A DNA stretch of 63,985 nt, the filler included, from Reclinomonas americana ATCC 50394 (lineage: Eukaryota), in assembly GCA_048213135.1 (NCBI GenBank). It is 6 parts of 3 records of this genome, joined end to end, with 100 filler letters (N's around TTAATTAATTAA, not from the genome) between each part and the next. Parts side by side here need not be neighbours in the genome. Positions count along the whole stretch, not along the records: positions 56,514 to 60,787 come from PS015119.1; 5 more parts are not named here. One strand, given 5' to 3'. The stretch's first letter is position 1, and the number at the start of each line of letters is the position of its first letter. This document shows positions 1-63,985 of this stretch, in pieces. The notes under the pieces were generated by a model. That model saw only the letters and a program-made list of their open reading frames with translations. It did no database searches and was not told where the DNA came from. The position numbers and the translations under genes were made by a program.

Positions 1-929
1 TTGCAGTGGTGTGTGGGTGTAGCATGTCTGTGCCTCCAGCCATGGTGGACAACTACTTATCTCGTGGTGTGCAGCTGGAGTTCATCACGAGACCAGTGGT
101 GTTCCGGCGATCGATGCCGCGTGCATCGCCACGTCGCTCGCCGCACTCGGGGCTTCCACCGTTGCCGCCATCGGCACGGTCGCCGTCGCCGCGCTCCGNN
201 NNNNNNNNNNNNNNNNNNNNNNNNNNNNNNNNNNNNNNNNNNNNNNNNNNNNNNNNNNNNNNNNNNNNNNNNNNNNNNNNNNNNNNNNNNNNNNNNNNNN
301 NNNNNNNNNNNNNNNNNNNNNNNNNNNNNNNNNNNNNNNNNNNNNNNNNNNNNNNNNNNNNNNNNNNNNNNNNNNNNNNNNNNNNNNNNNNNNNNNNNNN
401 NNNNNNNNNNNNNNNNNNNNNNNNNNNNNNNNNNNNNNNNNNNNNNNNNNNNNNNNNNNNNNNNNNNNNNNNNNNNNNNNNNNNNNNNNNNNNNNNNNNN
501 NNNNNNNNNNNNNNNNNNNNNNNNNNNNNNNNNNNNNNNNNNNNNNNNNNNNNNNNNNNNNNNNNNNNNNNNNNNNNNNNNNNNNNNNNNNNNNNNNNNN
601 NNNNNNNNNNNNNNNNNNNNNNNNNNNNNNNNNNNNNNNNNNNNNNNNNNNNNNNNNNNNNNNNNNNNNNNNNNNNNNNNNNNNNNNNNNNNNNNNNNNN
701 NNNNNNNNNNNNNNNNNNNNNNNNNNNNNNNNNNNNNNNNNNNNNNNNNNNNNNNNNNNNNNNNNNNNNNNNNNNNNNNNNNNNNNNNNNNNNNNNNNNN
801 NNNNNNNNNNNNNNNNNNNNNNNNNNNNNNNNNNNNNNNNNNNNNNNNNNNNNNNNNNNNNNNNNNNNNNNNNNNNNNNNNNNNNNNNNNNNNNNNNNNN
901 NNNNNNNNNNNNNNNNNNNNNNNNNNNNT

Positions 930-1325
930 CACTCTTCACGCAGTCCACTGTGGATAACATTGTGATTCCGATGAGCTCTGTGGCCGCCTCTGTCATGTCG
1001 CCAATGAGTGTGAGCAGTGTGGACGAGTCGCTGTCGACGCCTCGTGCGCTGGAGTTCATCAGTGAGGCGCTGTGTCATGATGTGGCCACGTTTTGTGATG
1101 ATTCTGTGCTGGTCACTGTGTACCACGTGGTGCGCTCTTCTCCTCTCCTCCCCCCATCATCCTGTCTCTCTTTGCTCATATGTGCGACATAGAGTGTGGG
1201 TCGCACGCCGGTGCGGCTGGCGGATAGAGTGGTGGAGCTGAGTGAGTACTTTTCACTGGTGGCGCCACCGGAGCCCGTCACCAGTCGATGCACGATTGCA
1301 CTCAAGGGCGACAGCATCGATTGCA
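930..1325 (+). CDS. Fragmentary spliced exons of an unknown protein, between N gaps
   Basis: Open frames (..SSVDESLSTPRALEFISEALCHDVATF.. and ..RVVELSEYFSLVAPPEPVTSRCTIALKGDSIDC) are separated by a pyrimidine-rich GT..AG intron. No family recognised. Confidence 0.35.
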
Positions 1326-1727
1326 NNNNNNNNNNNNNNNNNNNNNNNNNNNNNNNNNNNNNNNNNNNNNNNNNNNNNNNNNNNNNNNNNNNNNNNNNNN
1401 NNNNNNNNNNNNNNNNNNNNNNNNNNNNNNNNNNNNNNNNNNNNNNNNNNNNNNGAGAATGCATGCGACTGTGTGTCTGTGTGTCTGTGTGTGCATGTCA
1501 CCTCCTCTCCATCGGCATTGGTGGGTGAGAGGGGAATAGGCGCGCCTGGGCGACGCAGGCGCAGAGAGAGGAGCAGCTGAGGAGCACCAGAGGTGGCCGC
1601 ACTCACTGGTGACATGCCATGCAACTGCACACACATGCACGAGTGTCAGTGAGAGAAAGAGCAGTGTGTGTGTGTGTAAGACAGAGAGACACACACCACA
1701 TCGACACCTCGCACTTCTGCCACGCGA

Positions 1728-3457
1728 ATGGTGAAGCGCGTGGCGATCATGAGATATCGGAGAAGTCAAGGTTTTGTGACAATCTACTCGCGTTTTCCTC
1801 TCGTGTTTGTTGCCAATGGAGACAGGTGGATCACCCACATCGCCCACTTCGCGAGGGCGATTGTCTGTGGAAGATGGCTGGAAGGTCTCTCTCTCACACA
1901 CACACACTCTCTGTCTTTGTGTGTGTGTGTTTGACATGCAGTTTGCGCAGGTTGTTCCTCGCGTTGATTCTCCTCCTGCTGCTGCTGCTGGAGGTGAGTG
2001 TGCGCTCGTGACAGAGAGTGTGTGTGTGTTTGCTTATACGCATGCGCAGGGAGTCCACCTGGCGCGGCCTCTGTCGGTCTGTGCGTCTCTCTGTCGCTCA
2101 CATTGTGTCTTGTGTCACTCACCACTGTCGCTGCACAGCTGCCTTCACCACACCATCACCGCGTGTGTCTCGTGCCACGTCACCTCGTTGCGTGGGCACG
2201 CACGCACTTGCTCTCTCTCTCACGCGCTCATGCTCACGTTGTGTGCAGGGTCGAGAACCAGCAGCACATCGCCTCTTCGTGCGTCTCCTAGTGTGCAGTC
2301 AACTGTACGCAAACGTAGAGTTGTCTGATCGCGTGTTGCAGGCGCACTTCCGCAGTCGCTGTACGACTCTGACGCGCAGTTGTGGACCGAGAAGAAGAAG
2401 CTGCAAGTGTTGTCGGAATGGTTCATTTTGGCGAGACTGTGTCTTCCCAATGTTGCTGCTGACTGTTGTTGCTCTCGCAGCTACAATGCACTGTGGGATC
2501 GCTCTATGGAGGTCGAGAAGCGCTTGGCGGAGATGGATAAGCGCAACAGGAGCGTGGATCAGCAGGAGGCCGTCATTCAGCAGCGCATCGATCGCCTGGT
2601 GTCGTCGTTGCGGCAGCAGGAGTCGGTATTTGAGCGGACCAAGACGGCGTATGCCAAGTCGGTGGTGTGTTGTTGTGTGTACGCGAGTCTCTCTTTTTTG
2701 TCGCGTGGAGGCTGAGCTGTGGCGGCAGGCGGAGGCCGAATTCAGCGCTCGTCTGCACGCCTGTTTGCAGGAGACGCTATTGACGGAGGAGAGCCGGTTG
2801 ACGGCGGCCACGCAGCGGACGCAGGCGGTGGCGCGGCAGCTGGAAAGCGTGCAGCAACAGCAGGCCGCACAGCAGGAGCGAGAGCCGACGGTTAGCATCC
2901 AGCAGGCGGGACAGGTGGGCGCAACACGTGTGTTTAGCGGTGGCTGGCAGAGAACGGTAGTAGCTCACGTGTGTTCAGATGCGCGTGCATGTGGCGTTGC
3001 GCGAGTGCGCGTCGGCTGCGGAATCCGACTGCCTGCGATTGGCGAGGACTGCTGGTGCGTTCGATTTCGTTCCTCTCTACTTCCGCTCTTGCGTGTCTCA
3101 TGTGGGCGCACAGACGACGCGCTGCAGGCGCTGTCCGGAACGCTGTCCGAGTGCTCGGCTCTCGCCTCTGCCGCTCGCTTCCGCGCCCAACAGCAGCTGG
3201 ACGCGGCGCAGTCGTTCGCCCACGTGGAGCTGCAGGCCACGAATGCCGCACGGCTGGACGACCTGTGCGAGGCCATGGACCATTCGGAAACGGTTTGTGT
3301 CGGACGCAATGCGTGTACGTGTTTTTGATTCTCATCATGTCTGCGTACACAGTCGCTGGAGGAGTGCGTGTCACGGATGCAGCACTTGTGTACGCTCATC
3401 CAGGCGTGGGACGAGCGATCGGCGTCGCTGCTGAGACTCTCCTCTGCCGCCACATGA
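1728..3457 (+). CDS. Multi-exon coiled-coil protein of unknown family (start uncertain)
   Basis: GT-AG exons join in frame (..QLWTEKKKLQVLSEC/YNALWDRSMEVEKRLAEMDKR..; AELWRQAEAEFSARLHACLQE..; ..DERSASLLRLSSAAT*), ending at TGA 3455-3457. Composition is heptad-rich and helical. Confidence 0.55.
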
Positions 3458-3574
3458 GCGAGTGTACCAATATTCGCTGGAAGAAGATTCGCGTCGGTCC
3501 TGCAATTGGATTCAAAATCGCATCTCTTTGCTTTTTTCACTCACCCGTCGCGAGAGGAGAGGAGTGGTGAGAGA

Positions 3575-5714
3575 ATGGCTTCACACGCAGTTCCGCTGAC
3601 CATCGAAGGCCTCGAATCCATTGCGCGATCGCACTGCCGACCCGCACACTCGCAGTGGACGATCGTCGGCAGAATCGGGTTCTCTCCGAAGACCGATGCT
3701 CCCTTGCTCACTCGCGATGGTCGCCGTGAGCGATTCGTCATCACGGTGAACGACAAGACGGTGAGTCACGCTGTGGTGGGAATGCATGAATGCCGCGCGA
3801 TCTGATGCGCAGCATTGCAGGGTTCTGTGGAGGTACTCGCGTTTCAGAATGCGAGACAGCGTGGTCCAGCGTCGGAACTTTTTACGCGAACGCATCGCGA
3901 CCTTGTAGAGGGTACGCTGGTGCGAATCACTGGCGCATTCACTGGCGGACCGGCGAACAGGGCGCAGTTGCAGTACAATCCCGACTTCGGAACCTCGATT
4001 TACTTGCATGCGGCGTCCGACGTGCAAGTGTTGGAGGTTTGTACGTGCCGACGACGATCCATCGAGTGGTGGCTGACGACACAACATGTACATGCAGCCG
4101 TCGGAGGTGCAAAAGTACGAGAAAGTGGCTGTCACTCATGAGGTGCACGAACCGCGAGTTCCGCTCCGCTCGATTTGTCGGGCGCCGCTGGAGCAGCTCA
4201 CAAAGCCGTCGATCGTGGCGTACGCCGGGGTCATCATCGACATGGACAAGGAAGGGGAGAAGCATGCGCACCTGCGCAATGTCGTGATCGCAGAGCCTGA
4301 CGAGCAGCTCAATGTCCGCACTTGTGATGCCGACGCGTTGCTGTCCGCAGCACGAAAAGTAAGCACTGATAATGCCAGCGCTGAGAGAAACTGTTGTTGG
4401 GCCCGGGAGCACTGAAACGCACGTGAAACTGTGTCGCAGGTGAGGCTGCTCGTGTGGGACCAGCCGTGGCCGTACAAGCTGGGAGACGTGTTTTGTGTCT
4501 CTCGAGTCACGATTCACACCGAGGGGTACGGTGCCACGGCGACGATCAACGTGCCCGAATCATCGCCGATCGCCGAGATTCCTCACGACGACGAACAGGC
4601 GGCCAAGTACACCTTGTGGTGGAACAGACTCTGCGAGACGTTCCCGCCGCCGCAGGAAGGGGGACTCGGCACACCGGTGCACATGCCGTACGACGTGGCA
4701 ACGGTGTTTTCGATGATTCGCGATATCCGTCTCGGCGACGCGTCCGAGCCAGCGACGCCGACGGGCTCGCAGGATCACGACGATGTGCGTACAGTTGCAA
4801 GCGTCACCGCAGCCGCGCCGAGTTCGCCCAGTTCCACTGACATCGACATCCCACGCTCACACCACATTGTGAAGAATTCGAAGCGCGTCAGCCTGCACCA
4901 GCTGCAGCGACTGGCGGCGGAGGAGATGACGCTGGCGGTGGCAAGGGAGAAGATAATTGCAGCTGGCAGCGGAGGAGTAGAAGCGCCACCGCTCTTTGCG
5001 GTCGCGGCGATTGTGGACGTCACCAATATCACGTTTGTTCCGAGCTGCGAGTTTTGCTCGCTGCCAGTGGAGGAACTGGCCAGCTCGCGTCGCCACAGCC
5101 ACGTCCTGGACGATGCCGACGAGAGCAGTATCGTTTACCACTGCAAGAGATGCAACAGGGACCAGCATTCGCCACCAGCAAGGTATGTGCTGGAAGAGGG
5201 CTCTTCTTGCTTGCAGAGTGTTGGCTCATATCGTACAAAATGCAGAGTGATGCTGGACGCCCATTTGGAGGACGCATCCATCTCTCCTCGGCGCCAGATA
5301 GCGCACTTGGATTGCGGCATGACAGAGCACTTGTTCCGTGCCTGCTTTGCGCCTCGCGCCGGCACCACCGCCACCGAGCAATTCAACAATCTCGTGAGCG
5401 ACAAGACACAGCAGGTCTGGCGCTCGATCGCGTGCGCGGTGCGAGAGGTCTTTTCTGATCTCGATGTGTCGCAGAATGGGGGCGTGTTCTCGAGGGCCGT
5501 GCACGAACTGTGCAGTCCATTGCTGTACGGCCGCCGCTGGTTCAAATTCGGCTTTGCGTATCCGGCGGTGGCGCACGACATCTTGGACGATGCACGACAC
5601 GAGCTGTGGCGAGTGACCAGCCTAGAGGAGTGCGACGTACCAGCGTGGACCAAGCCAGAGTACTTGTCCCGGTTGCAAGCGTTGGCGCCGGTTGACCATG
5701 GCCATGAGCGATAA
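3575..5714 (+). CDS. Divergent RPA1/MEIOB-like multi-OB-fold ssDNA-binding protein with C4 zinc ribbon
   Basis: Spliced exons give OB-like segments (ERFVITVNDKT/GSVEVLAF..LVEGTLVRITG; AYAGVIIDM..LRNVVIAE../VRLLVWD..GDVFCVSRV). A C-terminal CEFC...CKRC zinc ribbon is followed by RVMLDAHLED, the layout of RPA1 DBD-C. Confidence 0.6.
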
Positions 5715-6583
5715 CAACGACGTCGACGCTCAAGCTGCATGGTTCGCTATTTTTACTGATTCGCTTACACAATGACACGGCGAGGGATCGAATGAACAAA
5801 TGCACACAAGAATCATGGCAAGTGAGCGTCGGAAATGCACGGGCGCAGCCAGGCAGCATAAAAGCATTCGATATTCGGAAGCCCTCAATTTCGCAATTTG
5901 AACCGCCCTCCAATAAAGGCAAAGAGCCCGCTGCGCCCCACACCATGACTTCCATAAGTACACCGTCGACGACACCCACGCGGATGAGCACCTGCGGTGC
6001 GACATGCAAAGGATGAAACCCCGCAGCGCTACTGGCAGAGTGGAAGCGCATGCGCGCCGCAGCGCATGCGTGCAGCGCTGGATGGTTCACTCAGCAGGAG
6101 GTGGTGCACCACACACACCTCGCACCTGTAGTAGCGCTAGCTGTCTTGCTCGTGTACAAGCGACTCCGTACGCGGCGCAGCGCGCGGAAACGAACTCGAT
6201 CGCGATCGCGCTCGAGTCATGGGATCCGGACACACTCTCCGCAGACTCGCGGCTTTGCGAGCTCGAGACAAGCACCACGTTCCTGCCTTGCCTCAGCTAG
6301 TGAAGCAGACAGTGACAGAGGTGGCGATGATCGTACGCACGGTTTGCGAATACCAACCACCCGCATGCGCATGCGGCCGCGGATTCGCAGCGCAGCAGCA
6401 GCGCGCCAAATTCTGTGCATTTTGTGCGCATATTATTTTTCTGCATATTCAGAACACGCGCAGCGCGTCCCCCTCTGTGTTCTAGCTCGCACGCACATCA
6501 CGCAAAACGCAGCCCAACAAGTGCTCCGCAACATCATGTCACGTGCACGCGCAACGCACGCGCGCGCAAAGCTGAACATACTC

Positions 6584-10400
<3,817 letters not shown>

Positions 10401-10418
10401 CATGCTGTTACCTGGAAC

Positions 10419-10420
<2 letters not shown>

Positions 10421-10466
<46 letters not shown>

Positions 10467-10481
10467 CTCTCACTCACTACA

Positions 10482-10557
<76 letters not shown>
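10421..10557. repeat. (CT)n/(CA)n compound microsatellite
   Basis: Seen directly at a contig end. Confidence 0.9.
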
Positions 10558-10559
<2 letters not shown>

Positions 10560-10604
10560 CNNNNNNNNNNNNNNNNNNNNNNNNNNNNNNNNNNNNNNNN
10601 NNNN

Positions 10605-10616
10605 TTAATTAATTAA
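10605..10616. other. Artificial contig spacer TTAATTAATTAA (also at 27962-27973, 56458-56469, 60832-60843, 62215-62226)
   Basis: The same 12-mer, with stops in all six frames, sits centred in ~100-nt N blocks five times. Confidence 0.95.
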
Positions 10617-10756
10617 NNNNNNNNNNNNNNNNNNNNNNNNNNNNNNNNNNNNNNNNNNNNCGTACGTACCGTACTACTACGTACGTACGTACGACGACCG
10701 ACGGTACCGGTACGGTACGTACGTACTACGTACGTACGTACGTACGTACGTACGTA

Positions 10757-10878
<122 letters not shown>

Positions 10879-11512
10879 CTTGCAGCGGCTGGTTTCTCTG
10901 TTTTCTTGGTGCATTCTTGTTTCGTCTTTGTTGTGACTGGCTTGATGGCCCTCATTTTTTCCGTCATTGCCAAGCAGAGCAGCAGGGTTTCGGAGGGTTT
11001 CCCTGCTTCTATTTGCAGCGTAGCAAATGAATTCATTCTCTTTGCTCGACTGAGAAAACAACTTTTCCCGCGGATCAATGCATCACTGTCTTTTCGCATT
11101 TCCGATGTGTTTCTCCGTGAACCGAAGGTTGAAACTCACACACCACACCACGCACCTGCACGTCAGCAGTGCACGTTGGTACGATACGTACGCGTGGCAG
11201 TCGGCGTCGAAATTCATCAATGCGTGTCCGGTTTCTTTTGTTTTATTGCTTGCAGCATTGATCGACGCGCGCGCAACGACGGTCGTGGCGGTTCACGCCC
11301 GCGCTTCGTCGTGACCACACTCATTCATCATCCTCGTGCAGCTCGCTCTCAACCGCTCGCCCTTTGTCTCGCTGTCACTCACACACTGCACGCACGCGCG
11401 TGCACACCAGTGCATTGTCGTGAAATCATCTCTGTTTCCCTCCCTTGCCCTGTGCTTGCTGTGTGCATAAAACTAGACACACGAGAGAGTGCGTGTGTGT
11501 GTGAGAGAGAGC

Positions 11513-13409
11513 ATGCGACCCTTGATTCATGCCATCCGCTTGCGATGGAATCGGTGTGCGCGCGCTTTTCTGTCTCTCTCTCGTTGTCTCTCTGCTCTCT
11601 CACGCTCTAACATAACAACAGTCGCCCTCTGACGACTCTCTTCGCATTGTGTCTGACGACTGCAATGGCCACTGCGCTCATGCTGCTTCTCCTCTCGTCC
11701 TCCTCGAGTGGAGTTGCGCTGATGGGTCCTGGCAGATCGACCTCGACGACTTCTCCTCTGTCGTCGTCGTCTTCTGCCACTGCATCTGTGACCCCGCGTG
11801 TGCCAGCTGCGTCCTCTTTGCTCATGTCATCATCGCACGTGGCCTCGCAATCGCCGGCTGCCTTTGCTGCAAAACCCGCCCTGACCGATCGTCTGCGTGA
11901 TTTCGCTGCTGGTCTCCTACAGCCGCACATTTACTTGCCTCGAGGTTTGCGTTCTGTCTTTCTTTCTTTCTTTCCTTCTCGCAGTGCACTGCTTGTGCTT
12001 GGTCGCAGTGAGTCGCTGCGTGTTTGCGTGCGCACACCCTGACTCGATCCGACCTTTTGCAGTGCTGCTGCCGTATGAGACCCAGGAGCGACTTGGCGCT
12101 TTGTTGACGCAGTTCGATGGACCTTTGCCGCGGCCGCTGCTGTTTACCGAGTTCTCTGGGGCCTTTACGGACTTTCTGGATAACTGGATGTGCTCGGTGC
12201 TCAAGTACAAGGTGCACGAGTCGTTTGGCGTCGTGATTCTCGCGTGGAGTGCCGAGGCGGCCGAGCACGCCATGAAGTTGTATTCTGCGTCCGGTCGTAT
12301 CGCCGTCTTTTACGATCCCTCTTGGTTTGCGCTCCTTCCCCGATGGCTTGGCGAGCCGGTGTGTCTGTGTGTCTTTCTCACCCACGTGGCACGCAGGTTC
12401 AACATGGATGAGAAGGCCGCCAGTTTCGACACGCCCGTGTACAACCAGTCGCTTCGAGCCCGCGATCCGCTGTTCATGTACGCGGTTCGTCTCCTCGCTC
12501 TTGTCTCGCATCCTCGACTCCCCGTTCACCTGTTGTGCGCAGCTGAAGCGCGGACACCCCGTGATGCATGCCGACGCCGACACCACCTTCACCACGCCAA
12601 TGAGCTTGTTCCCCGACGTGCGACAGTGCGACATTGCGTTTGCGATCGACGACGAGTTCGGCTTTGGCGATCAACTGACCCACGAAGAAATCGACTTTTC
12701 GATGCGGAAGCCATGTTGCGTGCTCACTCTCTCTTGCATCGACTCGCGTGCCGTGCCTGACCAACAACGATGCAGATATGGTGAATGGCGGCTCTTGGTT
12801 TGCTTCACCGACCACACGCACCATCGAGTTCTTCGACTTGTGGATTCGTCTGAGTGGTCAGGCACCAATGGCCAACGACCAAGTGTCGCTGCGAGGTTGG
12901 TTCTTTTTTGTCCCCTTTTCCTGCTCTCTTCTGTTTCACTCGTCACTGACGCTGTGCACAGAGGCGCTGAAGCCTGCCAAGTATCGAGGAATGGCCGATC
13001 TGAGACCATTCGCCGACGGGCAGCAGCTGTACCGCGACCTGCAGGCCGACATGGACACGGTGGCTGGCGAGACCACCTTTCAGATGTGTTGTTTGCCCGC
13101 GCTGCAGTTTCCCAGTGGTGCGTTAGTGAGAGAGACAGGTGCGAGCGACAACCGCTGCTGCGTGTACGTCTGAATCTCGTCGCATGCACAGGCCACTTCC
13201 TCTTCCGCTTCACGGAACAGTTCAATCAATTCGGCGGCCCGCAGGCCGCACTCCTTTACCACTTCAATTTTGTCAGATCGCACCAGGAGAAGCTCCAACG
13301 TGTTAAGGAGCTGTTCCCGGAGCAATGGTTGTTGGAGTATGAGCCGCAGACGTGCAAGCGACTAATCGTCGAGTTGCATGCGGCGGCGAGAAAACAACAT
13401 CGTAAGTGA
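11513..13409 (+). CDS. Type II membrane nucleotide-diphospho-sugar transferase (GT77-like), paralog A
   Basis: N-terminal anchor (TTLFALCLTTAMATALMLLLLSS) and Ser-rich stem. Motifs FLDNWMCS, LKRGHPVMHADADTTF (DxD), MVNGGSWF..TIEFFDLW..NDQ, LPALQFPSG and YHFNF..EKLQRVKE. TGA at 13407-13409. Confidence 0.75.
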
Positions 13410-13451
13410 ACTTTAATAGATGCACAACCCTTCTTGTGCTCTCCCCCTTCG

Positions 13452-13985
13452 TTATGCTGGTGTCACCAGCCGTAACCTCCGTTCTTCGCACTGATCGCGC
13501 TCCGATTCAACGAGCCACAGTTCGGGGTACTGTGTGTGTGTACGTGTGTGAGCAACCGACTTCGCGCACGACACGCAGCGGCGCACAATAGCTCACCATC
13601 TCGCGCACTTTGTTGATCTTCTCGTCGTGCGACTTGAGAAAGTTCCAGTGCGCGGCGTCGACCTGCGCCAAGTTCTTGCTGTACTTTATCAGATCTTCGC
13701 GCTTGCGGAAGAGGAACCATCCTGGACGCGAGGCAGAAATTGATTGAGAAACAGTAGTGTGTGCACATCAGCAATCTCCTCACCGCTCGGGTAGCGAATC
13801 ACATTGAGTGTGCACACGCGCAGCTCCGTGTCCCCGGTGAACGTGGGCAGCGAGGCGCTGCGCAGATGCTGTGCGGCCCAGTGATGGCGATCGCGAATCT
13901 CGACGGGTGTGGCGTCGCCCATGTAGGTCGTGGCCTTCAACACCTCTGCGATGCGCGGGTTTAGCGAGCTTGAAGATGCAGTGGC

Positions 13986-14019
<34 letters not shown>

Positions 14020-15246
14020 CCTTGCATGGCGACTTGGTCGTTGCGATCCTGAAACTCACGAGAATCATTCGCTCGAATCCACTCCTCCATGAAGCGCTCG
14101 GTGCGGGCATTGGATATCGCGAACCACGTCCCGCAGTTGAACATGGCTGCAGTAAGGGTGAGTGAGTGTCCCCACATGGGAGGACTCAACGGCAGTGGCA
14201 TGAGTTGCGAGCGCAACTCGGAGGCGAAAACGAAAAGTCGAAATCCTCTCGCACACCCGACCCGTGCTCCTCGTCGATCGCAAACGCCACGTCGCACTGA
14301 TCCATGTCGGGAAAGTAGCGCACCGGCTTCACAAACGTCACATCGGCATCGGTGTGGAACACGGCGTATCCACGACGGATCTGCACGGCACGGGGGAGTG
14401 AGTGAGAGACAGACGATCGAAAAGTGTCGCAAGGCGATCAACCACCACACCATGTGCAACAGCAGCGGCTCACGCGACTTGCCGGCGGCGTTGTAGCGCT
14501 TCGTGTCAAACGTGTGCACCTCCTCGTCCATGTCGAACCAGTCAAAGTCGTAAAACACTGCCAGACGCCCCAAAGACGAGTATCTAGAGAGCGAAACAAG
14601 AACAAAGGTGAGCGGGAATGAGAAGGAGGCATGCAACGACATGAGCCGAGAACCGTGCAGCAAAGGTCTCGGCGGTGGCACGCGTGGTCACCAGCACGAC
14701 AATGCCAAACGTCTTGTCCATCTCGTGCTTGAGCACCGAGCACAGCCTGCACTGCGTCATGAACGATGATGCGAACACATTGTTGGTAGACTACTCACTC
14801 ACCAGTTCTCCAGGAAATCCTGAAAGGCCGCCGAGCCATCGACCACAAGCAGAGGAGAATGCCGCGGAAACTGACTCAGAATGCGATCCAAGTGCTCCAC
14901 CACCGTCGCCGGAAGATCCACCGGGAACGATACTGCAAATCTGCGATCAGCAAGGTGCAAGGAGGGATGACACGTGGGCCCGCTCCGGCACTCAACATCT
15001 CTCATCGCCACGCACTGGTGGCGACGTCGGCACCTTGCCTCTCACTCGCGTCACCCAACGTCGCGCCGCCTGCACCTCTCTCGCCACCAGACCATCACTG
15101 TCCTTCTCCGCAGCTGTCGACGATGCACTGCCTCCATTGCCGCTGAACAGCAGCACAAAGAGCACAACCAGTGCCAGAAGCACAATGGCCACCAGTGTGC
15201 AACATGCGCGTCGGCATGGGCGAGACGCACCACTGCTCACTAGCAT
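13452..15246 (-). CDS. Type II membrane nucleotide-diphospho-sugar transferase (GT77-like), paralog B
   Basis: TM segment CCTLVAIVLLALVVLFVLLF. Motifs FQDFLENW, IRRGYAVFHTDADVTF (DxD), MFNCGTWF..TERFMEEW..NDQ, RYPSG and HWNFLKSHDEKINKVRE. Last exon YPELWLVE..VTPA* ends at 13452. Confidence 0.75.
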
Positions 15247-15308
15247 CTGTGGTGAGGGGTTCGGATTTTCACGTTTTTCGCGCCCACTCTCTTTTTTTCG
15301 TTGGCGAG

Positions 15309-17098
15309 ATGGCATCATCATCGTCGTCATCAGTGGAAGACTGCTCATTGGAGTGGCTTCCACTGGAAGGCAATGGCGACAAGCGCGTGCCTGCTGTTGC
15401 GTGCCTTGCTTGCACAGTGGTTACACCACACTGAACTGATCGTCGTATCGTTGTAGACACTGGTCAGTGTGAAGCAACTGCAGGCGGCGCATCGTCGCGC
15501 AGAGAGGCAAGTGGGGGCGAAGCATGCGACCACGCTGCACCACATGCTGCACTGGTTGTGGGAGGCTGTGCGCGTGCAGGAGACCATCGAGTCGGCGGTG
15601 CAGCTGCGCGATCTGTACCGCGCGCAGTGTGCGTGTGAGCAGGTGGGTGCGATGCATGCGGATGCGCTGCGCACGAGGTACTTGCAGGCGTGGTTGATGG
15701 TGCTGGAGCGGCGCTTTGATGAGGCGCGCAAGGAGCTGCGTGAGCTGTATGCGGCGCAGAGGCGGCGACTGGGCGCGCTGCATGCGGACACACTGCGCAC
15801 ACTGTGCTTGGTGACTGCGGTGATCATCTTTGGCGATCTGGACTACAAGACTGCGCGACGACTGGTTGATCGCCTGGAGCGCACGGTGCGAGTGCGTGTG
15901 GAAGATGATCTGCGCAGCTTGCTCGTTGCTGAGAGAGAGTGAGTTGTCTTTGGCGCAGGTTCGCGACTTGTTTGGGGAGCAGTGTACGCTCTTTGCCGAT
16001 GTGGCGTACTATGCGGGCTGCGTGGCGGAGCACGAGCGGAGCTTTGGCGAGGCGCGCTCGCTCTTCTCGCTCTCAATGGCCGTGTACTCGCGGCTTTGTG
16101 GCGACGCGCATCCGGCCACGTGGCGGTGCCGTCTGCGCATGGCGTCCATGGCGTTTCAGGAGGTGGGTGACGGAGAGGGAGAGAGATCGCCTGTGGAGTT
16201 AGCACTCACATGGCTTGCAGGAGAACACGGCCGTCGCCGACTCGCTGTACGCCGACTTGCTTCGCCAGTCGGAGATTGCGGCGTCGTCGCACCCCGATCG
16301 GTGTGTGCCTGCCTCTCTGCCACCTCTGGCTGCGTCGATTGCTGACTGGCGGCGTGCGCAGGGTGGCCATTCGGCAGTCTGCCGCCGCCTTTGTGTCGCA
16401 GGTGCATGCGCAGATCGACGTGGCCGACGGGTACATTCGGGAAAACATCACCGCGTGCACCGGCACATACGGCGACGAGCACCCACTCACGCTCTCGTCG
16501 CTCTCCAATCGAGCCATGCTGTGCATGGTGGCCGGCGACAATGATGGGTCGCGCGAGATCCTGCTCAACCTGCTCCGCGTGCAAGACGCCGTGCTGGGAT
16601 CCGATGTTGCGCGCATGGACGATTCGTGAAAAATATGACGGTCGCGATTACTCATCGCCCTTTTCGCCACAGCACCGTGACACACAACTGACGCTATTCC
16701 GCCTCATGACGATTGCTCGTGAGCGCGGCGACAAGCGCGATGCCGAAGAGTACCTGGGACGTATTCGGGCCAACGCCGAGGCCATGGAAGACCGCATGTC
16801 GCGCAGCCGGCAGGTGGCCCTCAAAGCCGCCAAGGAGTCGGGCATGCCGTGCCTGTTCCCGCCGCAGGTGGACCGGCTGTTCAGCACCGAGGAGCGGGAT
16901 GGCGGTGACGATGACGAGGAGGGACTGGAGCATGGCCACGGTGAGGATGGCGACTGCGCGACGTGTGCACGCACCAAGCCCAACATGGCCAATCGGTCGC
17001 TGGCTGGCCGTCTGATCACCATTGGCTTCCTGCCACTCATTCTCGTGGTGCTCGCCGTGCTGTTCCGCAAGTACTGGTTGCCCAACTCCTTGATGTGA
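15309..17098 (+). CDS. Kinesin-light-chain-type TPR repeat protein with C-terminal transmembrane anchor
   Basis: Repeats of the type LGxxHxxTLxxL (VGAKHATTL, LGALHADTL, CGDAHPAT, YGDEHPLTLSSLSNRA). C-terminal LITIGFLPLILVVLAVLFRK. Confidence 0.65.
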
Positions 17099-17218
17099 AG
17101 AGGAAATGTATCACAACGAAAGTGGCGTCGAGACATTGAATACAAAAACATGCCGGTGTCATTCATTTTTCATTGGGGCAACAAACATTCTATGGCACAA
17201 AATTTTCCTCTGCCTTCC

Positions 17219-19145
17219 TCATCGAGCACGAGCGGGACTGCTCACGACATCTGCTGCGTGCAGGTACGACGAAGGCGACTGGCCGATGGAGCCGACATGG
17301 GAACGGAGGATTTCCATGAGGTGCGCATTGCGCTTCCGTTCCACGTCGAGCTGCGTCTCGGCATCCGCCTTCTCCCGCTCCAGTCGCGCAACGCGAGACT
17401 CGAGCAGGGTGACCCTCTCGCTGATGCACTGCGTTTGCATCGTCGCCATGAGCGCCTCCAAGGCCGCCACGCGCTTCTCCACGGCACCACTGGCCGCCGG
17501 CGAAAACAGCGAGGAGGACGCCATTTGGTCTCCAGCACGCGGACTCCTGCCGCTGTTGCTGCCACTGCCCGCACCGGATGGCGACAGCCGCGGCAGTGAG
17601 GCACGGCGAGTCAGCTTGTGTGGTGAGAGCAATCCGGCTCCGCTGTCGCCGCCCTCGGCAAACGACACTTGAATGGACCGACGGCGAGTCGACTGAGCGC
17701 CCGGCGTCATGAACCCAGGCGTGCGCGGCGACAGAGTGCCCACCGACCACGTGTCCTCCGAGTCGGCCTCCACATCGATCGACAGCTGCGGGCGACCGTC
17801 GCCCTCTCCATCGCCACCATCCTCTTCGCCGTCCTCGTGTCGGTTGGCGTACGCCTCAATGATGCGCTGCGCCGTCGTCACCTGCGTGTCGGTGATCGTG
17901 GCATACAGTTCCGCGTCCTCAAACGGCGCCAGCTCGTGCAGCGTCACCGATGCCGGGTCAACCACCAGATCGGTGCTGCGCGTCAGATCGAACTGCGGTC
18001 GGCGCGGCGGGTTGTCGTTCTCGTTCCACGCATAGTCAAACGAGTGCAACAGACGGGCCTCCAGAGTGCGCGCATTCGCCAGTGTGGCGGTGCACGGCAC
18101 CGAGCCAGTGACACAGTAGCGCACCCAGATCTCGAGTCCGCTCTCCAGTGCGTCGCACATCAGGCGCCTGTGCATGGGGGGAGGGGAAGAGGTGAGTGTT
18201 GGCGACCTCAGAAGATCTCTTCTCTTGCGCACATGTCGCACCTGAGCTTGTCGTTGCTGCAGGCATTGTAGTACAGCGACGAGACGCGGTAGCCGAGGAC
18301 CGAGCAGGCGCGCACATAACACACGCCCCAGCTGTCGGTCTCCACATCGTGCACGGCGAGCTCGACCACACCCGGCTGCTCCGGCGCCTTGATGCCCTGA
18401 TTGTCGACCACGGGGCGGCGGCGATTCGACATGCGATCAAAGCGCAGACCGCGCTCACGCAGCGACGGGCCATCCTCGGACGACAGCAGGCGCTGCCAGT
18501 TGGCAAACTGCCAGCCGCTCTGATCCAGCACCGCATCGGCGTACTTTTCGCGCAAGTACCGCCGACGCAGACGCAAGCCGCCCGCCGTCTTGAAGAACGT
18601 CAGGCCGCAGTCGCCCTCCAGATGCACGCCCAGCGCACCAGCATACGTGCCAATGACAATGCCCCAGCGGGCATCGGAGAGCTGCTGCACGCGGTCGCCC
18701 GGCTTCACTTGCCACTCGGCCAGGCACTTGTCGGCCTCCGTGTGCATCTCATACGCCTGGCCCGTCTTGCTGCAATAGGTGCACTTGGAGGCGCCTTCCG
18801 TGGGCACAATACGCACTCGACGCAGGCGGTAAAATTCCTCGTGAGCGCGCACACCGCGGTAGCATCGCGCGCCGCCTTCGCCGTCAAACTGAAAGTACAA
18901 CTCGCCATCGTCGACTCCGACGCCCACAATGGTGGCCAGACGCGAGATGTTCTCCTCAGTGAGGTGCTCCTGCGCGGGTGGCACTGTGGTGAGTGACTGA
19001 GAGAGGGAGAGAGAGTGGGGGAATGGGGAGACGCAACAATCACGTTGACGACTTGTCCGCGTCGGAAAAAGTCGCCAAAGCGCAGGCACGCGGCATCCGA
19101 TGTGCGCACTGGGATGATCTGTCCTTCAGTAGTGCAGTACTGCAT
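17219..19145 (-). CDS. Protein with two SH3/KOW-like repeats, an EFFECTOR OF TRANSCRIPTION-type GIY-YIG domain and a C-terminal coiled coil
   Basis: FANWQRLL..PGVVELAV..CYV..YRV..ALESGLEIWVRY..ARTLEARLLHSFDYAWNENDNPPRR matches the layout of the plant ET GIY-YIG domain. Short GT-AG introns. Confidence 0.65.
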
Positions 19146-20084
19146 GTGGTGACGTCTCTCTCGTTCTCCGCAAACACACAATGACCAGTGCACCGAAAAA
19201 CGACATTGCGGTTTTTTTGTCGGGGAGCGAAGTTTTTTGTCCTGTCGACGCTTTGATGGCTCGGTTGTGGATTCTCTCGCTAAGGAAGCCAAGCCCGTGA
19301 CTCGCACTGGCGACGTGTTCAAACTGGGGAAACGAGTTCGAGTTCAAACGGATGGATTTTGTGGACGTGGAAGTCGACCGCCAAGTCGATCCGCAGCGTC
19401 GAGTACGGGCGAGGCTAGTCGGCTGTTCTGGTCTGATCTGGTCGCAGACATGGACTTCGAAGCCGGGTCATATATATCGACGATATCAGCCGCGGGTCTT
19501 CCGATATCGATTTTCTCTCGCGCTCACGACAGCTGTTGCTTGTTTGTTGGTGAATGAATTGTTGTTGTTCGAACCTTCGTCAGCGGAGCGGTGTCGGCGT
19601 GATCACCCGTATTGTGGCCAAAGCTGTCGTTGACGGTGCAGTTGTTGATATTCCGACGTCACAAAGATGCTGTCGAGATGTCGAGTAATATCGGTAATCG
19701 GACTGACGGATCCGGAGTTCGCCAACCATTTCCGGGTCCACAGAGAGAATCACGCCGCGGCCACTCCTCAGTCCTGCAGGAAGAACACCATCCCACCTCC
19801 CGAACACACGGTGCCGCATAGCAATTCGGAAAACAGAAAAAAACTCGCTTCTTGAATCCGACCGTTACGCTTGGCGGAATTTTCATTTGTCAGTGCTGTT
19901 CCTGTTCGTTGCGCGCGCACGCGTGCCTCTCATCACACACACACTTGTGCACTCGCGCGACAGACAGACAGACACACGCGCACGCGCACACGTACATACA
20001 TAGCGAGAGAGAGACAGACAGAAACACAGAGCTCCTCCACACACACGCGCGCGCGCTTTGACAGAGGCGTGCTGGTGAGAAGAA

Positions 20085-22144
20085 ATGCATCAGCGCGGTC
20101 GTCGACCGCGCATGCGGTCGGTGCTGGAGCAGCACGCTGGGGGCTTTGATGACGACGATGGGTACGTCGATGCGGGTGGAGGCGCAGCCACAGCAGCAGG
20201 AGGCACAGGCATGGTGGCGGCCAGTGACAGTTCAGATGGTGGTGTTGGTGGCTCACCGCCGTCCTCGCGACGCGGTCGCCAACGAGAGCATCACGTGCAA
20301 CGACAACTTCAGCAGCAACAGCAACAGCAGCCGCCTACACAAGGTGCGCCGCGACCAGTTGCGGCAAAGGCGGTGGCGGCGAGTGCAACGATCCCTCCCA
20401 CGGCGGCCGCCTTGGCCAAGAGTGGTGGGCNNNNNNNNNNNNNNNNNNNNNNNNNNNNNNNNNNNNNNNNNNNNNNNNNNNNNNNNNNNNNNNNNNNNNN
20501 NNNNNNNNNNNNNNNNNNNNNNNNNNNNNNNNNNNNNNNNNNNNNNNNNNNNNNNNNNNNNNNNNNNNNNNNNNNNNNNNNNNNNNNNNNNNNNNNNNNN
20601 NNNNNNNNNNNNNNNNNNNNNNNNNNNNNNNNNNNNNNNNNNNNNNNNNNNNNNNNNNNNNNNNNNNNNNNNNNNNNNNNNNNNNNNNNNNNNNNNNNNN
20701 NNNNNNNNNNNNNNNNNNNNNNNNNNNNNNNNNNNNNNNNNNNNNNNNNNNNNNNNNNNNNNNNNNNNNNNNNNNNNNNNNNNNNNNNNNNNNNNNNNNN
20801 NNNNNNNNNNNNNNNNNNNNNNNNNNNNNNNNNNNNNNNNNNNNNNNNNNNNNNNNNNNNNNNNNNNNNNNNNNNNNNNNNNNNNNNNNNNNNNNNNNNN
20901 NNNNNNNNNNNNNNNNNNNNNNNNNNNNNNNNNNNNNNNNNNNNNNNNNNNNNNNNNNNNNNNNNNNNNNNNNNNNNNNNNNNNNNNNNNNNNNNNNNNN
21001 NNNNNNNNNNNNNNNNNNNNNNNNNNNNNNNNNNNNNNNNNNNNNNNNNNNNNNNNNNNNNNNNNNNNNNNNNNNNNNNNNNNNNNNNNNNNNNNNNNNN
21101 NNNNNNNNNNNNNNNNNNNNNNNNNNNNNNNNNNNNNNNNNNNNNNNNNNNNNNNNNNNNNNNNNNNNNNNNNNNNNNNNNNNNNNNNNNNNNNNNNNNN
21201 NNNNNNNNNNNNNNNNNNNNNNNNNNNNNNNNNNNGTGCGCGCACGGATGGATCGTTGTGTGTGGTTGTGGTTGCTCACATATGTGTGTCTGTGTGTAGG
21301 GTGGCCGAGAACTTCTTCCCAGAGCTGGAGTGCCCGGGAGTGTGCAAAGAGTTGCGCGCCCGCGCTCCTCCCCATTCTGCTTTTATTGCACCACTCCATT
21401 TTATTGACTTGTTTTTTCTTCTTTCTCTCTTTTTTTGCGATCACCGTCACAGAGCTTGCCTCGAACGGTCGCTGAACGACGGGAGGACAGTACGCATGCG
21501 TCTCTTCGACACGAGCCCGGCTCCCGAGTATGAGAAACTTCGCGAGGCAGTGTGGATTCCCAACGCCTCTGTATTTTTGGTTCTGTTTTCGCTGGTACGG
21601 TCGTACCAAGTATCGAGGGACTCTCTCAAGCCTCTGGTACGCATCACTTCGTACTTGCGCGCGCACACACGCACGTCGCTCGCGAGAAAGAAAGAAAACC
21701 CATACATGCGCTTTTGCATGCTTGCAGATCAACGATATCAAGACGAGGGCACCCGGCGTTCCAATACTACTGGTGGGCACCAAGCACGATCTGCGCTCCC
21801 GAGAGAACGAGTTGGCCGGCGCCTGTGTGTATGGCGAGATGCTCGAGGAGGAGACGGTGGCGGTAACCAGGGAAGAGGTGCGGCGGCATTCCTTCCATTT
21901 GCACGATTCTCCGTCTCTTCTCCTCACTCCTTTTTCACATTCGTAGGGTGCGGATCTGGCGCGAGAGATTGGAGCCATGGCGTACGCTGAATGCTCCGCC
22001 ATGACGGGCGAGGGTGTTGTCGACGTCTTCAATGTCGCCACCCTGGCCGTACTGAAGGCTCGCAACAAGAGAGCCGGAACCAGCGTCCTCTTGCAGGGCA
22101 CCCGACCTGAGAAAAAGACCCGACGCTGCTGCGTCGTACTGTAA
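20085..22144 (+). CDS. Atypical Rho/Rac-family small GTPase with N-terminal extension and CaaX box
   Basis: Spliced: ..RMRLFDTSPAPEYEKLR..VFLVLFSL..PGVPILLVGTKHDLR..GADLAREIGAMAYAECSAMTGEGVVDVF..KKTRRCCVVL*. The P-loop is presumably hidden in the N gap 20431-21235. Confidence 0.8.
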
Positions 22145-22226
22145 CGCTGTCGCTTGTTAGGTAGTTGGCCAAGCGACGCGCGGCATATTTTGTTCAAATG
22201 TCCACACATAAATCGAGAAAGTGCGT

Positions 22227-25200
22227 TCACTCCATGTGATCAAACACATATTCGCGTGCCCGCCGCAACACACCCATGAATGCCTCCTGCCGCTCCACCC
22301 GCCGTCTCAGCGCACGACACGCCTTGCCGGCCACCAGCCGCCAAGTACTCTGCTGTTCGGCAAAGCGTCGCTGCGAACGAGCCAAAACGTGTAACGGTCA
22401 GAAATACAATTTGTTTGTCACCTCTGTCTTCGTACCTCCAACACGGCCAGCGACAGAGCAGTGTACCACAGTTGAGGAGCCGGCAACTGCAGTGGTTGAC
22501 CGACTTGGTCAATCTGTGCGCGAATCACATACAAACGGCGGCATGATTGGTTAGAGAACAAACTCGGAATGTATGAGACAGGCAAGAAAATACGGCTGCG
22601 AACCGCGTCCACCGAGGGTGTGCCGCGGAACAGGGCCAGCACGCTGGACAAATCGCGCCACAGTCCGTCAGCTTGCTGAGCGTAGAGTACGCGGTCCAAC
22701 GGCGACATGTCCACCATTGACGCTGCAGCCGCCGCTGCGGCCGAGGCACTCGGTGAGGCGACTGCCGACGGGGAGTCGACCAGTGAGCTGGGCGAGAGCA
22801 GTCCACTGTCGTCGCTTGCACTCGCTCCCTTGGGCGCAGTAGCAGGGCTGGCTGCGACGCGAGCGGATCCGCGACGCGCGCTTCCTCGACGAGGCGCACG
22901 GCCGGCACTGCCCTCGGCGCGCTCAATCTGCTTGGCACGATTGGTGGCCTTGGAGGACGGCAGCTTGTCGGCATACAACATCGACTTGAGAGCCACAGGC
23001 TGTGAATCACCGCCCCCGGCAGCCTCCACCAGCACCAACGACGTATAATTGGACGGCATGCCGAACGGAACAGCCCACGACAGCACCTCCTGCCGCGAGG
23101 CCGCCAGTTGCTCCAAATCGGCCACTCGTTGACGAGCCGCCAACATGTGCACGTGCGTGCCTTGTTGCGCGCGCGAGACATCCATCACATATTCAGCCGT
23201 GCGTCGACCCAGTGCTGCGCGACATGAACCAGATGAGATTGAAAAGAACGGCAATGAAGAAAGGAAAGCAACGCAACTGGTCGAATGGTACTGCACGGTG
23301 ACAGTGACGGGTTCGGGGTGCTCGGAACAGGTGGCGTACAACAGAGTGGTGGAGCCGGCAAAGAGCGGTGGCACGGCCGTAAACAGAGGCTGAATGCGTC
23401 GCGACGAGAATGTCACGTGCACGTCGGTGAGACTCGGCACCTGGGCGGCTATTGCAGGTGGCGGGTGGTGAGCATCACAGTTTTCATGTGCGACGGCATT
23501 CTTGTCTGCAATCGAACCTGCCAGCTGGAAGAGCACCACGTCGGTGAGGACATCTACACTGCCGGCAATCTCGACAAACTTGTGCATGCCACGACCGAGA
23601 CGAGCCTTTGGTGCGATATGCACGTCAAATCAACGACGATCGTGATGCGCAGGAAAGGCCCCGACACCGACACGTACCAGTTCAACCACCAAGTGCGTGT
23701 CGACGGCATCTCCGATACCAATGGTGAAGAGGCGAGTGGAGGGTTGCAGCCGACGAACTGGTCACACACAAAACGTCAATATTACACAAACACGCACACA
23801 ACTGCGAGGGAAACGACGCACCGATATCGAAGCACTCCTCCTTGTTCTTGACACGCCCATCGGTAAGCAAGAACACTTGGCGGGTGACACCCATCGGCAC
23901 AGGCAGCTGCGCATCGTGGCCCACGCAAAATCAGCCAGGGAGAGTACAGCAAGCACGGCAAATAACCGCAACATTCTCAATGTCCTCCAACACTGGCGCA
24001 AGGCGTGTGCCGCCCATGTCAGCATCCATGGCACCGATGAAGGCGCGCGCCTCGGCGTTGACCGCATCCGAGTTGGCTCGTGGCGCCATCCACAACTGCT
24101 GGTGCGCGCTGCCAAACCTACAATCGGGCGTGAGTGAGAGCAGACAGACAGATTTCCAACAGCAGCGCTGATGCCAGCACACAACTTGATAATGTTGAAG
24201 GGCACGTCGAGTGCAAGACTTTGAATGAAGAGCATGCAGGCACGCTTCGACTGCTCCATGCGTAGTCCCTCCATGGATGTCGAGCAGTCGACGACAAAGA
24301 CCAGCTCCGTGTTGGGTGTCGACGGAAGCAGTTCCGGTGGCGGCACTGCGCAAACACATTGGTGAGTACCTCTGCAACAGGATTGGATGTATGTCACGAT
24401 GTTGTGCACCGAGGGCGAGGCATATCGCAAACGACATGGGATCGTTGCGCGAGACACTCGGGTGCTTCTCCACCAATACTGCTGGGAACGGCCAGGGTCG
24501 CAAGAACACGTTGACTACGAGGTAGTCGGCTTGCAGAGGGTCGCTCACTGCCACCACATCCGCCTGCCAGCAGCAACGAACCGCAAGCATGAGAGATTCG
24601 GCTTGCACAAGCCCCCTTTTCCCCCACCGCAGTACCCACGCACCGTGTTGCCATTGAGGGTCACTTGCAGCGGATGAGTTGGCGACTGCACGTCGGCAAT
24701 CGGCGCCGTCATGGAGCACGCAATGTCGAGAATGGGAGTTCCAGCAGCCCGGCTGCACAGCGAGCGCGCGTGATGGTGAGCAGGCAACCCGACCACTCAC
24801 AGACAAGCGCAAGAAACGCAACATGACACTCGGCGGCAGCACGTTCAACGGCAGCGCGAGACGCACACTTCGAGACGATGGATCGTAGGTGGCATTGAGA
24901 TAGCACGTGTAGCGAATGACGACCTGCACAGTACCGAGTGAGTGACATTCACACCAACAAAACTGCCTTCTTCTTCTTCCCCAAATGGCCACACACCTCG
25001 CTCTCGGACGGAATGCGACCCAAATCAAACACCAGCAACTCCTGATCCATTGTGGCCACCAGCGCCGCTCTCTCATCCAGCTGGTCCTCTTGGTCGAACT
25101 CGGCAAAAGCCTGTGGCTTTCGCTGGATGGCGCTCTGCAGGGTGGGGAAAGTCAAGCAGTTCAGCTCACACCAAGCATACAAGCAAATACACAACGATAA

Positions 25201-26593
25201 CAACAACAACAACGACGACGCAACCGTCAGCTCGCGACCATCGACTTGCGCGACAAATTCACCAAACACGCTCGTGTGGTCCAGCAGCGGCAACACGTAC
25301 TGGAATGGACCCGCCGAAGAGGCGCGATTCACAAAGCGCTGCATCACGGTGACCGACGCGCAAAAATCGTGCAACTCGGCCGACACTTCGGCATCTGCGC
25401 ACACCAAGAATCATGAGTTGGCCAGTTTCGCATACAACTACCAGTGGAAGTGATGGCGGCTCTCACCAACAAGCTCCACGGCCAGCACCGGCTCGAGAGG
25501 ATACTGTCGCGTGCAGTCACGGATGCGGAAATGGTACGGGATCGGTCGGGGCAGCGGAGGAACCGACGGCACATGATGCGCCAGCACCACGTCAGTGGAC
25601 GATGCCGTCGCGGCGTCTTCCGCCTCTTGCGACTCTTCGTTCCAGTCAAAGTAGTCGACGGGTGCGTCAATGAACTCTTTGCGCGGATCCATGGGTTCCG
25701 CAAACACGTCCACCGAGGCGACGGAGCGGTGCCGCTGCGGCTGGCGGCGATCTTGCACGCCCTCCAGTTGCAGCGTGCGGTTCCGACCAAAGAAGAAGTT
25801 GCGCTTCTTCCGCGTGGTGCGGAGCGGGGCTTCGATCTGCAACGTCACAACAGATAAGAACGGTGGGAACCTTTGAGCACGTGGGACTGACATCCATGGG
25901 GAGGTGCGCAACGGTTTCACCCTCGCCATCGTCGCCGTAGCCAGTGCTCTGCAAGCCATCGAGTGAGCTGCTGCAGACCATCGACTGCAACAAGATCAAC
26001 ACAACGCAACAATCGCTCGCTCCTCAACCGCAGGCTCGTCGGCGGCCGCCTTTTGCACGTAGAAAATGAAGGTCAGTGCATGGGAATACTTGCAAAAAAA
26101 AAACAACCTCTGTGGCGGCCAGACCTGGGAGTGCATTCCGTGGACAGCCTCGCCCAGTGCCTACACGAAATGGAAACAACAACACAACAAACAATACGCA
26201 GTAATGCAGGCAATGTGAAAGGCGCAGAACACGACTTGTGTAAGCAAAAACATGTCTTTTTCTTGTTTCATTTCACAGCACATTTCCTCTACGGGAACGC
26301 AACGGAGCCAGAGCTGCTGCCACCGGCACTCGGTGACCCGCTCTTGCCCGTACCCTTGCCACTGGCGGACCCTTGGGGCGCAGGTGGTGACCGAGGTGAG
26401 AGGCGCGGTGATGGTGCCTTGTCCATGTGAGTGCTGTGGAACTTGCCATCGGATTCCTGTGCAGATAAAAATGAGAGTCAGTCACACATCATGCTGCTGT
26501 TGTTGCTAATGCATATTCACCTCTGCGAGTCGCTTCACTTGCGCTCGGAAGGGAGCCACAGCCGACTCTGTAAGTGAAGGAATGAGTGACAAG

Positions 26594-26687
<94 letters not shown>

Positions 26688-26832
26688 CACGACGACGACA
26701 CGNNNNNNNNNNNNNNNNNNNNNNNNNNNNNNNNNNNNNNNNNNNNNNNNNNNNNNNNNNNNNNNNNNNNNNNNNNNNNNNNNNNNNNNNNNNNNNNNNN
26801 NNNNNNNNNNNNNNNNNNNNNNNNNNNNNNNN

Positions 26833-26920
<88 letters not shown>

Positions 26921-27765
26921 CGACACTCGATCAAGCGCGACAAACCGAATGCTTCGTCAGACGGATACTTGCGGCGCAGGTCGTGCAGATACTCGTCCAG
27001 AGTGGCCCATCCGCCTCCCACACGCACTGCCAATGTGCAGGTGTGAATAGAGAGAATACAACACGTCGCGTCATCACTGCCGCCACTCACCAATCACGTG
27101 CTTGCGCGCGTCAATCTTGTAAATCACACGGCGGTCCTCGATGAGAATTTCGTGCACACCGATCGAATCATCCTGGTGGCCACGGTGCGGCGACGGAGTA
27201 CGCGGACGTGGCGACGAAGCCAGTGGCAGTGGCGGCACTGCAGACGCAGGCGGATCGTCGAAAATGTCAAACGCAGATGCCGCCGCAGACTTGGCTGGTG
27301 GCTTGGACACGGCTCGTGGAGTGAAACCCGGGAACACTGCAGGTGGATACGAACAAAGTGTGAGAATCACATTTTCAGAGCACGCACAGCACCAACGCAT
27401 CGAGCACGCACAGTCGCCCGGCAAGTCTGCAAGCAATGATCTGGGTGAGAGACACATTGCCAGGCTCCACATTCTTTCACGCATGATTACTCACCGATCC
27501 GCTGCACGGTGAGCGGTTGCGAGTCACCGGATGCGTGTACACGGCAGTAGATCTCGGTGGTATACGGATCGTCGACAATAAAGACCACTCCCTCGGGCGA
27601 GTCGGCAAAGCCATCCGCATCCGCCCACGGTCCCTCCTCCTCCTCCTCACGCGACCACGACACGACAAACTGCTTGGACGCGTTGCCGCTGGTCGGTCGC
27701 ACAAACAGGTTCACGCGCCGTGTTCCGTCCTCCTGCGTGACGATGCGGCTCGAAATCTCCAAACC
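22227..27765 (-). CDS. 3' part of a giant protein: last FN3-like module, GAS2 (GAR) domain, linker, VIT domain and vWA domain (VWA5A/PARP4-like)
   Basis: GAS2: YKIDARKHVI../VRVGGGWATLDEYL. VIT: ASVTVMQRFVN..YVLPL..FVAQVDGR. vWA MIDAS: ELVFVVDCSTSMEG..FNIIKFGS..GGT..VFLLTDG..FTIGIGD. Last exon ..EYVFDHME* ends at 22227. Confidence 0.75.
26595..26918. repeat. (CA)n microsatellites flanking an N gap (intronic)
   Basis: Seen directly. Confidence 0.9.
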
Positions 27766-28017
27766 TGTCGCACACGTGAACAACTGCACACGGATCACAC
27801 TCAGCCGACGACAGTCTCGCGTACGCACCAATGCTTTCGGAGGCGCTCGGAAGCTCTGTAGAGCAACAGAACAATGCGATTAGAAAAAAGGGAAATGTGC
27901 TACAAGACGGCACACATNNNNNNNNNNNNNNNNNNNNNNNNNNNNNNNNNNNNNNNNNNNNTTAATTAATTAANNNNNNNNNNNNNNNNNNNNNNNNNNN
28001 NNNNNNNNNNNNNNNNN

Positions 28018-31000
28018 GAAACTCCATCGTCGCTCTCCGCATCGCCGTGCACCGGCGTCCACAAATCGGTGTCGCCAGGCGCCCATGACACACGGTAGTG
28101 CGTCCCGGCGGCAGGTGCAACGGCTGGCATCACGCGGATAGCGACCAGACGCGATGATCCGTCGCCGGCAAACGACACACTGCTCTGCACAGACACCACT
28201 GCAAGACGATTCCCGTCAGCTGCCGCAACGCAGCGAAAAACACGAGCCACGCACGCAAACACACCTGGCGCAGCCTGCTCGAGATCGATAGGCAGCACGG
28301 CAATCACATCGCGCGCTCCATTCGTCGACACGGCCGACACGAGACAGTAGACGCGCTCCAGCGAGACATCCTCAACGGTGAACGAGAGTCCTTCCGCGGT
28401 GTCCGCATTGCCAGGCACAGCGGTCCATGGGCCCTCCATGGTGAGGCCCCAGGCGATTTCGTGCGGCAACGGCCGCTGATCGGGGCTGGACGGCAAGCCT
28501 GGCTCCACGCGCATCTTCACCAAGTGCGTTCCGTCGGGCAGTACTTGCACATCCTTGTTGATCAGTGACACTGCGGCGGTGAATGCATGTGAGTGGCAAA
28601 AAAGAACACACAAGGAGTTTGCGAATTCCCAGGTGCATTGACAGACCGTGCGCATCGGAGCTGCTGGGCAATTCTGTGACAAGTGAAAAATAGGTGAGCG
28701 ACACCAGAGAAATGAACACGCAGGGGCGCCAGATGACAAACGACGTAACCAACGCTCTGCTCGTCCAACACCTCAGTTGTGCCGGCGCCGTCGACGCACA
28801 GGACACGCACAACGACTGTCTGAACGGACGCATCCTGCACGCCAAACGAGGCACCATTGACGGTGTCGGCCTTGTCGGCCACTCGCTGCCATGGTCCCGT
28901 GGCGCGGGTCGACCACTCAATGTAGTGATGCACTGGCTCCACGGCAGTGGCGGGCGGAGTTCCCGGCACCACCCGGAAGTTGACGCAACGCACGCCGTCG
29001 GCGCGGAAGAACAAACGGCTGTGCACCTCCGTGGCTACACATCATGCACAAACAAACACACTCAGTCTCAAACGGCGACATGCGGAAAAATACACGATAT
29101 GGGCGCACGTTGAGGCGGCTCTGGAAGGGCTGCACAGCAAGAGACAAAAATAGTGAGTGGCCATTCTTTTCAAGGTGGGGAGCAGACAACTCGGGCCAGC
29201 TCTCACCAATGGTAGGCGCGGTAACCAGTCGGCTGGCACCCGACGGACGCACAGCTTCCACACGCGCCGTGACGCTCTCCACGGCCGGGTCGTGCACGAA
29301 GAAGGTGACACCATCCTCCTCTTCTGCGTTGCCGACCACCGATTGCCACGGACCCTGCGACGACAGCGACCAGGAGACGTGGTAGTGCGTGTGCGGTTGG
29401 ACAACACCGGGCTCCACACGAATGTTGACGGAGCGCGAAAAATCCTCGGTGAAATCGACATGCACACGGACGCGAGTGGCTGTGAGTGGGGGAAACACGG
29501 GAACAACAAGTGAGCAATTTCATCATCAAATGCAGGTCGCAGATCGCATAACGCGCATCGACTGACCTTCCGACTCTGGTGCCAACGGCAGCACTGTTTT
29601 TCGTGCTCAACCAGTGAGCAACTACAAAAATCGTATACGGGGTCGGAACACACACATGACACTCACCAATGCGCTGAACGGAGCTAAACTCGCCACGGCG
29701 TCCGGCACAAATAACGGCCATGCGAATGTAGACCACATCCACCGCCGTGTCGGCGACATTGATGAGCACCGGGCCCGGCTGCTCCACATCCTCCACATCG
29801 GCCTCCGACTCTGTCCACGGGCCGGCCTCGTTGTCGGCCCAGGCGACGCAGACGCGAGTGACGGGCGCACTCGACGACCTTACACCCAGCGAGTGGCGGC
29901 TCACCGGCACCGACAATACTCGCACACCATTCGACGACACAGTCACTGGTGTGTCGGCTGGTGGTGGCGGCGGTGTAGGCGGTCTCGGAGGCGAGGCAGT
30001 CACTGCGATGGCAGACAAGGAGAGAGGCGAGTGAGGATTCATTCACCTGGCGTGCGCAGTGAAGCGAGTTCTGCTCTTACGCAACCAAAGCGCGAGGTGG
30101 CCGAGCTGTCGCTGGCACGCCCGTCGTCAGTGGACTTGGCAACGACGCGCACAAACAGTTCTGTGTCGTAGTCGAAGCCGTCGCACACAATGTTGGGCCC
30201 TGCCTGGTTCTCGGCCGCTACTGACCACGGTCCGTCGGCGCCCGCCTTGGACACCAACACCGTGTACGTAGTTCCGGCCGGCGCGCGATCGCTGAGCGAT
30301 ACACGAACGGCAAACGGGTTCTCGCCATCCTGCTCCACAGCAGCGATGGCGGGCGTGCTCGGCAGAGTGCCTGCCAAACCACAGCGTGAGAAGGTGAGAG
30401 AGAGAGAGAGAGAAACACCACTGCCACAAATCGCGGGACGAACCGTGCGACTGGACATGGCTCCACATGCTGCCGTTGTGCGAGGCGCGCACAAATACAG
30501 TGCTGGCGGCTGGGAGCTGCGACAGCGTAACGCGAGGCGCGTGCGAGTGGACCGCTTTCCACGGCCCGTTGGCGCTCTCGACTGACCACTCCACCACGTA
30601 CTCGTCCTTGTCGACATCACTCGGACCGGCTGCTGCTGCTCCAGCGGCGTTCTGTGGTGGCACGTCGGTTAACGCAAGAAAGCATCGGATGGACACAGCT
30701 GGTGCACGCAACGGCCGCCACGACAACATCCATGGTTGACGAAGTAGTGCCCACAATCTCCACACCTGGTCCTTGCTCTTGCGGCAGTTCTGCATGTTTT
30801 GGGAAGTGAATGGAAGGATGATGAGCGGTGTGCATAGTGCATGCAAAAATCAAATATCGAGCACACGGAACGCACCAATAGCCACCACCTCCGAGTAGTC
30901 GCCGACTCCTGCAGCGTTCTCGCCAACCACACGCACATAGACGGTGTGGCCGGCGGGCAGGGAGTCAACGGCAACAGAGCTGCTGGCTACAGCACCGCGA

Positions 31001-34000
31001 CGAATCCAGGGACCAGCGGGTGACTCGGTGGACACCTCCAGCACGTACGACAGCTGCTGCGCTGAGCCGACCTCGACGTCGGCCTCGGAGATCTTGATGG
31101 AAGCCGAATGTGGGTTGCGAGAAGCCACGGAGACCACCGGTCGCTCGGGCAGCGTCACTACCAAAGCGCAAGTGTGAGAACCTCCCCCATCCCACCTCAC
31201 GAAACGGAGAAATCAATCAACTCACCGACAGAGAGCACATCGCTCGGCGCACTGTCGAGGAACACGGCACGCAGCCACACGGCCTGCCTTGGCTTGAGGC
31301 CGTCGACAACCACGGCGGCATCGTGGGAGCGGCGCACAAGCCACGGGCCGTTGGCAGACACGGTTGAATATTCCACGACAAACGGTTCTGCGACGGCGGC
31401 AGCGTAGGCCGGCTGCTCACTCGTCTCCACATGCACGGCGACTGAACGCGGACCGCCTCGCTGCGCCACGAGGCGCGGTGGCGCAAGAGGAGCTGCCTCT
31501 GCAGGGTGGTAAGTGGCACACCATCAGTGGCACGACAGCACATGGTGTCGGCATCGGAGAGCAGGAACTCACCGAGAACCAGCACGTCGCTCGGCTCACT
31601 CAGCCCGGCGGCATTGCGTGCACGTGCACGCACCAGCAGCTTCTTGCCGACGTGGAGGTTGTCAACATTGAACGCGGCCGGAGCGGCGTCATTGAGTACG
31701 GACCACGGGCCACGTGCGTCTCCACTCTCACACGACTCGACGACAAATGTGGCCTCGGCCGGCGAGCCACGTGACTCGCGCCCGTGCTGCATGTGCACAC
31801 ACACTGCTGACGATGACAAGCGTTCCGACGACGCGGTGGGCGCACTCGGCACCTCGTCCATGGCTAATCACCACACGCACACACATGAGTATGAGAACGG
31901 CAACGGTGCACGAGCGCACGCGGTGGACGCAACTGACAACGATTGGCTCGCTGTACTCGCCCTCACTGCCGCCAGCATCGACACGCACTCGTACGCGCAC
32001 CGGTTGACCAGCCGGCAGGTTCTCCAGATCGAATTCGTCACTGTCGTGCCCGCTCTCAGTCCATCCGCCAGCGGCCGGCGACGCCAAGCCCCACGCTGCT
32101 GTGTACTTAATGCTCTCGTCGGGGGAACTCTATTTGTGCGAGGGTGTGAATGAGAGAGGAAGGAGAAGCAGAGCGAGGCAAGGGACACGGACACACGCAC
32201 CCCAGACGAGGAGGACACAGCAGCGGTGGCGCGCACTCGCACAGTAGTGGCGTTAATGGCGTGTACGGACACGGTCGGTGCAGCAGAGCGACGGACCGGC
32301 AACGCTGCACGACGCAAAAAATTAAAATTGAGGAATGCGTACCTCCTCCATACACCGCTCAGGAGCCAACCACTCACCGATTTCGTGCACAGGACCGAAT
32401 TCGCCGTGACCGGCCGCATTGACGGCAGCGGCGCGATAATAGAGCACGCGACCATGTGAGCCATCAGCAATGTCCACATCAAAGTTGCGTGCTGCGCTGC
32501 TGAGCTCCGACCACGGACCACTGGCTGAGGAGCCATGCTGAACGATGAATTGCACGGGGGCGGAGAATGAGGCTTCGGGATCAAGAGCGCGTGGTGCTTG
32601 CAAGTGGATCAGCACGGCATTGCCACCAGGTGCCAACTCGGCGGTGGCTTCTGGAGCCGGCGGAGGCGAGTCAACCGTCACTGTCGCGGTTGGAGTGGTG
32701 AGCGAGGGACTCCCTTGGAGCAGACAAAAGGGAACACACGTGCCTGTTGCGACTGGCTCCGACCACTCGCTGATACCAGCGTCGTTCTTCACCGCTGCGC
32801 GCACTGTAAGGCGCTTGCCGGGTGCCAAACCACCGACAGCCACCTCGGGCGTCTGACTGTTCTCCGTGATGGGCGAGCGGCCCTCCTCGGTCACTGTGAC
32901 GACGTACGAGACGCTGGGATTGGCAACGGCGCTGGCGACAACCACGCGAACAGTGGTGGCCGACACGGCGCTCACGCGCACAGTTGGCACTGGCGGTAGC
33001 AGCACTGCGAAAAGAGGTGACAGTGAGGAGAGTCGTAACCGAAAGAGAGAACCCGACAGGTGACAGACGCAGGAGACCTTGCGAGCGCGGCTCACTCTGT
33101 GCGCCGTCGCCCAGCGCAGCGCGTACGTGGACCACGGAGCCCGGCGCCAGGTGCTCCACCGTGACCTCAGCGCCACCCGCCGGTGGGCACTCAGTGTACG
33201 GACCTCCCGCTCCCTGGGTGGAGTACCACACACGGACGGGCACGGCGGCCGCAGCTGCAGCGGCTGCTGCAGCGCCGGCTCCCTGCACACGCACGGTCAC
33301 CGACGTGGACGTCACGCGGCCAACGTCCACACGAGGCGGTGTGCGATCTTGAGTCACTGGAGACGAGAGGTAGCGTGAGACAACCATACTGTCGTCGGTC
33401 AGCACCTGCGTGATTACGAACCCACAGTGACAATCTGCGCCTCTCCCACGCCAGCAACATTGCGCGCCGCCACTCGGAAGTAGCTTGGTCGACCGGGTAC
33501 CAGATCGCGCACTGCTACTGGTGACCGTGCATGCTCAAACACAGTTACCCACGGTCCCTCGGCGGAGCGATCTGAGCGTGCCACAAAGTAGTCGCCCACC
33601 AGCGGCGAGATGGTAGCTACAGGCGCCGGTGGTTCAATGACCAGCTGCGCCGTCGTCAAGTCCGCTGAGGAAACAGTGACGCGCGGTGCGGCTGGCGGCT
33701 TGTCACGCACTGCTCAGCAATTCACAGAGAACGGCAGATGCGGTTGAGCATATTCGTCACACACTCTGTCTCTGTGGGCGGTGGTGGAGACATACCGAGT
33801 GACACCGACTCTGACCAGTCGCCGACACCACCGCGGTTCTCCGCTGCCACCATCACATGCACAGTCTTGAACGCCTCGATGTCGGAGACCACGATCGAGT
33901 CGGAGGCGTGAGTGGACTGTGTCCATTGTGGTGAACCAGCGGGTGGTGGTGGCGACGTGGTGCACACGGCGACACGGTAGCGAATATTCTACGTGATGTC

Positions 34001-35215
34001 CAGGAGAACGTGAGTGACATACTGCATCGTGCCAGTCCAGTGCTGAGCTGGATGACAAACCGTCTCACACGGTGGCACTTGGGTGATGCGCACGCGAATG
34101 GAAGTTGGTCCCTCGGGCTCCACCTCGATACCCGGTGCAGAGGGCGGGAGCACTACCAGCAGCAGGGTGTGAACAAACAGACACACACAAAAACGTGCAC
34201 GGCTACACACAAACACGCAAGCGCCTGCGCAACGAATTTTGATGAGTTCGGACGGCGAGCCGCCGGCAAATCCACCGCGCACGTGCACAGTTCGACCAGA
34301 CGGCAGATCGTGCAGCAGGAACTCGGGAGTCGACTGCTCCACGTTGATGAAGGGACCGTCGGGGGAGACCACCGAGTACGCCAAGCGCGCAGCGGGCAAT
34401 GACGCGGCGGCGCCGGCGGCGGTCGACTGATCCACACGCAGCTCCACCAACAACGTCGTTGGTGTTGTTTGCTTCACCTGCACGGATGCCGCGAGTTGAC
34501 TCCTTGCCGTGGATCCCATTGCCGACGATGTCACCCGACGCACGGCTGTCGCACCAGGCGGTGTTGGCGAGTGAGCGAATCGAACAGGGTGACAGGAAAT
34601 GAATGAAGGGGGTCACGCACCACCGGTGGTGCTGTCGACAACCACAGAGCGTGAGTGTACCGGCGCCACATGCATCTCCTCCTCTTCCACGGCCGACGAG
34701 TGGCTCACGGCACCAGCACTGCTGCCTTCTGGCACAATCGTCGACTGCGGTGTCGTGCTGCGAGCCGTGGCTGCGCAGCAGATGAAACGAATGAGCATGG
34801 CTATCCCTACTGCCGTACATGGCATGCACCACTGCCGCAACTGGTGGTAATGGTAACGTGAGACACGTCAGCCGTCGAGGAACTTGACGAGCCACTCTTT
34901 TGTGCACCCATGGCGCCTGCAGCAAGAACACACACACAAAAACAGCGCAAGTTAACGAATATGAGGGAGAACTGAATAGCAGTGCGCGTGCTCTTGAGTT
35001 CCAACCTCGCGGGCGACCACCTGCAGCACACACACAGTGAGCAGCACGACAGCATGGCATCACTCATGTGCGTACACAAACTCACCAGTTTCGAGGGGTC
35101 CTCGAGCAGGCATTGGTCGCACCAACAAGTCGGAGTCTCCAGTTGCCGTCACCGACTTCTGCGTTGCGGATAAAGGAGAGTCAGCAGCACGCAGAAGAAA
35201 AGGCTTTGCCGCCAT
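28018..35215 (-). CDS. Array of about 17 fibronectin type III-like modules (probable 5' part of the giant gene ending at 22227)
   Basis: Repeated ~90-aa exons with P..P.V..TSI.V..Y.V..S..GPW..V.xL.PG..V.VRV.A.N.AG.G..SE. No signal peptide or TM segment evident. Start codon uncertain. Confidence 0.75.
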
Positions 35216-35478
35216 CCCCTCCCTTCTCCTTTTCATCCCACTCACCACATTCTCCATGGACGCCGATGTAGGCACCGCACTTGCAGCGACGAGTCGCACC
35301 GAGTCCTCTGACTCGCCCGGCGCATCCAACCGCTCATGCACCGTGAACCGATCCGCGCCCTCACCCGGCGGCTTGTTCGTGCAGTAGCACAAACACATGT
35401 CACAGCAGCACAGCAGCGGATGCGGCTTGCAGCTGGCAAAAGAGACGCAAGAGAGAGAATGAGTGAGTGAGTGATTAG

Positions 35479-35512
<34 letters not shown>

Positions 35513-36116
35513 AGGAGGAAGAGCAAGAGCGTGAGGAAATGTCCACGCGCAGAGCACAACGAGACAAGTGAAGCTCCTTTTCTTCACGCTGTGCTCGTGC
35601 CACAGCACTCTCTCAGACACACACACAGAAAGAGGACCAGGGAGAGAGACACGACTGTGTGACATGCATGTCATTGAGCACTTACCAGCAGTTGCACACA
35701 CAACATGACCACGTCACGCAATCGCAGCACTGTTCAATGACACAAGCAAGTAAGCACATATGTGCACAACAGGTGAGAGATGATGAAGAAGCAGGAGAAG
35801 AGCAAAGACGAATACGCAGTCACACATCTCTGACAAGTGATGCAACACAATCACACAGCACGAAGCATGCATGCATCTCTCTCTCTCTCTCTCACACACA
35901 CACAAACACACACACACACACACACACACTCTCTCTCTCTCTCCCTCTCACTTCAACGCAACAGTGCAACACTTCTTCGCCGGTGTTCCGCAGCACTCGT
36001 CCTCGTTGCTCATAACTGCACAATCACACACACTCTCACGTTAACTCTCTCTCTCTCTCTCCCTCACACACACAGAGACCACTCACAGCACAACACACAA
36101 AAAGTCGATTGTCCGC

Positions 36117-39100
36117 ATGACAATGACGTCACCTTCCCGCGCGAGTTGGGGTTTCCTAGCCCACTTGAAGTTGTCCATGAAGCGCGAACGGGTGTGTCTT
36201 TCGTGCATGCACATTCGCATCTCTTTGCATGCATGCATCTCACTGTTGCACAGGAGTCATCGGAAGACGATGCAATAGAGCCGGAGCTGAAACGGCAGCA
36301 TGTGCGTCTGTCTCTCTTCTTCTCTCTCTCTTTCTGCATGTCTCTCACTCCTCTTGTCCACAGGCTCTCCCCTCTCTGTCTCACGACTCTGCTGACTCTG
36401 ATTTGCCTCTTGTGGAGGAGCTGGACCAGGAAGGAATGGACCAGGCGCTGCGAGAGGTGCGTGTGTGCGTGCGCGCATGCGGACAGCTCCTCCGCTCTCA
36501 TGTACTCGCACACAGGCGCTGGTCCCCCCTTCACCGCCACATCTTGACAGAGAGTCGCCTGTGCTGGTCAGGCGTTGTCCTTTCTGTTAGATGTGAGATC
36601 ACACGCTGATGCATTGGGTAATGCAGGTGGCGACGGAGGATGCGGAGATTGTTGATGACTGTGATAAGCGGCAGGCGGACGATCCGCCCGCGGCGGAGGA
36701 TGTGCAAATTGTGATGGATTCGCAGCCGCATGAGGTGCGTGTGTGTGTGCGTGCGTGTGCGTGTGAATGATTGCTCATCACCTCCGTGGTGCAGCTGCCC
36801 TCGCTGAGCGAGGAATCGACAGACTTGGCGTTGCCGCATGTGGAGGATGACTACGACGAGCAGATCGCTGATGTTCCACTGCCGGATGAGGTCCGCTGCG
36901 ATGCTACCGCACAATCATTGTGTTTAGCATTGCTCATCATCATTTTGTCGCAGGATCCTCGTCGCGTGGACGACAGAGCGTCGCCTCAGGTATCGTTGCC
37001 ATACACACAGTTCAGTTCTCGTGTAGTGGTTCACATGTGCTAATGCTGCGCAGGGCGAGGAGTCGGACGGAGCTGTCGATGAAGACAAGTGCAGAGTTGA
37101 CGATGAAGTGGACGAATTGTTGTTTGGTTCGCGTAATCTTGAGGTACTGGTGTCGGTGTCGGTGTGCGTGTGTGAATGTGTTTACCCGGTTGCCGCCACT
37201 GCGACTCACTTTTGTCACGCAGGCTTCCAAGCCAACTGTCGAGGAGGTGGCCGCCGCAGGGGAGCTTCCAGCCATCAGCCTCAGCCAGGAAAGCGTGAAG
37301 CAGGTGATTTTTGGCAGCGTGCGGTCACCCAGTCGCTGTCATCAGTCGACTCACATGTCTCACACACACAGGACCCGGAGGTGACTGTCGAAGACAAGAG
37401 AGAGGATCTGGAGATGCTCCGGTTCAGCCAGGACAGCGATGAAGGAGTTTTGCGAGTCAACCACTTGACTAAGCAGAAACCGGCCACTGTGGATTTGACG
37501 AAGCCGCCGACAGCCGCCGCTACAACTGCCGTTCAACGCCGCAAGAAGGTGGCTGGCATTAGCGCCATGTTGGAAGACATGGTTGCGATTTCCGAGGGCA
37601 CTCGGACGTCGCCCAGATCGAAGCCTGTTCTCGCTTCGCCACTGGGCAGTGGCGGCAAGAAGGCCACTCGCAGTACGGAGGTGCACACGCTGGTGGACGA
37701 ACCGGAGACTGACGAAGAGAAGGGCAACTCGAGTGGCGGAGACGACGTGCCCATTTTCCGACCACGTGCTGCTGCTGCCGCTCCTACCGCTGCTGCCGCT
37801 GCTGTGACTGTCAAGGCGACGACGACGACTCCTGCCGTTACCCTCACCTCCACCCCCACTCGTACCGCGAATGTCCGCTCGCGCGCACGGTCCAGTGACG
37901 TACTACTGGCCGTTCTTGACGACGCGAAAACTGACGATGACGATGACGAAGACGTGCCGATCTTTGGCTCGCCGAGCCGGAAACCTGCGCCTCCATCGCG
38001 ACAAAGTGGAGTGTCTGCATCGGCTGCAGACGGCGACGAAGCGGTCGTCGTCGTCGAGCCGCGGACGACTCGATCTCGGGTGACGGTGGACGCGAAGCCT
38101 TCGTCGCGACAGAGTGGAGTGTCTGCACCGGTGGACGCTGATGATGCCGTTGTTGTCGTGGAGCCGCGGACAACTCGATCCCGGGTGACGGACACCAGTT
38201 CCACGCCGACCAAGTCGCAGCCGTCACGGAAGCGAGAGCGGCCGGTTGAAGACAGCGACGACAGCGATGTGAAGACGAAGCGGTCGGCGACGAAGAAGCG
38301 GGCGGGCAGTGGAAACAAGAAAACGATTATTGACGACGACGAGACGGATGCTAGCGGCAGCGACGAGGAGCCGCTGTCGAAATTGGGCAAGAAATCGCAG
38401 ACACCAGTCAAGTCGTCCTCTAGCGCGGCGAAAGGCAAGAAGGCCAAGGCTGCCGCGAAGGTGTCTCCTGGACAGCGGACGCTTTCGTTTACGACATCAA
38501 CGGCGACGCCCACGCTGAAAACGTCCCCGCCGCCACCACCACCACCACCGGCAGCGCCGTCGTCGGTGCTGCCAGCTGCCAAAGGCTCTCGAAACAAGTC
38601 GTCGTCCGCGACCGCAACAACGACAACCACCGATACCGTCACACAAGCAGCTTCCGCACTGCCAACGCCCAAGTCTCGCGGAAAGGCGTCGACGGCGGCG
38701 TCGTCGTCCACGACCACAACTACAACAACGCCGGCCACTACCACCGTCACACCAGCAGCAACGGCGTCTTCCGCGCTGCCGACTCCCAAGTCTCGAGGAA
38801 AGGCGTCGTCGTCGTCGTCGACAACAACAATCGCATCAGCAACAACGGTCACCACCACGACATCGACCGATTCGCCGCTGCCTCAACTAAAGGTGAAGGC
38901 GACAGCACCGGTACCGCCGTTGCCGTTGTCGGCACGCACGACCAAGGCCGCAGGTGGTGGAAAACGTGCCAAGGCGACCAACAAGTTCAGCCAGGCGCTG
39001 TCGCTGGTACGTCACAGTATTTGTATGTGCGTGTGTCCACGGTTGTCTCCTGAACTGGGTGTGTCGAAAAGGATCGGAAGCGGGAGGCTGAGGGGAAGGA

Positions 39101-40520
39101 GGAGAAAGGGAAGAAAACAGGAAAGCGTGCCTCCCGGCGCAAAGCCGGTGACAGCGATGATGCAGGAGACGAGGATGAGGATGAGGATGACGATTTTCAG
39201 AGCAAGTCGGCCGACAAGAAGGAGCCGAAAGAGGTCGAGGTCGGTGCCGACAAGGTTGAAGTGGAGAAGGAGAAAGAGAGTTACGTCTGTGCCAAACAGT
39301 GTGTGTGTGTCGCCTGGCAGACAGACTAACATGTGTTTTCGTTGATCATCAACAGCGTTGGAAGACAAATTCGATCGCCACCGACATGACATTGTCAAGA
39401 AGTGCAATCTACCGTCCTTGTCTGCGCTTGGTCCTACGTCCAGTTGCGTTATTCCGAACTGTCTTGTTCGTTTTTTGTGACTGCATGTGCTTTATCTCCT
39501 TTGCGCTTCGCCCCTTTCCGTTCGCGATCATGCTGTTCTCATTCCACATCTCTCATTTCCCTTCGCTCAACTCCTTCCTTGTTCTCGGTCTTTCTGTTCT
39601 CTTTCTCCCTCGTCTCCCTCTCTGTTCCATCCTTCTCCGTTCGCGATCGTGCTGTTCTCCCTGCACATCTCTCTCATGTCCTACTCCTTGATCCCTTCCC
39701 CGTTCAGTCGTATTCCTCGTGTCTCTCACCCTCCCTCTCTTCTCTCTTCTGCCTTTCGGCACGTGCAGGTGGTATTGAAATCAGTCGCGCAATGGCGCTG
39801 TGCTTGCGTGAGCTTGCCAATGTGCGCGTCCTGGTTCAGGAAATTGTCGACAAAGCAACGGTGCGCCGCGACGGCTGCCTAACTCTGGTGGAGAGTGCAC
39901 ATCTTGTTGGCGTCTACCAGGTCCTCTTCAAATTGCAGGTGTGGTTGTTACTTTCTCTGTCGCTCCTGGTGCCGCACACTGCCGCTGATGTGGAATGTGT
40001 GATTGTGCAGGAGAGCGTCGCCATGGTGGTGGCCGAGCGCGTTCAGCAGAATGCGCAGTGGCTGTCCGAGGCTCCGCTGCAGGCTGACGAATTGGAGGAC
40101 GTATTGCGAGAGACACTCAGCATCCCCAGCGTGTTTACGCGCCTCTTGCTGGCCAGCATGCCGATTCAAGCCAACGAATGCCTGCTGGCCAAGCAACGAT
40201 GGAAGGTGGCTCAAGACTCTGTGAAGAAGCGGAAAGAAGAGGTGAGTGGCGAGTGTGGGTTTGCAGTGCATAGTTCTCTTTGTGCCAGTGCCGACAGCGC
40301 GATTGCTCCTCTCCCCCAGATGCACTCGCAACCAGTGTCGTCGGTGTTGTACCTTGCCAGCTCGGTGCTGCTGTCGGGTTCGGTGGTTGTTGGCGTGCAA
40401 GAGGCGCTGGCCGAGAGGCGAGTTACCTTTGATGCCGATGCGGCAATGGAGGCCAGTGGAACGCAAGCGGCATCCAGCGAAGCCGAAGGGTGCACTGGCG
40501 GCACTCAAGAGGCCACTTAA
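36117..40520 (+). CDS. Large, mostly disordered acidic/basic Ser-Thr-rich protein with a helical C-terminal domain (probably nuclear)
   Basis: Many small acidic exons, then a long exon (~37372-39006) with NLS-like KRSATKKR and KGKKAK, then spliced helical exons ending at TAA 40520. Family not recognised. Confidence 0.5.
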
Positions 40521-40585
40521 CACACCGAATAATCATGAAAGAGGTCGAGTTCTGGGTGTTTTTATACATGTTACAGAATTGTGTC

Positions 40586-42141
40586 TCATACGCGCGAGTC
40601 GGCGTCGATATCAAAATCTACTGTGGTGCTTCCCTGCGTACTCGGCGAGGGCGTCGGTAAAGGTGGTGGCGTAGGGCGTGGCATGAGTGGCAGCGGTTCA
40701 CTTGGCCCCTGGTGCCTCGCCTCGCGATCGCCCGCTTCCGGAGCGAAGTGGGCGCGCAGTCTTGGCAGACCCGCGACCGCCGGCCGTTGCCGAACCGAGT
40801 GGGCACGCTCAAGTGCAGGCACCGAATCAGTGACGGCGATACTGGGCGCGGAATTCGACGACACGAGCTGACTCGCTGGAGGCGCAGTCGGCGATGTCGG
40901 TGACGTTGGCGAGCCCGGAGCTGTCATCATTGGTGCCTGCATGTCATCACTCGGCATGGCGTGCTTGATGTGCATGGGTGCCAGCACTCCGGCGGCCAAT
41001 GATCGGCGCGGAAGCCGCACGGATGTGCGCTGCCGTTGTGCCTCCTCCACATACGAGCGAAACGCCTCCAAGTCGTGCAGGTCGAGGTCTGCGTCGGGCA
41101 GTGGCGAGTGTGAGTATGCGAGCGGGAGTGCACTGCGTGTACGGTGGGTNNNNNNNNNNNNNNNNNNNNCCGCAGGTGTGGAACGCGCCAGGCCGCCAGC
41201 AAGTACATGAGAGCCACGGATCCACGGGTGGCCAGAAAGCTCTCGGCAAAGCCCGAACCCAGACCAAAGTCCGAGTCGGCACTGCGTATGCACTCACGCA
41301 CTGGTGAGAGAGCACACGAACAATCACCGCTCAACCAGGAAACAAAAAAACGCAACAAAATGGCCATGCCGACCATACCGCACGACTGCACGAAAAAGTA
41401 CACCTGCACGCACGCACACGCACGGCCGTAAGCGTCATCGACGGTGGCATATACGTTTCTCACACATGCCTTGTGCAGAGCATCGCTTCCATGAATGCGA
41501 TTCGTGTACACACTGAGCGACGTCCAGCTCCACCACAGCGCCGTAAACTGCAACAGAAAGCTGAAGAACCCATGCGTCGACACATCATGCTACACACACA
41601 CACATGCATGCAATGAATGAGCACTTGCCACGAATGAGCAAGAGTGCATGTGCCGACCTTGAGAATGGCCGCTGCATCGATGCACAGCGTCGGATCAGCG
41701 CACGAGGCGGCACAAGCACCTATACATCAAGCAGCTTACCTTGTTTGATGACCACAGCCACCTGCATGAAGAAGAAGAAGAGTCGTGTTTATTGATCGGA
41801 ATGCACAGTTGCATGCATGCAAAGACCAACCATGATCAGATCAACAAAGAGCTCCAGCCATGAGACTTTTCGATGTGCCTCCACGTCCACGAGCTCCGGC
41901 TGCACATATAGAGAGAGAGAGAGGAGTGAAGGGGTGAGTGTGCGTGTGTGTGTGTGTGTGAATCAGTGAGTGTGTGAGTGATGCAATGAGCATGGGAGCG
42001 AGTGAGAATGCAATGCACTGAGTGCGTAAGTGAGTGGTTGAGTGGTTGAGTGTGTGTGCAGGGAGAGCACGCACCACTCGGAACAACGATAGCCGCTCCA
42101 TGCGCCTCTCTACCTCCCAATCAATACATGCGAGCAGTGAC
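40586..42141 (-). CDS. ltrA: LtrA (low temperature requirement A) family membrane protein, interrupted by gaps
   Basis: Spliced HRKVSWLELFVDLIM/VAVV.. and FLLQFTALWWSWTSLSVYTNRIHGSDALHK/VYFFVQSCGMVGMA are hallmark LtrA motifs. Confidence 0.7.
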
Positions 42142-42699
42142 NNNNNNNNNNNNNNNNNNNNNNNNNNNNNNNNNNNNNNNNNNNNNNNNNNNNNNNNNNN
42201 NNNNNNNNNNNNNNNNNNNNNNNNNNNNNNNNNNNNNNNNNNNNNNNNNNNNNNNNNNNNNNNNNNNNNNNNNNNNNNNNNNNNNNNNNNNNNNNNNNNN
42301 NNNNNNNNNNNNNNNNNNNNNNNNNNNNNNNNNNNNNNNNNNNNNNNNNNNNNNNNNNNNNNNNNNNNNNNNNNNNNNNNNNNNNNNNNNNNNNNNNNNN
42401 NNNNNNNNNNNNNNNNNNNNNNNNNNNNNNNNNNNNNNNNNNNNNNNNNNNNNNNNNNNNNNNNNNNNNNNNNNNNNNNNNNNNNNNNNNNNNNNNNNNN
42501 NNNNNNNNNNNNNNNNNNNNNNNNNNNNNNNNNNNNNNNNNNNNNNNNNNNNNNNNNNNNNNNNNNNNNNNNNNNNNNNNNNNNNNNNNNNNNNNNNNNN
42601 NNNNNNNNNNNNNNNNNNNNNNNNNNNNNNNNNNNNNNTCCTCCTCTCGTCTCTCTCCTCCTCTCTCCTCTCTCTCTCTCTCTCTCTTGCTGTATGTGT

Positions 42700-44280
42700 G
42701 GAACGCCATGATGCTTAATCGTCACTTCAAGCACGTCAATGCAATCTTCATGTACGTGTCTATCTCTCCCTTTCTTCCGTCCCTTCTCTCACTCCGTCTC
42801 CTCTCACATCCTCTCTCTGTGCGCATGTGTCTGTCGCGTACCTTGAAGCTTTATCGACGCAGTAGGCACATCAATGCAAATCATTATGCTGTCTCTCTCT
42901 CCCCACTCCCCACCTTTCCCTCTCCCTCCTCCTTTCCCTTCTCTGTCATTGCGCTCACCATGCACGCTTGCAGGGATACTCGAGTGTTGCCGCGCCCGGA
43001 TTCATGATCTCAATGGTGCTGTCTGCGCCTGCTCCCTTGCAACCGCGCATCTTGTCGTGACCTGTTTCTTGTTTGCAGGCGGAGATGACGAGCGTGACGT
43101 GGGTGGACGACACGACGGTGCGCGTGCAGAGTGGAGCGCGCTGGGCCGATGTGTACGAGGCGTTCCGTGCGCATGGCGGACTGTGGGTGGTCACTGGTGG
43201 CTTGTGTCCGTCGGTGGGCGTCGCTGGCTTCACCATGGGCGGCGGTGTGGGTCCGGTGGCGCGGCAGTATGGCCTAGCCATCGACAATGTGCTGGCGTTC
43301 ACGGTGGTCACGGCGATTGGCTCGGAGATTATTCAGGTCGACGAGAAGAACAACAGTGACTTATTCTGGGCGCTGCGCGGTGGTGGCGGAGGCAACTTTG
43401 GTGCGGTGGTCGACATTACCTTCCGCGTGCACCGTGGACCGGAGCAGTACACGTGGGGCGAGGTGCGTGAGAGGAGAGAGAGAGAGAGAGAGATAAGAAG
43501 AAAAGCAAATTGCTCATCCCTTCTCCGCAGGTGTGCTACCGCAACACGACCGACGATATGCGCGCGGCGCTGCTGCCGCTGTCCAAGCACGCCGCTGCGC
43601 TGCCGGGCATGATGAATGTGGATGTGGTGCTGGAGCGCGACTCGGGCGCCTGTCTGTGGATTGTGTACCAGGGCGCAAAGGAGGAGGCCGAGGCGCTGCT
43701 GAAGCCGATTCTCGATGCGGCGCCAACGCCGGCCTCCAGCTCCTTCCAGGCATTCATTTGCTTCTGGGAACTCATTCAGGCGTACGCTGCGGCGCATGGG
43801 TACGGCGAATTCAGTGACGAACCGTACCACCTGCGCAATGTGCTGGTGGCAGAGTTTTCGCCGGAGCTGGTGGATTTGCTGGTGGAGTCGACCGTGGCCG
43901 CGCCCGACGACTGCGACATGCACATGATCCAGTTTGGCGGCGTCATTAGCAAGGTCGACAAGCACCACACCGCCTTTTACCACCGCAACGCCGAGTACAT
44001 GGTGTATGCGTCGTGCGGTTTCACTGACGAGGCCTCGGAGACGGCTGTCGTCGCCTATCTCGACCTGTGGTACGCTCGCGCACGGCAGCTCTCTGTCGGC
44101 GCCTACGTCAACTTTATCGACCGCAACGTGGTCGGCTGGGAAGACATGTTCTACGGTGGTAATCTGGACCGCCTGCGTCGCATCAAGGAGTTCTGGAACC
44201 CGCCGGGCCGCGGTCCCATGCGGTTCCCGCAGGAGATTGGCGCCGACTTGCCACAGCAGCATCTGGTTGGCCATGTTTGA
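42700..44280 (+). CDS. FAD-linked oxidoreductase, berberine-bridge-enzyme/VAO-PCMH family (5' end uncertain)
   Basis: VRVQSGARWADVY..GLCPSVGVAGFTMGGG.GP..RQYGLAIDNV..DLFWALRGGGGGNFGAV, and a BBE C-terminus GAYVNFID..FYGGNLDRLRRIKEFWNP. Confidence 0.9.
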
Positions 44281-44365
44281 TTTCTCTCTCTCTCTCCCTC
44301 TCTGTTTCCCTAATGATTGAATGAATGAATGTTGTTTGATGTGATAAAACATACAAGGCCGTGTT

Positions 44366-47300
44366 TTATCTCCTTCCCAGTGAACTGGCGGAGCGCGACG
44401 AGGCAGAGAGTGGACGCACGCCGCTGCCTGATGCCTCGCCATAGCCACCACCATCGTCGTCGCCATCCTCCAACTCCTCAATGTAATCGGTGTGTTCCGG
44501 TCCCTCCCAGTCCAGGAACTGCAGGACACCACAATTCAGCGATCACCAAGCCTCAACGTCCATCAAGAAACACACACACACCTCCTCGTATTCGGTGGCG
44601 TTGAAGTCGATATTGTTCATCTTGAGCACCTTGACCAGCTCGCCGATCTTTTCGCGTTGCACGGCCTTGGCAGCCTGCAGCGCACGCACCGCCTTGTCCT
44701 CGAATTGCTTTTCCACCGAGTTCTGAATCTTCTTGGCCTGCACACACGCACGCGCACACACATGAATTTCAGCGGCGTCGCGGAAATACGAGCGAGACAA
44801 GGCAATGACGCACCGATGCGCCGTAGCTGAGAGTCGACTTGGTCTCACTGACCGAGTCCGACGCCGGCGTCACATTGACAAACATGAGCGTCTTGGCCGT
44901 GCCTCCAATAGTGTCCTTCAGAAGCATGGTCAGCGCGTTCGAGCGGTACGAGAACTGCTTGACGGCACGTGTGCCCGAGGCGTGAGCGATCAGATTCTGC
45001 AACGCCGACAGACTCTGGTTGATGGTCGTGGCCTCCTTGACGGCGTGCTTGTCCTTCAGTTGCGTGCGTGCCAGGCGCTCCGAGCCGGCCAGATCGACCA
45101 GCGTCAGCTTGCCGAGGGTCGTCTTCTTGTTCTGTGTGCATTCAAAAGACCGCAAGCAGTCAGAATGAGCTTCCTCTCTTCTTCGTCGCTCCACACGCAC
45201 CTTGAGGTTCGTGACATGCACGTTGATGACGAACAACAGGTGCGAGCGTGACGACGTGTCATTCATGGCCGTCGTGCGCTCGTGACGTGATGCATTGCCC
45301 ATCTGGAACAGCTCGAGCATCTCCTCGGGTGATGACACCGACACCTCCACCAGTCCACGCACATTGCCGTCGGCGGTGATGGTGAGTTTCGGTGGCGGGT
45401 TCTCCTGCTGGAACTTGTCGTACAGCTTCTCCAAGTACAGCTCGACCATGGTGCATCGAATCTCAACCGTCGACTCGCGAATGTTGCGCGTCTTGTGGAA
45501 GATCTCGCGCATGGCGCGCGGAGCAATGCCCTCCAGATCCTCAATGCCCGGCGCACCCGTCATGGTGTGCGTCTTGCCGGAACCAGTCTGGCCGTATGCA
45601 AAGATGCACACGTTGTAGCCATCGATGGACGACTGCACCAGCGGCTGCACGTGCTTGAACACCTCTGCCTGAGAGGCCGTCTCTGAGAACACTCGCGAGA
45701 ACACATAGTCGATGAACGGCTTGCGGTTCGCCTCGTCGGGCACCATCAGTCGGCACGTGTACGCATCAGGGTAGCGAGCAATCTGCAACGGTTGTCAGTG
45801 GCGCGCGCATCAGCTGACAAGCGTGACGGCGATGGCGGCGACTCACGTGCTCGACACCGGGAGTCGTCAACTCGCGTGTGTTGAGCGGACGCATGCGGGC
45901 AAACACGCGGATGCCGCCCTTCATGTCCTCGATTTCGTTGTGCAACTTCTTGTTTTGTGCGCCGACCACCACAAAGTCCTCCTCCAGATGCCGCACCTCA
46001 GCCTCGAGCTCGTCCTTCTTGGACTTGACCTCATCCAGCTCCTGTGGCGAGTGGTCAGTTCATGCAGTTGGCGGCCCAAGTGTGCGCAGTGACTGCAGCA
46101 CCTTGGCCATCTCCTCCACTTGGCCCATGTTGTCGCGGAAGTCGCGCAGTGCCCTCTTTGCCTTCTTGAACTTGCGTTGGGTCATCTCGAACTGCTGCTT
46201 CGTGTCCTCCAGCTCCTTCTTCAGCGACTCGGTCTCCTCGGCCGTCAACTCGCCTGGCAGAATGATGCCTGCGCAATCACACAACATTTCAGTATACAGC
46301 TGCGGTCCTCTGCGAATCGATCGTGCGGACGCACCCGATCGGAGCATGGCCACTTGCTCTTGCAGGCGAAGCTTGTCGTCGCACAGTGTGGCAATCGTCG
46401 TCTCGGCATCGTGGTCTCCGTCAGCAGAGGCTGCACCGAGATGGCATCAGCATTCTCGCCAACAACGGCGTACATGGGGGATACACAGGCTGCATACCGA
46501 GATGCGCTTGCTTCTCCCGCTCGGCTAGCTGCCGTCGCAACTCGCGATTCTCGTGGAACAGAGTCAATGTCTGCTCCGAGACGGCGCCAGGTGCTACAGG
46601 GAGCAGCGTGAGCAGCCAGCTCGCATAACGACACAAAGAAGACCACAGCACTCTCTACCTGAAGCCACAACCGGCCCGCTTCCGCCAATTCCTGGCGGGG
46701 GTGGCGGGCGGGCGTGCTTCTCGGCCACCGACCTCGGCGGTGCCATGGAGCTGCGCACATTGGTCTTTTGCATGACAGCTGCACATCATAACAATGAGCG
46801 GCGACTCTAAAGCACCACGAAGGTGCGTGGCACGACGCAACCCCTCTGGATCTGCTCAGGCGAGCTGCCGGCGGCCACCATCTGCTTCACAGTGGTCTCC
46901 AGCTCGGTGACAGTGGCCAGCAGCCGCTGGTTCTGCTGAATGAGCTCTTGAGCTGCGGGAGCGGTCGCGTTGTGTGAGTCATCTGTCACCGACACGCATA
47001 ATGCAAACACCCACACGCAACTGCCTTCGTCGGTGGTGAAAATCGCCGACGGATTGTGCATGAGTGCGCGATCGTTCAGTGCACGGCGCAAGTCGTCATT
47101 CTCCAACTGCAGCCGGTCCTCCTCCAACTTGTGGGCATCGCACGCTGTCAAGTGCACACGACAAGGTGAGATATTCTAAAACGTGCAAGTCTGGCGGCGT
47201 CACTGCCTCTCTCTCACCGGCTTGCACCACATCGAGCTCCTCGCGCAGACGACCCACTTCGGTCTGCAGCGCCGACTTTTGCACCGTCAAATTGGTCATG

Positions 47301-50300
47301 ATGTCGCGCACCGTGGCGTCATTGATCTTCTCAGTCATGCGGTGGGAGAGCGTCTCCTCCGTCTCGGCGAGCCGGCGACGCAGCTTGTTGGTCTCCTCGC
47401 GAGCAGCCGCCACCTGCCACGCAATAATGTCAGACTTACGGGCAGCTCCAGGAACGCCAACGACGTGTGCACACACAAACCTTGTCGGCAAACTCCTCGC
47501 GCTGCGTCTCCAAGTCGCGCAACAGCTAGCAACAGACATGGTGTGAGACATAGAGAGAGTCGTGGACTTCGATATGCGGTGAATGCTCATACCCGGTGAT
47601 TCTCGGCAGAGCCCTTCTCGAAGCGTTCACGCAGCAACGCCACGTGCTCCTGCAGCTCGCGGTTCTCGCGATTCGCCTGCAACACAGCCAGCTGATGGTC
47701 CACCGAGTCTGCTGGATTCGGCTCCTGTCCGTTGGCCGACGACGGCAACGCACGGCCCATCTCCTCCAACTTTTTGTGCAACAAGCGGACCTCCATCTGC
47801 AAATCGGCATTCTCCACCTCCAACTCAGACACGCGCTTCGATTGATCTGCGCGGGGTGTGAGTGTGACGGATGAATGTCTCCGTGCATATCAGAAAGACG
47901 CACCAACAAACTTGTTGGGATCGACGGCCTCTTGTGGGGGTGGCGCCATCTGTAGACCACGTGTACAGTCAGAATGGTGCTTGTCCTGCAGGATTCACCA
48001 GAATTCGGCAAACGCAACTCCTGCGGCGTTGGCGCGCGATGCCTTGACCTTGCCCTCCTGGTGCTTGAAGCGGTAGTGATCGAATTCGTCCTGGATGCGC
48101 TGCTTCTCGCGCAGCACGGCATCCATCTCACTCTGCGCAATCTGCTCGCGCTGCTTGAGACGCTCGACAGTGGTTCGTGCGTCACCAGCCTCAGCGGCAG
48201 CCTTGCTCGCCGCCCTTTGCGCCTCGACCAGCGCGTCGTTGCGGGAGCGCACCTCACCTGTACACCATGTAAGGGTCAGCAATCAGAGAAGCAGTTGCAG
48301 TACGACGGCCACCAGCAATAACGCACTTTCTAGTCTCTGTACTTGATCGCTCTGCTTGCGCAGGCGCTCTTGCAGTGCACGCACAGCGGCAGCGGCACGC
48401 TCCGACCCACTGGTGGCCTCGTCCATGTAACTAGACGTCTCCTCACGCAAGCTACGAATCTCCTCGTCCTTGTCTGCAGCGCGCCAATGAGTACGTTGTC
48501 GGCTGCATGCATCCCTTCCTCCAGAGAGATAGTGATATACTCACCGGCGAGCAGCTTCTCGTACTGCGCGCGCTGTTCGGCCACCAGTGCATCCGAGCGC
48601 TTTCGCTCATTCTCCATTTGCTCGCGCATGGCAGCCTCGAGCTGTATGACATGCGTGAGTCGAGTGCGAGCTCCATTTTCCTTGCTTCGAACCACAAACC
48701 GTCTCCTTCTGCTTCGCAACCCGCGCCTGTGCATCGTGTCGCTCCTTCAGCTCCCGCAATAGCTTGTCCTTCTTGTTAAACAGACGCTCAAACACATCAC
48801 GCCGGCTCGTCGACTCCTCCAGTGGAGGAATGGCGAATGCACTGCCGGGGCGACTACTACCGCCGCCCTTCAACGCACGCTCCACCATCTCCGAGTACTT
48901 TTGTCGCCACGCCTCAATCTGCGTCCCTCCCCCCGATGTGAGGCAAAGATGAGAGAGAAGGAGAGGGACAGCGCCACGAGTCACGCAACCGCTCCCTCGT
49001 GTTCCTCGCGCTCCGTCCGCAGCGTGCGACGCTGCTCTTCGAGCTGCGTCTGCGCCTCCTCAATGCCGGAGCCCATGGAACTGCGCAGTGTGTGCATCTC
49101 GGCCTCGCTGTGCGATCGCGCCGCCTCCAACTCGGCCGTCAGCCGGGCCTTGACCGTCTGCAGTTCGGATTCGAGCTGACGGCGCACGGCCTCCACCTCG
49201 CGGTCCATCTGGCTCTGCATGGCCGTCATCTCGGCGACCTTGTCGGCCTTGAGCGCGGCCATGTCGGAGGCCATCTCTCGCCGAATCGTGGCGAGCTCCT
49301 GTGCCAGTGAGGCCTCATTTTCGTTCAACTTGGCCTCCACTGTGCGCAAGAGGCGAATGAGAAAGTCGAGAGGGAGAAGGGAAACATGGGAGGGAAGGGG
49401 AGGAGAATGCAACATTCGACTTTCTCGCGCTCCAATCGCAAGCGGTTCTGTTCCATCTTTTCGCGGTAGTCGCCCAACACGGCCTCCTTCTCCTTCTCGG
49501 ACTCGAACTTGGCACGGTCACTGCGCTCCATTTCCTCTGCCACACGGATATTCAGCCGGCGGATCTCGGCGCTCATCTCCTCCAGCTGCGACTCCAGCTC
49601 TTCCAACTCCTTCTTGTGTTTCCGGCGTTCCTCTCGCAGATCGCGATGCTTGGTGAACGCATGTCGGATGCGATCGCTCTGCGTCGTCTGGTACCGATCT
49701 AGGAAGGCCACAAAGTATTTCTGCCCACACGAAAAAGCGGTCATGACGAGCGAGGCTCGAGAGCAACTGAAAAATGAACGGACGCACTCTGATCTCCTCC
49801 TCGATCTGGCGGTAGTTGCCGTCCAACTCCTCCACCGCCTGCACGTAGCGTTGCTTCATGCTCCGCATGTCGTCGACCACTCGCTGAATCTGCCGCCGAG
49901 CGAGCTCGTACGGCACATAGGCAGTTTCGTTTGCCGCCGCAATTGCAGCCACGTTACGCGGTTTCAGCACGTTCGAGTCGGGCGCGTCGCGCACACCCTC
50001 TGCAGCGGAGTGAGCACGTGGCAAGAGCGACGCATGGGTGAAAAAAAGGCACACGCACCCTCATGCGACAGCTGAGCGAGGAACTCACGCGCCGACTGCC
50101 GACGATGCGGCGGCGACGCGGACGACGACGACGAAGACGACGAGGAAGACGAAGACGACGAACGAGACTTGGCCGCCGAGGCCGCCGACGACGGCCGCGT
50201 GCTACCCGGATTACGTGTGCTGCCACCTGCCGCGTTCAGCATGGCGCGCCCATTGGCGCCGGTGCCGGACAAGGACGTGGTGCGTCGTGGCGCCACATCC

Positions 50301-50702
50301 ACATCTGCCGGATCATGTCAGCCGGGAACGACAACAGAAGCAACAGATGCAGGCACGCACCTGACTGGAGCGATCGCGCCGACTGCTCGTGCTCGTGCTG
50401 ATGCTGGTGATCGATGGATGGCGCCGCAGCTACACGAATCGATCCATGAGCCACAGCGTGTGCGTCTGAGCAACAAAAAAAGACAACCTACCATGACTGC
50501 CATTCGTCAACACATTAGCCATGCGCTGCGGCACGCGGACAGGCACCACCGGCCCCGTCAACGACGACACACTCTCCGTGGGCGACTGCACGCCAAACGG
50601 ATCATGGCCACCCGCTGTCACCGGCCCACCAGGCGTCGTCTTGTGCGTCGGCGAGCTCACCAACCCCGGGTGCATCGCCAGTCGCCCCGACATCGAGTCC
50701 AT
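44366..50702 (-). CDS. Kinesin-14 (C-terminal motor) with long N-terminal coiled-coil stalk
   Basis: Neck KKLHNEIEDMKGGIRVFARMRP, P-loop AYGQTGSGKT, NDTSSRSH, LVDLAGSER and GGTAKTLMFVN. Many coiled-coil exons lie upstream. Last exon ..SSLGRR* ends at 44366. Confidence 0.9.
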
Positions 50703-51288
50703 CGACGACGCAACATCTACACACACAAGTCAGCAAGTCACTGATGACAACGCGATCAGTCACGCGTCACCACAGACCAAGTGGCTCCAGTCGACCGCGC
50801 TCTGCGTGTACACAACACATGTGAGACTACATAATGACACACAGAGGAGAGCAAGACAGTGAGAGGGTCACCAGAGGCGATTGATCGGGCAACAGTCGAC
50901 GGTGCCACTGTGCGCAAAAAAAAATGTCAACGTTCACATTTTTTTGTCAGCAGTCATCAGTCGCGACTCTGCTGCGCATTACCTCCTGCCGCGCCCCACG
51001 CCTCTCCCACATCTATCTCTCACACAAGTAAGCATGCCAGACATGGAGTAAAGAGAGTATAGAGTGTGGGGCGCGTAACATCCTTCATCAGCCGAGGGCA
51101 CCACTGACGGCCCAGCGCCCGCCATGACCACCAGTGACGCAGCAGAGTTGGGAGGCAGTGTGTTGCCTCCTCCTCCTCCACTGTGCCCAGCGAGTGCGGC
51201 GCGGTCCAGTCGCCGAACCTCACTGCTCATGAGTGATCACACTGACAATCGGTTGACACTGCACAGGACACAGTGCGATCAGTCACGA

Positions 51289-52844
51289 ATGAGTGGTGAT
51301 CGCGCGCCTACACCGCTGCAGCGGTTTGTGTTTGGTGGATTCTCGTGTCAAGTGGCCTCCACGTTGCGTTTCTTTTTTAATTGTTGCTGCCTTGTTGCTT
51401 CCCTCACTTACAAACACAACGACTGCTGCAGCATTCTGTCGCCAATGGATGTGGCCAAGGTTCGACTGCAGGTGCAGGTAAGCGCGTCTGTTATGCGTAC
51501 TAGGTGCGTGCTGCGGTTTGACCACGCGCGCGTGCGCAGAAAGATCGGCATTTCGGCGGCATGTTGCATACGATGCGTGTGTTGTATGTGGAGAATGGAG
51601 TGCGTGGGTGGTTCAAGGGCTGGCAGGCGTCGATGATGCGCGAGGCGTCGTACTCGAGGTTGGCGCGCTCTTTGTGTCTGTGTCTCTTTGGTGCCTTCGT
51701 CATTCGAATCGTTGCAGTCTGCGCATGGGATTGTATGATCCGTTCCGGGAGTGGACGGATCGTGTGGCGCCTGGGCTGGGAGTGCTGACCAAGGTCACGG
51801 CTGGTCTCATGTCGGGAGTTGCGTCGAGTCTTTCTGCTGCTGTTCTCCTTCTTCTTCTTCATTGTCGTGTCTCATGAATCCACTCGTGCAGTGTCTCGGG
51901 GCGGCACTGACGGTTCGCCTCCTGCCTTCCCACCAGTGTTGTTGACTGTGTCTCTCACTACGTGCGAGCTTGTTGTTACAGACGCCACTGGATGTGGTCA
52001 AGGTGCGCTTCCAGACGCAGGGGCCGTTCCCGACGCCTGGTGTGCCATTCTTCCGGTCCACCCCCGAGGCGTTTGTTCGGATTTATCGTGATGAGGTGGG
52101 CGTGCAGGCGCTGCTGTGAGGTGTGCACTGGCTCACTCACAGTCGTGGCAGGGTGGTTTGCGTGCGCTGTATCGCGGCGCCGTGCCCAATGTCTCGCGGG
52201 CGGCGTCATTGACCGGCGCACAACTCGGTGGATATGGTGTGCATTTCGTGCCTTCTTCCCATTGACTGCCGCCCCGCGCTCGTCGCTCACCGCCTGCGCA
52301 GACTCCATCAAGAACCTCATCTTGCTGCCGTCGGGCTACTTTAATGACGACATAATCTGCCACTTCCTGTCGTCGGCCTTGGCAGGAGTTGCATACTCTC
52401 ATGCATCGGATCTCCCTTTCTTCTCCCTCAACTCACGCTGTCTCTTTATGTCGACTCCAGGTGGTTACCACCACTGCCGCCAATCCTTGGGATGTGGTCA
52501 AGGTAGAGCGGGGCGATCTGCCGCCACCTTGTGAGCTGGTTGCTGATTCATTGCACGAAAAATTGCAGACGCGCATGATGAACGATCACGCGCACAAGTT
52601 CAGAGGCATGGCGCACACTGCCGTGTGTATTCTGCGAGACGAGGGCCTCACGGCGTTTATGAAAGGCTGGGTGCCGTCGTTCTACAGGTGAGCAGTTGGC
52701 ACGATCGCGCGCTGCCGTTTCTTCGATATGTTGGTTGATGCGCTTCATGACTCTCGCACGCTGCGCAGACTGGCACCGCACACGGTCATGTCGTTTATCA
52801 TGTACGAGAAGTTGCGGTTGATGTTCGGGCATCGGTCGCTGTGA
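51289..52844 (+). CDS. Mitochondrial carrier (SLC25), dicarboxylate/uncoupling-protein-like
   Basis: Three Px[DE]xx[KR]xR motifs (PMDVAKVR, PLDVVKVR, PWDVVKTR), plus REASYSSLRMGLYD and FMKGWVPSFYRLAPHTV. About 10 exons. Confidence 0.9.
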
Positions 52845-53072
52845 CAACGCGGTCGCGAATGAAAAAGTTGTATTCAAATTTTATTACTTCGCAACGTCGA
52901 CGTTCCGAGCTCCTTCGCGCAGCTAAAGAGCCAAGCACGCGACCATGTCAGCTAAGGTGTAGCTATGTACGAAGGTGGCGACTTGATGGCGACCGTGCTT
53001 GAGAGAAGAGCAGTGAGACCTCGGACGAAGGACAGACACGGGACGTGCCCCCCAACCCACAACGACAACGCA

Positions 53073-53655
53073 ATGAGGCCGTACGAAGACGACGACGATG
53101 ACGACGACGATGGCGACGAGCACACATCGCCAATGGACCTCACCGCCGCCTACTTTGCGCAGCGATACCGCCATCAACCACCACCACAACGCGCGCACTC
53201 CTCCTCGCCCTCATCCTCCTCACTCTCCAGTGCCCACTCACTGGGCGGCGACTCCTCTCCACCACCACCACCTCATCCTCCACCCAATGTCCCGCCTCTC
53301 CTTCCACCACGCTCACCACCCTCTGCGCAACAAGAACCAGTGCTGTTCATGGGCGTCCCTGTGTCACCGCGCGGCAGCATGAGTCCACGCACTCTGCTCG
53401 CCCTCCAGCACCACAGTCCCCACGTGCATCATCACCACCACCATCATCATCATCAATACGATGCACAGCAGTCGGCACCGATCTTTAGCGTTGACGTGGC
53501 GCGACAATCGCCATCGACCACGCCGGTGAGTCACTCGCTGAGTCTGCTGTCTTGGTGCAGTGTATGACTCACACTCGTGTGCTGCAGCGACAGCAACGGG
53601 CGTCGGCGATCAGCGGTGTCGATCCGGCCGAGGTCGCCGCCAAGATCCACCTGTC
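53073..53655 (+). CDS. 5' fragment of a Pro/Ser/His-rich protein, truncated by a gap
   Basis: Open frame with poly-D, poly-P and poly-H tracts, a GT-AG intron, then an N gap. Confidence 0.45.
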
Positions 53656-53676
53656 NNNNNNNNNNNNNNNNNNNNA

Positions 53677-54340
53677 ACTCCAGCACCTCGCGCCCACGAT
53701 CCACATCGCCCCAGATAGCCGCCTTCAGTGCATCTGAGCTCACACGCGTAAGCGAACCACGATGGAACTCTGCAGGCACAGACGAACACACCGAGGCTCT
53801 CAAAGTTCTTCTCTGGTCGCAAGTACGTGGTCACCACTAGCCGCAGATGCCGCTCATACAGATCACAGCCGAACTCGTGCAGAATGTAAGGCTCCTGCAG
53901 CAGGAGACGAGTGAGTTGCTCTTCTCATGCTCTCTCTCTCTCTCTCTTTCTCTCTTGTCTCACTCAACAATGGTCTTGTGTTGATTGTGGAAGTAGGGGT
54001 TCCAGCCAATGCTCAGCACGGCCTTGTATACGGGTCCATTGTCGACACGTGCCCACGCAGCGTAGATGCCAGTGGAGGTGCTCTCGTCGGCCAACTCTGA
54101 CTCGTTGCCCTCCAGTGGAATGTTGGCTGCCACAGTGTGTGAGAGAGGGAGTGTGTGAGAGGAGAGAGAGAGAGAGAGCACACCTGTGGGGATGCCAAGC
54201 AGCGAGCTTCCTCTGCCAAAGCCACGCACGATCTCACCCTGCGTGTGTATGTGTGAGAGAAAGACTGTGTGCCATGCGTGTGTGTGCGTTTGCACCTGCA
54301 GCAGCAGTGGCTTTGCCAGTGTGTGCTCTCCTTCGCTCAT
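53677..54340 (-). CDS. RFK: Riboflavin kinase
   Basis: GEIVRGFGRGSSLLGIPT/ANI..GIYAAWA..AVLSIGWNPYF..EPYILHEF..DLY..YLRPEKNFESL/DALKAAIWGDV. The 3' end lies in the gap. Confidence 0.93.
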
Positions 54341-54403
54341 TCGCCGGAGGACTGATTGTGATCGGGACGATGATCGGAGATCGCGAAGTGTGCTCGGACT
54401 TTA

Positions 54404-56303
54404 CTAATCGTGGTCGTCCAGGTCGTCCATGTCCCAGTCGGAGTCGCTGTCTGTGCACATGCAAGGGTTTGTGAGAATTGATTTGTGATCGGGCGATAAA
54501 GGAAGACGAAAGAAGTCACCTTGCGATCGCGAAGTTGATCGAGGGCGTTCGGGAGACGAGAGACCGGGGAGGTTGGAGCCGCTTCGCTGCTGCTGTAGCG
54601 CCTGCAGAGCGAGGAGTCGCGGGCTTGGATCGTCCGCCGATGGCACGGGCAGTGGAGCCTCGGGGACAGGCGGGAGAGGCATCGGGCTGCGAGATCTGCA
54701 ACAAGCGACAAGGTTGGTCGAGTGCAGCTGCTGCTGTGGAGGCACGACTCCTCCGACAACAAACCTCCCAATGTCCTTTCGCGGCGACGGGCTGGTGGCA
54801 CTGACGCCGGCAGCTGCTGGCACCTGCACCCATCCTGGAGGTAAGTCGTGATCCAGTGACGGCAAAGCACCCCAGAAAACGCAACAGCAGGCAGCGCTCC
54901 ATACTCGGCTTTCACATCGGGTCGCGAAGAGGCGCGCCCGGCCGATCCCACACGCTGGGAGGAATTGCGCGAGGGCGGTGGCGAATTGGTCGGCGTGCGC
55001 GTTGGCGACAAGCCATGCCGAGCAGGATCAATGCTGCCGTCATCAACCTCAGCGCAGAGCGACCACTCTCAACAGACACACAAACAAACCCAGTCTTTTG
55101 CAACAGCTGCTTCAGTCGCTCGTCAGTGCGTCGACTGATCTGCGTACATCGCGCATCGACCATGCCCCACATCTTTTGCTGCCGATCGCGAATCGCCCCG
55201 AGACTGCCAAAGCAGTAAGCACGACGCACATCATCACCATCGACACGACGAATCCTCACCGGAGGGTGGAGAGATCCGAGAGCGACTGATGCACTTTCTG
55301 ACGCAGCTGCTCCAGCTCATCCGCAATCATCTTCTCCACGTCGTCGAAATGCACACTCCGACCCGGCGCCGCCTGCACCACGCCCACACCACGATCAGTA
55401 CCAGCTTACCCTCTCCTGTGTTCTTCTCCTCCTCCCCCATCCACCTTCTTTTGCTCGCTCTTGACCGCGGGAGGAGCGACGGCCAGTGGCGGCAACGGTG
55501 CGGGCGCGGTGTTCTTTGGCGATTCAGCCTGCCGCGGACTTGTGGAGTTGGAGCTCGACGCAGAGCCGCTGCCTCTCCGCGGCGACTCCGAGGGCGTTCG
55601 CTTGACGAGCGTGCGTCGAGTGGCACCCGCGCTGCCGCCCGCCGCCACCGCCGACACCACATTCTCGAACGGCGGACGCGATTTCGGAGGCGAAGTGGTG
55701 GCCAGTGCGGCAGCCACCTGCCGCGACACCGCCTCGGGATCAATGTCGTCCTCGGACCACGCGTCGACCTCCACGCAAATGTCCTGCGTCAACCCCAGAG
55801 TACAGGTGGTGAGCCGCAAAAAACCAACCAAGCACCTTCCGTGACAGATCGATCACACTTACCGGCAACAATGACAGGATGCCCTGCTTGCCTTCCTCGA
55901 CTGTGCTGGGTGCGTACTGGCTTGCACTCGGCCCGACCCATGTGAGCAGTGCAAACCGCGAGTGTCGACCGTACTCCTCCGGCGCAAACACGCGAATGAG
56001 TGCGTACTGGATCTGTGGTTGTGTGTAAGATGATCGATCACTCACAGTCGCTCTCTCTTGCCACACACCTTGGCAAAGTGCAAGTGCTCTGTGATCTCTG
56101 ACATGACGGAGCTCACGTGGCGCGACCGGCCCTTGTCGATCAGCTTGACGAGGCGATCGTGCACCTGTGTGACCGTTAGGCAGAGTGTGTGTTGTCTCGC
56201 ACTCTCTCTCTCGTCGCACCTCAAACACAAGATAGTTGACATGGTTCTCGTAAAACTCTTCCACAGCACGCAGCTCGGTCGTCGACGCAAACGTGGCTGT
56301 CAT
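54404..56303 (-). CDS. ADF-H (coactosin/drebrin/Abp1-like) domain protein with Pro/Ser linker, coiled coil and acidic Trp tail
   Basis: NYLVFE..IQYALIRV..SRFALLTWVGPSA..VEVDAWSEDDIDPEAV is ADF-H-like. C-terminus DSDSDWDMDDLDDHD*. Confidence 0.7.
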
Positions 56304-56515
56304 CTCCTCTCTTCTCTCTTATCTTCCCCCGATAATCGATCGATCTGCAATCCAATTCATGCGCTTTCACTCCCTTCCTCCTCCACTGCGCGTCTCACTT
56401 TTCTCCGCCCGCGNNNNNNNNNNNNNNNNNNNNNNNNNNNNNNNNNNNNNNNNNNNNTTAATTAATTAANNNNNNNNNNNNNNNNNNNNNNNNNNNNNNN
56501 NNNNNNNNNNNNNCA

Positions 56516-57445
<930 letters not shown>

Positions 57446-57794
57446 CGACGCCCTAGATTTGTGTGTGTGCGCGTGTCGCGTGTGGAACGAACCAATCACC
57501 AGGAGCCCGTGTGTGCGCTTCTGTGTGGGACGCTGTTGCACTGTGTGGCGCGTGATTCTAAGTTTGTGTCTGTGAAAATACTTGCTGCTTTTGTGATTCG
57601 TGATCTATCCCTTTGTATGTTTGTTTGCACCTTTTTTTGTGATGCCGAAGAGAAAAAGAAGAAGAGTTGTGTGTGTGTGTGTGTGTGCGTGCGTGTGGTA
57701 AATGGATTTGGAAAAAGACTACTAGGCAACATGCGCGTGCATACATTACTCCTGTCGCGGGAAAGCAACGGGGACACGCAGTTGGTGGATTGGA

Positions 57795-58477
57795 TTACAC
57801 CTGCTCAACCTCCACAAGCACGCCACCGCAGTCCTTGGGATGGAGGAACACGACTGGCTTGCCATGTGCACCAATCTTCGGCTCCGCATTAAGCGCACGG
57901 ATGCCCTTGGCCTTGAACTGCGCCAGCGCTGCATGGATGTTTTCAACCTGCAGAAAGAACCCATATTGAGTGCGCAACACTGATGCAGCAATAGAGGGAG
58001 GGAGAGAGGGAGAGAGGTACCTCCAGGCACACGTGGTGAATGCCACCCGAGGGGTTGTTCTTGATAAAGTTGGCAATCGGCGAGTTTTCTCCGAGTGGAT
58101 GCAACAGCTCAATCTTGGTGTTGGGCAGATTCACAAACACCACCGTCACTCCGTGCTCCGGCAGTGCCTATCGGTTTTCCACTCGCATGAGCATATGCAC
58201 ATGAGGAGGGTCGGTCACACAGGTGACCACGCACCTCGGGCGCGCTGACTTTCGCACCCATGACGTCGCGGTAAAAGGTGGTCGCCTTCTCCAACTCAGG
58301 CACCGCAATCGCCACATGATTCAGGCGGCCGATGCCCGTGAATGCTGCGGCCGTCGACTGATGAACAACACAGGGGAGTCAGTGCATGTCTGTGTGCGTG
58401 TGTGTGTGTGTGTGCATGGGAGAGCGAGTGTGCGTAACAAAAGATGCGCTGCTGCCAAAAGAGCGCACAGTCTGCAT
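57795..58477 (-). CDS. MCEE: Methylmalonyl-CoA epimerase (VOC superfamily)
   Basis: GRLNHVAIAVPELEKA..ALPEHGVTVVFVNLPNTKIELLHPLGENSPIA..GGIHHVCLE/VENI..KIGAHGKPVVFLHPKDCGGVLVEVEQV*. Confidence 0.95.
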
Positions 58478-58648
58478 GACAAGATGCGCGCGCGTGTGTG
58501 CGTACGAGTGAGCGAGTGGTGGAGAGAAGAAGCACGATGGAGAGACACACCAGTCGACCAAGAGCCATCATTGTCACGCGTGGAAGGGATGATGACGGAA
58601 GAAAGTGATCCCGCAGGACGCTGCGATCGTTACGTACTCGTCAGTGAC
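58478..58648. promoter_or_regulatory. Probable bidirectional promoter region between MCEE and the CAP-Gly-MsrB gene
   Basis: Head-to-head predicted ATGs are ~170 bp apart. No specific motif identified. Confidence 0.35.
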
Positions 58649-59668
58649 ATGTCGAGACGATCGTCTGCGGCCGGCAGTCGACGATCACAAGTCGCTACTG
58701 CTTCGGCTGCTGCTGAAGATGAACCGCCATCATCATCGTCGTCTTCATCGTCGTCTGCTGGTGAGGTGGCGATCGGTCAGGCGTGCTTGTTTGAGGGCAT
58801 GCCGGCGATCGTGCGCTTCGTGGGGCAGTGCCACTTCAAGCCGGGCGAGTTTGTGGGCCTGGAGCTCAGTGAACCACGTTGCGTGCGTGCATCATCGATG
58901 ATCGACACTGCTGGTGGCAGTGGTGGTGAGTTGTCTGCTGCTGCAGGTGGCCTGAACGATGGATCGGTCGGTGGTGTGCGGTACTTTGCGTGTGCGCCAC
59001 AGCACGGCCTCTTTTGTCGACGCAAGGTGCTGACGCTGGGCAAGGTGAGCGAGCGATTGCGATGGTCTCTCTCGCCAGAGGTCGATCGGTGGTGATGTGT
59101 ATGTGTGTGCGCAGGATGTGCGCAGCCGGACGGCCATCCGGCGGCTCGAGTTGTTCAAGAACCACTGGGCAGCCGGTGTGTATCGATGCCGATCGTGCGG
59201 ACAGGTGCTGTTCCAGTCCGATGCCAAGTTCGAGGTGCCGACATCGCCGTGGCCGTCATTTCGACAGGCTGCGAGCGACGAGTCGGTGAGCATGTAGGCA
59301 GGATGAGGAGTAGCATGGGATGGCGTCGTGTGTCGCTCATGGTGTGTGTGTGTGTGTACATGATGCATGCAGGTGAAAATCGTGGCTCGTGACAAGGGCG
59401 CGCCAGAGGTACTGTGTAGCCGATGCAACACTCTCGTTGGCCACCAGTTCGAGGAGAAGACGGGTGCGGTTGATATCATTAACATCATTAACTTCTATTA
59501 TCTTCACTGGTTTACGTTCTCACCAGGGGGGTGTTTTCTCTATCCGGACGCACAGGCACTCGATTCTGAGTGGAGTCATGCGCCTTGGAGTTCGCCGATG
59601 ACACCGGAAAGGTGTTGGAGGTGGACGACAAGGCGCCGGCAGCCTCCGACTCGCCACCCGCGTCGTAG
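58649..59668 (+). CDS. MSRB1: CAP-Gly domain fused to a selenocysteine-containing methionine-R-sulfoxide reductase (MsrB1/SelR type)
   Basis: Exons 58649-58877, 58947-59044, 59115-59285, 59373-59463 and 59556-59668, all GT-AG and in frame. CAP-Gly: VRFVGQCHFKPGEFVGLELSEPRGLNDGSVGGVRYF..HGLF. MsrB: FKNHWAAGVYRCRSCGQVLFQSDAKF..SPWPSF..EVLCSRCNTLVGHQF..GTRF[TGA 59567-59569]VESCALEF. Stop TAG at 59666-59668. Confidence 0.88.
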
Positions 59669-59711
59669 ACGACGGGCGTGTCGCCACTGCTGATCCCTCG
59701 GCGCACTTCGG

Positions 59712-59779
59712 ATGATGTTGACCGTGTTACGGAAAAAACTAATTGTTGGTGCATACCGCACCGCCGGCGGTCGACGGAT
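59712..59779 (+). promoter_or_regulatory. SECIS-like element in the 3' UTR
   Basis: ATGA at 59712-59715; stem TGTTGACCG (59716-24) pairs with CGGTCGACG (59768-76); GA at 59777-78; unpaired A-run at 59733-38; apical mini-stem GGTGC/GCACC. Confidence 0.7.
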
Positions 59780-59932
59780 GATATTATTGTTGTGGTTGTT
59801 GTTGCTGGATCCTTGTTGTTGGTGGCGTTGGTGGGAGAGTGAACGGAGTTGCACTGTACAGAACCACGCGTACATATTAGACCACACGATACACACAACA
59901 GCTCGCCAGTGTGTTTGTCAAACTCACCTCCT

Positions 59933-60411
59933 TCAACGAATGTAGTCGTTGTCGTAGTGCATGCGCGCCGACATTGGCTGCACCACAGATGCCGAACTGG
60001 CCGGCATCGCATTCACATATCGCGGTGTCCCGCTATCGCGAGGCGACTGCTGCAACGCCACTCGCTGCATCCGCAGCAGCAACGACGGCAGCGTCGTGGT
60101 CGTCGACACGCAAGTGGAGTCGGCGGCTCTGAGGCGGCGCGACGGCGAGAAGCGACTCGTTCGTTTCTCGCCCACCTTGCCGGTCACCGCATGATGTTGC
60201 CGCCGCTTGCCCGCCTCACCATCGTCGTCCACAAACACCGCCCGCCCACTGTCGACCGTGTCAAACGAAAAGCTCTCCCCATCATCGCCGAGCGTCATCC
60301 TCTTGCGATGTGAAGTCACGTGCGACCGTTTATCGCTATAGTCGCAGCTGTCCATCTCCTCAAGAGCGCTATCGAGGCCATGATCGCCACCGTCAAAATC
60401 ACAATCACCCT

Positions 60412-60443
<32 letters not shown>

Positions 60444-60787
60444 GCATCACAGCGCACGTGTCCGGGATTGTCGGGTTCGTTGTCGCCGAGTGTCACCACA
60501 AGCGAAGGCGGCACGCTCTCCAGTTCGATCTCCAACGGAGGTGCTGCGGCTGAGGCGATCGACAGGCCACCGACAAAAGGCTCGGCTCTTGGCGACAGTG
60601 GCAAGGAGAGTGGCGCAGCTGTACCGTCGTCCTCTTGCTCCACATCCTTGTACACAAACAGCAACTCCTCGTCCAGAGCACTGAGACGATGCAGATCGAG
60701 TGGGGGAATCGAGATGCTGGAACGCCGTGACACCGAGCAACCAATCCCCAACTGCTGCATGCCGTCGTCGTCTTCGTCCAGCTGACC
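59933..60787 (-). CDS. 3' fragment of an acidic low-complexity protein
   Basis: Open frame of at least 275 aa running from the contig edge to a stop at 59933. No family recognised. Confidence 0.5.
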
Positions 60788-61147
60788 NNNNNNNNNNNNN
60801 NNNNNNNNNNNNNNNNNNNNNNNNNNNNNNNTTAATTAATTAANNNNNNNNNNNNNNNNNNNNNNNNNNNNNNNNNNNNNNNNNNNNTGGCACACATAAC
60901 CTTGGTTGTCATTCGCGTTAGGGAGGCGTGTGTGTGCGAGAGAGAGAGAGCGTGTGTATGCGTGTGTAGTGTGCGCTATGCAGTCTGATTCATCCGACGA
61001 AACATCGTCTCGGTTGCAATCTCGCTGCATTGTGATGTGTCTGCTTTCCGGCTTCCTCCACTTCGCAGGGCAACACCAGCGTGCACATGAAGCAGTGTGG
61101 CAGTCAACATGACAGCAACGAGCGGCTGTACATTCACTCGGTTCACT

Positions 61148-61627
61148 CTACCATGCAGGCGCACGGCGTTCAATCACCTCTGCATCCTCCAACACAAAGC
61201 ACCGCAGCACGACGTCGATGAGAATCCAGTCACGGTCGTCGTCGGCAAGCAGCTCGTTGATGGCCAGCACGGCCAGTCTTGCGACCGCAAGCTCTTGTCG
61301 GGCCAGCACACGCGGCGTGGACCACACTCGGATCGAATTATCCTCACTCCCACTCACAATGTGCTGGCCATCGGGAGTGACAGCGACAGACCGCACCCAG
61401 CTTGTGTGCCCATCAAACTGTCGCGCCTGTTGGCCACTCGCCAGCGACCACACACGCACCGTCTTGTCAGTACTTCCACTCACGACGTACTGGCCATCGA
61501 AAGTGAGGGTGACAGAAAGCACAGCACCGCCGTGTCCTTCCATCCGCCGCACCTCCTCCCCACTCGCCAATGACCACACACGCACTGTCCTGTCCCCGCT
61601 CCCACTCACGATGCGATGACCATCGGG
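61148..61627 (-). CDS. WD40 repeat protein, 3' fragment
   Basis: Repeats PDG..IVSGS.D.TVRVWSLASG..GH...V.SV, followed by a helical tail and stop. Confidence 0.85.
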   Translation of the reverse strand, partial: PDGHRIVSGSGDRTVRVWSLASGEEVRRMEGHGGAVLSVTLTFDGQYVVSGSTDKTVRVWSLASGQQARQFDGHTSWVRSVAVTPDGQHIVSGSEDNSIRVWSTPRVLARQELAVARLAVLAINELLADDDRDWILIDVVLRCFVLEDAEVIERRAPAW

Positions 61628-61840
61628 NNNNNNNNNNNNNNNNNNNNNNNNNNNNNNNNNNNNNNNNNNNNNNNNNNNNNNNNNNNNNNNNNNNNNNNNN
61701 NNNNNNNNNNNNNNNNNNNNNNNNNNNNNNNNNNNNNNNNNNNNNNNNNNNNNNNNNNNNNNNNNNNNNNNNNNNNNNNNNNNNNNNNNNNNNNNNNNNN
61801 NNNNNNNNNNNNNNNNNNNNNNNNNNNNNNNNNNNNNNNN

Positions 61841-62170
61841 GAGTGGTCTCTGGCGAGTGGAAAACGAGTGAGACAGTTTGAGGAAGTATACGGAGGAGTG
61901 CTTGCTGTTGCTGTTGCTCCCGATTCGCAGCACGTCGTGAGCGGAAGCCAAGACGGGTCTGTGCGTGTGTGGTCGCTGGCAAGTGGCGAGGAGATGAGCC
62001 AGTGGGAAGGAAGCACGAGTGCAGTGCTGTCGGTTGCTGTCACTCCCGACAGCCAGCACATCGTGAGCGGGGGTGAGGAGAACACAGTGCGGATGTGGTC
62101 TCTCGTGAGTGGTGAGGAAGTGCGTCGGTTCGAGGGGCACACTGATAGAGTATGGTCTGTCGCCGTCTCT
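61841..62170 (+). CDS. WD40 repeat fragment (same repeat family as 61148-61627, opposite orientation)
   Basis: WSLASG..VLAVAVAPDSQHVVSGSQDGSVRVWSLASGEE..FEGHTDRVWSVAVS. Confidence 0.8.
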
Positions 62171-62599
62171 NNNNNNNNNNNNNNNNNNNNNNNNNNNNNN
62201 NNNNNNNNNNNNNNTTAATTAATTAANNNNNNNNNNNNNNNNNNNNNNNNNNNNNNNNNNNNNNNNNNNNCGAGGGTGTTTGAGTGGAGGGGGGAGAAGG
62301 AGAATGGGAGGATGATGGAGAAGGAGGGAGTGCAGGGGATGAGCTTGCGTGTGACTGTGTTGGAGGTGTGGCGAAAAGGGGGGATGAGAAAAGGCATGAG
62401 AAAGGAGAAGCGGAGATGCAGGAAGGGGCGGAGAATGAGAGAGAGTGAGAAACGAGTTTGTTTGTGTGATTGTGATGGTGATTTGAGGTGGAGAGGGGGA
62501 GAGAAGGAGAAGGGGAGATGCAGGGAGGAGGCGCATGAAGGGATGAACTGCTGAGTTCTCCAATGTACAGCGTTCATTATCACGGTGTGTTTATTCACT

Positions 62600-63948
62600 C
62601 TATTCATTAGCAATTCAAGACCAGAAGAAACAACGAGTGGTGGTGCACAAATACACTGAGAACCGCGCGACTCTCAACGCGATGCTGGGCTCTGCGACTG
62701 GTCAAATCCGACGTCATCCTGTCAAGTGAGAATGTGTGAAAGACAGAGCAAGGGGAAACAGGAATAACGTGAGCCACTGCCACTCGGAGCCAACAAGAAA
62801 GCAGAGAAAGAAATACCTGTTGGTGACTGCAAAATGAAATCACACTCGTAGAGCGACGATAATGTTGTGAAGAACTCCCCGATATCGTCGACTAGCAACG
62901 ATGATGATGTGCCTGCAGGGGCGTGAAAAGGTAAGAGATAGAGAGCAACTACCGAAAGAGCCGCCACCCATCAAGACTAATGGCAGGCAAACTGAGCACA
63001 CCTTTAAGCGATTGACTTACAAAGCAACAATGTGCTTGCCCGTCAACGAACAAGCGACAACGGAATCCTGTCAGAGAGAGAGAAGCAGAACAGTGCCGAC
63101 GTGAGCAACAGTCCCTCGACAAAACCACAACCGACATGCAAGAGACCGGGAGAAAGGGAGAGAGAGGGGAGAGAGGGAGAGAGAGGGGAGAAAGGGAGGG
63201 AGGGAGAGGGAGAAAGAGAGGGAGAGAGGGAGAGAAAGGGAGAGAGGGAGAGAGGGAGAGGGAGAGAGGGAGAACGAGAGGGAGAGGGGGGAGGGGGAAC
63301 AGATCTAGAACATCACCAACGAGAGTAAAATTTCTTGACAACACCACAAGAGACATGTTGGTTAAGCGTATCTGCGACAGAGAGAGAGAGAAAGAGAGAG
63401 CAACAAGCAGCCAGGCGGACAAGGAAGGAGAGAAACGTTGAAGCTAAAAGAGAAAGAGGACAGAAACATAGAGAGCGAGAGTAACAGATCGAAGTAAGAG
63501 ACTCTCCGCATCAAATGATCCCGGAGAGATGAAGGTGATGGCTTCTCGCTGTGACCATCACCATGAGAGATATGAGGGACAAACGCAAACCCGCTCACTC
63601 GCATCGAAATCTCCAGACAACGAGACAGTCCCACTTGCTATCAGCCGCAAACTCACGTGTCGCGCGCGCAGTGCTTGATCGAGAAAAGCAGCCAATCCAA
63701 CCTCACACAACACACATCTCTCTCATCATCTCTCCCACTACCGGCCCTCTTGCTTTCCTGAAATCACAACCACAGCAGAAGACAGCTCCACGTAAGGGAC
63801 AACTGAATGTTTTGAGACGGGAGACCGGAGTAAACAACTGGAAAAGTTCACTCAACAAAGACAGAAGTTGGACGGCGCCGGTAAAAGGAGAGGATGTACA
63901 GTATACGTACACAAGCAACCGTGCGCTTCGAGGATCAAGGCGACAGAT
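62600..63948 (-). CDS. Probable exons of an unidentified spliced gene
   Basis: Short open exons (e.g. IRLTNMSLVVLSRNFTLVGDVLD) are flanked by CT-rich introns ending in CAG. No family recognised. Confidence 0.3.
63145..63298. repeat. GA-rich degenerate (GGAGAG)n low-complexity tract
   Basis: Seen directly. Confidence 0.85.
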
Positions 63949-63985
63949 CTGAGAGGAAGAGTGTGTGTGAGAGGGGTAGGATGGA

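What the first reader, a model, noticed from the sequence alone, without database searches (positions are those of the whole stretch)
58649..59668. Hidden selenoprotein: CAP-Gly microtubule-binding domain fused to a Sec-containing MsrB
Seen: five GT-AG exons join in frame to give CAP-Gly, then an MsrB domain with both zinc CxxC motifs (CRSC, CSRC). An in-frame TGA (59567-59569) falls exactly at the catalytic position, G-T-R-F-U-V-E-S-C-A-L-E-F. The frame continues MsrB-like past the TGA to TAG 59668, and a SECIS-like hairpin follows. Established: mammalian MsrB1 reads RFUIFSSSLKF and SSPWPAF; Cys-type MsrBs carry HLGHVF and CINS. This protein has SPWPSF, LVGHQF and UVES, so it lacks the His/Val/Asn set of Cys-type enzymes, as Sec-type enzymes do. 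CAP-Gly domains bind EEY/F tails of tubulin and EB proteins, and MsrB1 reverses MICAL-type Met oxidation of actin. Inference: a microtubule- or flagellum-targeted selenium-dependent Met-sulfoxide repair or redox-switch enzyme. I do not know of this domain fusion in described selenoproteomes. Standard annotation would truncate or mis-splice it, as the ORF track does.
Basis: partly seen in the sequence, partly recalled or inferred. Interest (0 to 1): 0.93.

Follow-up and report, generated by a model that had tools for sequence, protein, structure and literature searches.

The report
CAP-Gly fused to selenocysteine MsrB
A small five-exon gene of an unidentified protist joins a microtubule-tail-binding CAP-Gly domain to a methionine-sulfoxide reductase whose catalytic residue is written as TGA, most likely selenocysteine, a domain combination I found nowhere else.

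Summary
Window 58649-59668 (+) carries five GT-AG exons. They join in frame to give a 233-residue protein, with CAP-Gly (Pfam E 1.8e-17) followed by MsrB/SelR (exon 3 alone E 1.7e-8). TGA 59567-69 sits in the column of the catalytic Cys of homologues. Homology continues past it: +11.8 bits with X at the TGA, reached by 0 of 500 shuffles. Third-position GC after the TGA is 0.84.

One correction: CAP-Gly structures place the donor of intron 1 at 58878, not 58869.

A SECIS-like hairpin starts 44 nt after the TAG. It has an AUGAU/GGAU core and a 10-bp helix II, followed by an A-run. It is the only site in both strands of the 64-kb window with that core and at least 10 of 12 helix II pairs. Rfam reported no SECIS, and the spacing from core to A-run looks long.

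Not testable here: transcripts, the organism and its Sec machinery. No whole genome is held.

No CAP-Gly+MsrB fusion turned up in 112 MsrB relatives, six metagenome loci or two literature searches.

Verdict: probably a real selenoprotein with a new architecture (confidence 0.65). The microtubule-targeting role is inference only, and the tail-binding motif reads GLNDG rather than GKNDG.

The parts
58649..58877 (+). Exon 1: start codon, Ser/Ala-rich N-terminus and the first half of CAP-Gly. In-frame ATGs also lie upstream at 58589 and 58592.
   Evidence: The exon end is set by contiguous alignment to CLIP4 and CLIPR-59 structures.
58878..58946 (+). Intron 1 (69 nt, GT..AG, weak donor GTTGCG). 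In-frame alternatives are donors at 58869 or 58887, or retention of the intron.
58947..59044 (+). Exon 2: second half of CAP-Gly, including the GLNDG motif.
59045..59114 (+). Intron 2 (70 nt, GTGAGC..CAG, contains a (GT)n run). Read through, it reaches a stop at 59096-98.
59115..59285 (+). Exon 3: N-terminal half of MsrB, with the first CxxC (CRSC) and SPWPSF. It has no in-frame Met.
   Evidence: SelR E 1.7e-8; MsrB1 3mao, E 1e-8.
59286..59372 (+). Intron 3 (87 nt, GTGAGC..CAG, with a (GT)n run).
   Evidence: In-frame stop at 59295-97.
59373..59463 (+). Exon 4: second CxxC (CSRC) and LVGHQF.
   Evidence: Adds 20.4 bits to my MsrB profile.
59464..59555 (+). Intron 4 (92 nt, GC 0.43, GTGCGG..CAG). 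It contains a competing acceptor AG at 59525-26. The exon 4 frame stays open through this intron.
59556..59668 (+). Exon 5: T-R-F, TGA 59567-69 (putative Sec, residue 201 of 233), VESCALEF, an acidic tail and TAG 59666-68.
59699..59792 (+). SECIS-like element. Helix I pairs 59699-703 with 59788-92, and 59708-10 with 59779-81. The core is AUGA 59712-15 facing GA 59777-78. Helix II pairs 59716-25 with 59767-76, extended by CGG/CCG. The A-run is 59733-38. The apical stem pairs 59748-52 with 59758-62.
   Evidence: Not reported by Rfam.

Best explanation
A single nuclear gene of an intron-rich, GC-rich protist encodes a 233-residue protein. It has a low-complexity N-terminus, one CAP-Gly domain and a short MsrB1-type methionine-R-sulfoxide reductase. 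The reductase keeps both zinc CxxC pairs, and its catalytic residue is selenocysteine. That residue is encoded by UGA 59567-69 and recoded through a form-2-like SECIS hairpin 145 nt downstream in the 3' UTR.

Shown: the domain content, the in-phase exon structure, the position of the TGA, the coding signal after it, and the presence and rarity of the hairpin.

Inferred:
- UGA is read as Sec.
- Sec attacks Met-R-sulfoxide, and the selenenic acid is resolved by a nearby Cys. The Cys four residues after Sec is the obvious candidate, because the usual resolving Cys before WP is absent.
- CAP-Gly docks the enzyme on acidic-aromatic tails of tubulin or EB-type proteins, so that it repairs or switches Met oxidation on the microtubule cytoskeleton.
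For: 1. Domains. CAP_GLY scores 63.4 bits and SelR 34.8 bits, both above Pfam cut-offs.
2. Fusion. Exon 2 ends and exon 3 starts in phase 0. Exons 3 and 4 contain no Met, and the three ATGs just upstream (59095, 59101, 59116) are out of frame.
3. MsrB profile. I built it from 25 of the 112 retrieved relatives, chosen by a pattern for complete Cys-type proteins under 220 aa. Scores were: exon 3 alone 64.2 bits, plus exon 4 84.6, up to the TGA 85.6, through the TGA with X 97.4, and with C 104.8. Of 500 shuffles of the post-TGA peptide, 0 reach 97.4 (maximum 93.2). Exons 4 and 5 played no part in retrieving the relatives.
4. Catalytic column. In the alignment the TGA falls where Cys forms have the catalytic Cys. 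Database entries P0012, P0015, P0017 and P0060 stop after R-F at that point.
5. Coding signal. GC3 after the TGA is 0.84 in this frame, against 0.62-0.77 in exons 1-4. Intron 4 has GC 0.43.
6. Solved relatives. The best are MsrB1 (3mao 1e-8, 2kv1 2e-7), ahead of MsrB3 and MsrB2. The first Atlas hit is 'MsrB1a'.
7. SECIS core. AUGAU/GGAU fits the published UGAN/KGAW core (PMC3753652, passages). A U.G sits on top of the G.A tandem, followed by a G-C (Pu-Py) pair, as reported for SBP2 binding (PMC1874613, passages).
8. SECIS rarity. With the core plus at least 10 of 12 helix II pairs, this is 1 of 1 such sites among 433 ATGA sites on both strands of the window. Hairpins with at least 8, 9 or 10 contiguous pairs arise in 9, 3 and 1 of 5000 shuffled 3' regions.
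Against: - Rfam reported no SECIS family at E<=10 in two permissive scans. This is weak evidence, because the E-value is multiplied over 4227 families, and PMC3753652 says non-metazoan SECIS elements are the hardest to predict.
- The A-run begins 17 nt after the core. As I recall, classical patterns allow about 10-13 nt. This is recalled and not checked, because the supplement that holds the filter values is closed.
- Helix I is weak and rich in G.U pairs. The MFE of the 101-nt stretch is no better than shuffles (z = -0.2).
- My hairpin thresholds were set after I had seen the candidate. At looser settings the chance expectation rises to 0.04 (KGAW core, 8 of 12 pairs) or 0.175 (any GA).
- No tRNA-Sec or other tRNA is in the window, and no genome is held, so the Sec machinery is unknown.
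- Cys-type relatives also lack the His/Val/Asn set.
- An acceptor at 59526 with a better pyrimidine tract competes with 59555.
Confidence: 0.65

Rival explanations
1. The enzyme is really a Cys-type MsrB. The TGA is a one-base assembly error, a strain polymorphism or a very recent nonsense mutation of TGC or TGT.
For: One substitution would be enough. Cys relatives with similar active-site surroundings exist (P0101, P0111). Rfam reports no SECIS. The assembly is a draft with 3314 N in the window.
Against: The only hairpin in 128 kb with a SECIS-type core and a long helix II lies exactly in this 3' UTR. Nothing else in the gene is damaged. The frame after the TGA keeps the highest GC3 in the gene.
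Confidence: 0.13
2. TGA is a genuine stop. The product is CAP-Gly plus a catalytically dead zinc-ribbon MsrB remnant ending in T-R-F, and the downstream similarity is a relic.
For: Standard decoding. Sec machinery has not been shown.
Against: The post-TGA peptide adds 11.8 bits (0 of 500 shuffles reach this), and GC3 there is 0.84. tblastn alignments to six bacterial-type MsrB loci run across the TGA to residues 100-103 of the MsrB part. The SECIS-like hairpin is also present.
Confidence: 0.07
3. The gene model is wrong in part. Intron 4 may be spliced 59463/59527 or retained, giving a C-terminus without the catalytic motif. Alternatively the CAP-Gly exons form a separate short protein by retaining intron 2.
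For: The exon 4 frame stays open through intron 4 to 59693. Acceptor 59526 has the stronger pyrimidine tract. No transcript data could be obtained.
Against: These models score 83.7 and 83.0 bits against 104.8 for the proposed model. MsrB exons 3-4 have no start codon of their own. A second in-frame route (donor 59446, acceptor 59527) also keeps T-R-F-U and scores 98.2.
Confidence: 0.1

Closest known systems
Mammalian MsrB1 (SelR/SelX, SELENOR), solved as 3mao and 2kv1
   Same: It is the best solved relative of exon 3. Shared features are the short N-terminal form starting near F-x-N-H, the S-P-W-P motif in place of the resolving Cys-Gly-Trp-Pro, two zinc CxxC pairs, the catalytic position written as TGA after R-F, and a SECIS expected in the 3' UTR.
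   Different: This gene has a CAP-Gly domain in front. As I recall, MsrB1 has a resolving Cys near its N-terminus; the MsrB part here has none. The linker between G-H-x-F and R-F is shorter. Sec is followed by V-E-S-C. The tail is acidic. The apical part of the SECIS is non-canonical.
Cys-type MsrB (MsrB2, MsrB3, bacterial MsrB; Pfam SelR PF01641)
   Same: Fold family, zinc site and W-P-S-F motif.
   Different: In the relatives aligned, Cys types read H-L-G-H-V-F and R-Y-C-I-N-S. This gene has L-V-G-H-Q-F and R-F-U-V-E-S.
Short protist Cys-MsrBs such as P0111 (Guillardia theta) and P0101 (MMETSP transcript)
   Same: They start similarly and also lack the His/Val/Asn set.
   Different: They carry Cys at the catalytic site, have no CAP-Gly, and contain a longer insertion before the catalytic motif.
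CAP-Gly proteins (CLIP4, CLIPR-59, CLIP-170/Restin, TBCB, p150Glued)
   Same: One canonical CAP-Gly domain. The best PDB hits score E 2e-12 to 1e-9.
   Different: The motif reads GLNDG rather than GKNDG or GKHDG. The domain is joined to a redox enzyme instead of coiled coils or a tubulin-chaperone module.
Reported selenoprotein domain fusions in algae (SELENOM-pVHL, SELENOM-ShKT, GST-MSRA; PMC7539508, passages read)
   Same: A selenoprotein family gains an extra domain in a protist.
   Different: The partner here is a cytoskeleton-binding domain and the family is MsrB. This pairing is not among the fusions named in the passages I read.
The MICAL / SelR (MsrB) actin Met-oxidation switch
   Same: An MsrB1-type enzyme acts on a cytoskeletal polymer. 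I recall this; PMC5772675 was seen only in a search listing.
   Different: The docking domain here points to microtubule or EB tails, not actin. No oxidase partner is known.

Membership tests
MsrB / SelR (PF01641) | Significant match to the family profile | tested here: met
   Exon 3 scores 34.8 bits against a cut-off of 24.9. The spliced MsrB part scores 104.8 bits on my own profile of 25 relatives.
MsrB / SelR (PF01641) | Two CxxC pairs of the structural zinc site | tested here: met
   CRSC and CSRC align with the CxxC columns of the relatives.
MsrB / SelR (PF01641) | Catalytic Cys or Sec in the R-[FY]-C/U motif | tested here: met
   TGA 59567-69 lies in that column. Whether it is decoded is a separate question.
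MsrB / SelR (PF01641) | Met-R-sulfoxide reductase activity | not testable with these tools
   Needs an enzyme assay.
Eukaryotic selenoprotein | In-frame UGA aligned with Cys of homologues, with conservation on both sides | tested here: met
   (+11.8 bits after the TGA; 0 of 500 shuffles reach this).
Eukaryotic selenoprotein | [quoted passage not shown] | tested here: inconclusive
   The core AUGAU/GGAU, a 10-bp helix II, an A-run and an apical stem are present, and such a site is rare. Rfam reports no SECIS family, and the core-to-A spacing is long.
Eukaryotic selenoprotein | Organism has tRNA-Sec, SBP2, eEFSec, PSTK, SepSecS and SPS2 | not testable with these tools
   No genome is held. There are 0 tRNA genes in the window. 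The organism was not identified.
Eukaryotic selenoprotein | Selenium in the protein | not testable with these tools
   Needs 75Se labelling or mass spectrometry.
MsrB1 subtype | Closer to MsrB1 than to MsrB2 or MsrB3; S-P-W-P motif | tested here: met
MsrB1 subtype | Resolving Cys near the N-terminus of the MsrB domain (recalled feature of mammalian MsrB1) | tested here: not met
   There is no Cys in the first 24 residues of exon 3. A Cys lies four residues after the Sec instead.
CAP-Gly (PF01302) | Significant match to the family profile | tested here: met
   63.4 bits against a cut-off of 26.5. 28 PDB CAP-Gly chains match at E<=0.01.
CAP-Gly (PF01302) | GKNDG motif whose K and N serve EEY/F binding | tested here: not met
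   The motif reads GLNDG. The role of K and N is taken from PMC9062740 (passages read).
CAP-Gly (PF01302) | Binding to tubulin or EB tails | not testable with these tools
   Needs a binding or localisation assay.

The most novel reading that the evidence does not exclude
A selenoenzyme physically docked on microtubule or EB C-terminal tails that reverses Met-R-sulfoxide on tubulin or on microtubule-associated proteins. It would be a microtubule counterpart of the MICAL/SelR switch on actin, found in a protist lineage so isolated that its kinesin motor is at most 46% identical to anything in a 5.8-billion-protein collection.
Probability: 0.2. Interest if true: 0.85.

Novelty: new variant of a known kind. 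Interest (0 to 1): 0.62.

Why it matters
Sec-containing MsrB was first thought specific to animals (PMC2375036, one passage read). It was later reported in some algae, where most MsrBs are Cys forms (PMC7539508, passages read).

If real, this gene would matter in three ways:
- It would extend the selenoprotein form to another protist.
- It would show a previously undescribed way of aiming a Met-sulfoxide reductase at a cellular structure.
- It would give a testable handle on whether reversible Met oxidation regulates microtubules as it does actin.

It is also a practical example of a gene that ORF-based or standard annotation will truncate, because the exon 4 frame stays open through intron 4 and the TGA reads as a stop.

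Tried and rejected
- **Whole genome:** none is held, so no search for Sec machinery was possible.
- **Sequencing runs:** no RNA holder was listed. Splice junctions and the TGA could not be checked on reads, and read laying was not used.
- **Rfam:** no SECIS family in 59400-60400 or 59660-59940 at E<=10.
- **Word-index protein search with exon 3, longer proteins:** 1 hit among 10 candidates, a plain MsrB.
- **Word-index protein search with the CAP-Gly exons, near lengths:** 0 of 219 candidates.
- **Exhaustive phmmer with exon 3:** 111 hits, best E 1.5e-8, none at high identity and none identical to the query exon. Pfam on all 112 retrieved proteins gave SelR in 111. CAP_GLY was not among the 25 families shown out of 26.
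- **Metagenome scan:** 6 loci, all with uninterrupted MsrB and no CAP-Gly by tblastn at E<=1.
- **Atlas:** CAP-Gly-only clusters and SelR-only clusters.
- **Organism identification through the kinesin motor exon:** failed. The best identities were 36-46% across unrelated eukaryotes.
- **Earlier findings of this scan:** nothing.
- **Stop-codon and ORF-length statistics, to test whether TGA is a general sense codon:** uninformative, because ORF ends may be exon ends. As an inference only, the 341-aa kinesin exon and the 356-aa WD40 exon match their Pfam domains without any in-frame TGA.
- **Spliced protein:** it could not be sent to the large databases or to structure prediction, because those tools take only contiguous window sequence. 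No fold and no full-length orthologue search were done.
- **Supplements:** SECISearch3 filter values and the algal selenoprotein family pages were not visible.
- **Literature:** two searches for CAP-Gly with MsrB, selenoprotein or methionine sulfoxide reductase found 2 and 5 papers, none about a fusion.

Full report
**What is in the sequence**

Reading 58300-60100 and joining the pieces by coordinate gives one open frame of 702 nt, which is 233 codons plus the stop. It starts at ATG 58649 and ends at TAG 59666-68.

| Part | Coordinates | Length |
|---|---|---|
| Exon 1 | 58649-58877 | 229 nt |
| Exon 2 | 58947-59044 | 98 nt |
| Exon 3 | 59115-59285 | 171 nt |
| Exon 4 | 59373-59463 | 91 nt |
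| Exon 5 | 59556-59668 | 113 nt |
| Introns 1-4 | between the exons | 69, 70, 87, 92 nt |

All four introns are GT..AG and all four acceptors read CAG|G. Introns 2 and 3 interrupt their exon's frame with a stop. Intron 1 and the exon 4 frame through intron 4 stay open. That open frame is why an ORF listing shows misleading pieces such as 59364..59693.

**Domains**

Pfam finds CAP_GLY in the first 132 codons (E 1.8e-17, 63.4 bits, cut-off 26.5). The match comes in two stretches, which already points to an interruption. Pfam finds SelR in exon 3 alone (E 1.7e-8, 34.8 bits, cut-off 24.9). Exon 4 alone is sub-threshold (13.6 bits). Exon 5 alone gives nothing.

Against solved structures, exon 3 is closest to human and mouse MsrB1 (3mao E 1e-8, 2kv1 E 2e-7), ahead of MsrB3, bacterial MsrB and MsrB2. 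The Atlas agrees: its first hit is a chordate 'MsrB1a' cluster, and all 30 hits carry SelR only.

**A correction to intron 1**

The two alignments printed for the CAP-Gly search (CLIP4 2z0w, CLIPR-59 1whh) align query residues up to 77 and from 101 onward to adjacent residues of the chain (49/50 and 64/65). Homology therefore removes exactly residues 78-100. This corresponds to the GT..AG intron 58878-58946 and gives the canonical spacing around the GLNDG motif.

A donor at 58869 would delete three conserved residues, a donor at 58887 would add three, and retention would add 23. All of these are in frame, so only transcripts can decide. The donor that homology supports (GTTGCG) is the weakest of the four.

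**Is it one gene?**

Exons 3 and 4 contain no methionine. The three ATGs just upstream of exon 3 (59095, 59101, 59116) are in another frame. Exon 2 ends and exon 3 begins in phase 0. MsrB can therefore be translated only as a continuation of the CAP-Gly exons. This is an argument from the sequence, not from transcripts.

**The TGA**

In an alignment with 29 retrieved relatives, TGA 59567-69 falls in the column of the catalytic Cys. Four database entries (P0012, P0015, P0017, P0060) stop exactly after R-F at this column. That is what truncated Sec forms look like.

I built a profile from 25 of the 112 retrieved proteins. They were selected by a pattern for complete Cys-type C-termini and a length under 220 aa. 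I then scored alternative gene models:

| Model | Score (bits) |
|---|---|
| Exon 3 alone | 64.2 |
| Exons 3+4 | 84.6 |
| Up to the TGA | 85.6 |
| Through the TGA, X at the codon | 97.4 |
| Through the TGA, C at the codon | 104.8 |

None of 500 shuffles of the post-TGA peptide reaches 97.4 (maximum 93.2, median 84.9). Exon 3's own score is inflated, because the relatives were retrieved with exon 3. The increments from exons 4 and 5 are independent of that.

Third-position GC after the TGA is 0.84, the highest in the gene. tblastn alignments to six uninterrupted MsrB genes from metagenomes also run across the TGA. The frame is therefore under coding constraint beyond the TGA.

**Intron 4 is the weakest link**

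A second AG at 59525-26 has the better pyrimidine tract (for the scores below).

| Splice model | Score (bits) | Catalytic motif |
|---|---|---|
| Donor 59463, acceptor 59556 (proposed) | 104.8 | Kept |
| Donor 59446, acceptor 59527 (weak donor) | 98.2 | Kept, but the conserved G-H-x-F is lost |
| Donor 59463, acceptor 59527 | 83.7 | Lost |
| Intron 4 retained | 83.0 | Lost |

**SECIS**

Rfam reported no SECIS family at E<=10, either in 1 kb or in 281 nt. This is weak evidence, because the E-value covers 4227 families. The SECISearch3 paper also states that non-metazoan SECIS elements are the hardest to predict and that some lineages have their own peculiarities (PMC3753652, passages read).

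A direct scan finds AUGA at 59712-15, 44 nt after the stop and 145 nt after the TGA. Ten contiguous pairs (59716-25 with 59767-76) follow, closed by GA 59777-78 and then U. The core AUGAU/GGAU fits the published UGAN/KGAW consensus (PMC3753652). The pair above the G.A tandem is U.G, and the next is G-C (purine on the 5' strand). This matches what Clery et al. describe for SBP2 binding (PMC1874613, passages read).

The MFE fold of 59696-59796 adds these elements:
- a G.U-rich helix I;
- an internal loop;
- a CGG/CCG extension of helix II after a 4-nt bulge;
- an unpaired A-run (59733-38);
- a 5-bp apical stem.

This is a form-2-like layout.

With the KGAW core and at least 10 of 12 helix II pairs, this is the only site among 433 ATGA sites on both strands of the window. 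Chance expectation in the 264-nt 3' region depends on the threshold:

| Core rule | Helix II pairs required | Expected by chance |
|---|---|---|
| KGAW | 10 of 12 | 0.002 |
| KGAW | 9 of 12 | 0.025 |
| KGAW | 8 of 12 | 0.041 |
| Any GA | 8 to 10 of 12 | 0.175 to 0.017 |

Of 5000 shuffled 3' regions, 9, 3 and 1 contain a hairpin with at least 8, 9 or 10 contiguous pairs.

Caveats:
- I chose the thresholds after seeing the candidate.
- The overall MFE is no better than shuffles (z = -0.2).
- Helix I is weak.
- The A-run starts 17 nt after the core, longer than the 10-13 nt I recall from classical patterns. I could not check this, because the supplement is closed.

**What could not be tested**

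No genome is held. The window has no tRNA gene.

The organism could not be placed. Its kinesin-14-type motor exon is only 36-46% identical to the best of 7489 significant matches, and these come from plants, diplonemids, ciliates, stramenopiles and animals alike. Presence of the Sec machinery is therefore unknown. It is the main reason confidence is not higher.

The protein does lack the His, Val and Asn that typical Cys-type MsrBs in my alignment carry (H-L-G-H-V-F, C-I-N-S). However, several Cys-containing short MsrBs lack them too, including P0111 from Guillardia theta and P0101. The pattern fits a Sec enzyme but does not diagnose one.

The attribution of these residues to Cys-type catalysis (Kim and Gladyshev 2005) is recalled, not read here.

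**Likely mechanism**

Shown: the domain content and the catalytic position.

Inferred:
- Sec201 attacks Met-R-sulfoxide.
- The usual resolving Cys before W-P is absent (the motif reads T-S-P-W-P), and there is no N-terminal Cys as I recall for MsrB1. Cys205, four residues after Sec, is therefore the nearest candidate to form the selenenylsulfide.
- CAP-Gly would dock the enzyme on acidic-aromatic C-terminal tails.

A caution applies to the docking step. The motif reads GLNDG, and the K and N of GKNDG are the residues that published mutagenesis links to microtubule tracking and EEY/F binding (PMC9062740, passages read). Tail binding may therefore be weakened or re-specified.

**Novelty**

No CAP-Gly domain occurs in any of the 112 MsrB relatives retrieved. 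Pfam finds SelR in 111 of them, and CAP_GLY is not among the 25 families shown out of 26. It is also absent from the six metagenome loci and from the Atlas neighbours.

Two full-text searches found no paper that links CAP-Gly to MsrB as a fusion. The algal selenoproteome survey names SELENOM-pVHL, SELENOM-ShKT and GST-MSRA as its novel fusions (PMC7539508, passages read; its database pages not seen).

These searches are limited. The exhaustive search used only the 57 residues of exon 3, and the spliced protein could not be submitted to the large databases.

**Verdict**

This is a real gene, most probably a selenoprotein, with a new domain architecture: a new variant of a known kind. Confidence that it is a CAP-Gly-MsrB fusion with the TGA at the catalytic site is about 0.85. 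Confidence that the TGA is decoded as Sec through the hairpin is about 0.65 overall. The microtubule-directed function is an attractive inference with no test behind it yet.

Noticed in passing
window 44772-45794 (-): An uninterrupted 341-aa exon encodes a kinesin motor (Pfam E 5e-86) with the Microtub_bd domain, typical of C-terminal-motor (kinesin-14) proteins. The best database identities are only 36-46%, so the organism has no close relative in the collection.
   Followed up: partly
window 17222-18436 (-): A 405-aa ORF with a GIY-YIG domain match (PF19239, E 8.5e-6). It may be part of a mobile element such as a Penelope-like retroelement.
   Followed up: no
window 58112-58378 (-): A glyoxalase/VOC-type exon (Pfam E 7.9e-7) without a start codon. 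It belongs to a divergently oriented neighbour whose first exon must lie within about 270 nt of the CAP-Gly-MsrB start.
   Followed up: no
window 59933-60835 (-): A convergent 300-aa ORF, rich in Asp, Ser and Ala, with no Pfam match. It ends about 265 nt after the TAG of the finding, so the two 3' UTRs must share or abut this short spacer. It runs into an N gap at its 5' end.
   Followed up: no
window 61151-62218 (-), 43471-44277 (+), 32325-33296 (-): Other recognisable coding pieces: WD40 repeats (E 6.5e-31), the C-terminus of a berberine-bridge FAD oxidase (E 1.7e-7) and a fibronectin type III domain (E 6.9e-6).
   Followed up: no
window 58390-58415, 59095-59110, 59343-59358: (GT)n microsatellites lie upstream of the gene and inside introns 2 and 3. 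The window also holds 3314 N, so it comes from a draft assembly.
   Followed up: no
proteins P0012, P0013, P0015, P0017, P0060, P0090: These database MsrB entries end exactly at R-F (or W-R-H) just before the catalytic column. They are probably Sec forms truncated by annotation. P0013 keeps a Cys-type H-L-G-H-V-F, and P0015 (from a metagenome) has a C-K-T-L-I-G-H motif close to the one in this gene.
   Followed up: partly
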